A stretch of 64,000 nucleotides of DNA from Eledone cirrhosa (lineage: Eukaryota), in the NCBI GenBank assembly GCA_964016885.1, contig OZ024742.1:220410001-220474000 (forward strand). Direction: 5' to 3'. The position numbers and the translations under genes are program-made. The stretch's first letter is position 1. Every line of letters begins with the position of its first letter. The notes under the pieces were generated by a model. The model ran no database searches, was not told the DNA's origin, and was given only the letters and a program-made list of their open reading frames with translations. Shown here one piece after another: positions 1-64,000 of the stretch.

Positions 1-139
1 GAAGTCAAATCAGACATCTGCTCTGTCTAGTGCACTAGACATGGCGTGGAAGTCGGCTATCAAGAAATCACATGCTTGATTTTTGGCTTATATTTTTAAA
101 AATGATAAAAACGACATGGATGTAAATCGATCTAGGTCG

Positions 140-214
140 AAATTGCGCCCCCCCCCCCCCCTAAATATGGCGCTCGTGGCATGTGCCCTGCTTTCCATAC
201 CCTAGCTACGCCAC
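140..214. mobile_element. Right end of a Harbinger-like MITE
   Basis: Ends ...CCCTAGCTACGCCACT (reverse complement AGTGGCGTAGCTAGGG) followed by (TA)n, with GC-rich GCGCCCC motifs inside. The left end is not in the window. Confidence 0.4.
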
Positions 215-305
215 TATATATATATATATATTCAGTAATTAGGAATATTCCAAAGCTTGGTAGAACAAGTTGTGAGGAAAGTTATCAACATACGTTAAGG
301 TGACT

Positions 306-644
306 GGGGAGGGTCATATTTGTGTAATATTGCCAGAATTAATAAATATATAGACAGACTAAATAAAAATGGCGTAGACATACAATGTAACGGGAGGAAA
401 CAATAGCACCACTGACGATGTTGCAGATGTGCAACGAAAGAACTTTGATAAACTATATATATGTGTTTGTGTCTACATTGTATCTGTATTATTTTTGACC
501 GTTGGTCAGTCAATGGCAACATTGAGGACCGAATAAATTAGATTACCGATATAAAAGACACAGAAGCGAAAAGCGAAAACCAACCAAACAGTAAGTGTGT
601 TCTGTTATTAATTCTGGCAATATTACACAAATATGACCCTCCCC
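306..644. repeat. 40-bp inverted repeat enclosing a decayed hammerhead-like motif
   Basis: GGGGAGGGTCATATTTGTGTAATATTGCCAGAATTAATAA (~307-346) is inverted at ~605-644. The spacer holds CTGACGA-t-GTTGCA-gatg-TGCAAC-GAAA (412-439). Confidence 0.65.
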
Positions 645-696
645 AAGTATAACAATATTTGTTTCGACACACGATTTCATATAAAATACCTCGCAA

Positions 697-761
<65 letters not shown>

Positions 762-1153
762 TTGGCAGCTAAATAGTATGACAGACAGGCAGACACACAA
801 ACAAACAGAGATCTTCAATACCCCCAACTGAGTTGTGTTATGGTTTGTCGCGACCAAGGCAGACGTAAGAGTATTTCTGTTATCAGCGATTGTACAACAG
901 TTGTTGTCAAAGCCTTCATTGCTACTATTGATGTCTTATTACACGCACATACACACACAAACAAACGTATGCAGCTTTCGACAACAAGTGTAGGAAATAT
1001 CCAGCATTACAACACACACACACACGCACACATATAACGTTCATATACATAATACATACATACAGCATGCATGCATGCATACATACACATATACATACCT
1101 GCATACATACATCAAGCATGCATTCATATATATGTTCATACATAATTCATATA

Positions 1154-1362
1154 CATGGTGGTTGCCAACTCGTTTTCGAGTACGGCCACTACTTTACATC
1201 CATGTAGGAGAACCCCTACCGATGGGCTGAACGAGTGTGACTTTTTAGTCCAGCCAGCGACTTGAACACTCTGGTACAAACACTACACTTGTGACAATTA
1301 TTGACACATAGTGCTGGGCCCATGGTACCATGTGACGACAAGTGCAGAGAGATCTCCAGATA
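1154..1362 (-). mobile_element. 3' fragment of the (TATG)n-tailed RTE-derived non-autonomous element
   Basis: Near-identical to 54941-55150 and 59828-60035, and adjacent to CATA-type repeats. Confidence 0.75.
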
Positions 1363-1513
1363 TCTGTTAGAACACGAAAAGTGTGAAACAACAGAATGTT
1401 CACTTTTCGTGTTCTAACATATATGCGTAACTTCTTCATAAATTTTCCGGGGATAGCCGTGGTGGTGGTGATCGTATGTCATTGGCTAATTTTCAACCAA
1501 TCAGAGTAAGTGT

Positions 1514-1571
<58 letters not shown>

Positions 1572-2964
1572 TATTCCCCCTCTCTATATATATATCTTAC
1601 GCTTTCGCTTTACACTCCTCCCCTTCAATAACACATTTCCCCCTCTCTATATATCTCTTATACTGTTACACTTATATTTCCATTTATTTATTACCCCCTC
1701 TCTCTATATCTCTTCCACTGTTACTTACGCCTGTTTCTCTCTATCTGTTCCGTCTCTATATATATCTCTCTTACTCTTTCGCTTTGCACTCCTCCCCTTC
1801 AATACCATCTCTCCCCCTCTCTATATATTTGTTACTCTATCGCTGCACGCTCCTCTCCTTCAATATATCAATTACACACTTACGCTTTACACTCCTTTAT
1901 CCCCAGCGCCCCTATATATATACACCCCCCCCCGCATCTATATTTTAATGTTCCGTTGCACCGTGAATATATGTGTCTATATATATATACATATATATTG
2001 TATATACACATTCATGTATGTGTATACACACTCATGTATGTATATACACTGGTTTTATGTGTATATTGTAAATTTGTACTGTTAAAACACGAAACTAACA
2101 TTCGATTGACACTTTGATTACCTGTACAGGCAATAGTTATTAGAATGCTGTTGAAGTGTGTATATATTTTTGGGGGACATCCTGTATATACACACATTAT
2201 ATATAATACAATAAACAGATAAATACACACATATATATATGAGCTTATTTAATTATAAATATTGTGAATTTTTAACACAGTTCAATTATATATATAAATG
2301 GCTTCTACAGGACTAGAACTGTTTCATTCGAAAGAAATCATCATAATATTGAGAGGGGGGACTAGATAAAATATTTCAAATCAAATGTGTATAAGTTATA
2401 AGTTAAAATGTATAAATAGAGACGATAGTGGAGGTATATCTGTTTAGTGGAACAGTAGACGATAGAATTAAATACAGACGAGAATCTCCCTTTAATGAAA
2501 CAGCAGACGATAGAATTAAGGCAATTTAAATTTTAAGCATTTGCATTTTTGCCTTTCATCGTTACGGGGTCGATAAAATAAAGTACCAGTAATACACTGT
2601 CACTATAAGTAGACGACTTTCAAATTGAATTGTTGGTTCCATTTCTTTAGTATTTTCAATTGTAGTTATCTACTTAAAAAGCGTTACACGGTTAGAGACA
2701 TAATTGGTAAGTTATATCTTCCCTATTAAACCATTGCATTATTTCGCCTACAATAGAACAAAAATGAAATGTTCTTTAAAGAAACAGGAATATAACTTTA
2801 TAAAAAAAAAAGTTGCATCCGCTTCTTTTATCATTGATAATTTTTTCGTTTTAATATTAATTGTTTTTTGTAGTTGTTTATATTAAAAATCTTACTGTAA
2901 TATTTACTTAAACGAAGGCAGACATCTAAACTTATAGATTAATCTTGAGCGAAGGACTAGATAA

Positions 2965-3049
<85 letters not shown>

Positions 3050-3241
3050 TAGATAATTTAATATATCAACTAACATAAGCGCACAGATGCACGTCCATGC
3101 CAGCAAATACACAGGTTATGTCATAGTACCTAGGTGGTTCAATGCAGGAGGATGCAGAACAATAATATAAAAGACGTAAAATAAGAAAATATTTTTTTAA
3201 AAAATTTTTTTAAATTTTTTTACTTACTTACTTAAATTTTC

Positions 3242-3323
3242 ACTCCAACTAATTAGTTTCTGCAATGGGATAAAGACAGTTACGTAATCCAACTGTCGAG
3301 AATTCATTGCGTCATCAGGGAGT
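3242..3323 (-). ncRNA. Type I hammerhead ribozyme
   Basis: Reverse-complement copy of 4337-4418. Confidence 0.8.
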
Positions 3324-4336
3324 CAATTCTCAGCTAAGTCTCCAGGCAATGCGCGGACACTGGCGGCTCATATAAAAATAATAATAATTCGGTAGATAGA
3401 ACAGCTGGCGAGGACTGGATTCCATGTACTGAAATTCTCACTGCTTCTAGTCAAATGGCCGATTCTAAAGAATCAATCACGTGACACAGAGGCTAGTTAG
3501 AAGGAATGGGATGGTAAGATGACTGACGCCTACTAACACCCCAAAAAATTTAGAAGTGGTTTTGGCAGGTTTGCTCGACAAATCAGTGATTTGGAGATAA
3601 ATATAGATAATTTAATATATCAACTAACATAAGCGCACAGATGCACGTCCATGCCAGCAAATACACAGGTTATGTCACAGTACCTAGGTGGTTCAATGCA
3701 GGAGGATGCAGAACAATAATATAAAAGACGTAAAATAAGAAAATATTTTTAAAAAAAATTTTTTTTTAATTTTTTACTTACTTAAATTTTCACTCCAACT
3801 AATTAGTTGGAGAAACTAATTAGTTGGAGAAACTAATTAGTTGCAGAAACTAATTAGTTGGAGTGAAAATTTAAGTAAGTAAGTAAAAAATTTTTTTTTA
3901 ATTTTTTTTTTAAATATTTTCTTATTTTACGTCTTTTATATTATTGTTCTGCATCCTCCTGCATTGAACCACCTAGGTACTATGACATAACCTGTGTATT
4001 TGCTGGCATGGACGTGCATCTGTGCGCTTATGTTAGTTGATATATTAAATTATCTATATTTATCTCCAAATCACTGATTTGTCGAGCAAACCTGCCAAAA
4101 CCACTTCTAAATTTTTTGGGGTGTTAGTAGGCGTCAGTCATCTTACCATCCCATTCTTTCTAACTAGCCTCTGTGTCACGTGATTGATTCTTTAGAATCG
4201 GCCATTTGACTAGAAGCAGTGAGAATTTCAGTACATGGAATCCAGTCCTCGCCAGCTGTTCTATCTACCGAATTATTATTATTTTTATATGAGCCGCCAG
4301 TGTCCGCGCATTGCCTGGAGACTTAGCTGAGAATTG

Positions 4337-4418
4337 ACTCCCTGATGACGCAATGAATTCTCGACAGTTGGATTACGTAACTGTCTTTATCCCATTGCAG
4401 AAACTAATTAGTTGGAGT
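4337..4418 (+). ncRNA. Type I hammerhead ribozyme
   Basis: Stem I ACTCC/GGAGT; core CTGATGA (4342-4348); stem II GCAATG/CATTGC plus GACAGTT/AACTGTC; GAAA (4400-4403); palindromic stem III CTAATTAG; GUU cleavage triplet ending at 4413. Confidence 0.8.
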
Positions 4419-4480
4419 GAAAATTTAAGTAAGTAAAAATTTTTTTTTAATTTTTTAAAAAAATATTTTCTTATTTTACG

Positions 4481-4516
<36 letters not shown>

Positions 4517-4520
<4 letters not shown>

Positions 4521-4729
4521 GAAGAATGATAAAATTTCAAGCAAAGAGTTTAATTAGGTAATGACTTACAAATTTGTTTCAGTATATATTTAATATAATA
4601 TTAATATATTTTGTAATATTATTAACTAATTATTATAATTAGCGCTTCAGGCTTTGTCTATATACTGAAACAAATTTGTAAGTCATTACCTAATTAAACT
4701 CTTTGCTTGAAATTTTATCACTCTTCGTT
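4517..4729. repeat. ~72-bp inverted repeat (fold-back) with hammerhead 3' half
   Basis: 4517-4588 is inverted at ~4659-4729. The arms contain GAAA-CAAATTTG-TA (palindromic stem III-like). Confidence 0.8.
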
Positions 4730-4849
4730 TTGAATTTCTCCTAAGTATTCAATACTCTGTTGAGAAATACATTTTACATAAACAGTCTTTGTACCATTTA
4801 TACGGTATTAATTACTTATATTTATATATATATATATATATAGCGTATG

Positions 4850-4981
4850 ATTAGAACTGTGTTTATTATTAATATTTTAATGGATTTAATGAAAAATTTT
4901 AGGTGTTCATATATATATTCTAAAAATGCGCGAAATCGTGAATCCGCGATAGTTGAACCGCCAAGTAGCGAGGTATCACTG
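4850..4981. mobile_element. pogo/Tigger-like transposon right-end fragment
   Basis: Ends ...CCGCGATAGTTGAACCGCCAAGTAGCGAGGTATCACTG followed by TA, resembling CAGT-type Tc1/pogo TIRs. Confidence 0.4.
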
Positions 4982-5009
4982 TATATATGTTTAAATATAT
5001 AGTGTAGCT

Positions 5010-8000
5010 GTGATGTATCTCGCGAGTGAATCGAGACCTGTCACTGATTTTGGTGTCCCCACTGCCGATGTGAATGAGCAACGCTGCACTTGTGAATTGG
5101 GTCTTGATGTTGCAGGCAGTTCATATACTTACAATGATGCGGTCCCACAAGCTTGTTCACATTCCTGTGCTAATAATCTAGATGGGCGTATTAAATTGGA
5201 TGTGAAAGCAGCTTACCGGATGCGGAATCGGGAGAAGTTGAGACAAAAACAGGCCGATTATAGAGCTGTGAATTTTGCTAAATTAACACAAAAACAGGCC
5301 AAGTATAGATGTTCAAAACGGTATGAGTTGGCAAACAAGCAGGCCAAGTATAGATCTGCAAATTCAGCTATTATATCTCAAAAGCAAGCCGAGCGTAGAG
5401 CTTCTAAACGTACCGAGTTGGCTAAAGAGCAGACCAAGTACAGATCTGCAAATCAAGACAAAGTATTACAAACAAAGGCTATGTATAAAATTCACCATAA
5501 AGATAATATACAGTCTTATGAGAAAACATACTATAAAAAAAAGTTTCTTCATAAGCGGTCTTTGTATCAAATGAAGAAACTAAATAAAATGGTTGACTTC
5601 CGGATGCAGCATCAGATCTTGATGTCCCAATTTGTTAAGTCATATAAAAAGACAATAACAGATACCAATCTTCGCAACGACGCACATAGTCACGTGCTGA
5701 GTGTGTTCTCCAGATCTGTTGGGATGCGAAATTTTGTGTGTGCTCAATTAAAAATAAATGTTAAAGCTGTGCATACATTGATGGAAAAGGTCAATGCTAA
5801 CGGTTTGTTGCATTATTGGGGAAATCAACATTATCACAGTTCCACCAATGAGCTTCCTAATTTTGACAAGAGCACTGCAAAGTACATGAAAATGGATGAG
5901 TTTAAAAATCAGTCCGTTGAGAAAGTCCGAATAGTCGTTATCAATAATGAGGAGACAGACAACATTGTGAATGACATGGCTAATGCTGACGAGCAGAATG
6001 ATGATAATGATGTGTCTAAATGTTTGGTTAGACCTCGCGGGTCTTCCATATTAGATACATGTCCAAATGACTCAGCTGCTCGTCTAACTTTGTGCCAAAG
6101 AATTGATGATAAACTTCCAAAACTCAATCCCGATATGACAGTTGCTGAAATAAGGCAGTTGATCGAGAAATATGAGTTTTGCAATGTTACTCATGATAAT
6201 GATCAGCACTGCATCGGTAAAACTGGCTGCACCAGTGAATTTGGCTTTTTAAAATCCATAGCAGTTCACTCGCCAAAGTTGCGCACATTGCTGAGGAAAA
6301 TTTATAAAGTTCGGTCCTTATGTATTTGGCTCAACAAGTACAATGAAGCTGTTTTCAATGGCGATTGGACCAACTTTGAGAATTTGACAGACGTTGCCAA
6401 CATTGAGCGTGCTATTGCAGTTAAATTCAATAATATGTGCACTGGTTTCAATGATGTCGAACACACTGATGCAGATGTCATTCATAAATATGGTAATCAA
6501 GTTCAAAGATTTCAATCTGAAATTACCAACTATAAAATCCAACATTGTCATATCTGCAAACTGCGCAAATATAGCAAGGAACTAAAAGTTTGGGATAATT
6601 GGAACTCTAGATATTTTAAAACGGCCGTTGCAAAGGATGCAATAACTGCCAACTACTCTTTGCCTTGCACAGTCTGCACAACATGCACTACACATTTGCG
6701 CAACAGTGGGGTGCCTTCAATGGCCTCAATAAATGGCTTGGGCGTTGCTGCCGTTCCCAAAGAACTTGCTGATCTTAATACATATGAGCGAATACTTGTA
6801 CAACGGGCCAAATGTTTCGTCAATGTAATAAAACTGGTGCCATACTCATTCAAAGGCAATATTTCAGCATGCATTTCCGCTATTAAAGGAATTGCAATTC
6901 ACTTGCCTTTGCCTATGGACGGAACTATTAACCGCACCATGGATACGTTACCTGCGCTTCAAGACGACATGCTTAAAATAGTCGTTGATAGCTTGCCTTC
7001 GCGGAAACAAATTATCTGGCGTTCAATGGTAGACATGAGTAAAGTATTGAAGGCACTTGATTGGCTTGCAGCAAACAATGTAATGTATGCCGATGTTAAG
7101 ATCAATCGCTACGCCGATACGGAAAATGAAAACATTGTCGAGTGCTCGGGAGTTAATAATGCCAAATTCGATAATCTTTTAGTTAAATCGAATGCTGGCA
7201 TTACCTATGAGCATCACACTGTTAGAGACATGAATCCGTGTCTCCCTGCAGACACTGACTTGGCCTTGTACAAAATGAAAAGAGTGGAAGGCGATTTTAT
7301 TGCAGACAATGATAAAAAACTTGAGTTGTTGTGCTTTCCTTGTCTTTATCCAACTGGTCAGTTTGGCATTTTCGTGGACAATAGACCGTTTGGCGCTGTA
7401 AAGCCATACATGTTCATAAGAAACAGACTGAATCATAGCGACTCTAGATTTCGGCGAGATATACAATATCTCATGTTTTGTCTTGATAAAGCCGACAAGA
7501 GAGGCATTGATTCTGGTATATATGCCATCATGAAGACCACCAAAAACAGCCGCATGACTATAAGCGAGTTTAGAAGGCGGCTCCATGAAAATGACAGGCA
7601 CCTAGAGGGCAATTTAAATATGATGATGGCCAATGTTCGTGGTTCCAAGCAGTTTTGGTCTAGAAAATGTTCAGACTTGATGGCTATGGACGAGAAATTT
7701 GGCCCGGCCCACTTGTTCTTAACTTTGTCTTGTGCAGAGTACTTTTGGCCTGATCTGAGAGAGTTCCTGGAAAAGTTGAATGCTGACATACCAGACATTT
7801 CTAGAAAACGCACCAATTAGTTGTGCGCGGATGACGTGGTGGCTGTTAGCGAACATTTTCACCATCGGTTCACCACCTTTATGAAAGAAGTTGTTAAACA
7901 TACCAATTCTCCGTTTGGTATTGTCGAGCACTTTTTTTAGAGGTTGGAATACCAAATGAGAGGTGCTCCGCATGTTCACATGAAATTATGGATTAAAGAT

Positions 8001-11000
8001 GGCCCTATTATGGACAGAGACGACAACTATGCTATTCAGACGTTTATACAGTCCATGATCACATGTCGCATGCCGTCCAATGTAGAAAGCCCCGTTTTGT
8101 CAGACTTGGTGTTGCGTTTTCAACGACATGTCTGTAGTGGATCCTGCAAAAGGCAAATATGTTCGAGTGGTCGTTTTTACACTCGATGCAGGTTTGGATT
8201 TCCTCGTCCTATCGGGAATTTCAATTTGCTTAGCGTCAACGAGTGTATAAAATCTCGACACAAAGGTAGAGCTGTCAAAAAGTTGTACAAGCTTGACAGA
8301 CGACAAGGGGAAGAGTGCATCAATGACTACAATCCTGTTGTTCTGTATGTCTGGAAAGCTAATGTCGATATCCAATACATCGGTGAAGATAGCATGATTC
8401 TAAACCGATATGTTACTAGTTATCAGACAAAGTCCGAAAAGACTGAAACTGAAGGTATTTGGGCTGAGATTGACAAGTCCAAGTCCATTTACTCCAGATA
8501 CAAGAGTGTCGGACTTAAGCTGATGGGCAAGCGTGATACAGGTGCCTATGAGGCTGCAGACAAATTGCTTGGCCACCATTTTTATGGATGCTCTGAAAGC
8601 CTCATTTGGATTGGAGCCGATTTGCCTAGTTACCGATCCCACAGGTTCAGGCCTCAGTATGAACTGGATAAATTGAAACCGTATTCTACCGATCTTTATT
8701 ACGAGAATATGGTCGAAAATTGGTATCCAAACAGGCCTGATTCGATGGAGCACATGTGTTTGTATGAACTTGCGAGTAAATACGAACATGTGAATCCAAT
8801 TGGTAACAGCAATTTTGATGACGACTTCAGGTTGAGAAATAATCTTGGCTATTTCAAATCTGTGAAAGAGCGGATTGTGAAGTCGCCAAACATTAGATTG
8901 ACTGCAGATACCTGTGATCGCTATCACCACAACCTGCTTATGCTCTTTAAATCTTGGCGAGACGAGGAAAAAGACTTGCTGGGAGGTTGTGAGACTTATA
9001 AAGAGTCTTTTGAACAGTGCGCAAACCATTTATCTGAAATGGTCAGGTTCCAGAATGTGCGCAAACGTTTGGAGAATGCGCTGGAACAAGCCAAACATAT
9101 TCCAAACGAACCTCAGTCTCATGATAATGATGACCATTCTTGCGGTGATCACATGGAGGCGTTGGCAGTTGATGATGCTAATGTCGATTTGCCTTGCATG
9201 AGAGATGTCGCTGAGGATGCACTGAGGCATAAAGAAAATAAACTGAATGAAGTGCAAAGAAAAATTTATGACGATATCGTTGCCGGTATTGACAAACAAG
9301 ACAAACATTGGGACAACAGCAAACCTTATCCGAGATGTAGTTGCGATGATTGTCCACAAGTCTTGAAATTTGTTTCAGGTGTTGGTGGCACGGGCAAGAG
9401 TTTTTTGATAAATGTACTGGCTGATAAAATTCAGTACATGTATCCAAATGACAATGGCCCGAGCGTAGTGATATCGGCACCCACAGGAATGGCTGCTTTC
9501 CAACTCAACGGCATGACTGTTCATCGAATGCTAAAGCTCAAAGTGCAGCACGGTAAAACTCCCGTGTACGATGATCTACCAAAGGACTTTTTGAAAATGC
9601 TGAGGATGGGGCTTCAATATGTCCGACTGATCATAATCGATGAGATTAGCATGGTCAGTCATTTGCAGTTGGCATTCATTCACTTGAGATTGTGCCAATT
9701 GTTTTGTGACTTTGCCCAAGGCATTTCTCCTTTCGGGCGAATGAACATTGTTGTTTTGGGAGATTTGCTTCAATTACCGCCTGTTAGAGAAAAGCCGGTG
9801 TTTAACAAAGTTACTCACCAAGATGCACAAAGATCATGCATAGGAGTCAGCAGCCACCATTTGTGGAGGTACTTCAAGTACGACGAGTTGACAGTCAACA
9901 TGCGTCAGAAAGAAGACTTGGATAATTATGTTGACATGCTCGGCCGAATAAGGCTGGGTTCACCACTTGATTCAGATATTGAAATTCTAAATAAGCATAG
10001 AATTGATCTCAACGGCAAAGCTTCCATTGATCAGGTTGCTTACAAAATGTGTGAGCTGATACAGACTTCTAATTTGAGTATCGTCTGTGTCATGCCTCTA
10101 AACGAGTCAGTAGAAAAGTTTAACGCTGCAATGCTCAATAAACTTGGCATTAATACCGTTGAACTTATGGCTATTGATTCGAATATGAGGCAAACCAAAT
10201 GTCAAAAGAAAACAAAAAGAAAAAAGCTGACCACTAAAAAGACTTCTGATACTGCTGGCCTTGAAACTGTTCTTAAAGTTGGCGTTAATGCTCGAGTTAT
10301 GCTTAAACGCAACATCGATCTTGAGAAAGGCTTGTGCAATGGTGCAATGGGAACTGTAAAGCAACTCAATTATGAGTTTGGAAAAATGACTTCCATTGAC
10401 GTTCTCTTTGAGAGTACAAACCAAATTGTTGCCATCAAACGTGTCAAAGCCGATTACGAATTGTCTCCTAGTGTTTTTATCACTAGAGAACAATATCCCT
10501 TGTGCATTGCATATGCAATTTCCATCCACAAATCACAGGGAATAAGTGTCGATGGAGTCGTTGTTGATTTGGGCACTGGCGTTTTTGCAGACGGTATGGC
10601 CTATGTAGCCTTGTCTAGAGCCCGCAAACTGTGCAATGTTTACTTGATTGATCTTGATCCAACGAGTTTGATCATGTGCGACTCTAGTGCTTGGAGAGAA
10701 TACAATTATTTGAGAGAGACCATTAATATGGGACCGCTTCCATTGTGTAACGTGAGGCCCAACAGTATTGGACAGGCCAAAAAAGCAACTAAAAAAAGTA
10801 AATTTGCTATTAATATTGACAGTGGAATGGTCAACTTGGCGAATCCAAAAAAGGCCAGAACTGAGAAAACGGTTGCAAAGCCGTACATTTCGCTGATCAA
10901 TGAGAGAAATGCTTGCTTTGTAAACAGCACCATGCAAGTTATACGCCAGCTGGTGTTGTTGGTTGAACACATTCAGTCCACTGATGATGTTGCTATTCGT

Positions 11001-11733
11001 GAAATTAGCGATATTATATCGTCATCTGGAACTAAATCGGTCGCAAATTTGAGAAATATTCTCGGCGGCAGGTTTAATGATGGTACCCAACAGTGTGCGC
11101 ACGATTTTTGGAAGCACATTTATCAGTTGTTCTCTAAAAAAATTAAACAACTATTCACCTTTGAGGAAAATACTTGGCTCAGCTGCACTAGAAAACACGA
11201 GCACAATTGCCCCAGATTGCACAATGATGAATGTTATTGTGCATCGATCAACGGCTGTGGCACTTGCACACATATAACTGATGTCAAGTCTGATCTGACG
11301 TTGCAGCCTGTTAATGGTCGGCAGCAATTCAAAAGCTTGCTCAAAACTGATGTTTCGCTCATTAAGAGATGCGATCTGTGTGGCATTGACACCGAGCACT
11401 TTGGTACAGTTAACCATGTATTTCCAAACACAATGCGTTACTTGGTTGTTTATTTGAATAGATTCGAATATACAAACAATCAGATGATCAGAATTGATTC
11501 TGAGTTGATGAATTTCTCTCCGAACAAGCATCAGCATTTACGGCCAAAAATTCCGACTAATCGGCTCCGTCTTGCATTCACTGGCTAGTGCAGACTCCGG
11601 GCACTACACCAGCATCGTCCGCAATCAGGACAGATGGGACATTATTAACGATGCCGTCTTTTCCAAGCAGTATATAGGTTTCCCGTCGAAACTGCTTAAC
11701 AACTACCTGTTGTTTTTAGAAAAGTTGAATTGA
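5010..11733 (+). pseudogene. Helitron/Helentron-like RepHel (HUH Rep + PIF1 helicase) fused to a USP/C19 peptidase domain, disrupted
   Basis: ORFs 5010-7820 and 7944-11588 are in the same frame, separated by TAG 7818-7820 and TAG 7938-7940. Rep motifs HLFLTLSC, EYQMRGAPHVH, YVTSY. PIF1 motifs GVGGTGKS, APTGMAA, IIDEISMV, GDLLQLPPV, SIHKSQG, YVALSR. USP motifs NERNACFVNSTMQ, QQCAHDF, YLNRF, and after a +1 shift near 11527 GHY..W..ND..YLLFLEK* (stop 11731-11733). Confidence 0.9.
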
Positions 11734-13229
11734 ACTTTCACCGCCAATGTACAGCAGCAAGCATTTTTTGAAAAATGTGCTTGATCCTAAGAAAAAGTAA
11801 CAGAGGTTGAGAGATGTCTTGTTATCTCTAACTATTGCTTTGTTTCTATTTCTTTAGGGCATTTCTGAATTTATTGGAATATGAATCCAGTCCCACCATT
11901 GAGATATATTATCTTCATGGTGAATGTCTGCTGTTTTTTTACCCTCGGGAAATTGTGAAATTGGTTTGCAGCTACTATGGCCTTTTGAGATATAATATTG
12001 AAAACACATGTCACTCAACCATATTCTTGTGACCATTTTGTCACTGAACTATACTCTCCGTATGATATCAATTTTTATGTATTATAATTTTATCAATATT
12101 TTATCTTAAATTAAGCATATTTTTATCTATTATTATCTAATTTTATAAATCTTTTATTTTTTATCCATTATATCAACTACTTTCAATGTTGTATTATATT
12201 TTAAATTCCAATGTATTAATTTTTGTACCAGAAACTCTCTAGCGCTTTAGCATTTAAAGAGACCATATCCGACCATAATTCTCTCGCCTCTTTCTATTCA
12301 AACTGGCCATAATTAGCCACTCATACTGATAGTAAGGTATTTTTCTCAAAATAAATAACATAAAACTCTCGTAGATTCAATATTATATGAGATAATTATA
12401 TAAGGTAAAGCCTTTTATGTGAAAATACATACACTATTTTTGTGCCTTTTTTAGCAACACAAAAATCCTCTGATACTTTGGATTAATATGGCTGACTAAA
12501 ATTATATATCTGCACATTGTGTGGTGTCAACTATATTTTGTTTTGTATTTTATGCTTTCTTTAAAAATTTTTTTTTTAGTCTTATATTTTAAAAATATAT
12601 TAAAATAAATTATAAACGTTTTTTATTTACATATCTTTATAATGCACCTTCCAATATTGATTGTAACGTTTATTTACTTTTATATGAATGATATAGTTAA
12701 TAGTTACTTGTCCATTTGCCAATATGCTTTTGTAAAAGTAATTATTAACTATTATATATTAAATTACAAGATTTATTTATATAACATGCTTATAATATTG
12801 GTTGTATCATATTTACTTGTATATTTGTCTATATTGTTTGTTTTGTGTTAAATTATTTTATTATTATTATGTTGGATTATTTTTTTTATTATTATGTTAA
12901 ACTATTTGTATGTAATATTTAATTTTTTTATTAATTTAACTATAATAATCGACATATGAAATTTAAATCAACAATAGGAGAAAAAAAAATATCTTATTGC
13001 ACAAACAATAATTCTGCACAAATGTTGCTCCATTATTAGATCTAATGTTGCAACGATACAGTTAAATGTTGTCTGTGTATTTTAAAAAAGATTTGCTTAT
13101 AATCTTTTCAAATTTCATTACGCCAATGATTCAAGCTCAAATTGACATTATCTAAAAAATTGTACAAACAGCGGTGGATTAGCAGTAGTGAACAGATAAA
13201 TCAGTCAATTTATTAAGATTGACTTGGCA

Positions 13230-13874
13230 TCAATCAGCAAGACCTTCATTAGCTGCTCCAGCCATCTATTTAAAGCTGTATACATCTATGGTACGAATAC
13301 ACTTGGAGTTCGCGTCATCAGTCTGGAACCCCTATCTTGCTCAGAACATTGACCTCCTGGAAACTGTTCAGAGACATGCAACCAAGCGCATACGCTCCAT
13401 CAGACACCTACCATACCCTGAATAGTTTGCTTCCCTCTGGCAATGGACTTGGTAAACACCCACAAAGTTATTAACCATCCGACCAACAACAACCCCGAAC
13501 ACCTTTTTGATCTCCATGTGTCTAACACGTGGACATGCCTACAAAGTCAGAAAACAACACAGCTCCCATGACTTTAGGAAATATTTCTTCATGGTCAGAG
13601 TTGCTGAAGGATGGAACAAACTTCCTGCATCAGTTGTTAGCTGATGACACACTGCATCCTTTAAAATCATCATACATTCCGAAATACACCAAAACTACAC
13701 CTGATGTCCCCCTTCCATACACATGCACATATGTGTATATCATGACTCATGCACTGTTCTTTTTTCCTGACGTTTTTATATTACCCTATGTATTATATAT
13801 GCACTTTTGATGAGTTGTAGTGCACCTCAGCATTGTACAAAATATTTTCATTATTATTATCATTATTATTATTA
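13230..13874 (+). mobile_element. CR1-clade LINE 3' fragment
   Basis: LYTSMVRIHLEFASSVWNPY..LETVQRHATK, TRGH, FF..RV..GWNKLP motifs, followed by a (TTA)n tail. Confidence 0.85.
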
Positions 13875-14323
13875 CACTCATTGATCCATTTTGCACTAAC
13901 TCTGCATCAAGCACCCTCACCTAAATATTAACCAATCAAGGATCCAATACAGCTATCTGTTGGATGAGTATTGTATAGTGCCAAAAACGAAACCAATCAG
14001 TTTAGCAGAAAGTTTCCAGACAAGAAACACGCATATTTTGCTATCCTCAAACACGTTTACACATGGCATGAAATATAACTAATCCGAGATGGCTAGGTTT
14101 CATCTTCTAACTGGATATACGAAATCCATTATGTCTTGACAACAACATGCGGTAACATTATGTTATTCACAGACACACTTTGTACACTGTTCCATATCAG
14201 AATGTATTTCCTTCGTCACATTCACAAACAGTATTGAAAATATGTTCTTCGGCAAATAAAAATGTTTTGTTCATAATATTTCAACTAGCGATTGCTCTAC
14301 TCCACGCACGACCACCATAAATT

Positions 14324-14507
14324 AATTGTTTCTACTTTTGGCACAAGGCCAGCAATTATCCCAGTGTATTACTGGTACTTTATTTTATCGACCCCGTAAG
14401 GATGAAAGGCAAAGTTAACCTTGGCGGGATTTGAACTCAGTCCGTAAAGGGACGTAACTGTGCTGTAAAGCACGGCGTCCGACGGTCTACCGATACTGCC
14501 AATCCAC
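14324..14507 (-). mobile_element. tRNA-derived Nin-domain SINE
   Basis: B-box GAGTTCAAATCCCG and core GCCTTTCATCCTTACGGGGTCGATAAA. ~20-bp TSD CACGACCACCATAAATTAAT. A more decayed + copy follows at ~14527-14712. Confidence 0.85.
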
Positions 14508-15263
14508 GACCACCATAAATTAATGACCAGCTCAACACAAATATTGGTAGAGCGTCAGACACCATGCTTTGCAGTATTGTTATGGTCCTTTGCATTCTAA
14601 GTTCAAATCCTGCCGAGGTTAACTTCGACTTTCATACTTACTAATTCGATAAAATAAAGTACCAGTAATGGACTGCCGTAATGGATTTGTGCCGAAAAAT
14701 AGAAACACTATTAATGTGCAATAAGAGCAAAATATAACGACATTGCTCAATTATTTTATCTAATGTTGTAATAACACAAGGAAATGTTGTTTGTGTATTT
14801 TTTTTTATATTTGCTCATAGGCTTTTACAATTTCGCTCAGCCAACAACTATTAAAAAGTGAGTTGCTTAAGATAACAATTTAATCACAAATTGTTGCTAT
14901 CTTTTAATACACTCCAACAAGTCATCAAATTATGTACAATAAAAACAAATCTTATTAATTTGCTCAGGGAATATAAAGAAAATGTATATACACTGATAAT
15001 TGCAATTGTATGTAAATATTTTGTTTTTGTATTGTTTATTTTATGTTTTCTATTATGTATAATATATTGATTTAATATTGATTGTTTTTTGTAGTTGTTT
15101 ATATTAAAAGTCTGAAAATATTTTTATACATCTTACACTAATATTTATAAGATAATTTATAATAACAATTACATAATCTAATTACATTACAACGCTAATT
15201 TATTATTAATATATATCCTGTTTAACTAGAGTTATTACAAGCGTTGCCTTAAAAAAATATTAA

Positions 15264-16100
15264 ACTAGACATGAAAAATGCGCAAGCTCAAAAGTGCCAC
15301 AGAATGTTATAATAAACCTTAAAAAGTGTGGGACTAGAGTTGTTGCTAAAAAATATTGTACATCTATGTTTAATGTAATAACAGCTATAAATAATTACGT
15401 AATATTATTATCATATACTCATAGTAACAAAATAATTGTGTTGAAAATTAATATGATGCTTATATGAACGATCAAATCTATAATGATAATTTCTTAAATA
15501 TACTAATAGTAAAATAATTTAGTTATCTATAGTTACATTTTCATAGAACTATAATATTAACAATCGTATTGCATTATCAAATTTTTATCACTACAAACTT
15601 TCATATTGGAATTACCTTAAGCCACTTATTATTACTTCGCTTTCGTACTTTTACAGCTGTAGATATTGCGCTGTATCTTATATCTAATATCAATATCTCA
15701 TGGTAATTTGCATGCAGTGTAAAATAGGTTTATTAATAACTTTAATATGAAATGTATTATACAGGGCTGCGGAGTCGGCCAAAAATTGACTGGCTCCAAC
15801 TCAGGATCCGATACTCCATTATTTCCTAAATTTCAGCTCCGCAGCTCTGTTATTATATTAATTAATTTATTTTATAGTTGTAAATCATATTTTTATATGT
15901 TACACTCTAAGAATTAACTAAGTGAAATAGCGTAAAAATAAAGGCTTCGTTGGTTTAAGCTATTTTTATAAAGGATGCCACAGAATGTACGATATATAAT
16001 GATTACAATATTTTTTAGCAACAACTCTAGTCCCACACTTTTGAAGGTTTATTATAACATTCTGTGGCACTTTTGAGCTTGCGCATTTTTCATGTCTAGT
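15264..16100. mobile_element. Fold-back/MITE-like element with ~97-bp inverted repeats
   Basis: 15264-15360 is nearly the exact reverse complement of 16003-16100. Termini are ACTAG...CTAGT. Confidence 0.7.
15762..15849. mobile_element. Short hAT-like MITE
   Basis: TIRs CAGGGCTGCGGAG / CTCCGCAGCTCTG, with an 8-bp near-TSD GTATTATA/TTATTATA. Confidence 0.6.
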
Positions 16101-16207
16101 ACATATATGCGTATATACATACATATATGCGTATATACATGAGCACGCGCTTGTATGAGTGTGTATATTCAGTAAACTAAGTGAATTGTAAAGCAAATCA
16201 AGATATA

Positions 16208-16244
<37 letters not shown>

Positions 16245-16317
16245 GGTAAACAGAAATAACAACACAATCGGTACAGTATATGGAAGGAATATATAAGGTG
16301 AAATAGCAGGAAGAGGG

Positions 16318-16353
16318 TCTTAACATTTCGGACGCTAGTCCTTCATCAGAAGA
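16318..16353 (-). ncRNA. Minimal type I hammerhead ribozyme (Penelope pLTR type)
   Basis: TCTT-CTGATGA-a-GGAC-tagc-GTCC-GAAA-TG-TT-AAGA on the minus strand. Confidence 0.65.
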
Positions 16354-16824
16354 AATAATTAGAAATTAGAAAGTTTGAAGGGACGGGCGGAGCGGAATCG
16401 GAATATATATATTTTTTTTCTCTCTCTCTCTCGTCTGCGACTTCACAGAACTTATGTTTACCGAATTCGCAGACCAGACCCCTTCTTCCTCTCGTTAGAC
16501 CTGTGCGAAATTCCTTCCTTGCTCACATTTCAACCAGGTTTGATGGTCTTTATTCTCTCGTTCACGATTCCACCGAATTTATATTCATAGAAATCTGGGA
16601 CTTGTTTCCTTCTTCATCACTTTCTGCTGCTTAAACCATTTTGTTTGTTTACCCTAGCGTCCCCTTTATTTATGTGTCCCAACGACTTTTTTTTAGCCGT
16701 TGCTCGCACCAACCTGAGGTATATGGCCTTTAATGCGACGAAATGCCTACGACGGTTGGATGGCCACTGATGAGGACAAACTTTTTCATATGTAACCCAT
16801 TTGCAGCGCCGCAGCTCCATTATT

Positions 16825-16875
<51 letters not shown>

Positions 16876-16883
16876 GAATATTA

Positions 16884-17074
16884 ATAATTTTTTCTATTTT
16901 TGGCACAAGGCCAGCAATTACCCAGTGTATTACTGGTACTTTATTTTATCGACCCCGTAAGGATGAAAGGCAAAGTTAATCTCGGCGGGATTTGAACTCA
17001 GAATGGAAAGGGCCGTAACTCTATGCGTCAAAGCATGGCATCCGACCCTCTACTGATACTGCCAATCCACCGCC
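16884..17074 (-). mobile_element. tRNA-derived Nin-domain SINE
   Basis: Full-length copy with TSD TTCGAATATTAAT. Confidence 0.85.
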
Positions 17075-17104
17075 TTTTCGAATATTAATTGTGGTTTGTC
17101 TCGC

Positions 17105-17237
17105 ATCTGATGCGAGAAAAACCACGAACCCTCCATCTCAATTTTACTTTTGAAAAGCATAAGAACTGTGAAACCGGTAAAGGAAATAAATAAATATTCT
17201 TAAAAGGACTCCAGTTGTATTTTCGATTTCTTTTCCT

Positions 17238-17245
<8 letters not shown>
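17105..17245 (+). mobile_element. Penelope pLTR end fragment with U3-A8 hammerhead variant
   Basis: Homologous to 50205-50355 and 46126-46250. Contains TTGAAAA...GAAA-CCGG-TA. Confidence 0.7.
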
Positions 17246-17289
<44 letters not shown>

Positions 17290-17298
17290 TGTGTGTGT

Positions 17299-17392
<94 letters not shown>

Positions 17393-18239
17393 GTGTATTA
17401 TATCTATATTAATAAAGCTGACGGCCGTATGTATGTATCTATGTATATCACAAACTTTTGTCCAAACGGCCGGACCAAACGGCACCAAATTTGCACCATA
17501 GATGTAACTTTTTCCAAGGAAGAAAGTGAGGAGTACATTACTGGTACTTTATTATATATAATGTATATAATACCACATTCCTCTTTCTTTCTTACTCTGT
17601 CTTTTTAGATAGATACATAGCTATAACGTCGCGCGCTTATAATATATGTCTGTATGTCTGCCTGTCTGCATTGACTTCGCTTCTAACCAACATTTAATTA
17701 ATTTTATTTCATATATATATATATATATTCGTGTACAGATATTTTTGCATACACAAACACACAATACATCGGAAAACAGAACTACAAAAACAAAATATAA
17801 ATAAAAATTGTATTTATTTCGTTAACTACGCAGCGATTTGTTTACATTTAGTTCGACTGTACGAAAGCACAGACGGCTTATCGTCTGTTTATCCAAGCGA
17901 AGCTAGGTACGTCAGCTATATGTATATATCTGGATGCCGTAGAACACGCCAATGTGGATTTATTGAATGAAATCGATGGAGCTGGCCTTTCTCATCTTTC
18001 CATGTAGGCGGCATACAGATTAGCACCACCAATCTCACTAAACAACACAATGCCCCCTTTGACCTTTTGACTCACGCGCGTGCAATCATATTTTAACGGA
18101 AGCCAATCACTATCAGTCATGATTGACCCCACATAACTTGATTGGTTATTCGATTTCTATGCGTCACACTCTCCTGAATAACACCTATATAAAGAGCAAA
18201 CATGACCCTGTTCGAACAATCATTATTACTGCCGATATT

Positions 18240-18430
18240 GGCGGTGAATTGGCCGTATCGGTAGAGAGTCGGACGCCATGCTTTCCAGCATAGTTACGTC
18301 CCTTTACAGACTGAGTTCAAATCCCGCCGAGGTTAACTTTGCCTTTCATCCTTACGGGATCGATAAAATAAAGTACCAGTAATGTGCTGGGTCATTGCTG
18401 GCCTTGTGCCAAATGTAGAAACAATTATTA
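18240..18430 (+). mobile_element. tRNA-derived Nin-domain SINE
   Basis: Full-length copy with TSD ATTATTACTGCCGATAT. Confidence 0.85.
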
Positions 18431-19260
18431 CTGCCGATATGCCACCCAAAAAGTCCGGACTGGCCGCAAGATCCGATTTTCCAGAAGAAAAAATGTTACT
18501 AGAGCAGCAGAGTCTGAAGATGATCATAAACGTCGCCTTCAGAAGATGATGACTCATGCAAGAGTCAGTCGAGCAGGCCAGTCTCAAGAGGAGCACCAGT
18601 CTCGCCTTCAGTAGATGAGGACTCATGCACGAGCTAGTCAAGCAGGCCAGTCTCAAGAGGAGCGCCAGTCTCGCCTTCAGCAACTGAGGTCCCGTGCAGA
18701 AGGCAGGAGAGCGACACAGACAGAACAAGCCAGATTTCAGCAGGTGAGTTCACATGCTGATTGCATCCACATTGCATTACAGCATCAATGTGCCATACAG
18801 GTCCTTGCAAAACTGAGTCCGATTTTTAAGAGGGCATAAGTAGAATAATTCTGAGCAAATTTGTTATAGGGTTGTCATCAATATTTATTTGCCTACAGTA
18901 ATCAATAAGAATGTTGGTATCAGTGACTAAAAAATCAAAATATTCTGGGAACAAATTATTTTTTATGTCCTCGGAAACAAGCGCTATTACGTAACGACGA
19001 TGATCTTCTTGGATTTTAAAGTTACTTTCGACTTTCTTTTCTTAAAATTAAAGTGGTATTTACTTCATCTTAATAACGGAAATGCTTTACGTGTATTCGC
19101 GCGCTTATGCTTGATAACTGAAGAAAATTTAAAGAAATTTCAAAACTTGAATAGCTTTTCAAAAAAGTTGTTTATTTCCACATAGATAGGAACTTTTAAG
19201 TTCAGATGTGTATCATCACATAACCTTACTGAAAAGCATTATTAAAGGTTTATATTAAAG

Positions 19261-19453
19261 GGCGGTGGATTGGCAGTATCGGTAGAGAGTCGGACACCAT
19301 GCTTTGAAGCATAGAGTTACGTCCTTTTATGATCTGAGTTCAAATCCCGCCAAGGTTAACTTTGCCTTTCATCCTTACGGGGTCGATAAAATAAAGTACC
19401 AGTAATGCACTGGAATAATTGCTGGCTTTGTGCCAAAAGTAGAAACAATTATT
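19261..19453 (+). mobile_element. tRNA-derived Nin-domain SINE
   Basis: A-box TGGCAGTATCGG, B-box GAGTTCAAATCC and Nin core. TSD ATTATTAAAGG(T/C)TTATAT. Confidence 0.85.
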
Positions 19454-20404
19454 AAAGGCTTATATGATTAATTTTGCAAGGGATGCAAAGACGTAATACA
19501 TGCCACGAAAAGACCTCAGGTGGCGTAATCTTAAAATGGATTTAGTTTGCAGTCCACTTTTGCAGCTTACGTGTTTATGAAACTCTTGTTTATCATTTAA
19601 ATGTAACAATAATTTCAAAGCTCCGTTAAATGTAGAGTAGTTATGAAAAGTCGTCAGTTTTCATGTTTAATCTTTAAACATATCATTGTTAACATAGAAA
19701 GATATTATTGTTTCCAAAAACCGGCTGGGTCTGCTCGACGAGTCACACCTTAAAATCAGGCCAACTAAACTCTTAGCTCCGTAGTCGGAAGATAGTGCGG
19801 GAACGTACCTCTTATTGAAAACCACACACTTTCCACTAGCATTTCACCCAGACTTACATAGAAAGAAGAGATAGGCATGTTTACTGGAGGGGGAAATATA
19901 GGTCAGTGAAGGTCATGATGGTAACAACGGGGAGCATGAAGACAATCAAGCAGCGTGTTGAATTCAGCCGAAATCACCACTATATTCCTTGCTACGTTAA
20001 TTGCCAGTACATTAAACTAGCAGGCCCAGCGCGATAGCGCTTGGCGGTAGGCCTACATCAGATCTTTTAGAAAGCCCTCACAACCAGTGCGACAATAGCA
20101 GGATTGTGGCAAAACTAATGGTCCAACACCACAGTTGTAACTTTTACCACGGAATCGAGTGATTATGGTCGTTGAGCATTCCACTGGTCGTGGTGGTGGT
20201 GGTGGTGGTGGTATTTTTCACGCGTCAGAAATGAGTCACCACAATAGCTCCCCCCCCCCCCCTCTTGATACGTACTCGGAACGACAATGTGACTTAAGAG
20301 GAGGTGCGATATCTTTGCACTGGAGTGGAGGAGTGGGGGGGGGGCTTCCTGAAAAGATAAAATGCCGGTATACCTAGCCGAGCGCCAGCCGGACGGGACA
20401 GCTA

Positions 20405-20472
<68 letters not shown>

Positions 20473-21269
20473 CCATGACAGCAGTTATGTTTCTGGACAC
20501 TATATTCATTTGCAGTTACACCTACAGAATCGTCATCAGCTGAAAATGAATGAGAAATTTGAATTTGCCCCTACCGGTAGATAGTATCAGCAATTAGAAA
20601 GACCAATGGAGATATTGTTTCCTTAGTCCAATTTGGCGAGTTCCACCTGTGTCGGGATCTTGTCGATCCGGATTATTAAAAAATCATATACATTCGCGAT
20701 GATAAAGCTATAAACTATTAACATTTGGTTGAAAATTTCCCCATTAACTTTGCCTTTCATCCTTACGGGGTCGATAAAATAAAGTACCAGTAATGCACTG
20801 GGTAATTACTGGCCTTGCGCCAAAAAGTAGAAACAATTAATTAATTATTAATAATGTTATATCGTGCAATGGCCATACTCGATATCGAGGGGGCAGCCAT
20901 CATGTATGTATGTATGTATGTATGTATGTATGTATGTATGTATGTATGTATGTATGTATGTATGTATGTATGTATGCATGTATGTATGTGTGAATGTACT
21001 ATGTGTGGGTGTACGTGTGCTCGCTCATGTGCATACGATAAAGTTATACTCACGTAATCCGTTCCCTCAATGGAATTATCTTGCTCAAAGTGTCTAGATT
21101 TAACCATTGATATCCGAATTCAGTTGGATCGTATATGTTATAGCGTCTATGACTTTGTGATTTACTACTGCTGATATTGATGGTGTTTCTGTAGATTGAA
21201 AAAAAGAGAATATTTATACATTAGTATTAGTCTAGGCTGCAATGAACAAAATAGAAAGGATATGGAAGT

Positions 21270-21720
21270 CAGATCTACTAAAAAAACAATCAAAATATTC
21301 TTCAGAACATCGGTTAAGTCAGTATTGTTGTATGGATCAGGTACATGGACCCCGACACTATCGCTTGAGAAGAAACTAGATGGTGCATACACTAAAATTC
21401 TTAGAATTGTACCAAACATAAATCTTAGCCTAAGTATTACAAATGAAAGTTTATATGGAAATTTGCCCGAGATAACAACTATACTTACTGAAAGATAGTT
21501 ACAATTTGCAGGATATTGCTGAAGAAGTAAGCAGAAAGTTATACACAAGGTAATATTGTGGGAACCAACCCACAGGAGACGCAGTGGAGAAAGACCTGCT
21601 CTAATCTTCCTTGATCAACTCTCATACGATACAAACCTCAATAGGGAGCAGTTGCCAGGTGCAATGGAACATCGTGAACTGTGGAAAGACTTTGTCAGGA
21701 ATGTTTGACTGTGCTCACAA
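21270..21720 (+). mobile_element. RTE-type LINE 3' fragment
   Basis: KIFFRTSVKSVLLYGSGTWT..KKLDGAYTKILR..R*LQFAGY..LWEP.HRRRSG, typical of the post-RT C-terminus. Confidence 0.75.
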
Positions 21721-22135
21721 TGAGGAATATTAGTCACCATTGAATTATAAACACTTTCTTGTCACCCTGAAGTGGGTTCTCCATACATTGTAGGATTTTC
21801 TATTTTCTAACTCTTCATAATAACATTGATCCATTAACAGGCCCGTGTAAAGCTGGTGATAAACCCAGGTCAGATGTGAAATGTAGTTCCCAAAACCTAG
21901 TAATAGTTACAGGATTGATGTGAAAAATAATCCCCAAAACCTGCTAACTAGAACTGACTAGATATGAAATGTACTCTTACAAAGTTAGTAATAAGTACAG
22001 ACAAGATGTGAAATGTAATACCAATACCAATACATATTACCTAAAGTTACAAACTTCAACCAGCATAGGGCATAAACATTCTATACCTAGTTGAGATCTT
22101 ATCTATATGATAATATAACACACACACACACACAC

Positions 22136-22234
<99 letters not shown>

Positions 22235-22432
22235 AAAATGTTGATTAAGATTAACTGGGGTTACGTATGCAATACTTCAATCAACCTTAAAATGCTGAGA
22301 TACTTAGCAGTATTACGCAATCATTAACACCACAGGAATACGTATTACAGTGGATTACGGAATAAAATGAATTAGGAAAATCTATATCTAGCCTTCGCAT
22401 TTTTATCAATATACATATGTAGGTGTGTGTGT

Positions 22433-22492
<60 letters not shown>

Positions 22493-23308
22493 AATTATCA
22501 ATATTTGAAACAAGCACCTAATGTGTTTTTAGTTTATATACATGTTACGTGTTTAGTATGCAACGAAAAAGATTTTTACACTAAAAAAATATATTTTTCG
22601 CATCTTTCTACCCACATATTACGTTTATAGTAAACAATGAAAAACATTTTTATTTAAAAAAGAATAGTTTTGTACTTCATTTTTTTACATCAAAAGGAGT
22701 AGTTTTGTTCTTTATCATGTGTGTAGTACACATCGAAAAAGATTTTCTTTAGATAAAAAAATTGTTTTTGTACTGTTGTACTTACATGTTACATATATAG
22801 TAAACAACGAAAATATTTTTACATCAAAAAGAATAGTTTTGTACTTGACCGGTTTCGCCTAAAACGCCTTTTCAAAGGATTCTGTTATGATTCATTTGCT
22901 AGTTTTCCATTTGTAATGTTATTGTCGCTTAAACAAGGAACGCAATTTGTTGTATTTTTGTCTCTTATGTCAAGGCCTTGTTACTCTGGAGTTCCACCTG
23001 TGCACTCGCAGTATCATCAGACAAAACTTGTCTGATTTTTCTGCTAATGCACAAGTAAAACTCCAAAGTAACAAAACTCTTCGCGTAGCTATCAAATGAA
23101 TATTTAAACTCTACTTCGGGATTTAGTACTTTTTCTCACGTCCCTCAATAATAAATGGATCGGTGCCTCAGCCAGATGGCTGGAACATGTAAAAGAGTAA
23201 AGAGTATATATATGTGTGTGTGTGTGTGTGTGTTGGATTCTTATAGAATTCCAGTAATAATCAGGAACTGATTATACAGAGCGGTTGCTGGTCCAACAAA
23301 AATTGAAA

Positions 23309-23740
23309 ATTAGAATTGGTGCTCTGAAATAGCGATATATATATATGAATGTATACATAGTGTATTTTGCAATACACTGTATGCTTAATTAAAAGCATTT
23401 TGAAGACCTTACGCTATTGTTTTAAAGTAGTGACTATGTCACTTACTTCTTTTTTCAACAAACAAAGGGAGATAAGCTGACAGATCTCTGTTTCATACTG
23501 TTGGTATTCCTCAGAGCTTAGCACTCCCCTTGTTTGTCGAAAATTATGAATGTTGGATTCTTATAGAATCTTATAGAATCTCCCTTTGTTTGTTGAAAAA
23601 AGAAGAAAGTGACATAGTCACTACTTTAAAATAATAGCGTAAGGTCTTCAAAATGCTTTTAATTAAGCATACAGTGTATTGCAAAATACACTATATATAC
23701 ATTCATATATATATCGCTATTTCAGAGCACCAATTCTAAT
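23309..23740. repeat. ~160-bp inverted repeat enclosing a hammerhead (inverted pLTR-like)
   Basis: 23309-23470 is inverted at 23580-23740. Confidence 0.85.
23473..23520 (-). ncRNA. Type I hammerhead ribozyme
   Basis: TAAGCT-CTGAGGA-ATAC-caaca-GTAT-GAAA-CAG-agat-CTG-TC-AGCTTA; all three stems pair and the cleavage triplet is GUC. Confidence 0.8.
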
Positions 23741-23882
23741 ATATATATAGAGGTTATATTTAATTTGTTGGGATTCAACAAGTTTAAACATTTTTATAAC
23801 TGATATAAAGCACTCAACAAGTTAGTGGAGTAAATATACAATATATTAATAAATGGAAACTATATTTATAAAAACATAATTA

Positions 23883-23944
23883 TTTTATTATATATATTTC
23901 AAGGGCGACCAAGGTAAATTATGGTGTGCTTTCATCAGATAAAA
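23883..23944 (-). ncRNA. Type I hammerhead ribozyme
   Basis: TTTTAT-CTGATGA-AAG...CTT-GAAA-TATATA-TA-ATAAAA on the minus strand. Confidence 0.7.
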
Positions 23945-24120
23945 TACAGATTTGTTTTATAAATAAATATTGATATACCCGGAAAAAAGACAACCTCAAC
24001 GGTTGAAATTCGTGGATAGTGGAGATAATTGAGGGTGATACAGAGTTGTGAGTGAGTATGCAAATGAGTGTCGGGAAAATTGAAAAAAAAAACGGTTTAT
24101 TTAAATTAAACTGTTGGAAG

Positions 24121-24302
24121 AAAATAGATGTAAAAGGGAGAGAGACAAGATAGATGTAAAAAAGTAGAGAGACAAGATAGATGTAAAAGGGAGAGAGACA
24201 AGATAGATGTAAAAGAGAGAGAGACAAAATAGATGTAAAAGGGAGAGAGACAAAATAGATGTAAAAGGGAGAGAGACAAGATAGATGTAAAAAAGGAGAG
24301 AG
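24121..24302. repeat. ~26-bp purine-rich minisatellite
   Basis: About 7 copies of AGATAGATGTAAAAGGGAGAGAGACA, grading into GA-rich low-complexity DNA. Confidence 0.85.
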
Positions 24303-25769
24303 TAAAAAGATTGAGAGGGAGAGAGATAAAGAGAAGAAAAAAAAGTTGAGAGAGAGAGAGATAGAGAGAGAAAAATATATTGAAAGGGAGGGAGATAGAA
24401 TAGTGAGATGGGAGAGAGAAGAGAATAGAGAGAGAAAGAGAGAGATAGAAGAAAAAAGAGAAAAGATATAATATTGAGAGAGAGTGAAGGAAAGAACAAA
24501 TATTGAGATGGAGAGAGAAAGAAAAAATTATTGTGAGGGAGAGAGAAAAGAATGTTGAAAAAATATTGGAAAAAGAGGGAGAAAGAGTAGTGAGAGGGAG
24601 AGAGAAGAAAGAGAAAGAGAAAGAGGGGAGAAGTGAGTGAAGAAAAAAATTTATATAGGTGAGTATTCAGAATGTAAATATATTATTCGTCGTTATGTTG
24701 TGTTTATATTACTTATAAAGGTAAAGTTAAAAAGTTAAATTAAATATTGATGAGAAATCTTTACAAAAGAGTATTGTTATAATTTAGTTAAAAATTTAAC
24801 CAGAATTTTAATTAAAATTTAATTAGAATTTAATTAAAATTTAAATAATTACAATAAGATATATTACAAAAAGAAGTATTTAAAATTTATTAAGATGTAT
24901 TAATACTATATAGGTTTAGATGGGTATTTTATGTTATAGGTTATAAATTATTTGAATGTATAGTATTTTACATTGGAAAAAAAAAACCAGGTATAGTTTA
25001 ATTGATTAAAGTAAGTTTGGCAAAATTATATTTAGCCAGAGTTTATTAATAGTTGTAAGTTAAATCTTAAACATCAAATATTTATGAAGATTTACGAGAG
25101 TTTAGAAAGGAAAAATTATTTAATTAGGAGTATATATTAAAACAGTTTACAGTTTCGACTATAAATTAAGACTATAAAGATTGAGATAATAAAAACAATA
25201 AGGAAGTTTAAAGGAAGTTAAAAATTGATTTTTTTAAAACCCAAATGATTCAAGGATAGATAAAAATCACTACGAAAGTTATAAGAAGTTATAAAAATTC
25301 ATCTTAAAATATAATTAAGATATGATTAAAATATAAGACATAATTATTGCACATATATATAAAAATAATATAAATGATTAGATATATATGAAAATACATA
25401 AGTATTAAAAATAGTTGGATATATAAGAAAATACATAAGTATTAAGCATGTTTAGAATATGTAGGGGGTAATGGAAATTCATATCTTTCAAAAGAACCTT
25501 TCAGAAATTTAATCATAAGTTTTACAAAAATTTCCAAGAGGTGTTTCGAAGGAAATTTTTAGAATTTTTCAAAATATTTTCATAAAAGAATTTCTGGAGA
25601 GTGCAATAATATAAGTATTAGAAAGTAAAGGTTTTAAGGAGTAAATTAAAATTAAAATTAATAAGTGTACTTTATATATTTAGGAATGTTAGAAAATATA
25701 TAATCTGAGGAAAGAGATTATATGTGTTTGGATGGAGACAAACGTTATGTAAGGAGGAATGAACATATA

Positions 25770-26230
25770 TTACATTTTATATATATATCTAAAAGTTGAG
25801 TTTAACCGATGTTTACAAGAACTAAATAAATTATTCATCAAATTAACAGAGTTCTTAGATTTTAGTATAAAGAATATTTCCTCTACACAAAGGCTACAAA
25901 ATTTGGATAAAGCTGTGTAGCATGGTGCTTTGGAGACAATTTTCCAAGATAAAGAGTAGTTTATATTCATGGATTTTAAATTCCATAATAAGTTGGATAG
26001 AGAATTTGAAGATTTCTTGGTAATATTCGTAAAGGTTATTGAAACGAGATTTGAAGTCTGTCGAAGTAGAGCCGACATAGTTGAAGGAATTATCTTTGGT
26101 TTTTACATTACAATTGTATACTATATTTTTAACTAAACAGTTATTATTTAGAGGACAGTTAAATTTATTTCTACAATTACATTTATCGGAATTTATATTA
26201 TTGGGAGCTGTATCATTATATTGGATATTG
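25770..26230 (-). mobile_element. Penelope-like GIY-YIG endonuclease fragment
   Basis: CNCRNKFNCPLNNNCL..IVY..YVGST..FKSRF, then after a frameshift LSNLLWNLK..WKIV..CSLCVEE. The AT-rich 3' region runs toward the hammerhead at 23883-23944. Confidence 0.8.
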
Positions 26231-26231
26231 C

Positions 26232-26303
<72 letters not shown>

Positions 26304-26309
26304 TGTGTG

Positions 26310-26350
<41 letters not shown>

Positions 26351-26478
26351 AACAACATAAGATAATTATTTCATTTACCAAAGGTAAATGAAATAATTAT
26401 CTTATGTACATAATTAAAAGGCTCTGTAGCCTACATAGAGCACTCTCTTTTCCTTTACCTTTCCTACGGAAACCCTTC

Positions 26479-26575
<97 letters not shown>

Positions 26576-26794
26576 CATGTATGCATGTATCTAGGCTAAT
26601 ATAATGTAAGTAATATTTCATTATTCTAACTGATTATATGTTCTATATGTTTTTGTACTAGATATAAACATTGTTGTACCAATAACAATATCTGTGTGAG
26701 TTCCCTCTTCTGGGTAGTTTAGTTTATTGCATCAAGGGGTTATTGGTCAACAAGTCGGCATTTTTATATGTTGATATTTACATTATATATACAG

Positions 26795-26861
<67 letters not shown>

Positions 26862-27029
26862 CAAATAATTGTTTCTACTTTTGCCACAAGGCCAGCAATT
26901 ATCCCAATGCCTTACTGGTACTTTATAATAGTAGTTAAGACAGGATGAAATCACCATAATTGTTTATTGCATTATATATATTTCTGTTACATGATTATTC
27001 ATATGATTTCGTCAGGTGCTTACGCAATC

Positions 27030-27124
27030 ATTGGTGCAGTTATGCAATCATTGTGATATGCCGGTGACCATGCACGGATGGACGTGCATGGCCACATGCA
27101 TATCACAATGATTGCATAACTGCA

Positions 27125-27129
<5 letters not shown>
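27030..27129. repeat. Near-perfect 100-bp hairpin
   Basis: ATTGGTGCAGTTATGCAATCATTGTGATATGC pairs with 27098-27129, with an inner CCATGCACG/CGTGCATGG stem. Confidence 0.85.
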
Positions 27130-27200
<71 letters not shown>

Positions 27201-27201
<1 letters not shown>

Positions 27202-28072
27202 GAGGTGTGTCAGAAAAGTTCCAGGACTGATGTCACAAAAGATTTATTTCAAACCCAAACTTCACACTAAGAGTTTTCTCCTTCAAAGTAATCCCCCTGG
27301 AGTATGTAACTGTAATCTTAGCTCTCTGCAGCGATCAAACTTTTTTCTTCATAATTTTATATACATGTCCTCTGTTTCAGGTCGTCAAGCAATGAGCACA
27401 GAGCAACGAACAAACTTGAAGTTTCTGGTACGGTTGCTGCAGCGAGTGTGTGGAGATGAGACGATGTCACGCTCATGTGTTTTTGAGAGGTGCAAGAGGT
27501 TTAAAGAAGGACGTGAGGACGTGGAAGATGACCCCCAGGAGCGGAAGGCCCTCAACAACCAGGACTGAGGTCAACCTTGAGCGCGTCAGGCAGATGGTGC
27601 GTAGCGATCGTCGGCTGACTGTTCGACTGATGGCAAATGAGCTGGACATGAATCGGGACAGTGTCTGGAAGATTCTCACTGAAGATTTGGACATACGGAA
27701 AGTCTACGCGAAGATGGTGCCAAAACTGCTGAAAGATGACCAGAAGGGTCTACGCATGCAAGTGTGCCAGGACATCCTCGAGCGTCTTGAAACCGAACCA
27801 GACTTGCTAGGGACAGTCATCATCGGTGATGGATCTTCGAGTACGACCGGAGGGGACCTGTTTTGAAGACGTGGACGACATCAAAAAGGCCGTGACGACA
27901 GAACTGCGGAGGATCCCGGAAGAATCTTTCCAGGAGTGCATGCAAGCGTGGCAGAAAGGGATGGAAAAGTGTACTAGACTCCAGGGGGATTACTTTGAAG
28001 GAGAAAACTCTTAGTGTGAAGTTTGGGTTTGAAATAAATCTTTTGTGACATGGAACTTTTCTGACATACCTC

Positions 28073-28073
<1 letters not shown>
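27201..28073 (+). mobile_element. Internally deleted mariner transposon
   Basis: ~100-bp TIRs (CGAGGTGTGTCAGAAAAGTTCC...) inside (TA)n. Transposase remnants RSGRPST, AKMVPKLL, IIGD and GDYFEG; the catalytic DDD core is deleted. Confidence 0.9.
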
Positions 28074-28135
<62 letters not shown>

Positions 28136-28509
28136 GAACATCATTAATATAACAAACAAAAAGATCTATCAGCCACCCATAGTTTAACTCAATACAACTT
28201 TAATTGGCCAAAAAATGCGTGATAAAGAATTAAAAGTAGGAGAGATAAATGAAAATATACTCTGAAATTTATAATCTGTTCTTTCAACTTCTAACAGCTT
28301 TGAGGATGACTTCAACTGACGCTTATGCTTTTTCAAACTTGGATACATAAAACAGATCTTGTATTTACTAATGTGAGGTTCTAGACTGAAAAATTTATGA
28401 ATAAACCAGTATTTTTTTTTTTTTCATCACGTATTGTTTCGCCTTCCAATCAATTAAAATTATTATATTGTCACGATGCTTTCAAAACCTACCACGAAAC
28501 TCAATAATA

Positions 28510-28712
28510 CAGGATGTTTAAAAAAATAGATATCATTTAAGATGTAAATATCCCAGAAACTACTACTGTATATAGGGAATTAGTGTTATAATAAAGTTTG
28601 AAGAATAAATTTTATGTTGCTCAACATTAAGCCTGCGCTGTCTCGTTGTCCTAGACTGTAGTTTCTGGGATATTTACATCTCAAATGATATTTAATTTTT
28701 TCAAACACTCTG
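28510..28712. mobile_element. Tc1/mariner-type MITE
   Basis: ~55-bp imperfect TIRs CAGGATGTTT...AAACACTCTG flanked by TA. Confidence 0.65.
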
Positions 28713-29059
28713 TATATATCTGATAAGAACGTTTAATCATCTTGTGTTTAAGAAATATTTAGATCCCATCATGGAGTGAAAATCTTAGGATATAGGTAAA
28801 GAAATGCATGAACAAATACCGACACAAGCAAGCAGCTATTTCAGAATTTTCTTTTTGTTTTTACCTCATCTTAAATTTCTTGCTTTTTGTGTTTTTTTCT
28901 TGCTTTTTTACCTCATCTTAAATTTCTTGCTTTTTGTGTTTATTACAGCGAAAATGTGGTTTTCGATGCCGATATAAGATGGTCATAAGTAATTCTTCGC
29001 TCAAAAGCATTCTCTTTCATCGATCGTAAGACAAACCTGTTGTTTACGACACGTTAGCC

Positions 29060-31032
29060 TCGTTACCAAATGGGACTGAATAACTCGGTGAAGTCATCAG
29101 TATTGATACGTAACAAACTAGTAGGTTCCTTAGTGTCTGCTGGCACACGCGGCTCTGGTCAGTTGAGGACTTCCTTGAAATGTTCAGCCCATCTGACTAA
29201 CTTTTCTTCACCCTTGGAAAGCAGCGTACCATCTTTCGCTTTCACCGGGCCTGAGTTAGCTCTAGAGCTGCCGGTGATTTTCTTGGCAATTTGGTACACA
29301 GAGCGCATGTCATTGCGTGCCGCAGCTGCTTCTGCCTCCTCTGCCTTACTCTCAAGCTACATTCGTTTGTCCTTTTGGGCGCTGCGTTTGACCTCCTTGT
29401 CCTTCTCAACATACTGCTGATATACTTTGATGGCCTCTGGGGTAGTGGCATGCCTCTGCTGGTGTAGGGCTTTCCTTTCATTAATCAGCTGCCAGGTGTT
29501 GTCGCTGACCCAAGCTTCTCTGAGGGACTTCCTGTAGCCCAAGATTTCTTCCCCTGCAGCTTCCATGGTCTTCTTCATTTCCTCCCACCAATTGACCGAG
29601 CCTGGTGCAGACTCCTCAAGGGCAGCAAATCTGTTCCTCAAAGCAGCCTCGAACTGTGCTTCTATGTCACCGTTCTTCAGCTTGGTAGTGTCAAAACGCC
29701 TTGTAGTGGGTGCTTTCTTCTTCTGCTTCCTCAGTCTGATTTTAAGTTTGGTAACAGACAGATAGTGGTCACTGCAGACATCTACGCCTCGGTAGACTCG
29801 GACGTCCTGCAGGCAAGGAGCTCTCCAACTTGGGCCAATCGCAATGTGGTCTATTTGCGTCTTGGTAGATAAAGAATGTCGTTCGAAGCCCATGTGATCT
29901 TGTGGATGTTCTTGTGGTCAAATAGTGACGAGCCGATTTTCATATTGTTCATGGCACAGAACTGGACAAACCTGTCCCCGTTGTCCGTGCGGTTTCCATA
30001 AGCATGGGGCCAAGGACATGTTCAAAGCCAACTCTGCTTCCCCCGATCTGTGCTTTCATGTCTCCCATGATGATCAGGATGTCATGACGTGGGGTTTTGT
30101 TGACAACATCTTGTAGTTGCTGGTAGAAAGCGTCCTTATCATCGTCGCTATGTTCGTTGGTTGGAGCATAGCACTGAGCTATGGTGACCCTTGCATGTGA
30201 TGTGGTGAATCTTGCTGTCATTGGGCGTTCGTTGATAGGAGTCCACTCCTCAAGGACACTACTGGCAGCCCTGTCCATGATGATTACAACTCCATCTCGG
30301 TGGATCCCGTTCTGACGGCCTGAGAACTGGATGGTCTTGCTTTCATGGACAAACTTCCCAGAGTCTGTCCAGCGGACCTCGCTGAGGCCCAGGATGTTAA
30401 TTTTGTAGGCCTCCATTTCTCCGATAACTTGCGCAAGTTTGGATGGTTGGTACAGAGTTCTTATGTTCCAATATCCAATACGTGTGGTTGTTTTTGCAGA
30501 CAGAATTCTGGTCCTCAGGATGTCGGCTTCCTCATCGAGACTTTCGCCGACACCCGTCACACAATCTCCGGTTAGAGACAACCGTTCTCCTGACTGCTTG
30601 GAATTTGAATCTGATGCACTATGAATTGTTTTCGTAGCAGGAGAGTTTTTCCGGAAACAGGTCGCTGACCTGAAGTCCAACCACTGACATTTAGTAAAGA
30701 GACAGTAAGTGGAGTATTCTCTGGTAGAACTGCAAACCGATGGCCACGGAATATGGTGTGGGTCGCCTTCAGTCCTGGACCGGTGCCGAGGGAGGATTTC
30801 CTTCTGCTTTAACCAGTGGCTTCTTTGTTGAAGCTCATACGCCTAGTGGTGCCGTGTCAATACCACCCCCTCACGTGGTTCAGTCCACCAGCTGAAGCGG
30901 TGTGCCGGGGCATGGCGATTGGAGCCACACGTGAGAGATTTAGGGGATGGGTGGGGGCCCGTGATGACTGACCACCCTACCAGTTAGGGTGCAGCTGTCA
31001 ACTATCAAGGGTACTACCACTGCCCAAGCCCC
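29060..31032 (-). mobile_element. RTE-clade LINE, 5' UTR and APE domain (RT absent)
   Basis: YWNIRTL, GLSEVRW, CYAPTN, GDM.A, QIDHI and SDH endonuclease motifs across frameshifted ORFs; ends near AEHFKEVLN. Confidence 0.9.
30869..31032 (-). ncRNA. HDV-like ribozyme at RTE 5' end
   Basis: P1 GGGGCTT/ATGCCCC; P2 CTCACGTG/CACGTGAG; P3 GGC/GCC with L3 TCCAATC; P1.1 GG; P4 CACC..GGTG; J4/2 CTGA. Confidence 0.65.
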
Positions 31033-31322
31033 CATGTATCGAGGAGAACAAAAAATATATCAAATAGGGACTGGCTTTGACTCATTTGTCGTCTGATCAC
31101 ACAAGAACGTCTGCTTTTCTGTTGCTTATAGAAGGGCTGAATCCCAATGGGTAAATAGTCAAACTTCTGCCAACAATCTCTACACGTGGGACTCGGTATG
31201 GCGTGGTGGGTGGTGCGCAACACTCATTGCAGAGTGTTCTAGATGGTGAACGTATGTGATCTGAGTTCGTGAAATATGTCTTTCCATAGCTCGTCTCTTT
31301 GACGAAGTTGCTGTCTTAAGTA

Positions 31323-31508
31323 AAATAATTGTTTCTACTTTAGGCACAAGGCCAGCAATTACCCAGTGCATTACTGGTACTTTATTTTATCGACCCCGTA
31401 AGGATGAAAGGCAAAGTCAACCTGGGCGGGATTTGAACTCAGATCGTAAAGGGATGTAACTATGCTGGAAAGCATGGCGTCCGACCCTCTACCGATACTG
31501 CCAATCCA
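31323..31508 (-). mobile_element. tRNA-derived Nin-domain SINE
   Basis: Same family as 19261-19453. Confidence 0.85.
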
Positions 31509-31901
31509 AATAATGACCAATGGCAGTTATGCAACTCTATGCTGTCTAACTCCATTGGGTGTTGGGCTGGCTGCGGGTGCATTTACAATGATATGACCAG
31601 TCGAGGAGGTTATTACAGACTGATAATTGCTGGATATTTCATTTAGATGACCTAAGTTAACGGGTATTTTGCACGTCGTGGGTGAATAGTTAGTATTATT
31701 AGATATGTTTAGGTTTACATTGTGAGTAATACTTGGTGTAAGACTAGTTCCGTCTATTTGTGGGTGGTGATTTATGGGTATATTTTCTATTATCATACAT
31801 TTATAGAAACTCATTGCACTCTTTGCTTTTTGCTGCAGATTGGTTTTTACTTAGGTGAACTAGGCGAAACTATTAACAATTTTAAAATGAAAAACATAAC
31901 A

Positions 31902-32293
31902 TCTATATATCTAAAACAGAGAATGTCTGTCTGTCTCTCTCTCTGACTCCCTAAAACTCGAGTACCACCCAACCGAGTTTTTTCAAACTTTACACATGTA
32001 ATACTTATGGTCGTGTGAGTGTTTTGAGCAAAACATATTTCAAATTTCAATACCCTAGGGACCGCATTGGATAGCTATAACGTCGCGCCCTTATAATATA
32101 TGTCTCTATGTCTGCATTACGACATTATGACACTACCTGTGTGTGTATATATGTATATATAATGTGTGTATATATATGGTGTGTAACATTTTTCGAAATA
32201 TTTACTTCTGCGTTCACAGATTGATTTTTTTAGTTTCAGAAGATCCCGTTAAGGGTGAAAGCAGCGATTCTTCGCTTAAACTTTAATCTGTTA

Positions 32294-32330
<37 letters not shown>

Positions 32331-32671
32331 GTGTTCAGATATTTTTGCATACACAATAACAAAATATATACAAACGTATTTATTTCACGAGGCTCGATAA
32401 GGATAAATATATATCAAATATATAAGAACCCTAGAGCAAATATTGTTCTCATTTCTGACGAGGCAGAAGGGGATATACACGATTGGCTGACGAAGGACAA
32501 GACTGTGTTAGTAGTACGACCAACGGCTGCTATCACATCAACAGCAGCAAAAACAACAACAAAAAACTTCTGCATCAATTGGTGAACATACGACGAAACT
32601 GTTTCAGAAAGGAGGGATAAACATGCCAATCTATGTTTAGAATCCCGAACAACGCCGGGTCATTCTGCTAG
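31902..32671 (+). mobile_element. Non-autonomous Helitron
   Basis: A|TC 5' end and subterminal hairpin CCCG..CGGG then CTAG|T. Confidence 0.75.
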
Positions 32672-33191
32672 TATAACTTAAAATGGAGTGTCATGAAGAG
32701 AACTATCTCGTATCAAGGTGAAAGAAGGGAGTGCCCAATATATTCTCAGGAACTGTTCCAAATCATGAAATCCAAAGATAGGTTACTAAATAAAAACAAG
32801 GAATTAATTATTTCATGTAATCATAAAATCCTGGAAACTTTTAAATACTATAAACCTAACTAATACTTGAAATCACACTGGTCATAACTAGTTTCTTCAA
32901 CCAAGTGAAACTTAACTAGAAATAACATATTCTTACCCAAATAATCTACCTATAGAATAAATAAATGTTGGTAATTAATTAAATCAACATTAATTCGATC
33001 CTTCAAAAGCGGATATAGTATTTCCTCATTTCAATAACAATATTGACTCCTAACCTAATCAAAATAACTTACAATCTACCTAACCAAATTGATTTAATGA
33101 AAATCGTATTCTTCTATCTAAACTCTAATGTTCTAATACTCTAATATTCAAAGCAGTATTGAAATTTAAATACAACTTAAATTATCATGTA

Positions 33192-33580
33192 CTAGCAGTA
33201 AAGCCCGGCGTTGCTCGGGGTCGCTCAGTAGCTGTGTTAAAGTTACAATGTTAAGTTTCTTTTTTGGCTTAAAGTCTGTCTGCACGACTGTCTGTCTGCA
33301 CGCCTAACGAAATTTACAGATACATATATTTTAAACGTAAGACGCTCAATGTAAACAGAACAAAGGGAAATAACTCGTCACTTACGCTCAAAAATCGATA
33401 CATTAGATTCGATTTCGTCACATAGGGTGGGTCAATTTGAAATATTTTTTTTCCGATGTCTTCGCTAGGGCTCAATGTACAAGTATAGCAATTTCGGTGC
33501 AATTCCGTCAGAGATTCTAAGAGGAGATGTGTGCCAAAAATCGATAGACAGACAGACAACCACAGCTTTATATATATAGA
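33192..33580 (-). mobile_element. Non-autonomous Helitron
   Basis: On the minus strand A|TCTATATATATAAAG ... CCCGAGCAACGCCGGG..CTAG|T. Confidence 0.75.
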
Positions 33581-34359
33581 TTAATACCACCTAACCTGAG
33601 ATAATCTTAGCCTGAAAATTCTGAAAATGTCATAGCATTCAATTTTTTCCCCTACTGGAATCACAATTCACTTCTTATATGACTTACGAATTAACCCAAA
33701 CAACCTACACAATTAGCACAAACTTCTTCCTCTATCCAAAATTTATTACCAATCCTAAATCAGCATTGGATTTGAAAATAATTTTTTCTTATCATATATG
33801 TATTTATGTATGCACCTCGATTAAGAAACAAGCTTGCCTTCTAAATTGGGTTTTTATTAAATATTATTAATTTATTAAATATTATTTATCAAACTTTACT
33901 TTCACAAGTTATCAATACAGTAACTTATAAATTGATCTACAATAACCAAGTAATTTCCCTATATCTGAATTAGAACACACATATAAAAACATCTTTATTT
34001 ATTATCAACTAAACACTTACCATCCTTCAATTAAGACATCAAGTTACTATCTTATTAATGAAATAATTAATAATTTCAGTAAATCCCTCAAAATGCTTCA
34101 TTAATTAATTGATATAGAGTGTATATCATTAGAAATGCAATCATGAAAGGGTTAAGTTGATAACTCAGTGTAAAGCTATGCAGCAGAGTCTAGGGCTGTT
34201 TCATTCTTCGAAATCATATTTCAAACAAAGGACTAATAATATGGGAAGGGAAAGCCATGCCTACTTGACCAGCTGATAGTAGCAGACAAGAACAAAGGAA
34301 TGCCAACATATAGAATCATTCGAACATCTGACTGATAAAATGATAAGTCAGTCAATCAT

Positions 34360-34645
34360 ATTGGTGGCGTCCCCACAGCCCTGGCGGACAGAATGGAGAA
34401 GGCGTTTCCCCGGAGGACAGCAAGGGAGACGCACTGGAAAAGCCAATCCAGCTCGCGAGGCTCACACCTGCGGCTGGCCAGCTCAGCGCCTATGGTGGTG
34501 AGTAAGGAGGTAACCCTATGGCCGAGGACACCAGAAGTCTCCACTGCCAAGGGTACAACCGCAAACCTGTCGGAGAGCGACCGGTATTTGAAGAGTTAGG
34601 CCTCCTCAGCCTGACGTGCAGCAGAACCTGGGTTAGTCGCAGAAG
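34360..34645 (-). mobile_element. CRE-like (RLE) LINE 3' fragment
   Basis: PLAVETSGVLG..QCVSLAVLRGNAFSI; homologous to 40295-40580. Confidence 0.8.
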
Positions 34646-34940
34646 ATTTATTACCTCTAGCACAAAGCACTCACCACTTTTAGGATCTTCTTATCTCTCT
34701 TTCCCCCCTCCTCCCCCTCCTCCTCCTCCTCCTCCTCCTCCTCCTTCTTCTTCTTCTTCTTCTTCTTCTTCTTCTTCTTCTTCGTTTACTTAATCCTCAA
34801 ATGATAGTCCAGGCAGTGGTCCTACACCACTTCTTCCACTATCTTTATCAATCAAAAAGAGGTAATCTGGAATATATATTTGTATTGTATGTCTATTCGA
34901 ATATCTACACTGTTTATATACTACCAATAAAAATTCTAAC

Positions 34941-35068
34941 TTCATTGTTTCCGAAGAAGACGGTATGATCGAACCTATATATTATGTCTGATAGTATACA
35001 GTTATCTGCTATAGATCAGTCAATATATCAATATGATTAACCCTCCGAAACGATCGTAAAACAATGAA
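34941..35068 (+). ncRNA. Hammerhead-like motif with ~90-nt stem II insert
   Basis: Perfect 10-bp stem I TTCATTGTTT/AAACAATGAA; core CCGAAGA (U4C); GAAA-CGATCG-TA. Confidence 0.65.
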
Positions 35069-35176
35069 ATAAATATGTAAAATAACTTGGCTTCGCTATT
35101 GTTAAATTAATATCATTGTTATATCTTCGCTATTGTTAAATTAATATCATTGTTAAACTAATATCTAATATATAGG

Positions 35177-35271
<95 letters not shown>

Positions 35272-35854
35272 AAATACTAGCTCCCACCGCCTCAACAACT
35301 AGTTCTATATAATATACACACACACAAGCATATACATTATATATGTTCAAATCCAACCGAGGTTAACTTTGCGTTTCATCCTTACGGGGTCGATAAAATA
35401 AAGTACCAGTAATGCACTGGGATAATTGCTGGCCTTGTGCCAAAAGTAGAAATAATTATATATAGGGTCACTTACCGTGTCATACCTCTCCAAGTTCCTT
35501 CGTCTACTACATCATATATCTGTCAGGAGTTTTGGGTTGCTTTTTAGCAGGAAACTTTATAGTCTTTCTGTCTGCAACTTAACAATTGTACTTTACTGGC
35601 ACTAATAGTGATAGTGCTGGTAGTAGTGGTGGTAGTACTGGTACTGTTGGTGGTGCTGGTGCTGGTGCTAAATGATGGTGTTAGAGATGGTGGCTGGTCG
35701 GTCATTTAAGAGTACACTTAAGTGGTAGAAGTGGTAGAAGTAGTGGTGGAGTGATGGTAATTGCTCGGTCATTTAAGGAGAATACTCTAGGGTGGAGGGG
35801 TGACAGTAATAGGCGTGTTGTTGTTGTTGGTAGTGAAGCTGTTGGTTGTGGCTT

Positions 35855-35913
<59 letters not shown>

Positions 35914-36032
35914 TTCGAGGGAGAAATATTGGCGGAATATCATTGATAGTTATTTTGAGGGAGGTTTTGTTACTATTTCTAGCAGGCGGAGCGATCGCCA
36001 AGAAGCTCCCCGCTGGCGTGTCTATATATCTT

Positions 36033-36221
36033 ATAACTGTTTCTACTTTTGCCACAAGGCCAGCAATTATCCCAGTGCATTACTGGTACTTTATTTTATC
36101 GACCCCGTAAGGATGAAAGGCAAAGTTAACCTCCGCGGGATTTGAACTCAGACCGTAAAGGGGCGTAACTCTATGCTGGAAAGCATGGCGTCCGACCTTC
36201 TACCGATACTGCCAATTCACT
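36033..36221 (-). mobile_element. tRNA-derived Nin-domain SINE
   Basis: Same family. Further partial copies at ~2550-2600, 20745-20840, 26863-26925, 35360-35460, 39696-39770 and 40858-40930. Confidence 0.85.
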
Positions 36222-36770
36222 ATGAGCTAATCGATCAGGGATGTGCAGACCACATTTTAGTCGGTCGGATGTGATGCAGATAAAATGAAGCGCTCAACGA
36301 CCTGTATAAATGGTACAAGCCGGAGCATTATATAGTATTAAAAATATCGGAGGTCACATGCAGTTGATCCAAGCTCATCTATATCTCGATGATACAAATC
36401 TCCCCGAAGACCACGGTTAGATAGTCATCGTCCTACCAATTCCAATAGCCCGAGCTTGTCAGACATGTATAAAAACCTTTTAAAAAATGTTTTTAAATAT
36501 TACAGAACTTCTTGCTTGGACACCTTGCTGGATGAAAAACACGACCTGACAAAGGGCAGAAGGACTCACGAGAGTCAACGGCCATCCAACAGTGTGTATA
36601 TATGTATATATTGAGTGGGTGTGTAAATGTGTATATGTGGCTGGGTGGGGGATTCTTTGTGTGCGCGTGTGTATTTTTTTTTTTACTTTTAAATAACTTT
36701 TTTTTTTATTCCATTTTATCATATTTAACCTATTTATTATTTATCTGGGAAAACTTACCAATTTCTTTTT

Positions 36771-37585
<815 letters not shown>

Positions 37586-37737
37586 AAACAAACTCCTTTA
37601 AGGAAAACACGAGAGAAAGAAAATACTTATGGATAATTGATAAGGCGTTTGCAGATTCGTTACCCAAAACATACCTAGTTTCATATTTAGTATGTTCTGC
37701 TGTAGAAATCAGCTGTCCACTAGATGTCAATTTGGTA

Positions 37738-37841
<104 letters not shown>

Positions 37842-37857
37842 TACATACATACATACA

Positions 37858-38650
37858 TAACAAGTGCAGACTCTGCAGAACTAACGTCGAGGATATCACC
37901 CATGTCATCAGCAGCTGTCCAAAGATGTCATCGCGGTACTATCTACCTATGAGGCATGATGTAGTGGCCAAAACCCTGTACAATGCAGTTCGTAAAAAAG
38001 ATAGCCCCGATAATAAATACATTAAAAGCTACAACAATGTGGAAGACATCCATGTACATAATATGAAAGAGTACTGGTGGAATGTTCCAGTAAAAACCCC
38101 AATAAAATGCAGGCATAACAGACCAGATATTATGATATGGGACAGGGAGAAGAAAACATGCACAGTAGTGGAAATTAGCTGCCCACCAGATGCCAATATA
38201 ATATCAAAGATTAGTGAAAAGGAGAATACTTATGCAGAACTGTTGAGAAATCTGCAGATACTCCACCCTGATTACACCTTCAGATTTATGCCTGTGATTA
38301 TTGGGGCACTTGAGAAGCTAGGCTTCAGAGGAACAGAAAGAACACAACTAGTTAGGAAATTACAAGTACAATCCATTAATGGAACAGTAAAAATATGTAA
38401 AACATTCCAAAAATGTTGCATCTAATAACTGCATATACACATGTACAGATACAAAGCATATACACATGCACACATACAACTCAAAACATCCACATCCACA
38501 CATACAATAACATCCATATCTACACATGCATGCATACATATCTACCTAGTTGATGTTGTGTAAATTCCAATGAGAGAGTCTTGTGTCTATGTTAGAAACC
38601 GACTCTCTCTCTATTGGTAAAACCTTGTGAAATTATAAAACCAGAAGAAC
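37858..38650 (+). mobile_element. 5'-truncated copy of the R4/Dong-like LINE
   Basis: CRLC..H....C..RHD zinc knuckle and RPDI / VVEISCP RLE motifs. Near-identical to 59012-59820 and flanked by (CATA)n on both sides. Confidence 0.9.
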
Positions 38651-38829
38651 ATACATACATACATACATACATACATACATACATACATACATACATACAT
38701 ACATACATACATACATACATACATACATGCTCAAGCAAAATTAAATTATTAGAGCAGTTCACTGAGATGATTGTACTTAAAACGAAAATAAAATGCCGAC
38801 CACGAATGAAATAAACCACACTAAAATCT

Positions 38830-39290
38830 TGGCATGGAGTTGTTTCGGCAAGTTCATAACATCTCACTTTGAAGAATAGCTCCATGCAATCCGTGAATAA
38901 AGAGTCGCTATCAAGTACATAAGTCAAGCTTCACAAAAGACAAAAATCATCAGTTGACAATAAATGCAGAACCAAGACCGAATATGCTTATTTACCCCAA
39001 TTTGGGACCTCAATTTGAAATCATGCTCCTCTAAAGAAAACATGAGAAAAGGAAAATACCTATGGATAAGGCATTTGCAGATTCGTTACCCAAAATATAC
39101 CTTTAGTTTCATACTTAGTTGTAGAGGTCAGCTGTCCACTTGATGTCAATGTGGTAAAAAAAAATGCAAGATAAGGGGGATATCTACGGACCATTGATGA
39201 GGAGTTAGTAGATCCAGTATCCCAAGATACATATTCAGCTTTATCCTCGACATTATTGTAGCAACAGGTTATATCCAACCCGCCTTGACC
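38830..39290 (+). mobile_element. Decayed RLE-type LINE fragment (older family)
   Basis: LVVEVSCPLDVNVVKK remnant; ~130 bp of it recurs at 37604-37742. Confidence 0.45.
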
Positions 39291-39554
39291 AAAGTATAAC
39301 CGAGATTGAACTATTGAAAAAAGGATGTAGCTCCTTTATTCATAAACTAAAAATAGACACGATATTGAGAACATTCAGAATTTGTAAACCATTCTTATGA
39401 TTTAAAGGATGAACGACTGCGCATAGGGACGGCGGAATTGTCCTTTTTACACTCTTGACACCGGAAATGTAGCCGATCAAAATGAACTCGAAATTAAGAA
39501 AAAGAGACATACACACACACTTACATACATTACATGTTTGCATACATACATACG

Positions 39555-39650
39555 TGAAATAAAATGTCTTGCTCAAGAACACCGTAGGGAATCGAACTCA
39601 CAACCTTATGGTCGTGAGCCGAATGCTCTAACCACTAAGCCACGTGCATT
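39555..39650 (-). mobile_element. Second tRNA-derived SINE head
   Basis: Minus strand GTGGCTTAGTGGTTAGAGCATT...GAGTTCGATTCCC followed by GTGTTCTTGAGCAAGACA, a SINE body rather than a tRNA 3' end. Confidence 0.7.
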
Positions 39651-39654
39651 CACA

Positions 39655-39685
<31 letters not shown>

Positions 39686-39912
39686 CATTATCATTTGGAT
39701 TGGCAGTATCGGTAGAGGGTCGGACGCCATGCTTTGCAGCACAGTTACGTCCCTTTACGGTAGAAACAATTATCATTTTTGTCGTCACCATCGTCATCAT
39801 CATTATCATTTTACGTTTTCCATACTAACATAGGCTGGACAGTTTGTTATGTTTCGAATTAGTTCTTATTCAGAAGACAACTTATTCATATGTTCCGTTT
39901 TTGAAATGGTTT

Positions 39913-40580
39913 CTACAGCTGAGTGCCCTCCCTAACCCACCCGCCCCATTTACAAATCGTACTTGATGTATTATATCGTAAGACCAGCTCTAGAAAGTTT
40001 GTCAGGTTTTCTGCCAGCCACACCAATGTCGCTGCGGATCCACCGTGCACGCTTTCGGCCTCCACCCGCTTTCCTGTCACCACAGTGCCCCCGCCTTCCA
40101 CGCCATGCTGCCCTCAACGAGGTCATAAAGCATGGCTTGGATGCTGCAGGCTTCCCTTCCCAGCTCGAGCCGGTGGGGCTGGATCGAGGGGACGGCAAAA
40201 GGCCAGATGGCATGACCATCTTCCCGTTCCGCGGTGGCAAACCTCTCGTCTGGGATGCCACCTGCACCGACACTTTCTGCAGCCGCAACCTGGTGCAGTC
40301 TGCGACTAACCCAGGTTCTGCTGCACGTCTGGCTGAGGAGGCTAAACTCCTCAAATACCGGTCGCTCTCCGACAGGTTTGCGGTTGGACCCCTGGCAGTG
40401 GAGACTTCTGATGTCCTCGGACCTAGGGCTACCTCCCTACTCACCACCATAGGCGCTGAGCTGGCCAGCGGCAGTTGTGAGCCCCGCGAGTTGGAGTGAC
40501 TTTTCCAGCGCGTCTCCCTTGCTATCCTCCGGGGAAACGCCTTTTCCATTCTGACCGCCGGGGCTGTGGTGGAGCCCCAT
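39913..40580 (+). mobile_element. CRE-like (RLE) LINE 3' fragment
   Basis: RHAALN..EP.GL...DGKRPDG...LVWDAT..K..KY..PLAVET restriction-like endonuclease. Confidence 0.85.
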
Positions 40581-41063
40581 CGCGTATCATTCCATATTTA
40601 GTTGTGGTCGGTGTGTGTGTGTGTGTTTGTATATATCGCTTTTGTTTTCATTCAGCATCATGTCATTCTTCATTGCTTTTCTCTACTAATGAATTATATT
40701 TGGAAAAATAAAATAATTAATCGCTATAAAAAAATAAAATAAAAAAAAGTGTATTGTAACTAAAGCGTCCTCTCTAGATATTTTGTTTACATGTAGATAT
40801 ACATAGTGAACAGTAAATGGAGAGATGATCACATCAAATGTGTACTCAACAATGAAAATAATTGTTTCTACGTTAGGCACAAGGCCAGCAATTACCCAGT
40901 GTATTACTGGTACTTTATTTTATCGACCCCGATGTACTTCTGAATAGATACTCAGGCTGTGCAGCTGTTCCATGTGATTGATTTATTGCATACCTACTTA
41001 CTAATAAACTTTTTATTCGCCACGTGTTGATATAAGCGTAGCAATAAACACAGTAAAAATGTA

Positions 41064-41322
41064 AATAATTGTTTCTTCTTTTGGCACAAGGCCAGCAATT
41101 ACCCAGTACATTACTGGTACTTTATTTTATCGACCCCGTAAGGATGAAAGGCAAAGTTAACCTCGACGGGATTTGAACTCAGACCGTAAAGGGACGTAAC
41201 TATGCTGGAAAGCATGGCGTCCGACTCTCTACCGATACTGCCAAAATAATTGTTTCTACTTTAGGCACAAGGCCAGCAAATACCCAGTGCATTACTGGTA
41301 CTTTATTTTATCGACCCCGTAA
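41064..41322 (-). mobile_element. Tandem full plus partial Nin-domain SINE
   Basis: Full copy 41064-41243 directly followed by a partial copy. Confidence 0.85.
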
Positions 41323-42906
41323 GAAAGAACATGTCATGTTTTTAATTGACGTCACTAGACATTCTAGTTCCAGAACTCCAGTGGTATCTGGCGCTTTGTC
41401 TGGGTGACGGATTAAGGAATGTCCTGTACATAAGTAGGATAACCGCGATATAAGCTTGTGTACCAGTTGAATAATCAGTAATGAACCAAAACCCGCGAAA
41501 CCACCTGAATGCAGTGGTCCAGAGCCAACAAGCTGAACTCAAAAGTGCTGCAGAAATTCTATGATGGTTTCGTGATAAGGTAAGTAAAGGTGCCATAATT
41601 AACCTTGTTCACACTGAGGGCGTTTATTAGGCAGGTTGAAATAAAGCTGAGACCAGCAATTCTTTGCTGCTTCCTGTTGGCTCCTTTGTCTTGCAGCTTT
41701 GCTTGCCAAGTGGATAACTGGCAAGCATCAAGCGATGTCATTGAAGACTACACCGCCTCTGTATCAGCATTATAAATAATTCTTGGTACAGGCTTTGTTT
41801 TTCTCTTTTATATTACATGTTCTACGGCGATAGGCAGCATGTGGCTGGAACAATCGAGGACGTTGATGAATGTTTCTAGTATGGAACCAGTGTGTATGGC
41901 GGCTTTATTGTGGTGGCCATTTTGAAATATACTCTGTAGCAAATATTTGACTCATGTCGTGTTAGAATAACTCAGCAACCTTATCTTAGGAGAGTACTGC
42001 CTACCCAAAATTGGGAGGGTACCCAAATATAAAATAGGACTCTTAAAGAAAGCTTGCTCGAGAATGCACTCTACCAGGAAACTGCACCTGATGAGTCATG
42101 CCCTCAATGTGATCGGAAATCTAAGAAGCGCTCTAAATAAAAAGACTTTACTGCGAAAGATAATGCTTTATGTTGAGCTGACTGAGCGTTCTCATTGACG
42201 TGGTGGTCTTACGAAGTGTTGGAATGTCCACTGGAGCACATTCTCACAGCCTGTGCAATTCCTTCCAATGATCTTTAAGGACTCACTGTGAATCAGAAAG
42301 TGTTGAGGAGAATTGTGAATGATGGTGTGCAACACACTAGGCAACGGGATGATTTAAGGGCAGCATTTGTCAAATTCGGTCATCCCATATTGAGATTGTG
42401 GTTTTTCATCCATGTCCGGTTTGTCTCCGGATCTGTCTTACACATATTGGACGCACGAGTATATCTCGTCTACGAGTTCATCAGAGGCGTGGTCGAGACA
42501 TTTGAAGAGAAGCAACGTCATTATCGAATCGATAGACAGCCAGCAGCAGCATAGAAAACGGGTTGTATATTTGACATGTCAATCCCTCTAAATACAGTCT
42601 TTTTTGTTGTAAGATTTAAAATGTAATATAAAATGAGTGGAAGGGAAAAATAAAATATAAAATGAGAAGAGACAAAAAGTCTAATTTCGTTTATTAGCCA
42701 ACGGTGTGTTACGTTATCTGTTGATTAAACAACAATCAATATCTATTAGTTACTACACTGATATTGGTTTGTGATATAGGGTTCAATCACCAAACATATA
42801 TTAACATGAATAAGGCAGGGAAATGAGAATGTATGATGCTCCTGACTTTTCCAAGATCATTATAATTTAGGGCAACAGAAATCCTTATTATTAAATCATT
42901 ACTCAA

Positions 42907-43115
42907 AGCGATGGATTGGCAGTATCGGTAAAGCTTTGCAGTATATAGTTACCCTCTTTACGTTCTGACTTCAAATCCCACTGAGAATAGCTTTGCCTTT
43001 CATCCTCACGAGGTCGATAAAATAAAGTACCAGTAACGCACTGGGGTCGATTTAATCAACTTTTTCACCCACCCCCAAAATTGTTGGTTGTGTGCCTAAA
43101 TCAGAAACCATTATT
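42907..43115 (+). mobile_element. Nin-domain SINE, longer subfamily
   Basis: Same head and core, with an extra GGGGTCGATTTAATCAAC segment. Confidence 0.75.
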
Positions 43116-44563
43116 AAAACATTAATCTAATGCAATCTTTCCCAAAGTGGGTTCCGAGGAAACCCGCAATGTCATGAAAATTTTCTGGAGTTCCATGAGA
43201 TGTTTTTTAATGAAATATGGTAACAATTTTTCAGTTTATTTTTCTAAATATGAATAATTCCCTGTCAAAACATTTTTTTGTTTCAATTAGAATTAATATG
43301 GCAATGAAGAGGACGACATTAAGACCGTTACAGGCCCTAAGCACAGCAAAGATCATAATACCCCATATAATGTATATGGAACAAATCCAATTATACTGTA
43401 CTGGAAAAAAAACTCTATGGGGTGCCTCTTTATTTGAGGCCCTAAATACGTGTTTGTTTTGCCTCGATTCCATACTGGATTTTCGTATTAAGAGAAGAGC
43501 CGATGTGCCAACTGATCACCAACAAGTTATCTGCAGCCTAAGACTATCTAAAGCCAAGAAAGCCTACAATCAAAGGCTGGTAGTGATTTCCAATAAAATA
43601 TATGTATGGGTTTGATAAAATCGTATAAGAGTTCCACGACAAAATAAGTTTCAGAACCATTTCCCCGATTAATATCTTCGTATAGGAAGATAGTGAAAAA
43701 ATGAAATACTACACAAATTCTCAAAATATTGAATTTTTTTATCATTTCTAGAGTAATTTTAATAGGCTTAACACATAACCTCCAAATACTTAGCAACCCC
43801 CAAAATGCCTTTTAACTTGACTCGCGCTCATCCTTTTTTTTAATGCCAGGGGTTGCGACCGGTAGATATTATTAGCAATGGAAAGACCTCATTCTGTTAC
43901 CCCACTCGATAAGAGAATGAAGTCTGGGATCTTGTCGATCGATCAATAAAAAGATAAATAAATATGTTGTGGCTTGTTTAATTACATATGTCTACACTGC
44001 ATAAATAAATTAGGTGATGTAAAGTAGTTTTACCAACGAATTTCTTATTAGTCTTTTTCTCTCTTTAATCATTCTCTCGACAGATCACACTTAAAATAGC
44101 TTTCATTTCGACCAATTAAGCAAACTTTATAGAAATTATACACTACCAGTCCACGATGACAAATTGGTAGAATTATTAAAGCATGGGGAGGGGGTAATCT
44201 GTTCAAGATATTTCCCTTCTGGTAGCAATGCCTGATATAACACCTGAGCCAAACAGTATTTATTGGCTTCAATTTTTCTCTTGGAAAACCATTAACTTAG
44301 ATTGGTGGTGATAATTGTGTTTCTTATATATGCCAATATAATCTAAATTTATCAATACAATAATCATCCTTGTTATAGGAAAATTCTAAACCATTGTCTC
44401 TATTTAACCAAGTGCAGGGGCGGAGATTCACCTGCTGAGGCTCTAAGCTATATGAAATTTGAGGCCTTCCTCGAAAAAAGATTTAAATAATTATACATTA
44501 TTTTTTAAATATTAATGTTAATAATAAAGAATAAATTATATATATATATATATTGTGTGTGTG

Positions 44564-45356
44564 TGTAACGGAATTCTCCTATAAATTACCCGACGAAGAT
44601 TCGAAACTGAATCTAAGAGTTCTCGCATCTGGGACCACCTATTGTTGGAAGTTCCCACGATTGTCCCGTCAAGAAACAGTATGATAAACGTACATACCAC
44701 TTGACCTGTGACCTAGACAGAAGAAACACAGATGGCTGATCATAAATCAACCCCATATACACATCCTTCTAGCTATAGGGTTATTATAAATAAAATGACT
44801 TAGGGAATCCATCAGCCTGACCGAAGCAAGCAGTCCGTGTTAAGGTTAACGATGTAGCAGACCTTTCACTCTATCCCTCTCTCCTGGCCTTACTGGCTTT
44901 CACCTTCTCGGACACAGACTACAGCCAGACAGCCAGACCGAAGCACGCAGTCCTAGAGAGAATAACGATGTAGCCAATTCACTTTTACCCTTTCTCTCTC
45001 CTGGTCTCACTGGTTCTCACCTTCTCGGCCACGGACTACGCCAACAGACAAGAGACCACGAACCAACAGTCCTTGAGACGAATAACGTATACTAAGAAAA
45101 GACACACACACACACAGAGTAAATTTCATCTATTCTTCCGTCTCCCTGCCATATTGTATCGTCGTATTGATACATGCATTCACGCTAGCTCGAAGTAACT
45201 AGCCAGAAAATAATGTAGTGATAACTCCTGTTATAAATATTATTACTCGATGTTCAAAGTGAATATTGTTATTGTAAAATAAACATTGTTAACATCACAA
45301 TTCTGGCATTATTCTTTCTACTAATCATCCATCAAAGAATACATTTATCCACTACA
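44564..45356 (+). mobile_element. Probable solo LTR
   Basis: TGT...ACA termini, an internal ~115-bp tandem duplication (44847-45090), AATAAA near the 3' end and no ORF. Confidence 0.5.
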
Positions 45357-45415
45357 TATACATACTGTATGTAGCAAGGGTTTGGTGTATATATATATAT
45401 ATATACATATATATC

Positions 45416-45451
<36 letters not shown>

Positions 45452-45772
45452 CATTATGGTTCGTGTTAAGAAGGGTATCAAGCCGTAGAAACCAAGCCAG
45501 AAGAATTCTGTATGAGGAAAACACGGTCATCTGATCACAACGGGCCAACTCGACTAACTTATGCTAGCGTGGAAAAATGGAAGTTAAATGATGATGATGA
45601 TGATGATATATAATTTTTCATGATTTAGTGTTAAAGAATAAAAGCTGGTGCTCAAATATTAATATAACACACACTAGGTGTGTGTTGCCCTAAGCAATAG
45701 CCTATTTTAGTATTAGGTACATCCAGCACTGACCAAAGCCATAGAAGTTAGTTCGTTTGTTGAAGGTGCCTA

Positions 45773-45834
<62 letters not shown>

Positions 45835-46242
45835 GGGTGGTGGAAGCATTTATGAACTGTGGGTGCCATAATTTGGACAATTTAGTTGTAGTAATTAGTT
45901 TACCTCTTTGCACTCTGAAATGGTCAGAAGACTTCGATATGCGATAAACATAACATGTACATAAATTGTAGCGCATATCCAAATAGATGTGTGTTTTGGT
46001 AGTTTGGGGAAAAAAATAATTATTGGAATTCCACCGCCACTGTATTTATATAATTTTTAAAAAATATGAGAGGGGGGAGTCTAGATAAAAATACAGGCAG
46101 TCAGACAGTGAGAAGGGGGCGGGCAAAAACCACAAACCCTCCATCTCAATTCTACTTTTAAAAAATATAAGAACTGTGAAACCGGTAAAGGAAACAAATA
46201 AATATTCTTAAAAAGACTACAGTTGCATTTTCTATTTCTTTT

Positions 46243-46308
<66 letters not shown>

Positions 46309-46378
46309 AAAAAAAGCTGGAATCGAAAATGCAACTGGAGTCTTATTTTAAAAAAATATATATATATTTATTTGGTTC

Positions 46379-46414
46379 CTTTACCGGTTTCGCAGTTCTT
46401 CTGCTTTTCAAAAG
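46379..46414 (-). ncRNA. Minimal hammerhead, U3-A8 variant
   Basis: CTT-TTGAAAA-GCAG-aagaa-CTGC-GAAA-CCGG-TA-AAG. Confidence 0.65.
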
Positions 46415-47502
46415 TAGAGTTGAGATGGAGGGTTTGTGGTTTTTCTCACATCTGGTTGCTCTTTGAATGTTACTTGTTTTATATGGAAAAAAGTGGCTCG
46501 AAACGCCAGGTTTTTAGAGAAGAATTTTGATTGATTGGTCAATAAGTATAATAAATTTCGCGCCAGTTCGCGTTACAAAGTTCTTCAAACAAGGGGGGGG
46601 GGCTCAGGTTGTTTTTTCATATATGAGTGTTTGAATTTCTTTTTACTTAAAAAAAGGGGGCTCACGAAGGCTTTTTTTTTTAATGTAATTTGATTGGTTA
46701 TAAATAAAATTATGGCTGTCACGTGAACAAGTTCATTAAATTCGCACCCGTATTTGGGAATTTATTTTGTAGTCTTTTAGAGAATTTTATGACAATAAGA
46801 AAAGTTGCTCACGAAGGCGTTTTTGTTTTTTTAATGTAATTTGATTGGTTATAAATGAAATTGCGGATGTCACGTGAACAAGTTCCGCGCCCGTATTTGG
46901 GAATTTATTTTGTAAACTTTTAGAGAATTTTATGACAAGCAAAAGAATGGTCAAGAGAAATGGGATGGGAGAATTGTTCTGGTTCAGTGAATATGGCTAG
47001 TTCGCTGGGGTGTCAGAGTTCAGATTTTCTATTGAAATAAAGAAAGTAGACATGTGTATGTTTATTTGTGTGTGTGTGTCTGTGTGTGTATAGGAAGATG
47101 ATTCTATTGGTAGAAATGGGGGAGGGAGTTGTGTGTGTATGGGTGTTATGTGTGTGGGGGGGTGGGAGTATGTTAAGATAGAGAGAATATATATATTTTG
47201 TGTAGGAAAGTGGTTCTATTAGTAGAAATGGGGGAGGGGGTTGTGTGTGTGTGAGGGGGGGGGGGGGTTATCTGTGTGTGTATGGGTGTTATGTGTGTGG
47301 GAGTTTGGTTAGCATGTTAAGATGAAGAGAATATATATTTTGTGTGTGTGTATGTGTGTGTTTAGGAAAATTATTCCGTTAGTAGGAATATTTTTGAATG
47401 AACATATTTTCTTTACTTATTCGTATTTGTTCTGTTGTATTGTCAGCGCAAACGTATGTTAACGTTTATTTAGTTCGCGTTTTTATTTTCTAAAGTAGGT
47501 GT

Positions 47503-47626
<124 letters not shown>

Positions 47627-49479
47627 GATGGTTAGCATGTTATGGTGTTGACATAATGCATATTAAACCATATTTAATGCTGGTCTATATTTTTGAATAA
47701 ACATATTTTCCTTATTTATTCGTATTTGTTCTGTTGTATTGTCAGCGCAAAGGTAAAATGGGAAGACTTGGAATTTGGGTGTCTTATTACTTGCGCAAAT
47801 GTCTAGATGTGCGCTTAGTGATATCTGTCTCGTGGTTGGATCTCGTAATTGTTGGCGATGAACTGTCATTCTATTTCTGAGTGTGAGTTTAGTTTGTCCT
47901 ATATAATCTTCATTGCATCCTTTACATGGTATAAAATAGATTTTTTTGATGAGCAAGTGAAGTGATTTTTTACAGCAAAATTTTGTCCTGATTTAAATGT
48001 ATACGTGTTGCCTTCAATGAGGTGAGTGCAGGTTCCACAATTAGAGCGACCACATTTTTTGACAGTTGGGTTGTGGGTTTGTGGTAGGTAATTTGGCATT
48101 GGTGAGTAATGTTTTTAGTGATTTCGGTATGTCTTTTGCTTTTGATTATTTTGTGTGTTTCAAGGGCTTTTTTCATTCTTGGGTCTTGTTTCAGTAGTGG
48201 GATGTTCTTGTGAATAGTGTTGTAAGCTTCCGCATTTCTTGGGTTGTGTGTTGAGATATATGATAAAATATTGGACGTACCTTGAATTTGTTTCTGTTTT
48301 CGTAATTCATCAATGATTATTACTTTAGCCCTTTCTATTCCATTATTTATTAGTAATGGTGGGTACTGACTTTCGAGTAGAATCTCCTTTAATTCTTGAA
48401 GTCTTTTATTTCGCGTTTCATAATTGGAGACAATTGTGCAAATTCTTCTTGCTAGGTTAAAAGGAATGTTCGTCTTCGTGTGCTTTGGATGGTTGGGGGT
48501 GAATAGCAGGTATTGTTTGGAATCTGTTGGTTTGTAGTGTATGTCAGTTTCAATATTTGTGCCTTTTTTAAGATTAAGATGTCCAGAAATGGGAGTTGAT
48601 CTTGGCTGTTTTCCATTGTGAATTGGATGTGGTTATTGATGCCGTTTATTAAATTTTTGAAATCATTCAGTTGATCGAGTGTGTGGGGCCAAAGATTGAG
48701 ACAATCATCCAAGTAGCGTTTCCAATTTTCTGATAAATATTTGTGGAAGTTCAATTCGTATTTTAATTTGGACTATTCATAAATCTAGACTTCCAAGTAT
48801 GCCATGACTAAGTTGGGATAAGTCGGAGCGGCTTTTGTACCCATCGCAGTCCCCGATATTTGCTTGTAAGTACTGCATCGAAATCAAAAAAGTTGTTCTG
48901 TAAGATAAATTTTAATCCCTCGGTGATGAAGCTTTTTTTTATTCTGCCAGGTATGTCATTGGGATATTTCTCTAGGTTTAATATACATTATGTCAACACC
49001 ATAACATGCTAACCATTCAAACAGACACATACACACATAACATCTTCTACTTTAGAAAATAAAAACCCGAACTAAATAAAACTTAACATACGTTTGCGCT
49101 GACAATACAACAGAACAAATACTAATAAGTAAGGAAAATATATTCATTCAAAAATATTCCTACTAACGGAATCATTTTCCTACACACACACACACACACA
49201 CACAGACACACACACACACACACACAAAATATATATTCTCTTCACCTTAACATGCTAACCATACTCCCACACACACATAACACCCATACACACACACATA
49301 ACACCCGCCACACACAACTCCCTCCCCCATTTCTACTAATAGAATCACTTTACTACATACACACACACACAAAATATATATATTCTCTCCATCTTAACAC
49401 ACTCCACACACACACACATAACACCCATATACACACACACCAACTCCCTCCCCCATTTCTACCAATAGAATCATCTTCC

Positions 49480-49604
<125 letters not shown>

Positions 49605-50248
49605 AAATAAACATACATATGTCTACTTTCTTTATTTCAATAGAAAATCTGAACTCTGACACCCCAGCGAATTAGTCATATTCACTGAACCAGAACAATT
49701 CTCCTATCCCATTTCTCTTGACCATTCTTTTGCTTGTCATAAAATTCTCTAAAAGGCTACAAAATAAATTCCCAAATACGGGTGCGAAATTTAATGAACT
49801 TGTTCACGTGACAACCGCATTTTCATTTATAACCAAGCAAATAACATTTTTTTTTTAAAAAGCCTTCGTGAGCAACTTTTTTTATTGTCATAAAATTCTC
49901 TAAAAGGCTACAAAATAAATTCCCAAATACGGGCGCGAAATTTAATGAACTTGTTCACGTGACAACCATAATTTCATTTATAACCAATCAAATTACATTT
50001 TTTAAAAAAAGCCTTCGTGAGCCCCTTTTTTTTAAGTAAAAAGAAATGAAAAAACAACCTGGACCCCCTCTTGTTTGAAGAACTTTGTAACGCGAACTGG
50101 CGCGAAATTTATTATACTTATTGACCAACCAATCAAATTACTTCTCTAAAAATCTGGCGTTTCGAGCCACTTTTTTCCATATAAAACAAGTAACATTCAA
50201 AGAGCAACCAGATGTAAGAATAACCACAGACTCTCCATCTCAACTCTA

Positions 50249-50281
50249 CTTTTGAAAAGCAGAACTGCGAAACCGGTAAAG
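50249..50281 (+). ncRNA. Minimal hammerhead, U3-A8 variant
   Basis: CTT-TTGAAAA-GCAG-aa-CTGC-GAAA-CCGG-TA-AAG. Confidence 0.6.
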
Positions 50282-50417
50282 GAACCAAATAAATATATAT
50301 ATATTTTTTTTAAATAAGACTACAGTTCATTTTCGATTTCATCTTTTTTTCTTTATACTTTCACTCGTGTAGGACACCTCGGTTATTTTTCATTTTGTAA
50401 AAAAGCCTCACTTTCTA

Positions 50418-50534
<117 letters not shown>

Positions 50535-51786
50535 TTCATTCATTTATTATAGCAATTGTTGAGCTTTGTTACTCTAAAGTTTCACCTGCACACTCACAGG
50601 ATCACCAGTCTTGTCTGGTGGGTACGCAGATGAGACTCTAGATTAACAAGGCTTAGCCATAATAAATGAATATTTAAACTCTAACTCGGTATTAAGTTTT
50701 CATTCTTACGTCCGTCAATAATTCACGTACTCTCAGGTCTTGAATAATGCCCCCCTTAATAATTTGTCAGATTTTTGCCACCACCCACCCACTTATTAAA
50801 TTTTGTTAATCTATCTCCGGCAAAATTCATCATTCATATTGATACAGCAGCTGGAGAATCTAATAATAATTTTATTTTACATTAAAAAAAAACATTATAT
50901 ATGACAAAAGAAGAACATTACAAGAAATTCCATATTTACGAACGTACACTAAACAATTACTGATTTCCAAGCCACCCCAATTATTGCCACCACCCTTCCT
51001 ATAATTTGGGATCCGAGAGTGCCAACAAACTCTCCTCTGTTCTATGTCTATCACACAAATCTCTCTTTTAATCCCCTCTCTCTATCTACTAAAACCAAAC
51101 CCAACCCCTCTTTATATCTACCACGACACCGCCTCTCTTATCCCATTCTCTACATCTAAGACTAATAAATCCACTCTCTCACTCTATAAATATCTAAACT
51201 TATCTCTCCCAATCCCCACTCTCTATATAAATTACCAGCAATCTCCCCCCCCCCTCTCTATATCTACTACACGGTACTCTCTTCCATTCCCCCTCTCTAT
51301 ATCAATTAACACCAAACTCTCCCCCTCTATATATCAATTAACACAAAACTCTCACCCTCTCTATATTTAGTAGACGGAACTCTCTTCAAATTTCTCTATA
51401 TATATCAATTACCACCAAACTATCCCCCTCTCTATATCTACCATACAACACTCACTCTCATTCCCTCACACTCTATCCATCACTACCAAACTCTCCCCCT
51501 CTGTATATCTACTACACAGAACTCTCTTCAAATTCCTCTCTGTATATCAATAAATATCAATTTCTCCCCCGCTCTATATCTAATATACAACACACTCTCC
51601 CAACCTTCTTCCCTATGTCAATTACCACCAAACTCTCCCCCTCTCTATATGTAGATATATTTCTTCCATCGCTCTCTACATTACATGTACATAAATTGTA
51701 GCGCATATATATATATAGGAAAATGTTTAACCCCGACGGCATAGCTCAAGCCGTTTCGACGGCTGTATATATATATATATATATAA

Positions 51787-52131
51787 ATTGAAAAAGTGAA
51801 GAATAACATGGTCAACAGTACAAAAAAGGGATTTATTTATAATCTGACAATTGTTTCACTGATTAAGTTGTTTAAAAATTGCTGAACACTTAAAGCAGTG
51901 CCACTCAATTTCAAATATGTTGTTAGCTTAACCAGATCATCGATGATCTGGTTAAGCTAACAACCAGTTATCTCCGATGGTCTGGTTAAGCTAACATCGT
52001 ATTTGAAATTGAGTGGCACTGCTTTAAGTGTTCAGCAATTTTTAGACAACTTAATCAGTGAAACAATTGTCAGACTGTAAATAAATCCCTTTTTTGTACT
52101 GTTGACCATGTTATTCTTCACTTTTTCAATT
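51787..52131. repeat. Fold-back pLTR-like repeat with decayed long-stem-II hammerhead
   Basis: ~150-bp arms and a 46-bp perfect palindrome at 51919-51964. GAAA-CAATTG-TC-AGA near 52060-52074. Confidence 0.85.
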
Positions 52132-52294
52132 GTATTGCTCCAAGATAAACTTACATAGGAATACAAGTGAAATCATAAACTCGCCACCTACGTAAACCTA
52201 TTGTTGAGTCAAACAACGCCGTACGCTAAAACTATCCATAATAAGAAGTATTCACAACCTCTAATTGGATTACCTATAACGATATATTGTTATC

Positions 52295-52378
<84 letters not shown>

Positions 52379-52740
52379 AACCCCGACGGCAGAGCTCAAG
52401 CCGTTTCGACGGCTATTGCTGGACTAAATTAGAATTTTTAGTGTGGTAAATAAATAGCCGAAATTTTCAAGGGTTAATTCCTTATATGGGAAGATTGTAG
52501 TTGTCAAGAGGATTGGTCGAAATTTCTTGCAAACCTAATTAAGTCTATCATGGCAGTGGGTGGGAGGCGGGGTGGCTGAACTTGCCTGTAGAAGAATGAG
52601 GGAGTGGGTGGAGCCGGTCAAGCGTTGAAAGTGAATTCTATACAGCAAATTCTAAGGATAGTGAAAATGGGCTAGAGGAAGCAGGCGAAAACGGATTCTG
52701 GAGAAAATAGAGAAGGGACGTTATAGAATAGGTAAATCAA

Positions 52741-53027
52741 TTGAGATTAGAAGATAGTAAGTAAATTAAAAAGTATAAAAATGTAGAATTGGATAGTAGG
52801 AAGTGATAAAAAAAATCTCTAGAGTCTAAAACAGCTGCTATATTTAGTTGGTATTGCGTTTTCGGCCAATGCTATAGACTAGGTTAATCAGTTGAGAATA
52901 GAAGATACTAAATAAATAAATAAAAACTTTTTAATTATAGAATTGGGTAGTAAAAAGTAATACAAAATCTCTAGGGTCTAAAACAGCTGCTATAATTAGT
53001 TGGTATTGCGTTTTCTGCCAATGCTAT
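52741..53027. repeat. ~150-bp tandem duplication
   Basis: TTGAGA.TAGAAGATA...GGTATTGCGTTTTC.GCCAATGCTAT occurs twice. Confidence 0.75.
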
Positions 53028-53418
53028 CTATAATTTACTGTGGTGGGGGTACTGAGGCTACAGAAGCCCGATGGGCTGCCTCGGAGTAGGCGAAAGGAGA
53101 AAAAGTAAAAGGAAGAGGATAGGGAGTGGGAGGAAGTGATAGGAAGAGATAAAGGGAAGAAGAAAATAAGAAGGAAAAGAAAAGCGGTACATCTACCTAT
53201 GTTAGCTGGGGTTTCCTCTATCTTGTTCGGCAAGTGGGGAAAAAGTGGATGTTGCAGCCATTGTCTACCCACCCGGGTCATTAGGAGGTTTGAGGGCGAG
53301 GTAAGTCCTACGCAATCGGTGTTTGCTTGCAGTTACAAGTTCGTCTTTTTTGTTTAGGAGTTGGTCCTTCGTAAACAGCATTTGTAATGTTTCCTCCGAG
53401 CATAAGTTACACGGATAT

Positions 53419-53454
<36 letters not shown>

Positions 53455-53467
53455 GTGTGTATGTGTG

Positions 53468-53603
<136 letters not shown>

Positions 53604-53727
53604 GGCATGAATTGAAGCTCACAGGGGAATGGGTATTCGATTCATTTCATGAACATCGTTGTTTGTCCGTTCCCTTGACACTTCAATTTGGGAGTACCTC
53701 CTTGATTGTAACTTTATTATGTAAGAC

Positions 53728-53805
53728 GCTGTCTGAAGAGAGCATGGCAGTGGATTCTACGCCGAATTGCGCAGCCAATGTCGTCCTCGAAATATGTATC
53801 ACAGC
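53728..53805 (+). ncRNA. Type I hammerhead ribozyme
   Basis: GCTGT-CTGAAGA-GAG...CTC-GAAA-TATGTA-TC-ACAGC followed by AATAAA. Confidence 0.75.
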
Positions 53806-53926
53806 CTTATCAATAAAGGACTTTATCATCTAAACTTTGTATTTCCTTATTCTAAAAATACTTCGTCACTCCTGTGTGGAAAATGCACGTTGAGTTCTTG
53901 AATTGAATTACATCAATATTTTTACA

Positions 53927-54048
<122 letters not shown>

Positions 54049-54149
54049 GTGTGTATGAGAATTTCGTATCTCCAAAGAAATACGGTTTTAGGAAGCCGTA
54101 GCTATGCAAACACCAGGGGGCTATGCTTGAAGCGAAATCTTATTTCTTT

Positions 54150-54257
<108 letters not shown>

Positions 54258-54940
54258 GAGTCAGGACCCCGACGGCTGAGCTTCGGCCGTTTTAACAGCT
54301 AGAATATATCTAATGTCATGGTATACTTAATGATTCTTTAATAAATATTTTATCACTACCAAAAACTTGATGATGTAGATAGTAGTCTCAGTGAACCGAG
54401 AATTTTGTATATCGGGTGGGGAGTAGGAGGAGATGAGAGGGGGGAGGAGGATAACGGAAGGAAGTTGTCGAGTAGCAAAACACACACGAGAATATTCATA
54501 TCAGCAGGATGTCATCATACTAAGTGACAAGTGGACAGTTCAACCAACTGACCCTCACATTCAAGCTGTGTTATAAACCAACAAACCAACACAAACAAAC
54601 CAGATGAGCAACCAAGCAAATCAATCAACCGAACAATTCGATGAGTTGGTGCACTTTGATCACTAATTTGACACCCAACCTCTCTTGACATACATACATA
54701 CACTCACACACACACACACACATACATACATACATACATACATACATACATACATACATACATACATACACACATACACACATACATACATACATACATA
54801 CATACATACATACATACATACATACATACATACACACATACACACATACATACATACATACATACATACATACATACATACATACATACATACATACATA
54901 CATACATACATACATACATACATACATACATACATACATA

Positions 54941-55546
54941 CATGGTGGCTGCCAACTCGTTTTCGAGTACGGCCACTACTTTATATCCATGTAGGAGAAC
55001 CCTACCGATGCGCTGAACGAGTGTGACTTTTTAGTCCAGCCAGCGGCTTGAAAACTCTGGTACAAACACTACACTTGCGACAATTATTGACACATAGTGC
55101 TGGCCCCATGGTACCATGTGACGATAAGTGCAGAGAGATCTCCAGATATAAAGCAATGCCTGTGCCGTGAAGCTTTTATAGTGAGCAAAGGCACTGCACA
55201 AAGCCAGTCCCACTCTCTTAACCAAGATGATATTTACCAAAAAGAAGAACAAGTCAACATCATTGGATACCATCAGAGTTGCAGGTGTTATATCAGAGTT
55301 TTCCTTCTCCTCGAATTCTGCCTTGACAAAGGCTAAGGGGTCATCTCTCCCGGTGATTTTGGATGGCCATTGACTCTTAAGAGCTCCTTTGCCCTTTGAC
55401 AGGTTTTGTTTTTAGTCCTGCAGTCCAAAGTCACCCTCCTCATCAAGAAACCTTGGTGGGGTTGCCAGTTTAGTCGCCAACGACCCGACCATGAGACAGG
55501 TTGTACTGGGATACATGTTACCAGTAGCACCAACTGGTGACCTGAC
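54941..55546 (-). mobile_element. ~600-bp non-coding RTE-derived element with HDV-like 5' ribozyme and (TATG)n tail
   Basis: Copies at 1154, 59828 and a relative at 60313. The 3' end GCAGCCACCATGTATG resembles the RTE end at 60845-60866. Confidence 0.7.
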
Positions 55547-55559
55547 ATACATACAGACA

Positions 55560-58500
55560 GACAGACAACGCGATCAGTCGCATATTTTGGCGTGGGAGAC
55601 TATTTATTAAATTTAAGATGAATACTATCTCCGATAGTAATGCCACAACTACAGCCAGGTTGAATAACTGGTTATTCTTCTATCTATCCCTTCTGAAGAA
55701 ACCTTTTATTCGAATTCGTAGAGATATCCGACTAAATACATAATTCATTTTACAAGGATTTGCTACAAACAGCATGGCCGAACACAACATCAACAAAAAA
55801 ATTAAGGAAGTACCGAAGACAAATAACAAGGAAGGTAATCAAACTTTATTCAGTTGCAGCTACAGAAGAAACCGAAATTATAAATCGCATTTCTCTTGGA
55901 ATTGCGAACTTAATAATGATTTATTTAATTGTTATAAAATGGCAAAAAACAATCCCTCCATTGGCTATATGAGTAGAATGAAGCTACACTGGGACGAAAT
56001 GCACCCAGAGCTAAATTATTTCACAGCGAAACAATTACGCCAGCAAGCGACGTTTGCTGAACGTAAAAATAAGATAAATATTATTAATTGTAAGTCACCA
56101 ACAACAAACATGTTATCAACAACACGTGCTACATGTCGCCATGCTACTAGACTTCCTAGCAGCCAGGTCGAACAGCGCCTTGAAACAACTATGCCTGTAA
56201 GAAACTTGACACCACTTGTACCATCTAAGTCTACCTCGAATGCTGGGGAAAACACTATCGATAATAATAATAATCGAATAAATTTGACACCATGTGTACC
56301 ATCCGAGTCTACCTCGACTGTTGTGGAAAATACTATCGATAATGATAATCAAAAGTATAAACAATTGAAAATTTCCCTCAACGAAATCTTCCAGAGAGAA
56401 ATTAACTCATGTATAAATATCTCTCTTGCTGAACGTGTTAATACGACAATGTTGAATAAAAAACCAAATAATGAAATACTACGTGTTATTGATGAAATAG
56501 GGGATGAATATTTACGACGGATAAAAACCCCAACATTTTGGCAAATCAACGCCTCTTTATATGCCCTAGCAACGACAGTGAAGCATTATCTTGGTGATAG
56601 CAGAGATATTAAAAAGAGCAAAACACCACCAAAAATACCATCATATATAACTAAAATAGAAAAAAAGAATGCTGACCTACGAAAAAACATAGGATATGTG
56701 ACAATGCTCTTTACATGCAAACAAACACAAAAAGAACTCACTCCTCACCAACAAAGAGTGAAAAATAAAATAGAGACAATGTTTGGTAACAGTATAACCA
56801 TAACTCTCCAATATAAGCTGATCACCCTCAAACAAGAATTGAGAGCTGTTAGCGAAAAACACCGATACCTGAAGAAGGTAGATGAGAGAAAAGTGCTTAA
56901 TAAAAGATTCAGACGAAACCAAACATCAGTCTATAGAGATATGAAGGGCAAAATAATTGTTTCTACTATTGGCACAAGGCCAGCAATTACCCAGTACATT
57001 ACTGGTACTTTATTTTATCGACCCCGTAAGGATGAAAGGCAAAGTTAACCTCGGCGGGATTTGAACTCAGAATGGCAAGGGCCGTAACTCTATGCGTCAA
57101 AGCATGGCGTCCGACCCTCTACCGATACTGCCAACTCACCAATAAGTGTCACTGAGGCCCCATCCCAGAAAGACAGATTCCGTTTGGAGAAAAAAATGGG
57201 GTGAAAAGAAGAATTTCAACAAAGATGCAGTGTGGCTAGAGAAATCCGAAAGAACTATTGCTCCTACACTACAACAAAAACATACGAAATAAGTGAAGGT
57301 ACCCTTGAGACTGTGATAGGAAAACTCCAAGATAAGAAAACACCAGGAAGAGACATGATTGTCGGCTACTGGTACAAAAAACTGATATTCTATCGGAGGT
57401 ATCTTACTGACCTCTACCAACAAGTTCTTAAGGGAGATACACTTATACCAGAATGGTTGACATTAGCACAAACATTACTGGTCCCCAAGAACGAAGACAC
57501 CCACTTGGCAAAAAACTACCGACCCATTGCATGCCAGAACCTGATGTATAAGATGTATACAGCCTGTCTGAACCTATTCCTCCAAGATCACTGTGAAAAT
57601 AATAACATCATCACAGATGAACAAGCAACTGGAAAGAAAGGGTTTTGGGCTGAACAACTCCTAATCAACAAAACTGCGATGTCGGAGGTGCGATAACTTA
57701 GGAGGAATATGGCTACAGTCTGGCTAGACTACAAGAAAGCTTTCGATTCTGTTCCCCACTCTTGGCTGATAGAGGCCCTCCAACTTGCTAAAGTCCCAGA
57801 CATTATTGTCAGAGCCATAGAGAGGCTGTCTTCTTCTTGGGCTACTATCCTAAGGTTAAAGACAGAGAGGGAGGACTCTATTTTCACTGATAAAATAAAA
57901 TATTGCAGGGGTATATTTCAGGGGGACAGTCTCTCTGTGATATTATTCATCTTGTCATTAAACCCCTTGTCCTTTCTGCTCAAGAAATGTGAGGGATACA
58001 TCATTGGCTCACAGGAGGACAGAAATACGAACCTAACCCATAATTTCTTTGTGGACGATCTGAAACTCTATGCCAAGAACATGGATGAGATGAAGAAAAA
58101 TCTTGACCTGGTTACAACGTTCTCAAAGGATATAGGAATGGAGTTTGGCCAAGATAAATGTCCATATATGACTGTAAAGCGGGTAAAAACAACAACCCAA
58201 TCTAGCAACATTGTCATCAATGGCCTAACTGTTTCACTGATATCTGATGAGGACTGCTACAGATACCTGGGGATAGATGAGAACATATCCTATAATGGTA
58301 TCTGTAATAAAGAACGCGTAACCAGGGAATACTACACCCGATTAAGAAAGATCTGCTCATCGGAACTCTCTGCGCAAAACAAAACAGTGGCTCACAATGT
58401 GTTTGCTGTGCCTGTCCTAACACCAACGTTTGGCATACTCAATTGGACGATAGACGAAATCCGAGCAGTTGATGTTGGAACTCGAAAAGTACTGAACAAC

Positions 58501-59820
58501 ACCGAAACTTCCACATCAACAGTGACATAGACCGCCTTTACTTGAAACGTAAGCAGGGAGGCAGAGGCCTAACATCAGTCCAGACAACATTTGAATGTCG
58601 CATCATATCTCTCCGACATCTACGAACCTCGAAGTGTAGGAGCCCGTCTCTCGAGCAAGTCTATCTGCATGAAACAGATAAGATCATGAGAGTTGGGAAG
58701 GAGCTCCTTGAGAAATATTCCCTGTGTGATAATCAAAAACTCACACCCAGGGATGTCGCTCAGCAGTATCTCAGTGAATCCATGGATGAAAAACTGCATG
58801 CCTATCAGCAAAATATCATGCATGGATATGTTGCCAGAAAGCTCTAGAGTGAGAGTAATATAGATAAGGAAAGTAGTCTATCTTGGACCAACAACCGCTA
58901 TATTGACTCCCACCTTGAAGGATACGCTTTTGCAATCCAGGAACAGGAGATTAGCACGAAATACCTGATTCACAAAAGAGATAGGGATGCAGGCAAAGCA
59001 CCTAGATGTGATAACAAGTGCAGACTCTGCAGAACTAACATCGAGGATATCACCCATGTCATCAGCAGCTGTCCAAAGATGTCATCGCGGCACTATCTAC
59101 CTATGAGGCATGATGTAGTGGCCAAAACACTGTACAATGCAGTTCGTAAAAAAGATAGCCCCGATAATAAACACATTAAAAGCTACAACAATGTGGAAGA
59201 CATCCATGTACATAATATGAAAGAGTATTGGTGGAATGTTCTAGTAAAAACCCCAATAAAATGCAGTTATAACAGACCAGATATTATGATATAGGACAGG
59301 GAGAAGAAAACATGCACAGTAGTGGAAATTAGCTGCCCAGCAGATGCCAATATAATATCAAAGATTAGCGAAAAGGAGAATATTTATGCAGAACTGATGA
59401 GAAATCTGCAGATACTCCACCCTGATTACACCTTCAGATTTATGCCTGTGGTTATTGGGGCACTGGGATATGTTAGTAACTGCCTCAATACAAATCTTGA
59501 GAAGTTAGGCTTCACAGGAATAGAAAGAACACAACTAGTTAGGACATTACAAGTAAAATCCATTAATGGAACAGTAAAAATGTGTAAAACATTCCAAAAA
59601 TTTTCCATATAATAACTGCATATACACATGTACAGATACAAACTATATATACATGCACACATACAACTCAAAACATACACATCCATATCTACACATGCAT
59701 GCATACATACATATCTACCTAGTTGATGTGTAAATTCCAATGAGAGAGTATTGTGTCTATGTTAGAAACCGACTCTCTCTCTATTGGTAAAACTTTGTGA
59801 AATTATAAGACCAGAAGAAC
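55560..59820 (+). mobile_element. Near full-length R4/Dong-like RLE non-LTR retrotransposon (disrupted)
   Basis: KNYRPI, WLDYKKAFDSVPH, GIFQGDSLS, FVDDLKLY, YRYLG, GGRGL, CCHC, RPDI and EISCP over successive ORFs. Bounded by CATA/CAGA repeats. Confidence 0.9.
56952..57140 (-). mobile_element. Nin-domain SINE inserted in the R4-like ORF
   Basis: Accounts for the C-terminal IIVSTIGTRPAITQ...DERQS of ORF 55774-57048. Confidence 0.9.
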
Positions 59821-59827
59821 ATACATA

Positions 59828-60230
59828 CATGGTGGCTGCCAACTCGTTTTCGAGTACGGCCACTACTTTATATCCATGTAGGAGAACCCCTACCGATGCG
59901 CTGAACGAGTGTGACTTTTTAGTCCAGCCAGCGACTTGAAAACTCTGGTACAAACACTACCTTTGTGACAATTATTGACACATAGTGCTGGGCCCATGGT
60001 ACCATGTGACGACAAGTGCAGAGAGATTTCCAGATATAAAGCAATGACTGTGCCGTGAAGCTTTTATAGTGAGCAAAGGCACTGCACAAAGCCAGTCCCA
60101 CTCTCTTAACCAAGATGATATTTACCAAAAAGAAGAACAAGTCAACATCAATGGATACCATCAGGGTTGCAGGTGTTATATCAGAGTTTTCCTTCTCCTA
60201 GAATTCTGCCTTGACAAAGGCTAAGGGGTC
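59828..60230 (-). mobile_element. 5'-truncated copy of the 54941-55546 element
   Basis: Near-identical sequence with CATA repeats on both sides. Confidence 0.8.
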
Positions 60231-60312
60231 ATACATACATACATACATACATACATACATACATACATACATACATACATACATACATACATACATACAT
60301 ACATACATACAT

Positions 60313-60842
60313 GATGGCTGCAAATTCTGCTAAGAGTATTGTAATCGCTTGTCAGATTACAGAAAATGGTGCACTTTTAGGCTACGGCCAGCCATACGAA
60401 CCTGTAACAGATTCTGAACAAGCAATGCTTGTGCTTTGGAGGTTTTTAAAGTGGGAAAAGGCCTTGCACTCGACCAATCCCACTCTCTGAGCATCGAAAA
60501 CACTACCCGAAAAGGAGAACTGGTCAACATCATCGGATGCTTCCGAAGCCACAGGTTTTCTTTTTTTTTTCAGAGTTTCCCTCTCCTAGAAAGGTGTTGT
60601 GATAACAACTGGGGGCTTTTCACTCCCAGGTGGAAAAAAAAAGTATTATTTGGATGGCCGTTGGCTCTGCTGAGTTCCTCCTCCCTTTGCCGGGTCTTGT
60701 ATTTCATCCTGCAGGGTGTCCAAATGTCACCCTCCTCACCAAGCAAGCTTGGTGGGGTTGCCGGTTTAGTCGCCGACGACCCGACCATGACACAGGTTGT
60801 ACTAGGTTACATGTTGCCAGTAGCACTCGAGAGCGACATGAC
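60313..60842 (-). mobile_element. Related RTE-derived non-coding element with HDV-like 5' ribozyme
   Basis: 60460-60842 is homologous to 55190-55546 but the 3' part differs. CATA repeats on both sides. Confidence 0.7.
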
Positions 60843-60854
60843 ATACATACATAC

Positions 60855-62625
60855 ATGGTGATTGCTACTTCTTGTCAGAAGAGTGCCATCCCTTCATTGA
60901 ACATTGCACAGTCATGTGCACGCAGGTGACGTTTCAGACCCGCTTTTGTTTTGCAGATACGTTAACAGATGTGACACTTGAACTATTTGTCTTCTGGTAA
61001 AACTGGCTGGGGTGTGTTTTCATGCATTTTACCATATCTGGTCAGACCACCCGCTGACTTGCAAATTAAGCCACACTCACTGCAAATATGCCCTGGAGTG
61101 TGTGGCGGTAGAACCATCTCACAGTTGGCTCGATTTCTCCCTGGCTCGTGTGATTTCAGGTGGTTAACAAAACCAATTCGTGTTGGAAGAAATCGACCAC
61201 GTACATTGCACCTCAATTCTTGCTGAATTTTTGCAGGCATTGCATTTGAGTCCCACTTACGAAGTGAACACTTCAAAATACCATGCTCCTCTCGCTTTTT
61301 CTCAAAGACATCACATTTATATTTGATGATCTTTCTCGGTGATGTACGGCCTTTAGCCAGTCTCTCCCAGTTCTCTATATCAATCTTTTCCCTATCACGA
61401 AAACGTTTGGTTCCACATACACTTTCACAACTGGAAGAGTGTACATGGCCTTTGTCTTTTTTAGACTAATATTTAACCCAAAGAGAGTATATGTATTGGA
61501 AAAGGTGTCCAATATCAACTGCATGTCCTTTACTGTGTGAGCCACGAAATCTGCATCATCAGCAAACAGGAACTCCCTAACAAGAGTGCCAAAAGGTTTG
61601 GACTTGGTGTTACACTGTCTTAGATTAAATACTTTGCCAGAGGTTCTAATTCGCAAGTATACACCAATTTCAAAATCAGTCACCTTGATTGACACCATTT
61701 CCCACTGAAATTGGCTCTGAAAGTGTCCCATTGAAGTTCACTTTTGCTTTCTTATCTTGGTGGATTTTTCTGACTATTCCAACAAACTCCTGAGGGCATC
61801 CAAGTTTCCCCAATATGACCAACAATGCACTACGATCAACAGTATCAAAGGCTTTGGTAAGGTCCACAAATACTTGGTAAAGTGGCACTTGCTGCTCAAC
61901 ACACTTCTCCATAAGCTGACGGGCTGAGAAAATCGTGTCCTTAGTACCCCACCCAGCTCTGAATAAACACTACGTCTCAGGGATGGCACCAGGGCAAATC
62001 CATTTTATTAGACGATTCAGCAAAACCTTGGATAAGACTTTCCCTACCGATTCGAGCAGACTTATACCACGATCATCACCACATTCCGACTTGGAGCCTT
62101 TGCCTTGTAAATCGAGAGCAAAATTGCATCTACCCAGTCTTACGGGACAAGCTTACCATGTCATACAGATAAGACAAGCCTATGAATGGCTATAACAACA
62201 TTGTTTCCTCCAAAGCGAATCAGTTCAACGGGTATTCCATCTAAACATGGGGCTTTCTCTATGTTTATCTCTTTGATAGTTGACATTATCTCATCAATGG
62301 TTGGATCATTCATCATCTCTGTTAGAGTCTCTCTTTGTGGCAACCATTAATAATTTCCTCGTCAACTACAGATGGGTTGTCAAACATCTTTAAAGTGTTC
62401 AGTCCATTGACTCATAATACCTTCTCGATATTTGATGAAGACGTTCCCATCCTTTCACTTTAATGGGGGCCATTTTAGAGGGTTGTGGACCAAAAACGTG
62501 CCTTATTGTGCTGTATGCCTTCGGGTCTCTGCATTTATAAGCCCTCTGCATCACTGCTGAAACTTCAGACCACCAGTTGTTCTTTCGTGTTTTAATTTGC
62601 AATTTTGATTTAGCTTCTTTGAATG
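60855..62625 (-). mobile_element. RTE (BovB-like) LINE RT and C-terminal C2H2 zinc-finger fragment
   Basis: KAPCLDGIP, FVDLTKAFDTV, GVNQG, LFADD and CSECGLICKSAGGL motifs, with a (TATG)n tail. Confidence 0.9.
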
Positions 62626-62629
62626 TCTT

Positions 62630-63106
62630 CAACATGACAAATAAAGAACCCATAGAACATATAAAGCAGCACACAGACATTACAGAGAAAAATTACTACA
62701 CCCCACCAACACCAAGAACATTACCAAAAAATATAAACATTGTTGTAATTAAACTAGAACATTATAAACAATTAAAAGAAAAATTCCCCAACGCAGTTGA
62801 AGACTTCAGAGTGTCGGTTACCAAGAAAATATACACGGACATTATCTTGGAGACGCCCATGACCAGACAAAGGGACAGTTCGACTGTCCCTTCCCCACAC
62901 GATCAGGGTAGGTGATCCTTTCTCACTTACTCCATTCCTCACCCAACATGGCGTTAATTAGAATAGGCACTATAAATGTACATGGCCTGGGGTCATCTTG
63001 GAAGCAGGGTCTCCTGCTTAAAGTTCTCAGGCCACTAAACATAGATGTGGTGGCCATCAGCGAGACCAGAATTCCCGAAGCACGAGACTTTTTCCCAGAT
63101 AAATAA
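62630..63106 (+). mobile_element. L1/Tx1-like LINE fragment (ORF1 remnant and APE N-terminus)
   Basis: IGTINVHGL....DVVAISETR. Confidence 0.6.
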
Positions 63107-63465
63107 TAGCATACATTCTGTTCCTGTGAAGAAGTATCTTAAAGATCGCTGTAGTTATGCGATGTAACACAACAATTTTACACGGCATGTTCGAAATGAA
63201 TTATTGACTTGATTTTTTCATTTTTTCCTCTCTTTACGTTGCCTCACCATTCGTGTTTGTTTACATATCTTTCTCTTTCTCCACCCAACTCTTTTTATCC
63301 CAATAACTTATTTTAGTTATTGTATCGCCTTAGCCGGAGGTGTATTGTCTGTAATGTGAAGAAATACCTATGATGGCTAGTAGACAACTGATGATGGATA
63401 TTCTTAACTTCTATTTCTAATTCTTCATTTATTATACTTAATTGCAACAACACAGCTCGCCATTT

Positions 63466-63568
<103 letters not shown>

Positions 63569-64000
63569 AGAGTTTAGGATGGTGGTTTGGGCGGAACAAG
63601 AGGAGAAAATGAGAAAGAATCCTTCGTCAGCTGTAATCCGCAATCCAGATGTTTCGGCGCTTATTTACAGGACATCTGTAGCGATCCGCGGTGTGCACGA
63701 GGCCTTTTCTTAATCAAAAGCCCAGGAGGAAAAGAAGAAAAAAAGGAGAGAAAAGGGAAGGAAAAAGAAGGAAAAGAGGAAGAAGAACAAACGGGAAAGG
63801 TGGTGAGGAGAGAGGAAGAAAGAGAAAAAGGAAAAAAGGAGAAAAAAACAGGTGAACAGATCCCATCGTGGGGAGACACAGGACAAAGGAACATGCAAGT
63901 AAGTAACCGTGAAAAAATAGGATAAGTAAGTTATAGCAAACCTGGTAGACATAAACCTGGTAGGATACGCTAACCAGAGGACGGTATTAGCGTGTCGACT

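Follow-up and report, generated by a model that had tools for sequence, protein, structure and literature searches.

A head-to-head insertion of a non-coding, putatively Penelope-type hammerhead retrozyme in a (TA)n microsatellite of Eledone cirrhosa

The window analysed here, a 64,000-nt stretch of the Eledone cirrhosa genome on a 379-Mb contig without N, carries two divergent arms of one non-coding 554/550-nt unit between approximately 3047 and 4490, as delimited by repeat and motif analysis (Table 1). The inverted arms (3224-3760 and 3900-4436) are 99% complementary over 537 nt, and the direct repeat at the locus has a spacing of 554 nt. Each arm holds one complete type I hammerhead plus one 3' half, with GUU/GGAGU sites at 3859|3860 and 4413|4414 on the plus strand (554 nt apart) and at 3797|3796 and 3247|3246 on the minus strand (550 nt apart). 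This confirmed the arrangement proposed by an earlier, sequence-only reading of the window: a ~554-nt non-coding unit in two divergent arms, complete hammerheads at 4337-4418 (+) and 3242-3323 (-) with a 3' half in each arm, and plus-strand cleavage positions 3859 and 4413. Of the arm limits given in that reading, the plus end at ~4490 stood, lying 82 nt past the unit, and the minus end at 3166 was replaced by ~3047, as this arm runs 204 nt into the next unit.

Table 1. Coordinates of the element, its ribozymes and its target site (window positions).
Position	Strand	Feature
2968..3046		Left (CT)n/(TA)n microsatellite, target site
3047..3808	-	Minus arm: palindrome/half ribozyme, one 550-nt unit, 204 nt of next unit, 'long' end
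3047..3163	-	~122-nt 'tail', unit positions 83-204, confined to the minus-arm end; two hairpins predicted
3242..3323	-	Complete type I hammerhead motif; predicted cut 3247|3246
3792..3808	-	Hammerhead 3' half: palindrome, GUU, stem I 3' strand; site 3797|3796
3797..3863		Junction of the inverted arms: 17-nt repeat, 3.9 copies, based on and including the stem III palindrome
3841..4490	+	Plus arm: half ribozyme, one 554-nt unit, 82 nt, 'short' end
3860..4413	+	Monomer unit between successive cleavage sites; GC 37%; stop-free frames of at most 53 codons
3942..4063	+	Internal tail copy: GUUC..GAAC hairpin plus long hairpin
4337..4418	+	Complete type I hammerhead motif; predicted cut 4413|4414
4337-4341/4414-4418	+	Hammerhead stem I
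4342-4348	+	Hammerhead core
4350-4355/4393-4398	+	Hammerhead stem IIa
4363-4369/4379-4385	+	Hammerhead stem IIb
4403-4412	+	Hammerhead stem III palindrome
4486..4517		Right (TA)n microsatellite, target site

The two arms differ at 2 of 438 scored positions and in a hypervariable A/T tract, in keeping with the earlier view that such near-identical arms are recent, and minority alleles at two sites are common to both. (TA)n, which the sequence-only reading did not mention, abuts both outer ends (2988-3066 and 4486-4517), and the flanks of the two arms are not mirror images of each other (no BLAST match). No ORF combining RT and GIY-YIG, the mark of an autonomous Penelope-type element (PLE), was found in or beside the element; the neighbouring ORFs at 4995-11588 (+) are unrelated to it and belong to a Helitron Rep/PIF1 helicase, in two long frames (941 and 1215 aa); 45-nt repeats were seen N-terminally, and a UCH peptidase match at the C-terminal side is weak.

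Other mobile sequences were seen in the window. Directly to the right of the element, 4517-4842 contains 72-nt inverted arms (4517-4588/4659-4730, 99%), the right one extending some 90 nt more into (TA)n; the arrangement resembles a second, very small PLE-type insertion in head-to-head form, one end short and the other long, in the same microsatellite. A Hydra-type PLE remnant (23850-26230, -; EN region 26229-25773) includes a hammerhead motif at 23938, downstream of which the sequence matches the 3' end of the coding family. A Neptune-like PLE fragment at 46660-50032 (47388-49157) has 151-nt tandem repeats on both sides and is apparently inverted, and frames with RT (RVT_1) and weak AP-endonuclease matches at 55744-58530 (+) and 29949-30842 (-) are probably LINE pieces. 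Further hammerhead-like motifs lie at 23514 (-), 32487 (+) and 53733 (+), the last two near Hydra-type EN fragments, and one inside the Helitron ORF (9211, +) is probably due to chance.

The complete motif consists of ACUCC, CUGAUGA (at 4342 on the plus and 3318 on the minus strand), an unpaired C, a 6-bp helix, a 7x7 internal loop and a 7-bp helix, followed by an unpaired A, GAAA, the palindrome ACUAAUUAGU, GUU and GGAGU, with a stem I of 5 bp. Fold z-scores were -3.1 for 4330-4425 and -2.8 for the whole unit. An Rfam search of the window at gathering thresholds returned no match, hammerheads included. The stems were examined in an alignment of 21 hand-picked variants, 20 of them from a set of 39 distinct variants and the last being the copy in the window. 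In this alignment 97.5% of 435 cells were paired under the hammerhead structure, compared with 35-47% in a control with slid partners, and both sides had changed in 7 of the 21 stem pairs (three in stem IIa, four in stem IIb). RNAalifold independently recovered stem I, stem IIa and most of stem IIb. The shuffle test of stem pairing is inflated by the relatedness of the sequences, and the core and stem III columns are invariant and thus provide no covariation evidence. The alignment supports the two-helix stem II as a genuine structure; the sequence-only reading had called this stem unusually elaborate and had named a lack of covariation among genomic copies as a refutation, and covariation is seen across subfamilies. 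The combination of compensatory change in stem II with an invariant core, in subfamilies only ~72% identical, implies selection on the ribozyme.

When folded alone, the stem III palindrome formed no hairpin, and as a duplex it reached -9.0 kcal/mol. The active monomer fold was predicted at -16.9 kcal/mol versus -21.6 kcal/mol for the minimum-energy fold, which sequesters the core. Since the palindrome pairs only as a duplex and the core is sequestered in the minimum fold of the monomer, cleavage is predicted to depend on a dimer, and on these models we regard this as probable. The GUU triplet is a weaker hammerhead cleavage site. Dimer-dependent cleavage has been described for PLE hammerheads (PMC4209133, PMC6765202, in the portions available), and in the available text of a 2026 preprint one of nine retrozyme dimers tested was cleaved (10.64898/2026.07.22.740005). 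Ribozyme cleavage is dispensable in vitro for PLE insertion (PMC11167929).

The family is large. A pattern of 18 nt that covers stem III plus the cleavage site had 12,272 exact matches in the genome and none for the reversed control. A search of the 3.0-Gb genome with a 486-nt query gave 1,820 first-look candidates, and among the 40 of these that were scored the best main-family copies were 98-100% identical over the length of the query. Sister subfamilies of 70-95% identity have units of 468-571 nt and the same two ends where examined. Copies are dispersed, with one to five units each, and tandem arrays reach four ribozymes. Two or more tandem ribozyme-end motifs were counted in 21 of the 79 arms sampled from the family; as some of the first motif copies are halves, this figure is an upper bound. 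Some copies lie within segmental duplications (L006-L010/L017 and L024-L026 in our numbering of loci). The A/T tract at unit positions 15-55 is hypervariable throughout the family and is of no use for distinguishing a circular from a multimeric template, as it varies even between segmental duplicates. Contigs of four public sequencing runs from three organisms, none of the runs recorded as RNA, also carry the family. No description of it was found in a literature search; the supplements of the 2026 preprint or of Craig 2021 might list it.

Elsewhere in the sampled loci, other hammerhead families with a long or mismatch-closed stem II and a palindromic stem III were seen (L126, L128, L129, L133, L135, L141). 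The genome has many PLE-type ribozymes, and the Rfam search detected none in the window.

The 3' ends of family copies fall at two fixed unit positions, 82 ('short') and 204 ('long'), and (TA)n was present at the 3' ends of nearly all copies viewed. The 5' ends are scattered; one of 79 arms ended at the cut site, and no pile-up at the cleavage site was seen among these arms, some boundaries of which are inexact where the BLAST alignment extended into (TA)n. A first end classifier typed the head-to-head loci as 11 long+short and one short+short, with three unresolved (p=0.003). A second, which also detects small second arms, gave 19 mixed against two same-ended loci (p about 1e-4), with 37 of 58 loci not typed at both ends and two compound loci set aside; its end signatures occurred in 2 of 400 control windows. 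The two classifiers disagree at L225 and L227. Among 20 loci of a coding Hydra-type PLE, selected for near-full ORFs, 13 were mixed, one was long+long and five were typed at one end only, one compound locus being left out. The pairing of a short with a long end holds in both the non-coding family and the coding Hydra-type PLE.

PLE insertions that have a 5'-truncated copy in inverse orientation, and at one of their ends a tail of 30-40 bp, are described in the available parts of PMC8557442 and PMC3846280; the latter, in the portion available, also states qualitatively that one of the inverted pLTRs bears the tail and notes palindromes at inverted junctions. In vitro, the PLE protein PAc was found to start reverse transcription at two sites that bound the tail and to nick and extend both DNA strands, and it was modelled as a dimer (PMC11167929). 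As inverted, tailed PLE insertions are already in print, the head-to-head form is standard, and the special status that the sequence-only reading gave to the head-to-head dimer falls away, the architecture being common in the family. What is added over the printed accounts is the count showing one start site per arm; a literature search did not find such a count of the short+long rule.

Two hairpins are predicted in the 122-nt tail, a short one (GUUC..GAAC) and a long one, and their covariation is modest, at 3 of 25 pairs. Outside the main lineage, the tail-hairpin pattern had 731 matches (14 in the control) and brought up a second non-coding lineage and variants of the main lineage, and no coding owner of the motif was seen in the 30 loci inspected. 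The second lineage shares the short hairpin motif, on a 457-468-nt unit with a different, long-stem-II hammerhead and a GUA site; it was observed at L124:5500-6420 and L274-L301, as tandem and inverted copies in (TA)n with several hundred matches.

None of the PLE loci examined, a sample from the many PLE families of the genome, contained a coding PLE that shares the ribozyme or tail sequence of the unit. The GIY-YIG profile PF01541 yielded 10,596 first-look candidates in the genome, which carries a young, intact, (TA)n-targeting Hydra-type PLE (108 rows at 97-100% amino acid identity, many with frames of 738-745 aa). Also present are families that, from their motifs, we take to be Neptune-like and Poseidon-like PLEs. 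Three PLE ORF pieces had no match in Pfam, so that the Hydra label is drawn from motifs in the available text of PMC8557442 (RWK-like, DKT, CxCx5C, CxxC/CxH) and not from a tree. With the same target, the same end rule, a two-hairpin tail and many intact copies, Hydra-type PLEs are the best helper candidates, and we tentatively put forward the Hydra clade as the possible helper.

Several PLE loci had features of their own. The Hydra-type PLE at L091:1517-6245 abuts a retrozyme copy and has a textbook twin-priming-like structure, its forward arm starting at exactly the codon at which the inverted arm stops, with a 31-nt overlap. A PLE-type RT ORF at L092:5765-7414 contains a long asparagine-rich insert comparable to that of rotifer Penelope (PMC3846280, in the part available). 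The Neptune-like family at L124/L131 ends in (TA)n, and a motif scan of its 3' region found no hammerhead.

The proposal of the sequence-only reading that this is a non-autonomous, Penelope-type, hammerhead-bearing retrozyme is supported, and we consider the element very probably a non-autonomous PLE-type element. It is quite likely that the locus represents one recent insertion in (TA)n, copied in trans by the RT and EN of a PLE, likely from a circular or uncleaved multi-unit RNA. A helper PLE would nick both strands of (TA)n, and reverse transcription would be primed by one strand at position 82, the upstream start site, and by the other at position 204, the downstream one. Each cDNA would then make slightly more than one round of the unit, passing the cleavage junction, before the two cDNA ends were joined by microhomology, here presumably within the stem III palindrome, which is self-complementary, with slippage occurring twice. 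The 17-nt repeats at the junction likely arose when the cDNA ends annealed out of register several times; this junction is a special case in being centred on the palindrome; junction positions vary in other copies. Tandem loci with two to four complete ribozymes may be the sources of monomers or circles.

A more specific version of this scheme, which we hold to be possible and somewhat doubtful, is integration in a single step, with a dimeric RT-endonuclease priming on both (TA)n strands, one per start site, and rolling round a circular monomer. Dual priming on one circle would give a two-armed insertion with a short and a long end and units from one molecule, and the extended stem II and the tail hairpins, shared with the second, dissimilar retrozyme lineage, would be cis signals.

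The trans-copying reading accommodates either a circular or a multimeric RNA template, as had been suggested from the sequence: copies read through the intact cleavage junction, 5' ends lie at the cut in one of 79 arms, and the units are near-identical. Divergence was measured on 105 segments of at least 93% identity from 45 loci, a small share of all loci, and was 0.77% within a locus versus 3.3% between loci. Most within-locus differences (64 of 73) are rare elsewhere. At 13 of 35 multi-segment loci, rare variants occur in every unit covering the site, and at L065 and L069 they span both arms. Such homogeneity and shared rare variants would fit copying from one monomer, as on a circle; a homogeneous linear parent array or gene conversion could also account for the homogeneity. 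On this pattern of variation we lean slightly towards a circular monomer as template.

One alternative is a variant of the preferred explanation and compatible with its first step. It takes linear, uncleaved read-through transcripts of tandem loci as the template, with no circle and with the hammerhead as a conserved but largely silent passenger. Unprocessed RNA was the main substrate in vitro and ribozyme mutants inserted normally (PMC11167929), the 5' ends lie away from the cut site, and the ribozyme core is predicted to be sequestered. However, compensatory change in stem II around an invariant core implies selection on the ribozyme, and the locus-wide rare variants and mostly private within-locus differences fit a single-monomer bottleneck. 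We regard this linear route as rather unlikely.

It is very unlikely that the unit is no more than a pseudo-LTR belonging to a coding PLE, rare or lost, with the copies as 5'-truncated remains of that element. Coding PLEs do have the same architecture, and the loci inspected are a small share of thousands. Linkage was assessed at 60 independent loci drawn in order of position from the first 100 pattern matches on one contig (61 rows, L210 and L211 being one locus and the cluster L233/L234 being counted once), and at none of the 60 was the unit the pLTR of a coding element, which rules out across this set the alternative that the sequence-only reading had singled out. PLE ORFs near these loci are separate insertions in the same (TA)n. 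At three loci a PLE ORF is joined directly to the unit without intervening (TA)n (L064/L091, L173, L266), as would be expected of a pseudo-LTR; these junctions are, however, explained as adjacent or chimeric insertions, and the PLE families involved each have a different natural 3' end, the join at L266 lying about 9 nt before it. At L173 (5760-7950) a (TA)n-bounded chimera links a 5'-truncated Hydra-type ORF to a sister retrozyme subfamily through 4 nt of microhomology, and may reflect a template switch or a later deletion; it is the only such case in 30 loci of that PLE family. Head-to-tail, ORF-free arrays of three to four units (L061, L065, L066, L263) indicate that the unit closes on itself, which also argues against a pseudo-LTR. 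The genome search suggested in the sequence-only reading, for tandem copies and a linked Penelope ORF, thus succeeded in its first part and, in its second, found no parent among the loci examined.

The candidates rejected as parents were the Hydra-type family at L064/L091 (with its own ~930-nt pLTR and a different ribozyme), L080 (a truncated RT ORF abutting an inverted piece), the Neptune-like neighbours at L048 and L131 (with (TA)n in between), L173 (the chimera, one of 30 loci), the Hydra-type elements at L237 and L249 (each with its own ribozyme, followed by (TA)n) and L266 (whose PLE family has its own 3' end).

Tandem arrays, within-locus homogeneity and the presence of some copies in segmental duplications would be expected of a satellite or minisatellite that had multiplied through recombination of DNA and resembled a ribozyme by chance. 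This reading is highly improbable, as the copies are dispersed and have one to five units, their 3' ends are fixed and lie in (TA)n, their 5' ends vary, and the ribozyme stem covaries. That the palindrome is an assembly or library fold-back artefact, to which long palindromes are prone, the public runs offering contigs and no read across the whole locus, is hardly credible, given that each arm stops at its own family-standard position (82 in one, 204 in the other), that the arms differ at two sites and in the A/T tract, have non-mirroring flanks that make fold-back unlikely and lie on a 379-Mb contig without N, and that the architecture recurs with varied junctions at many loci.

The present copy has likely reached a dead end. 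Folding predicts 91% pairing for an RNA transcribed across the locus, which would form a ~650-bp hairpin and may be a better source of siRNA than of circles. The half sites could be cut by a downstream core in a double hammerhead. With one complete ribozyme per arm and a through-transcript so extensively paired, the sequence-only description of a circRNA locus was not upheld, and we consider it improbable that this copy yields a circRNA. The locus itself is ordinary, one among thousands of dead-end copies. The family is a large, recently active retrozyme lineage with an unusual ribozyme stem, and it offers a countable footprint both of how inverted, tailed PLE insertions form and of whether retrozymes move via circles. 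If the single-step reading is true, the genome is a natural library of thousands of PLE/retrozyme integration events.

Like EN+ PLEs of the Hydra clade, as described in the available text of Craig et al. 2021 (PMC8557442), the family targets (TA)n and shows partial tandems, an inverted 5'-truncated copy and a tail at one end. It shares with PLE pLTR hammerheads a palindromic stem III, an unpaired base between positions 9 and 10.1, a G10.1-C11.1 pair and opposite-strand ribozyme pairs 100-700 bp apart (Cervera & de la Pena 2014, PMC4209133, in the part available). Unlike EN+ PLEs, the present unit has no ORF, and its tail of 122 nt exceeds the 30-40 nt given in the accessible portion of PMC8557442; the tail of the Hydra-type coding family in Eledone cirrhosa is about 85-100 nt. 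The pLTRs of the coding PLE families examined have no sequence similarity to the unit. Chlamys MRC1 is likewise a non-coding, pLTR-forming, head-to-tail PLE derivative, but elements such as MRC1 generally share 3' sequence with an autonomous partner (PMC8557442, as far as available), and no such partner was found for the present family.

The Poseidon PAc system in vitro (Frangieh et al. 2024, PMC11167929) resembles the family in that two internal RT start sites bound the tail, the DNA target is AT-rich, both strands are used and the cleavage junction is read through. The evidence here, in contrast, is genomic, and in it the two arms of one insertion each use a different one of the two sites; the present start sites are AU-rich with microhomology to (TA)n, whereas PAc starts without target homology (PMC11167929). 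The short+long rule is directly testable in this existing in vitro PLE system.

Metazoan non-LTR retrozymes, already read as non-autonomous PLE derivatives in the available text of the 2026 preprint (10.64898/2026.07.22.740005), are the closest comparison. In the sections available of that preprint and of PMC7229834, they share with the present family a non-coding tandem unit with one type I hammerhead per unit, GC below 45%, thousands of copies and co-occurrence with PLEs. The 554-nt unit is larger than the 170-400-nt circles of 2020 (Cervera & de la Pena, PMC7229834, available part) and falls within the span of 51-972 bp given by Li, Clavereau & Pollet 2026 (10.64898/2026.07.22.740005, available part). 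The present family differs from the retrozymes presented there in its longer stem II, where two helices flank a 7x7 internal loop, and in that most loci are dispersed short or inverted (TA)n insertions. Having one complete ribozyme per arm, the locus falls outside the definition of 'active' in the accessible text of that preprint (at least two consecutive complete ribozymes). At the level of the family, every feature of a metazoan non-LTR retrozyme that can be tested on sequence appears to be present, and the family would, on these features, be an additional retrozyme lineage within the known class.

Follow-up and report, generated by a model that had tools for sequence, protein, structure and literature searches.

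Probable palindrome priming and slippage at the helix III join of an inverted hammerhead-bearing repeat in Eledone cirrhosa

How do two copies of a short non-coding repeat come to lie head to head, with the point of inversion itself repeated four times? The question is raised by a locus of Eledone cirrhosa, for which we analysed a window of 64,000 nt (assembly GCA_964016885.1, contig OZ024742.1, positions 220,410,001 to 220,474,000 of the forward strand; coordinates below count from the first base of this window). A first-pass annotation had noticed a palindromic word iterated at the inversion point, had equated it with part of a hammerhead ribozyme, and had read the array as the footprint of repeated reverse transcriptase (RT) template jumps or snap-back priming at a self-cleaved RNA end. 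How Penelope-like elements (PLEs) form inverted copies (PMC8557442) and what purpose their hammerheads serve (PMC11167929) are both stated as open questions (citations here and below refer to the accessible parts of each text). Our preferred reading, to which we assign a probability of about 0.58, is that a head-to-head insertion was made in a (TA)n tract, that its join formed by fold-back or annealing at the helix III palindrome and that three slips of 17 bases followed, with a Penelope-like RT as the likely enzyme.

The insertion is a head-to-head inverted duplication of a 554-bp non-coding repeat, centred on a palindrome array of period 17 from which two near-identical arms run outward, the left of ~1.35 and the right of ~1.14 units. 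The left arm (3051–3796, minus strand) starts at the predicted ribozyme cut and runs leftward through a 550-bp unit and ~196 bp of a second unit. The right arm (3841–4490, plus strand) comprises 19 nt preceding the cut, a 554-bp unit (3860–4413) and 77 bp of a second one. That 3051–3796 is the reverse complement of the unit and 3841–4490 its forward copy places the array at a genuine inversion point, as the first-pass annotation held. The unit, of 550–554 bp, GC 0.37 and a longest stop-free frame of 53 codons, is present as partial head-to-tail tandems in both arms; no further copy was found elsewhere in the 64-kb window. Over one unit the arms are 97% identical, with no spacer between them, forming a nearly perfect 630-bp inverted repeat, and outside an A/T tract only two substitutions separate them. 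The outer flanks are not mirror images, and the arms are also unlike in length and tract structure. Both outer ends join (TA)n with an overlap of 4–5 nt: in the left tract (2988–3050) the AGAT at 3047–3050 is a 4-nt repeat of the first templated bases, and the right tract (4486–4517) shares a 5-nt TATAT with the element. Any target-site duplication is unreadable inside such a TA tract.

The A/T tract occurs in four part-units (3885–3914, 4435–4463, 3187–3216 and 3742–3771), where its length is constant (29–30 nt) and its A/T boundaries shift; one 11-nt block of it reads as a micro-inversion when the two left-arm copies are set against the two of the right arm. We tried the tract and the AAGT copy number as lineage markers and rejected them. 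They pair the four part-units in contradictory ways, so that they do not separate a snap-back of a single cDNA from two primed cDNAs.

The palindromic 12-mer stands at 3797, 3814, 3831 and 3848, at an exact period of 17, with GGAGA, GGAGA and GCAGA as spacers, precisely as annotated. Copy 1 (3797–3808) is the inversion crossover window and forms with its flanks a perfect 20-nt palindrome (3793–3812). It is followed by the stutter (3809–3847, plus strand), which consists of GGAGA, copy 2 (3814–3825), GGAGA, copy 3 (3831–3842) and GCAGA, and then by copy 4 (3848–3859), which lies in its native context, GCAGA before and GGAGTG after. The two GGAGA units duplicate 17 bp without a mismatch, and Tandem Repeats Finder (TRF) reports 3797–3863 with period 17, 3.9 copies and a score of 127. 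Two further copies, at 3247 and 4402, lie in normal ribozyme context, bringing the total in the window to six, where shuffled windows average 0.01 and none of 100 shuffles reached six. Among the six perfect palindromes of at least 8 nt in the unit the word ties for the longest, the other 12-mer being an A/T run; it would for this reason attract a join anyway, ribozyme aside. Its computed stability as a DNA self-duplex is -10.5 kcal/mol; as a hairpin it is computed to be weak (-0.3 to -0.9 kcal/mol), which counts against the preferred reading.

Each arm carries one complete hammerhead-like motif of type I, at 3242–3323 on the minus strand (core 3318–3312, H17 at 3247) and, by fold scan, at 4337–4418 on the plus strand. 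The latter has stem I at 4337-41/4414-18 (5 bp), the core at 4342-48 and stem II at 4350-55/4393-98 (6 bp), with C4349 and A4399 unpaired, GAAA at 4400-03, a palindromic helix III at 4403–4412, the triplet GUU at 4411-13 and a predicted cut after 4413. The CUGANGA/GAAA core and UH triplet are present, with a minus-strand equivalent at 3318, and the predicted fold sets three helices around the core with helix I open. In hammerhead position numbering, the 12-mer spans A14, A15.1, helix III, U16.1 and H17 of this fold, in agreement with the earlier equation of the word with helix III plus the UH site; GGAG is likewise the first sequence after the predicted cut. Base 11.1 is not directly before G12, since A4399 sits between C4398 and G4400, in both arms; of 14 indels in public runs, the 12 displayed include no deletion of A4399. 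The hammerhead fold is predicted at -19.8 kcal/mol and the minimum free energy fold, which hides the core, at -22.3, the latter being 2.5 kcal/mol more stable. From the GUU triplet, the unpaired A4399 before GAAA and this more stable core-hiding fold, only weak cleavage is predicted for the motif. Each arm has a single complete motif, not the two consecutive motifs called 'active' by Li et al. (2026), a difference that bears on the activity of this copy and not on the family.

At gathering score none of 4227 Rfam families gave a match, and no hammerhead was among the 18 matches at E≤10; those of miRNA type were set aside as reflecting only the long hairpin. A hammerhead scan that does not allow unpaired stem II bases misses the motif of the 554-bp unit. 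Candidates at 53733 and 23938, two of the three strict-scan matches, were lost in a second scan and rejected. In metagenomes a 21-mer had no match, and six 18-mer matches were dismissed as chance: in none of the six was there a core in the 100 nt upstream, and in none did homology extend past the motif. At 16318–16353 (minus strand) a third hammerhead-like motif stands alone, with a short helix III and an extra base before stem II; it lies ~90 nt before a (CA)n tract and has no second copy in the window.

The locus has the appearance of a non-LTR retrozyme insertion whose mobility was likely supplied by a PLE. We class the repeat as of non-LTR retrozyme type, its motif being non-canonical, and the whole works like a PLE-type inverted insertion; the earlier classification as an inverted pLTR/retrozyme-type insertion is in this respect supported. 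Retrozyme features are the head-to-tail unit of a few hundred bp, the type I motif (non-canonical at one position), the lack of coding capacity and a GC content below 50%; PLE-type features are the head-to-head copy with a junction palindrome and the (TA)n target at both ends. Metazoan non-LTR retrozymes (PMC7229834; bioRxiv 10.64898/2026.07.22.740005) are likewise non-coding, low-GC (37% here) tandem units with a type I motif, and they share more-than-unit copies and a proposed mobilisation by PLEs; unlike them, each arm here has one complete motif. The 554-bp unit is longer than the 150–450 bp of Cervera and de la Pena 2020 (PMC7229834) and falls inside the 51–972 bp of Li et al. 2026 (bioRxiv 10.64898/2026.07.22.740005). 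As to inverted copies, which the accessible parts of the two texts do not describe, the word 'inverted' is absent from the former and occurs once in the latter.

Palindromic inverted joins are already known for PLE-type mobile elements. Arkhipova et al. 2013 (PMC3846280) report PLE copies inverted head to head, whose junction palindromes they interpret as signs of self-priming, and Craig et al. 2021 (PMC8557442) describe inverted 5' PLE copies with a (TA)n bias. The inverted pLTR insertions of EN+ PLEs in these papers share with our locus the inverted 5'-end copy, the junction palindrome, the (TA)n bias and the lack of a readable target-site duplication. Here, unlike there, no PLE ORF is attached, and the junction palindrome is a hammerhead helix III iterated four times, neither of which is mentioned in the accessible parts of the two papers. 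For PLE hammerheads, Cervera and de la Pena 2014 (PMC4209133) give a palindromic helix III, dimers and low activity, and motif pairs on opposite strands 100–700 bp apart. The motif described above shares with these the short helix I, the long helix II, a palindromic helix III that lends itself to folding as a dimer, the G10.1-C11.1 pair and one base left unpaired between 9 and 10.1; it differs in the extra unpaired A before GAAA, the GUU triplet and a longer palindrome (10–12 nt). A PLE protein can cut and extend both strands, hammerhead cleavage not being needed in vitro (PMC11167929); its priming proceeded without homology, whereas an overlap of 4–5 nt is seen here. Our literature search, which lay outside most subscription papers and supplements, found nothing tying helix III to inversion joins.

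The spacers of the array can be derived from the native unit. A microhomology pair (4395–4417, plus strand) flanks the palindrome in its normal context, TTGCAG at 4395–4400 and TTGGAG at 4412–4417, 17 nt apart. Single backward slips between these two words have two products, GGAGA and GCAGA, and the two (2/2) are the only spacers present. A greedy decomposition of the join gives microhomologies AG and TTG at the last two switches and places the first GGAGA at an unrelated 5-mer; we read this first unit from the slip enumeration instead. Beyond the anatomy, the palindrome and the single-slip origin of both spacer types, which are read directly, the course of events that we infer is as follows. 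Both broken ends of the TA tract would prime cDNA on an RNA longer than one unit, either multimeric or circular, that came from a single source copy. The left cDNA would end in the palindrome and would either prime itself or anneal to the right cDNA by way of the self-complementary 12-bp word, in either case adding GGAG. The new end, TTGGAG, could then realign to the template for TTGCAG 17 nt back and the palindrome would be recopied, twice through AG and once through TTG, before synthesis ran on into the right arm. The ribozyme would act at the join as a DNA palindrome, and its self-cleavage may set the start of the left arm and would be unnecessary for the stutter; the slipping could be the work of the RT or of a host polymerase active in end joining. 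One fold-back or annealing step followed by three slips is enough to explain the join, so that a cleaved RNA end is not required.

Comparable joins are known from the snap-back junctions of R2 cDNA (PMC11371274) and from the templated insertions of synthesis-dependent microhomology-mediated end joining (SD-MMEJ), made in multiple rounds of microhomology synthesis (PMC5728401). In both, as proposed here, a 3' end primes on its own strand and re-anneals at a new microhomology, in several rounds; those junctions come from engineered systems, whereas ours would be read from one genomic join. Several observations weaken the slippage account. The slip microhomologies are short (2–3 nt exact, 5/6), and the TTGCAG/TTGGAG pair is one of 15 comparable short-range near-repeats in the unit. 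The account has n=1 for the 554-bp family, the sequence does not date the stutter relative to the insertion, and the second of the GGAGA units may have been duplicated later. It also counts against this account that on both arms the predicted cut marks the limit of the crossover window. Among the 12 of 49 window ORFs scanned we identified neither a PLE reverse transcriptase nor a PLE ORF (RT plus GIY-YIG) sharing the pLTR.

A stronger proposal, which we put forward tentatively and regard as doubtful, is that the palindromic helix III, by which these hammerheads can function as dimers, also offers the DNA a place to prime itself or anneal when a Penelope element drives insertion, the ribozyme cut fixing the start of one arm. 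If so, the ribozyme would be the cause of the inverted, head-to-head copies that characterise PLEs and retrozymes, and iterated palindromes would be its footprint. Taken alone, the locus is one insertion of a known type whose stutter has a simple local explanation; in its join the joining step can be read with unusual clarity, as a palindrome fold-back followed by repeated slips at short microhomology.

Other inverted insertions in the window provide controls. There are 29 inverted self-matches within 3 kb, nine of them self-centred, and all nine were inspected. A second hammerhead family lies head to head at 23231–23740, with a 320-bp unit and ends in (CA)n and (TA)n. Its motif is a canonical-looking type I on the minus strand (core 23514–23508, predicted GUC cut after 23479), and its short arm starts 5–6 nt after this cut. 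At its join (23559–23579) there is a 10-bp stutter, located at a hairpin ~90 nt before the cut and not at helix III. In the insertion at 51786–52131 (inverted duplication to 52298, adjoining (TA)n) our scans detected no hammerhead. The join here (51938–51964) has a 19-nt fold-back from an 8-nt palindrome, after which synthesis switches through AAC; at the one base that tells the arms apart, the fold-back has the A of the short arm and not the G of the long arm, and the order of fold-back and switch is directly readable. Two more inverted duplications, at 4517–4730 (to 4815) and 27030–27129 (from 26860), have a short arm ending at (TA)n, together with filler or a short spacer, and the former adjoins the right TA tract of the 554-bp insertion and has a 70-nt spacer with AT-rich filler. 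Long-arm extents were assumed for 51786–52131, 4517–4730 and 27030–27129, and the remaining four self-centred matches (14321, 26355, 28507 and 46125) showed no clear fit and were left out. Because they also occur at 23559–23579 and 51938–51964, away from helix III, stutters and fold-backs are a property of inversion joins generally and not of the ribozyme site. In both hammerhead-bearing inversions (2/2) one arm nonetheless starts at the predicted cut or no more than ~6 nt from it, a sign that the cleaved end plays some part; under uniform placement such starts have probabilities of ~0.046 and ~0.043, calculated post hoc and, for the first, confounded by the palindrome.

Four of 24 public sequencing runs (X1, X24, X4 and X5) were compared with the unit. 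It matched 1404 contigs of X1, 6478 reads of X24, 9 contigs of X4 and 3 contigs of X5, in many variants, which points to many copies, depth not being a copy number. T4335, common to both arms, is a minor allele in X24 (A in 1357 of 1500 reads), as is A4012, also common to both, in the public runs (G in 926 of 1066). Since the arms share these minor alleles and differ by two substitutions, they probably derive from one source copy in one event. No piece among the contigs or reads listed spans the join. X1 has low-depth contigs on the bins 3778–3829 (mean 3.3 and 12.3, where family contigs elsewhere sum to 1e4–6e5); with the pieces not itemised, this is only consistent with a real join. The right arm's T4157 is in no X1 contig, so X1 may not hold this locus, and its depth of ~170 on 3830–3881 may come from other copies that contain a 17-bp duplication or from ordinary copies aligned to this position. 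The X24 library appears to have been cut at AATT, a site that also lies within the palindrome, and its zero depth at the join is for that reason meaningless. Piled X24 read ends (4048, 4051, 4227, 4271 and 4359) were considered as element 3' ends and rejected, all five of those shown coinciding with AATT, and we take them to be cuts made in preparing the library. One opposite-strand joint in X24 (4299/4321; 3 reads, 2 starts) is too thin to use and may be an inversion elsewhere or a chimera. No RNA run holding the unit is listed among the 24 runs.

These observations bear on three other explanations. The account first offered has an RT jump repeatedly between self-cleaved RNA ends, each palindrome copy starting at a cleaved 3' end, and we consider it unlikely. 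It would require about six jumps, against one fold-back and three slips on an uncut template. Every palindrome copy does end at the predicted scissile bond and the left arm can start exactly there, as the arm of the 320-bp family starts 5–6 nt from its own predicted cut; yet each arm of the insertion runs through one intact ribozyme, and the motif is predicted to cleave weakly. The cut falls inside the TTG slip window, and the GCAGA unit could be accounted for by a single jump to a cleaved 3' end, but the two internal jumps go through AG and the cut lies outside two of the three slip windows (AG, +3 to +4). Template jumping has been reported for the R2 RT (PMC11371274); on the other side, joins without a ribozyme also show stutters or fold-backs. 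We therefore keep snap-back priming from the earlier mechanism as the likely first step and find template jumps at a self-cleaved RNA end unsupported, as stated, as the source of the repeats, both spacers being products of single 17-nt slips.

Expansion at the DNA level is unlikely: a single central palindrome would have come first, and the array would have been added later, when the unstable inverted repeat underwent replication slippage or was repaired by end joining with the help of the TTGCAG context found 550 nt away in both arms. Long palindromes undergo centre revision, which we count in favour of such a history together with the perfect 17-bp duplication of the GGAGA units and the high identity of arms that lack a spacer. 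SD-MMEJ, moreover, produces such junction repeats (PMC5728401). Other inverted insertions of the window, however, have join-proximal fold-backs that read as made during joining, and the GCAGA unit passes into the right arm without a break, just as if that arm had been extended upstream by 7 nt. That the array or the inversion is a read chimera or an assembly artefact seems very improbable. The absence of the join from the listed pieces and of T4157 from the X1 contigs would fit an artefact, but the arms differ in length, tract structure and two substitutions, the outer flanks are not mirrored, the window holds several similar structures and the low-depth X1 contigs at 3778–3829 are at least consistent with a real join. 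The preferred reading remains priming at the palindrome followed by slippage.

Several other mobile elements share the window. Two long ORFs (941 and 1215 codons) at 4995–11588, with matches to Helitron_like_N, DUF6570 and PIF1 helicase and a weak match to UCH, are a Helitron split by one frame break. A broken non-LTR retrotransposon at 55744–59294 has an RVT_1 match, the sole RT found among the 12 of 49 ORFs scanned; its C-terminal motifs resemble a restriction-like endonuclease (RLE), and the RT presumably belongs to an RLE-type LINE. At 46302–50357, inverted arms of ~1.1 kb (83% identical) with 151-bp tandem units near each end are possibly a DNA transposon with long terminal repeats. A dispersed short repeat with a tRNA-like box, which we take to resemble a cephalopod SINE, lies at 14317–14715 and nine other places (10 matches to one 60-nt piece).
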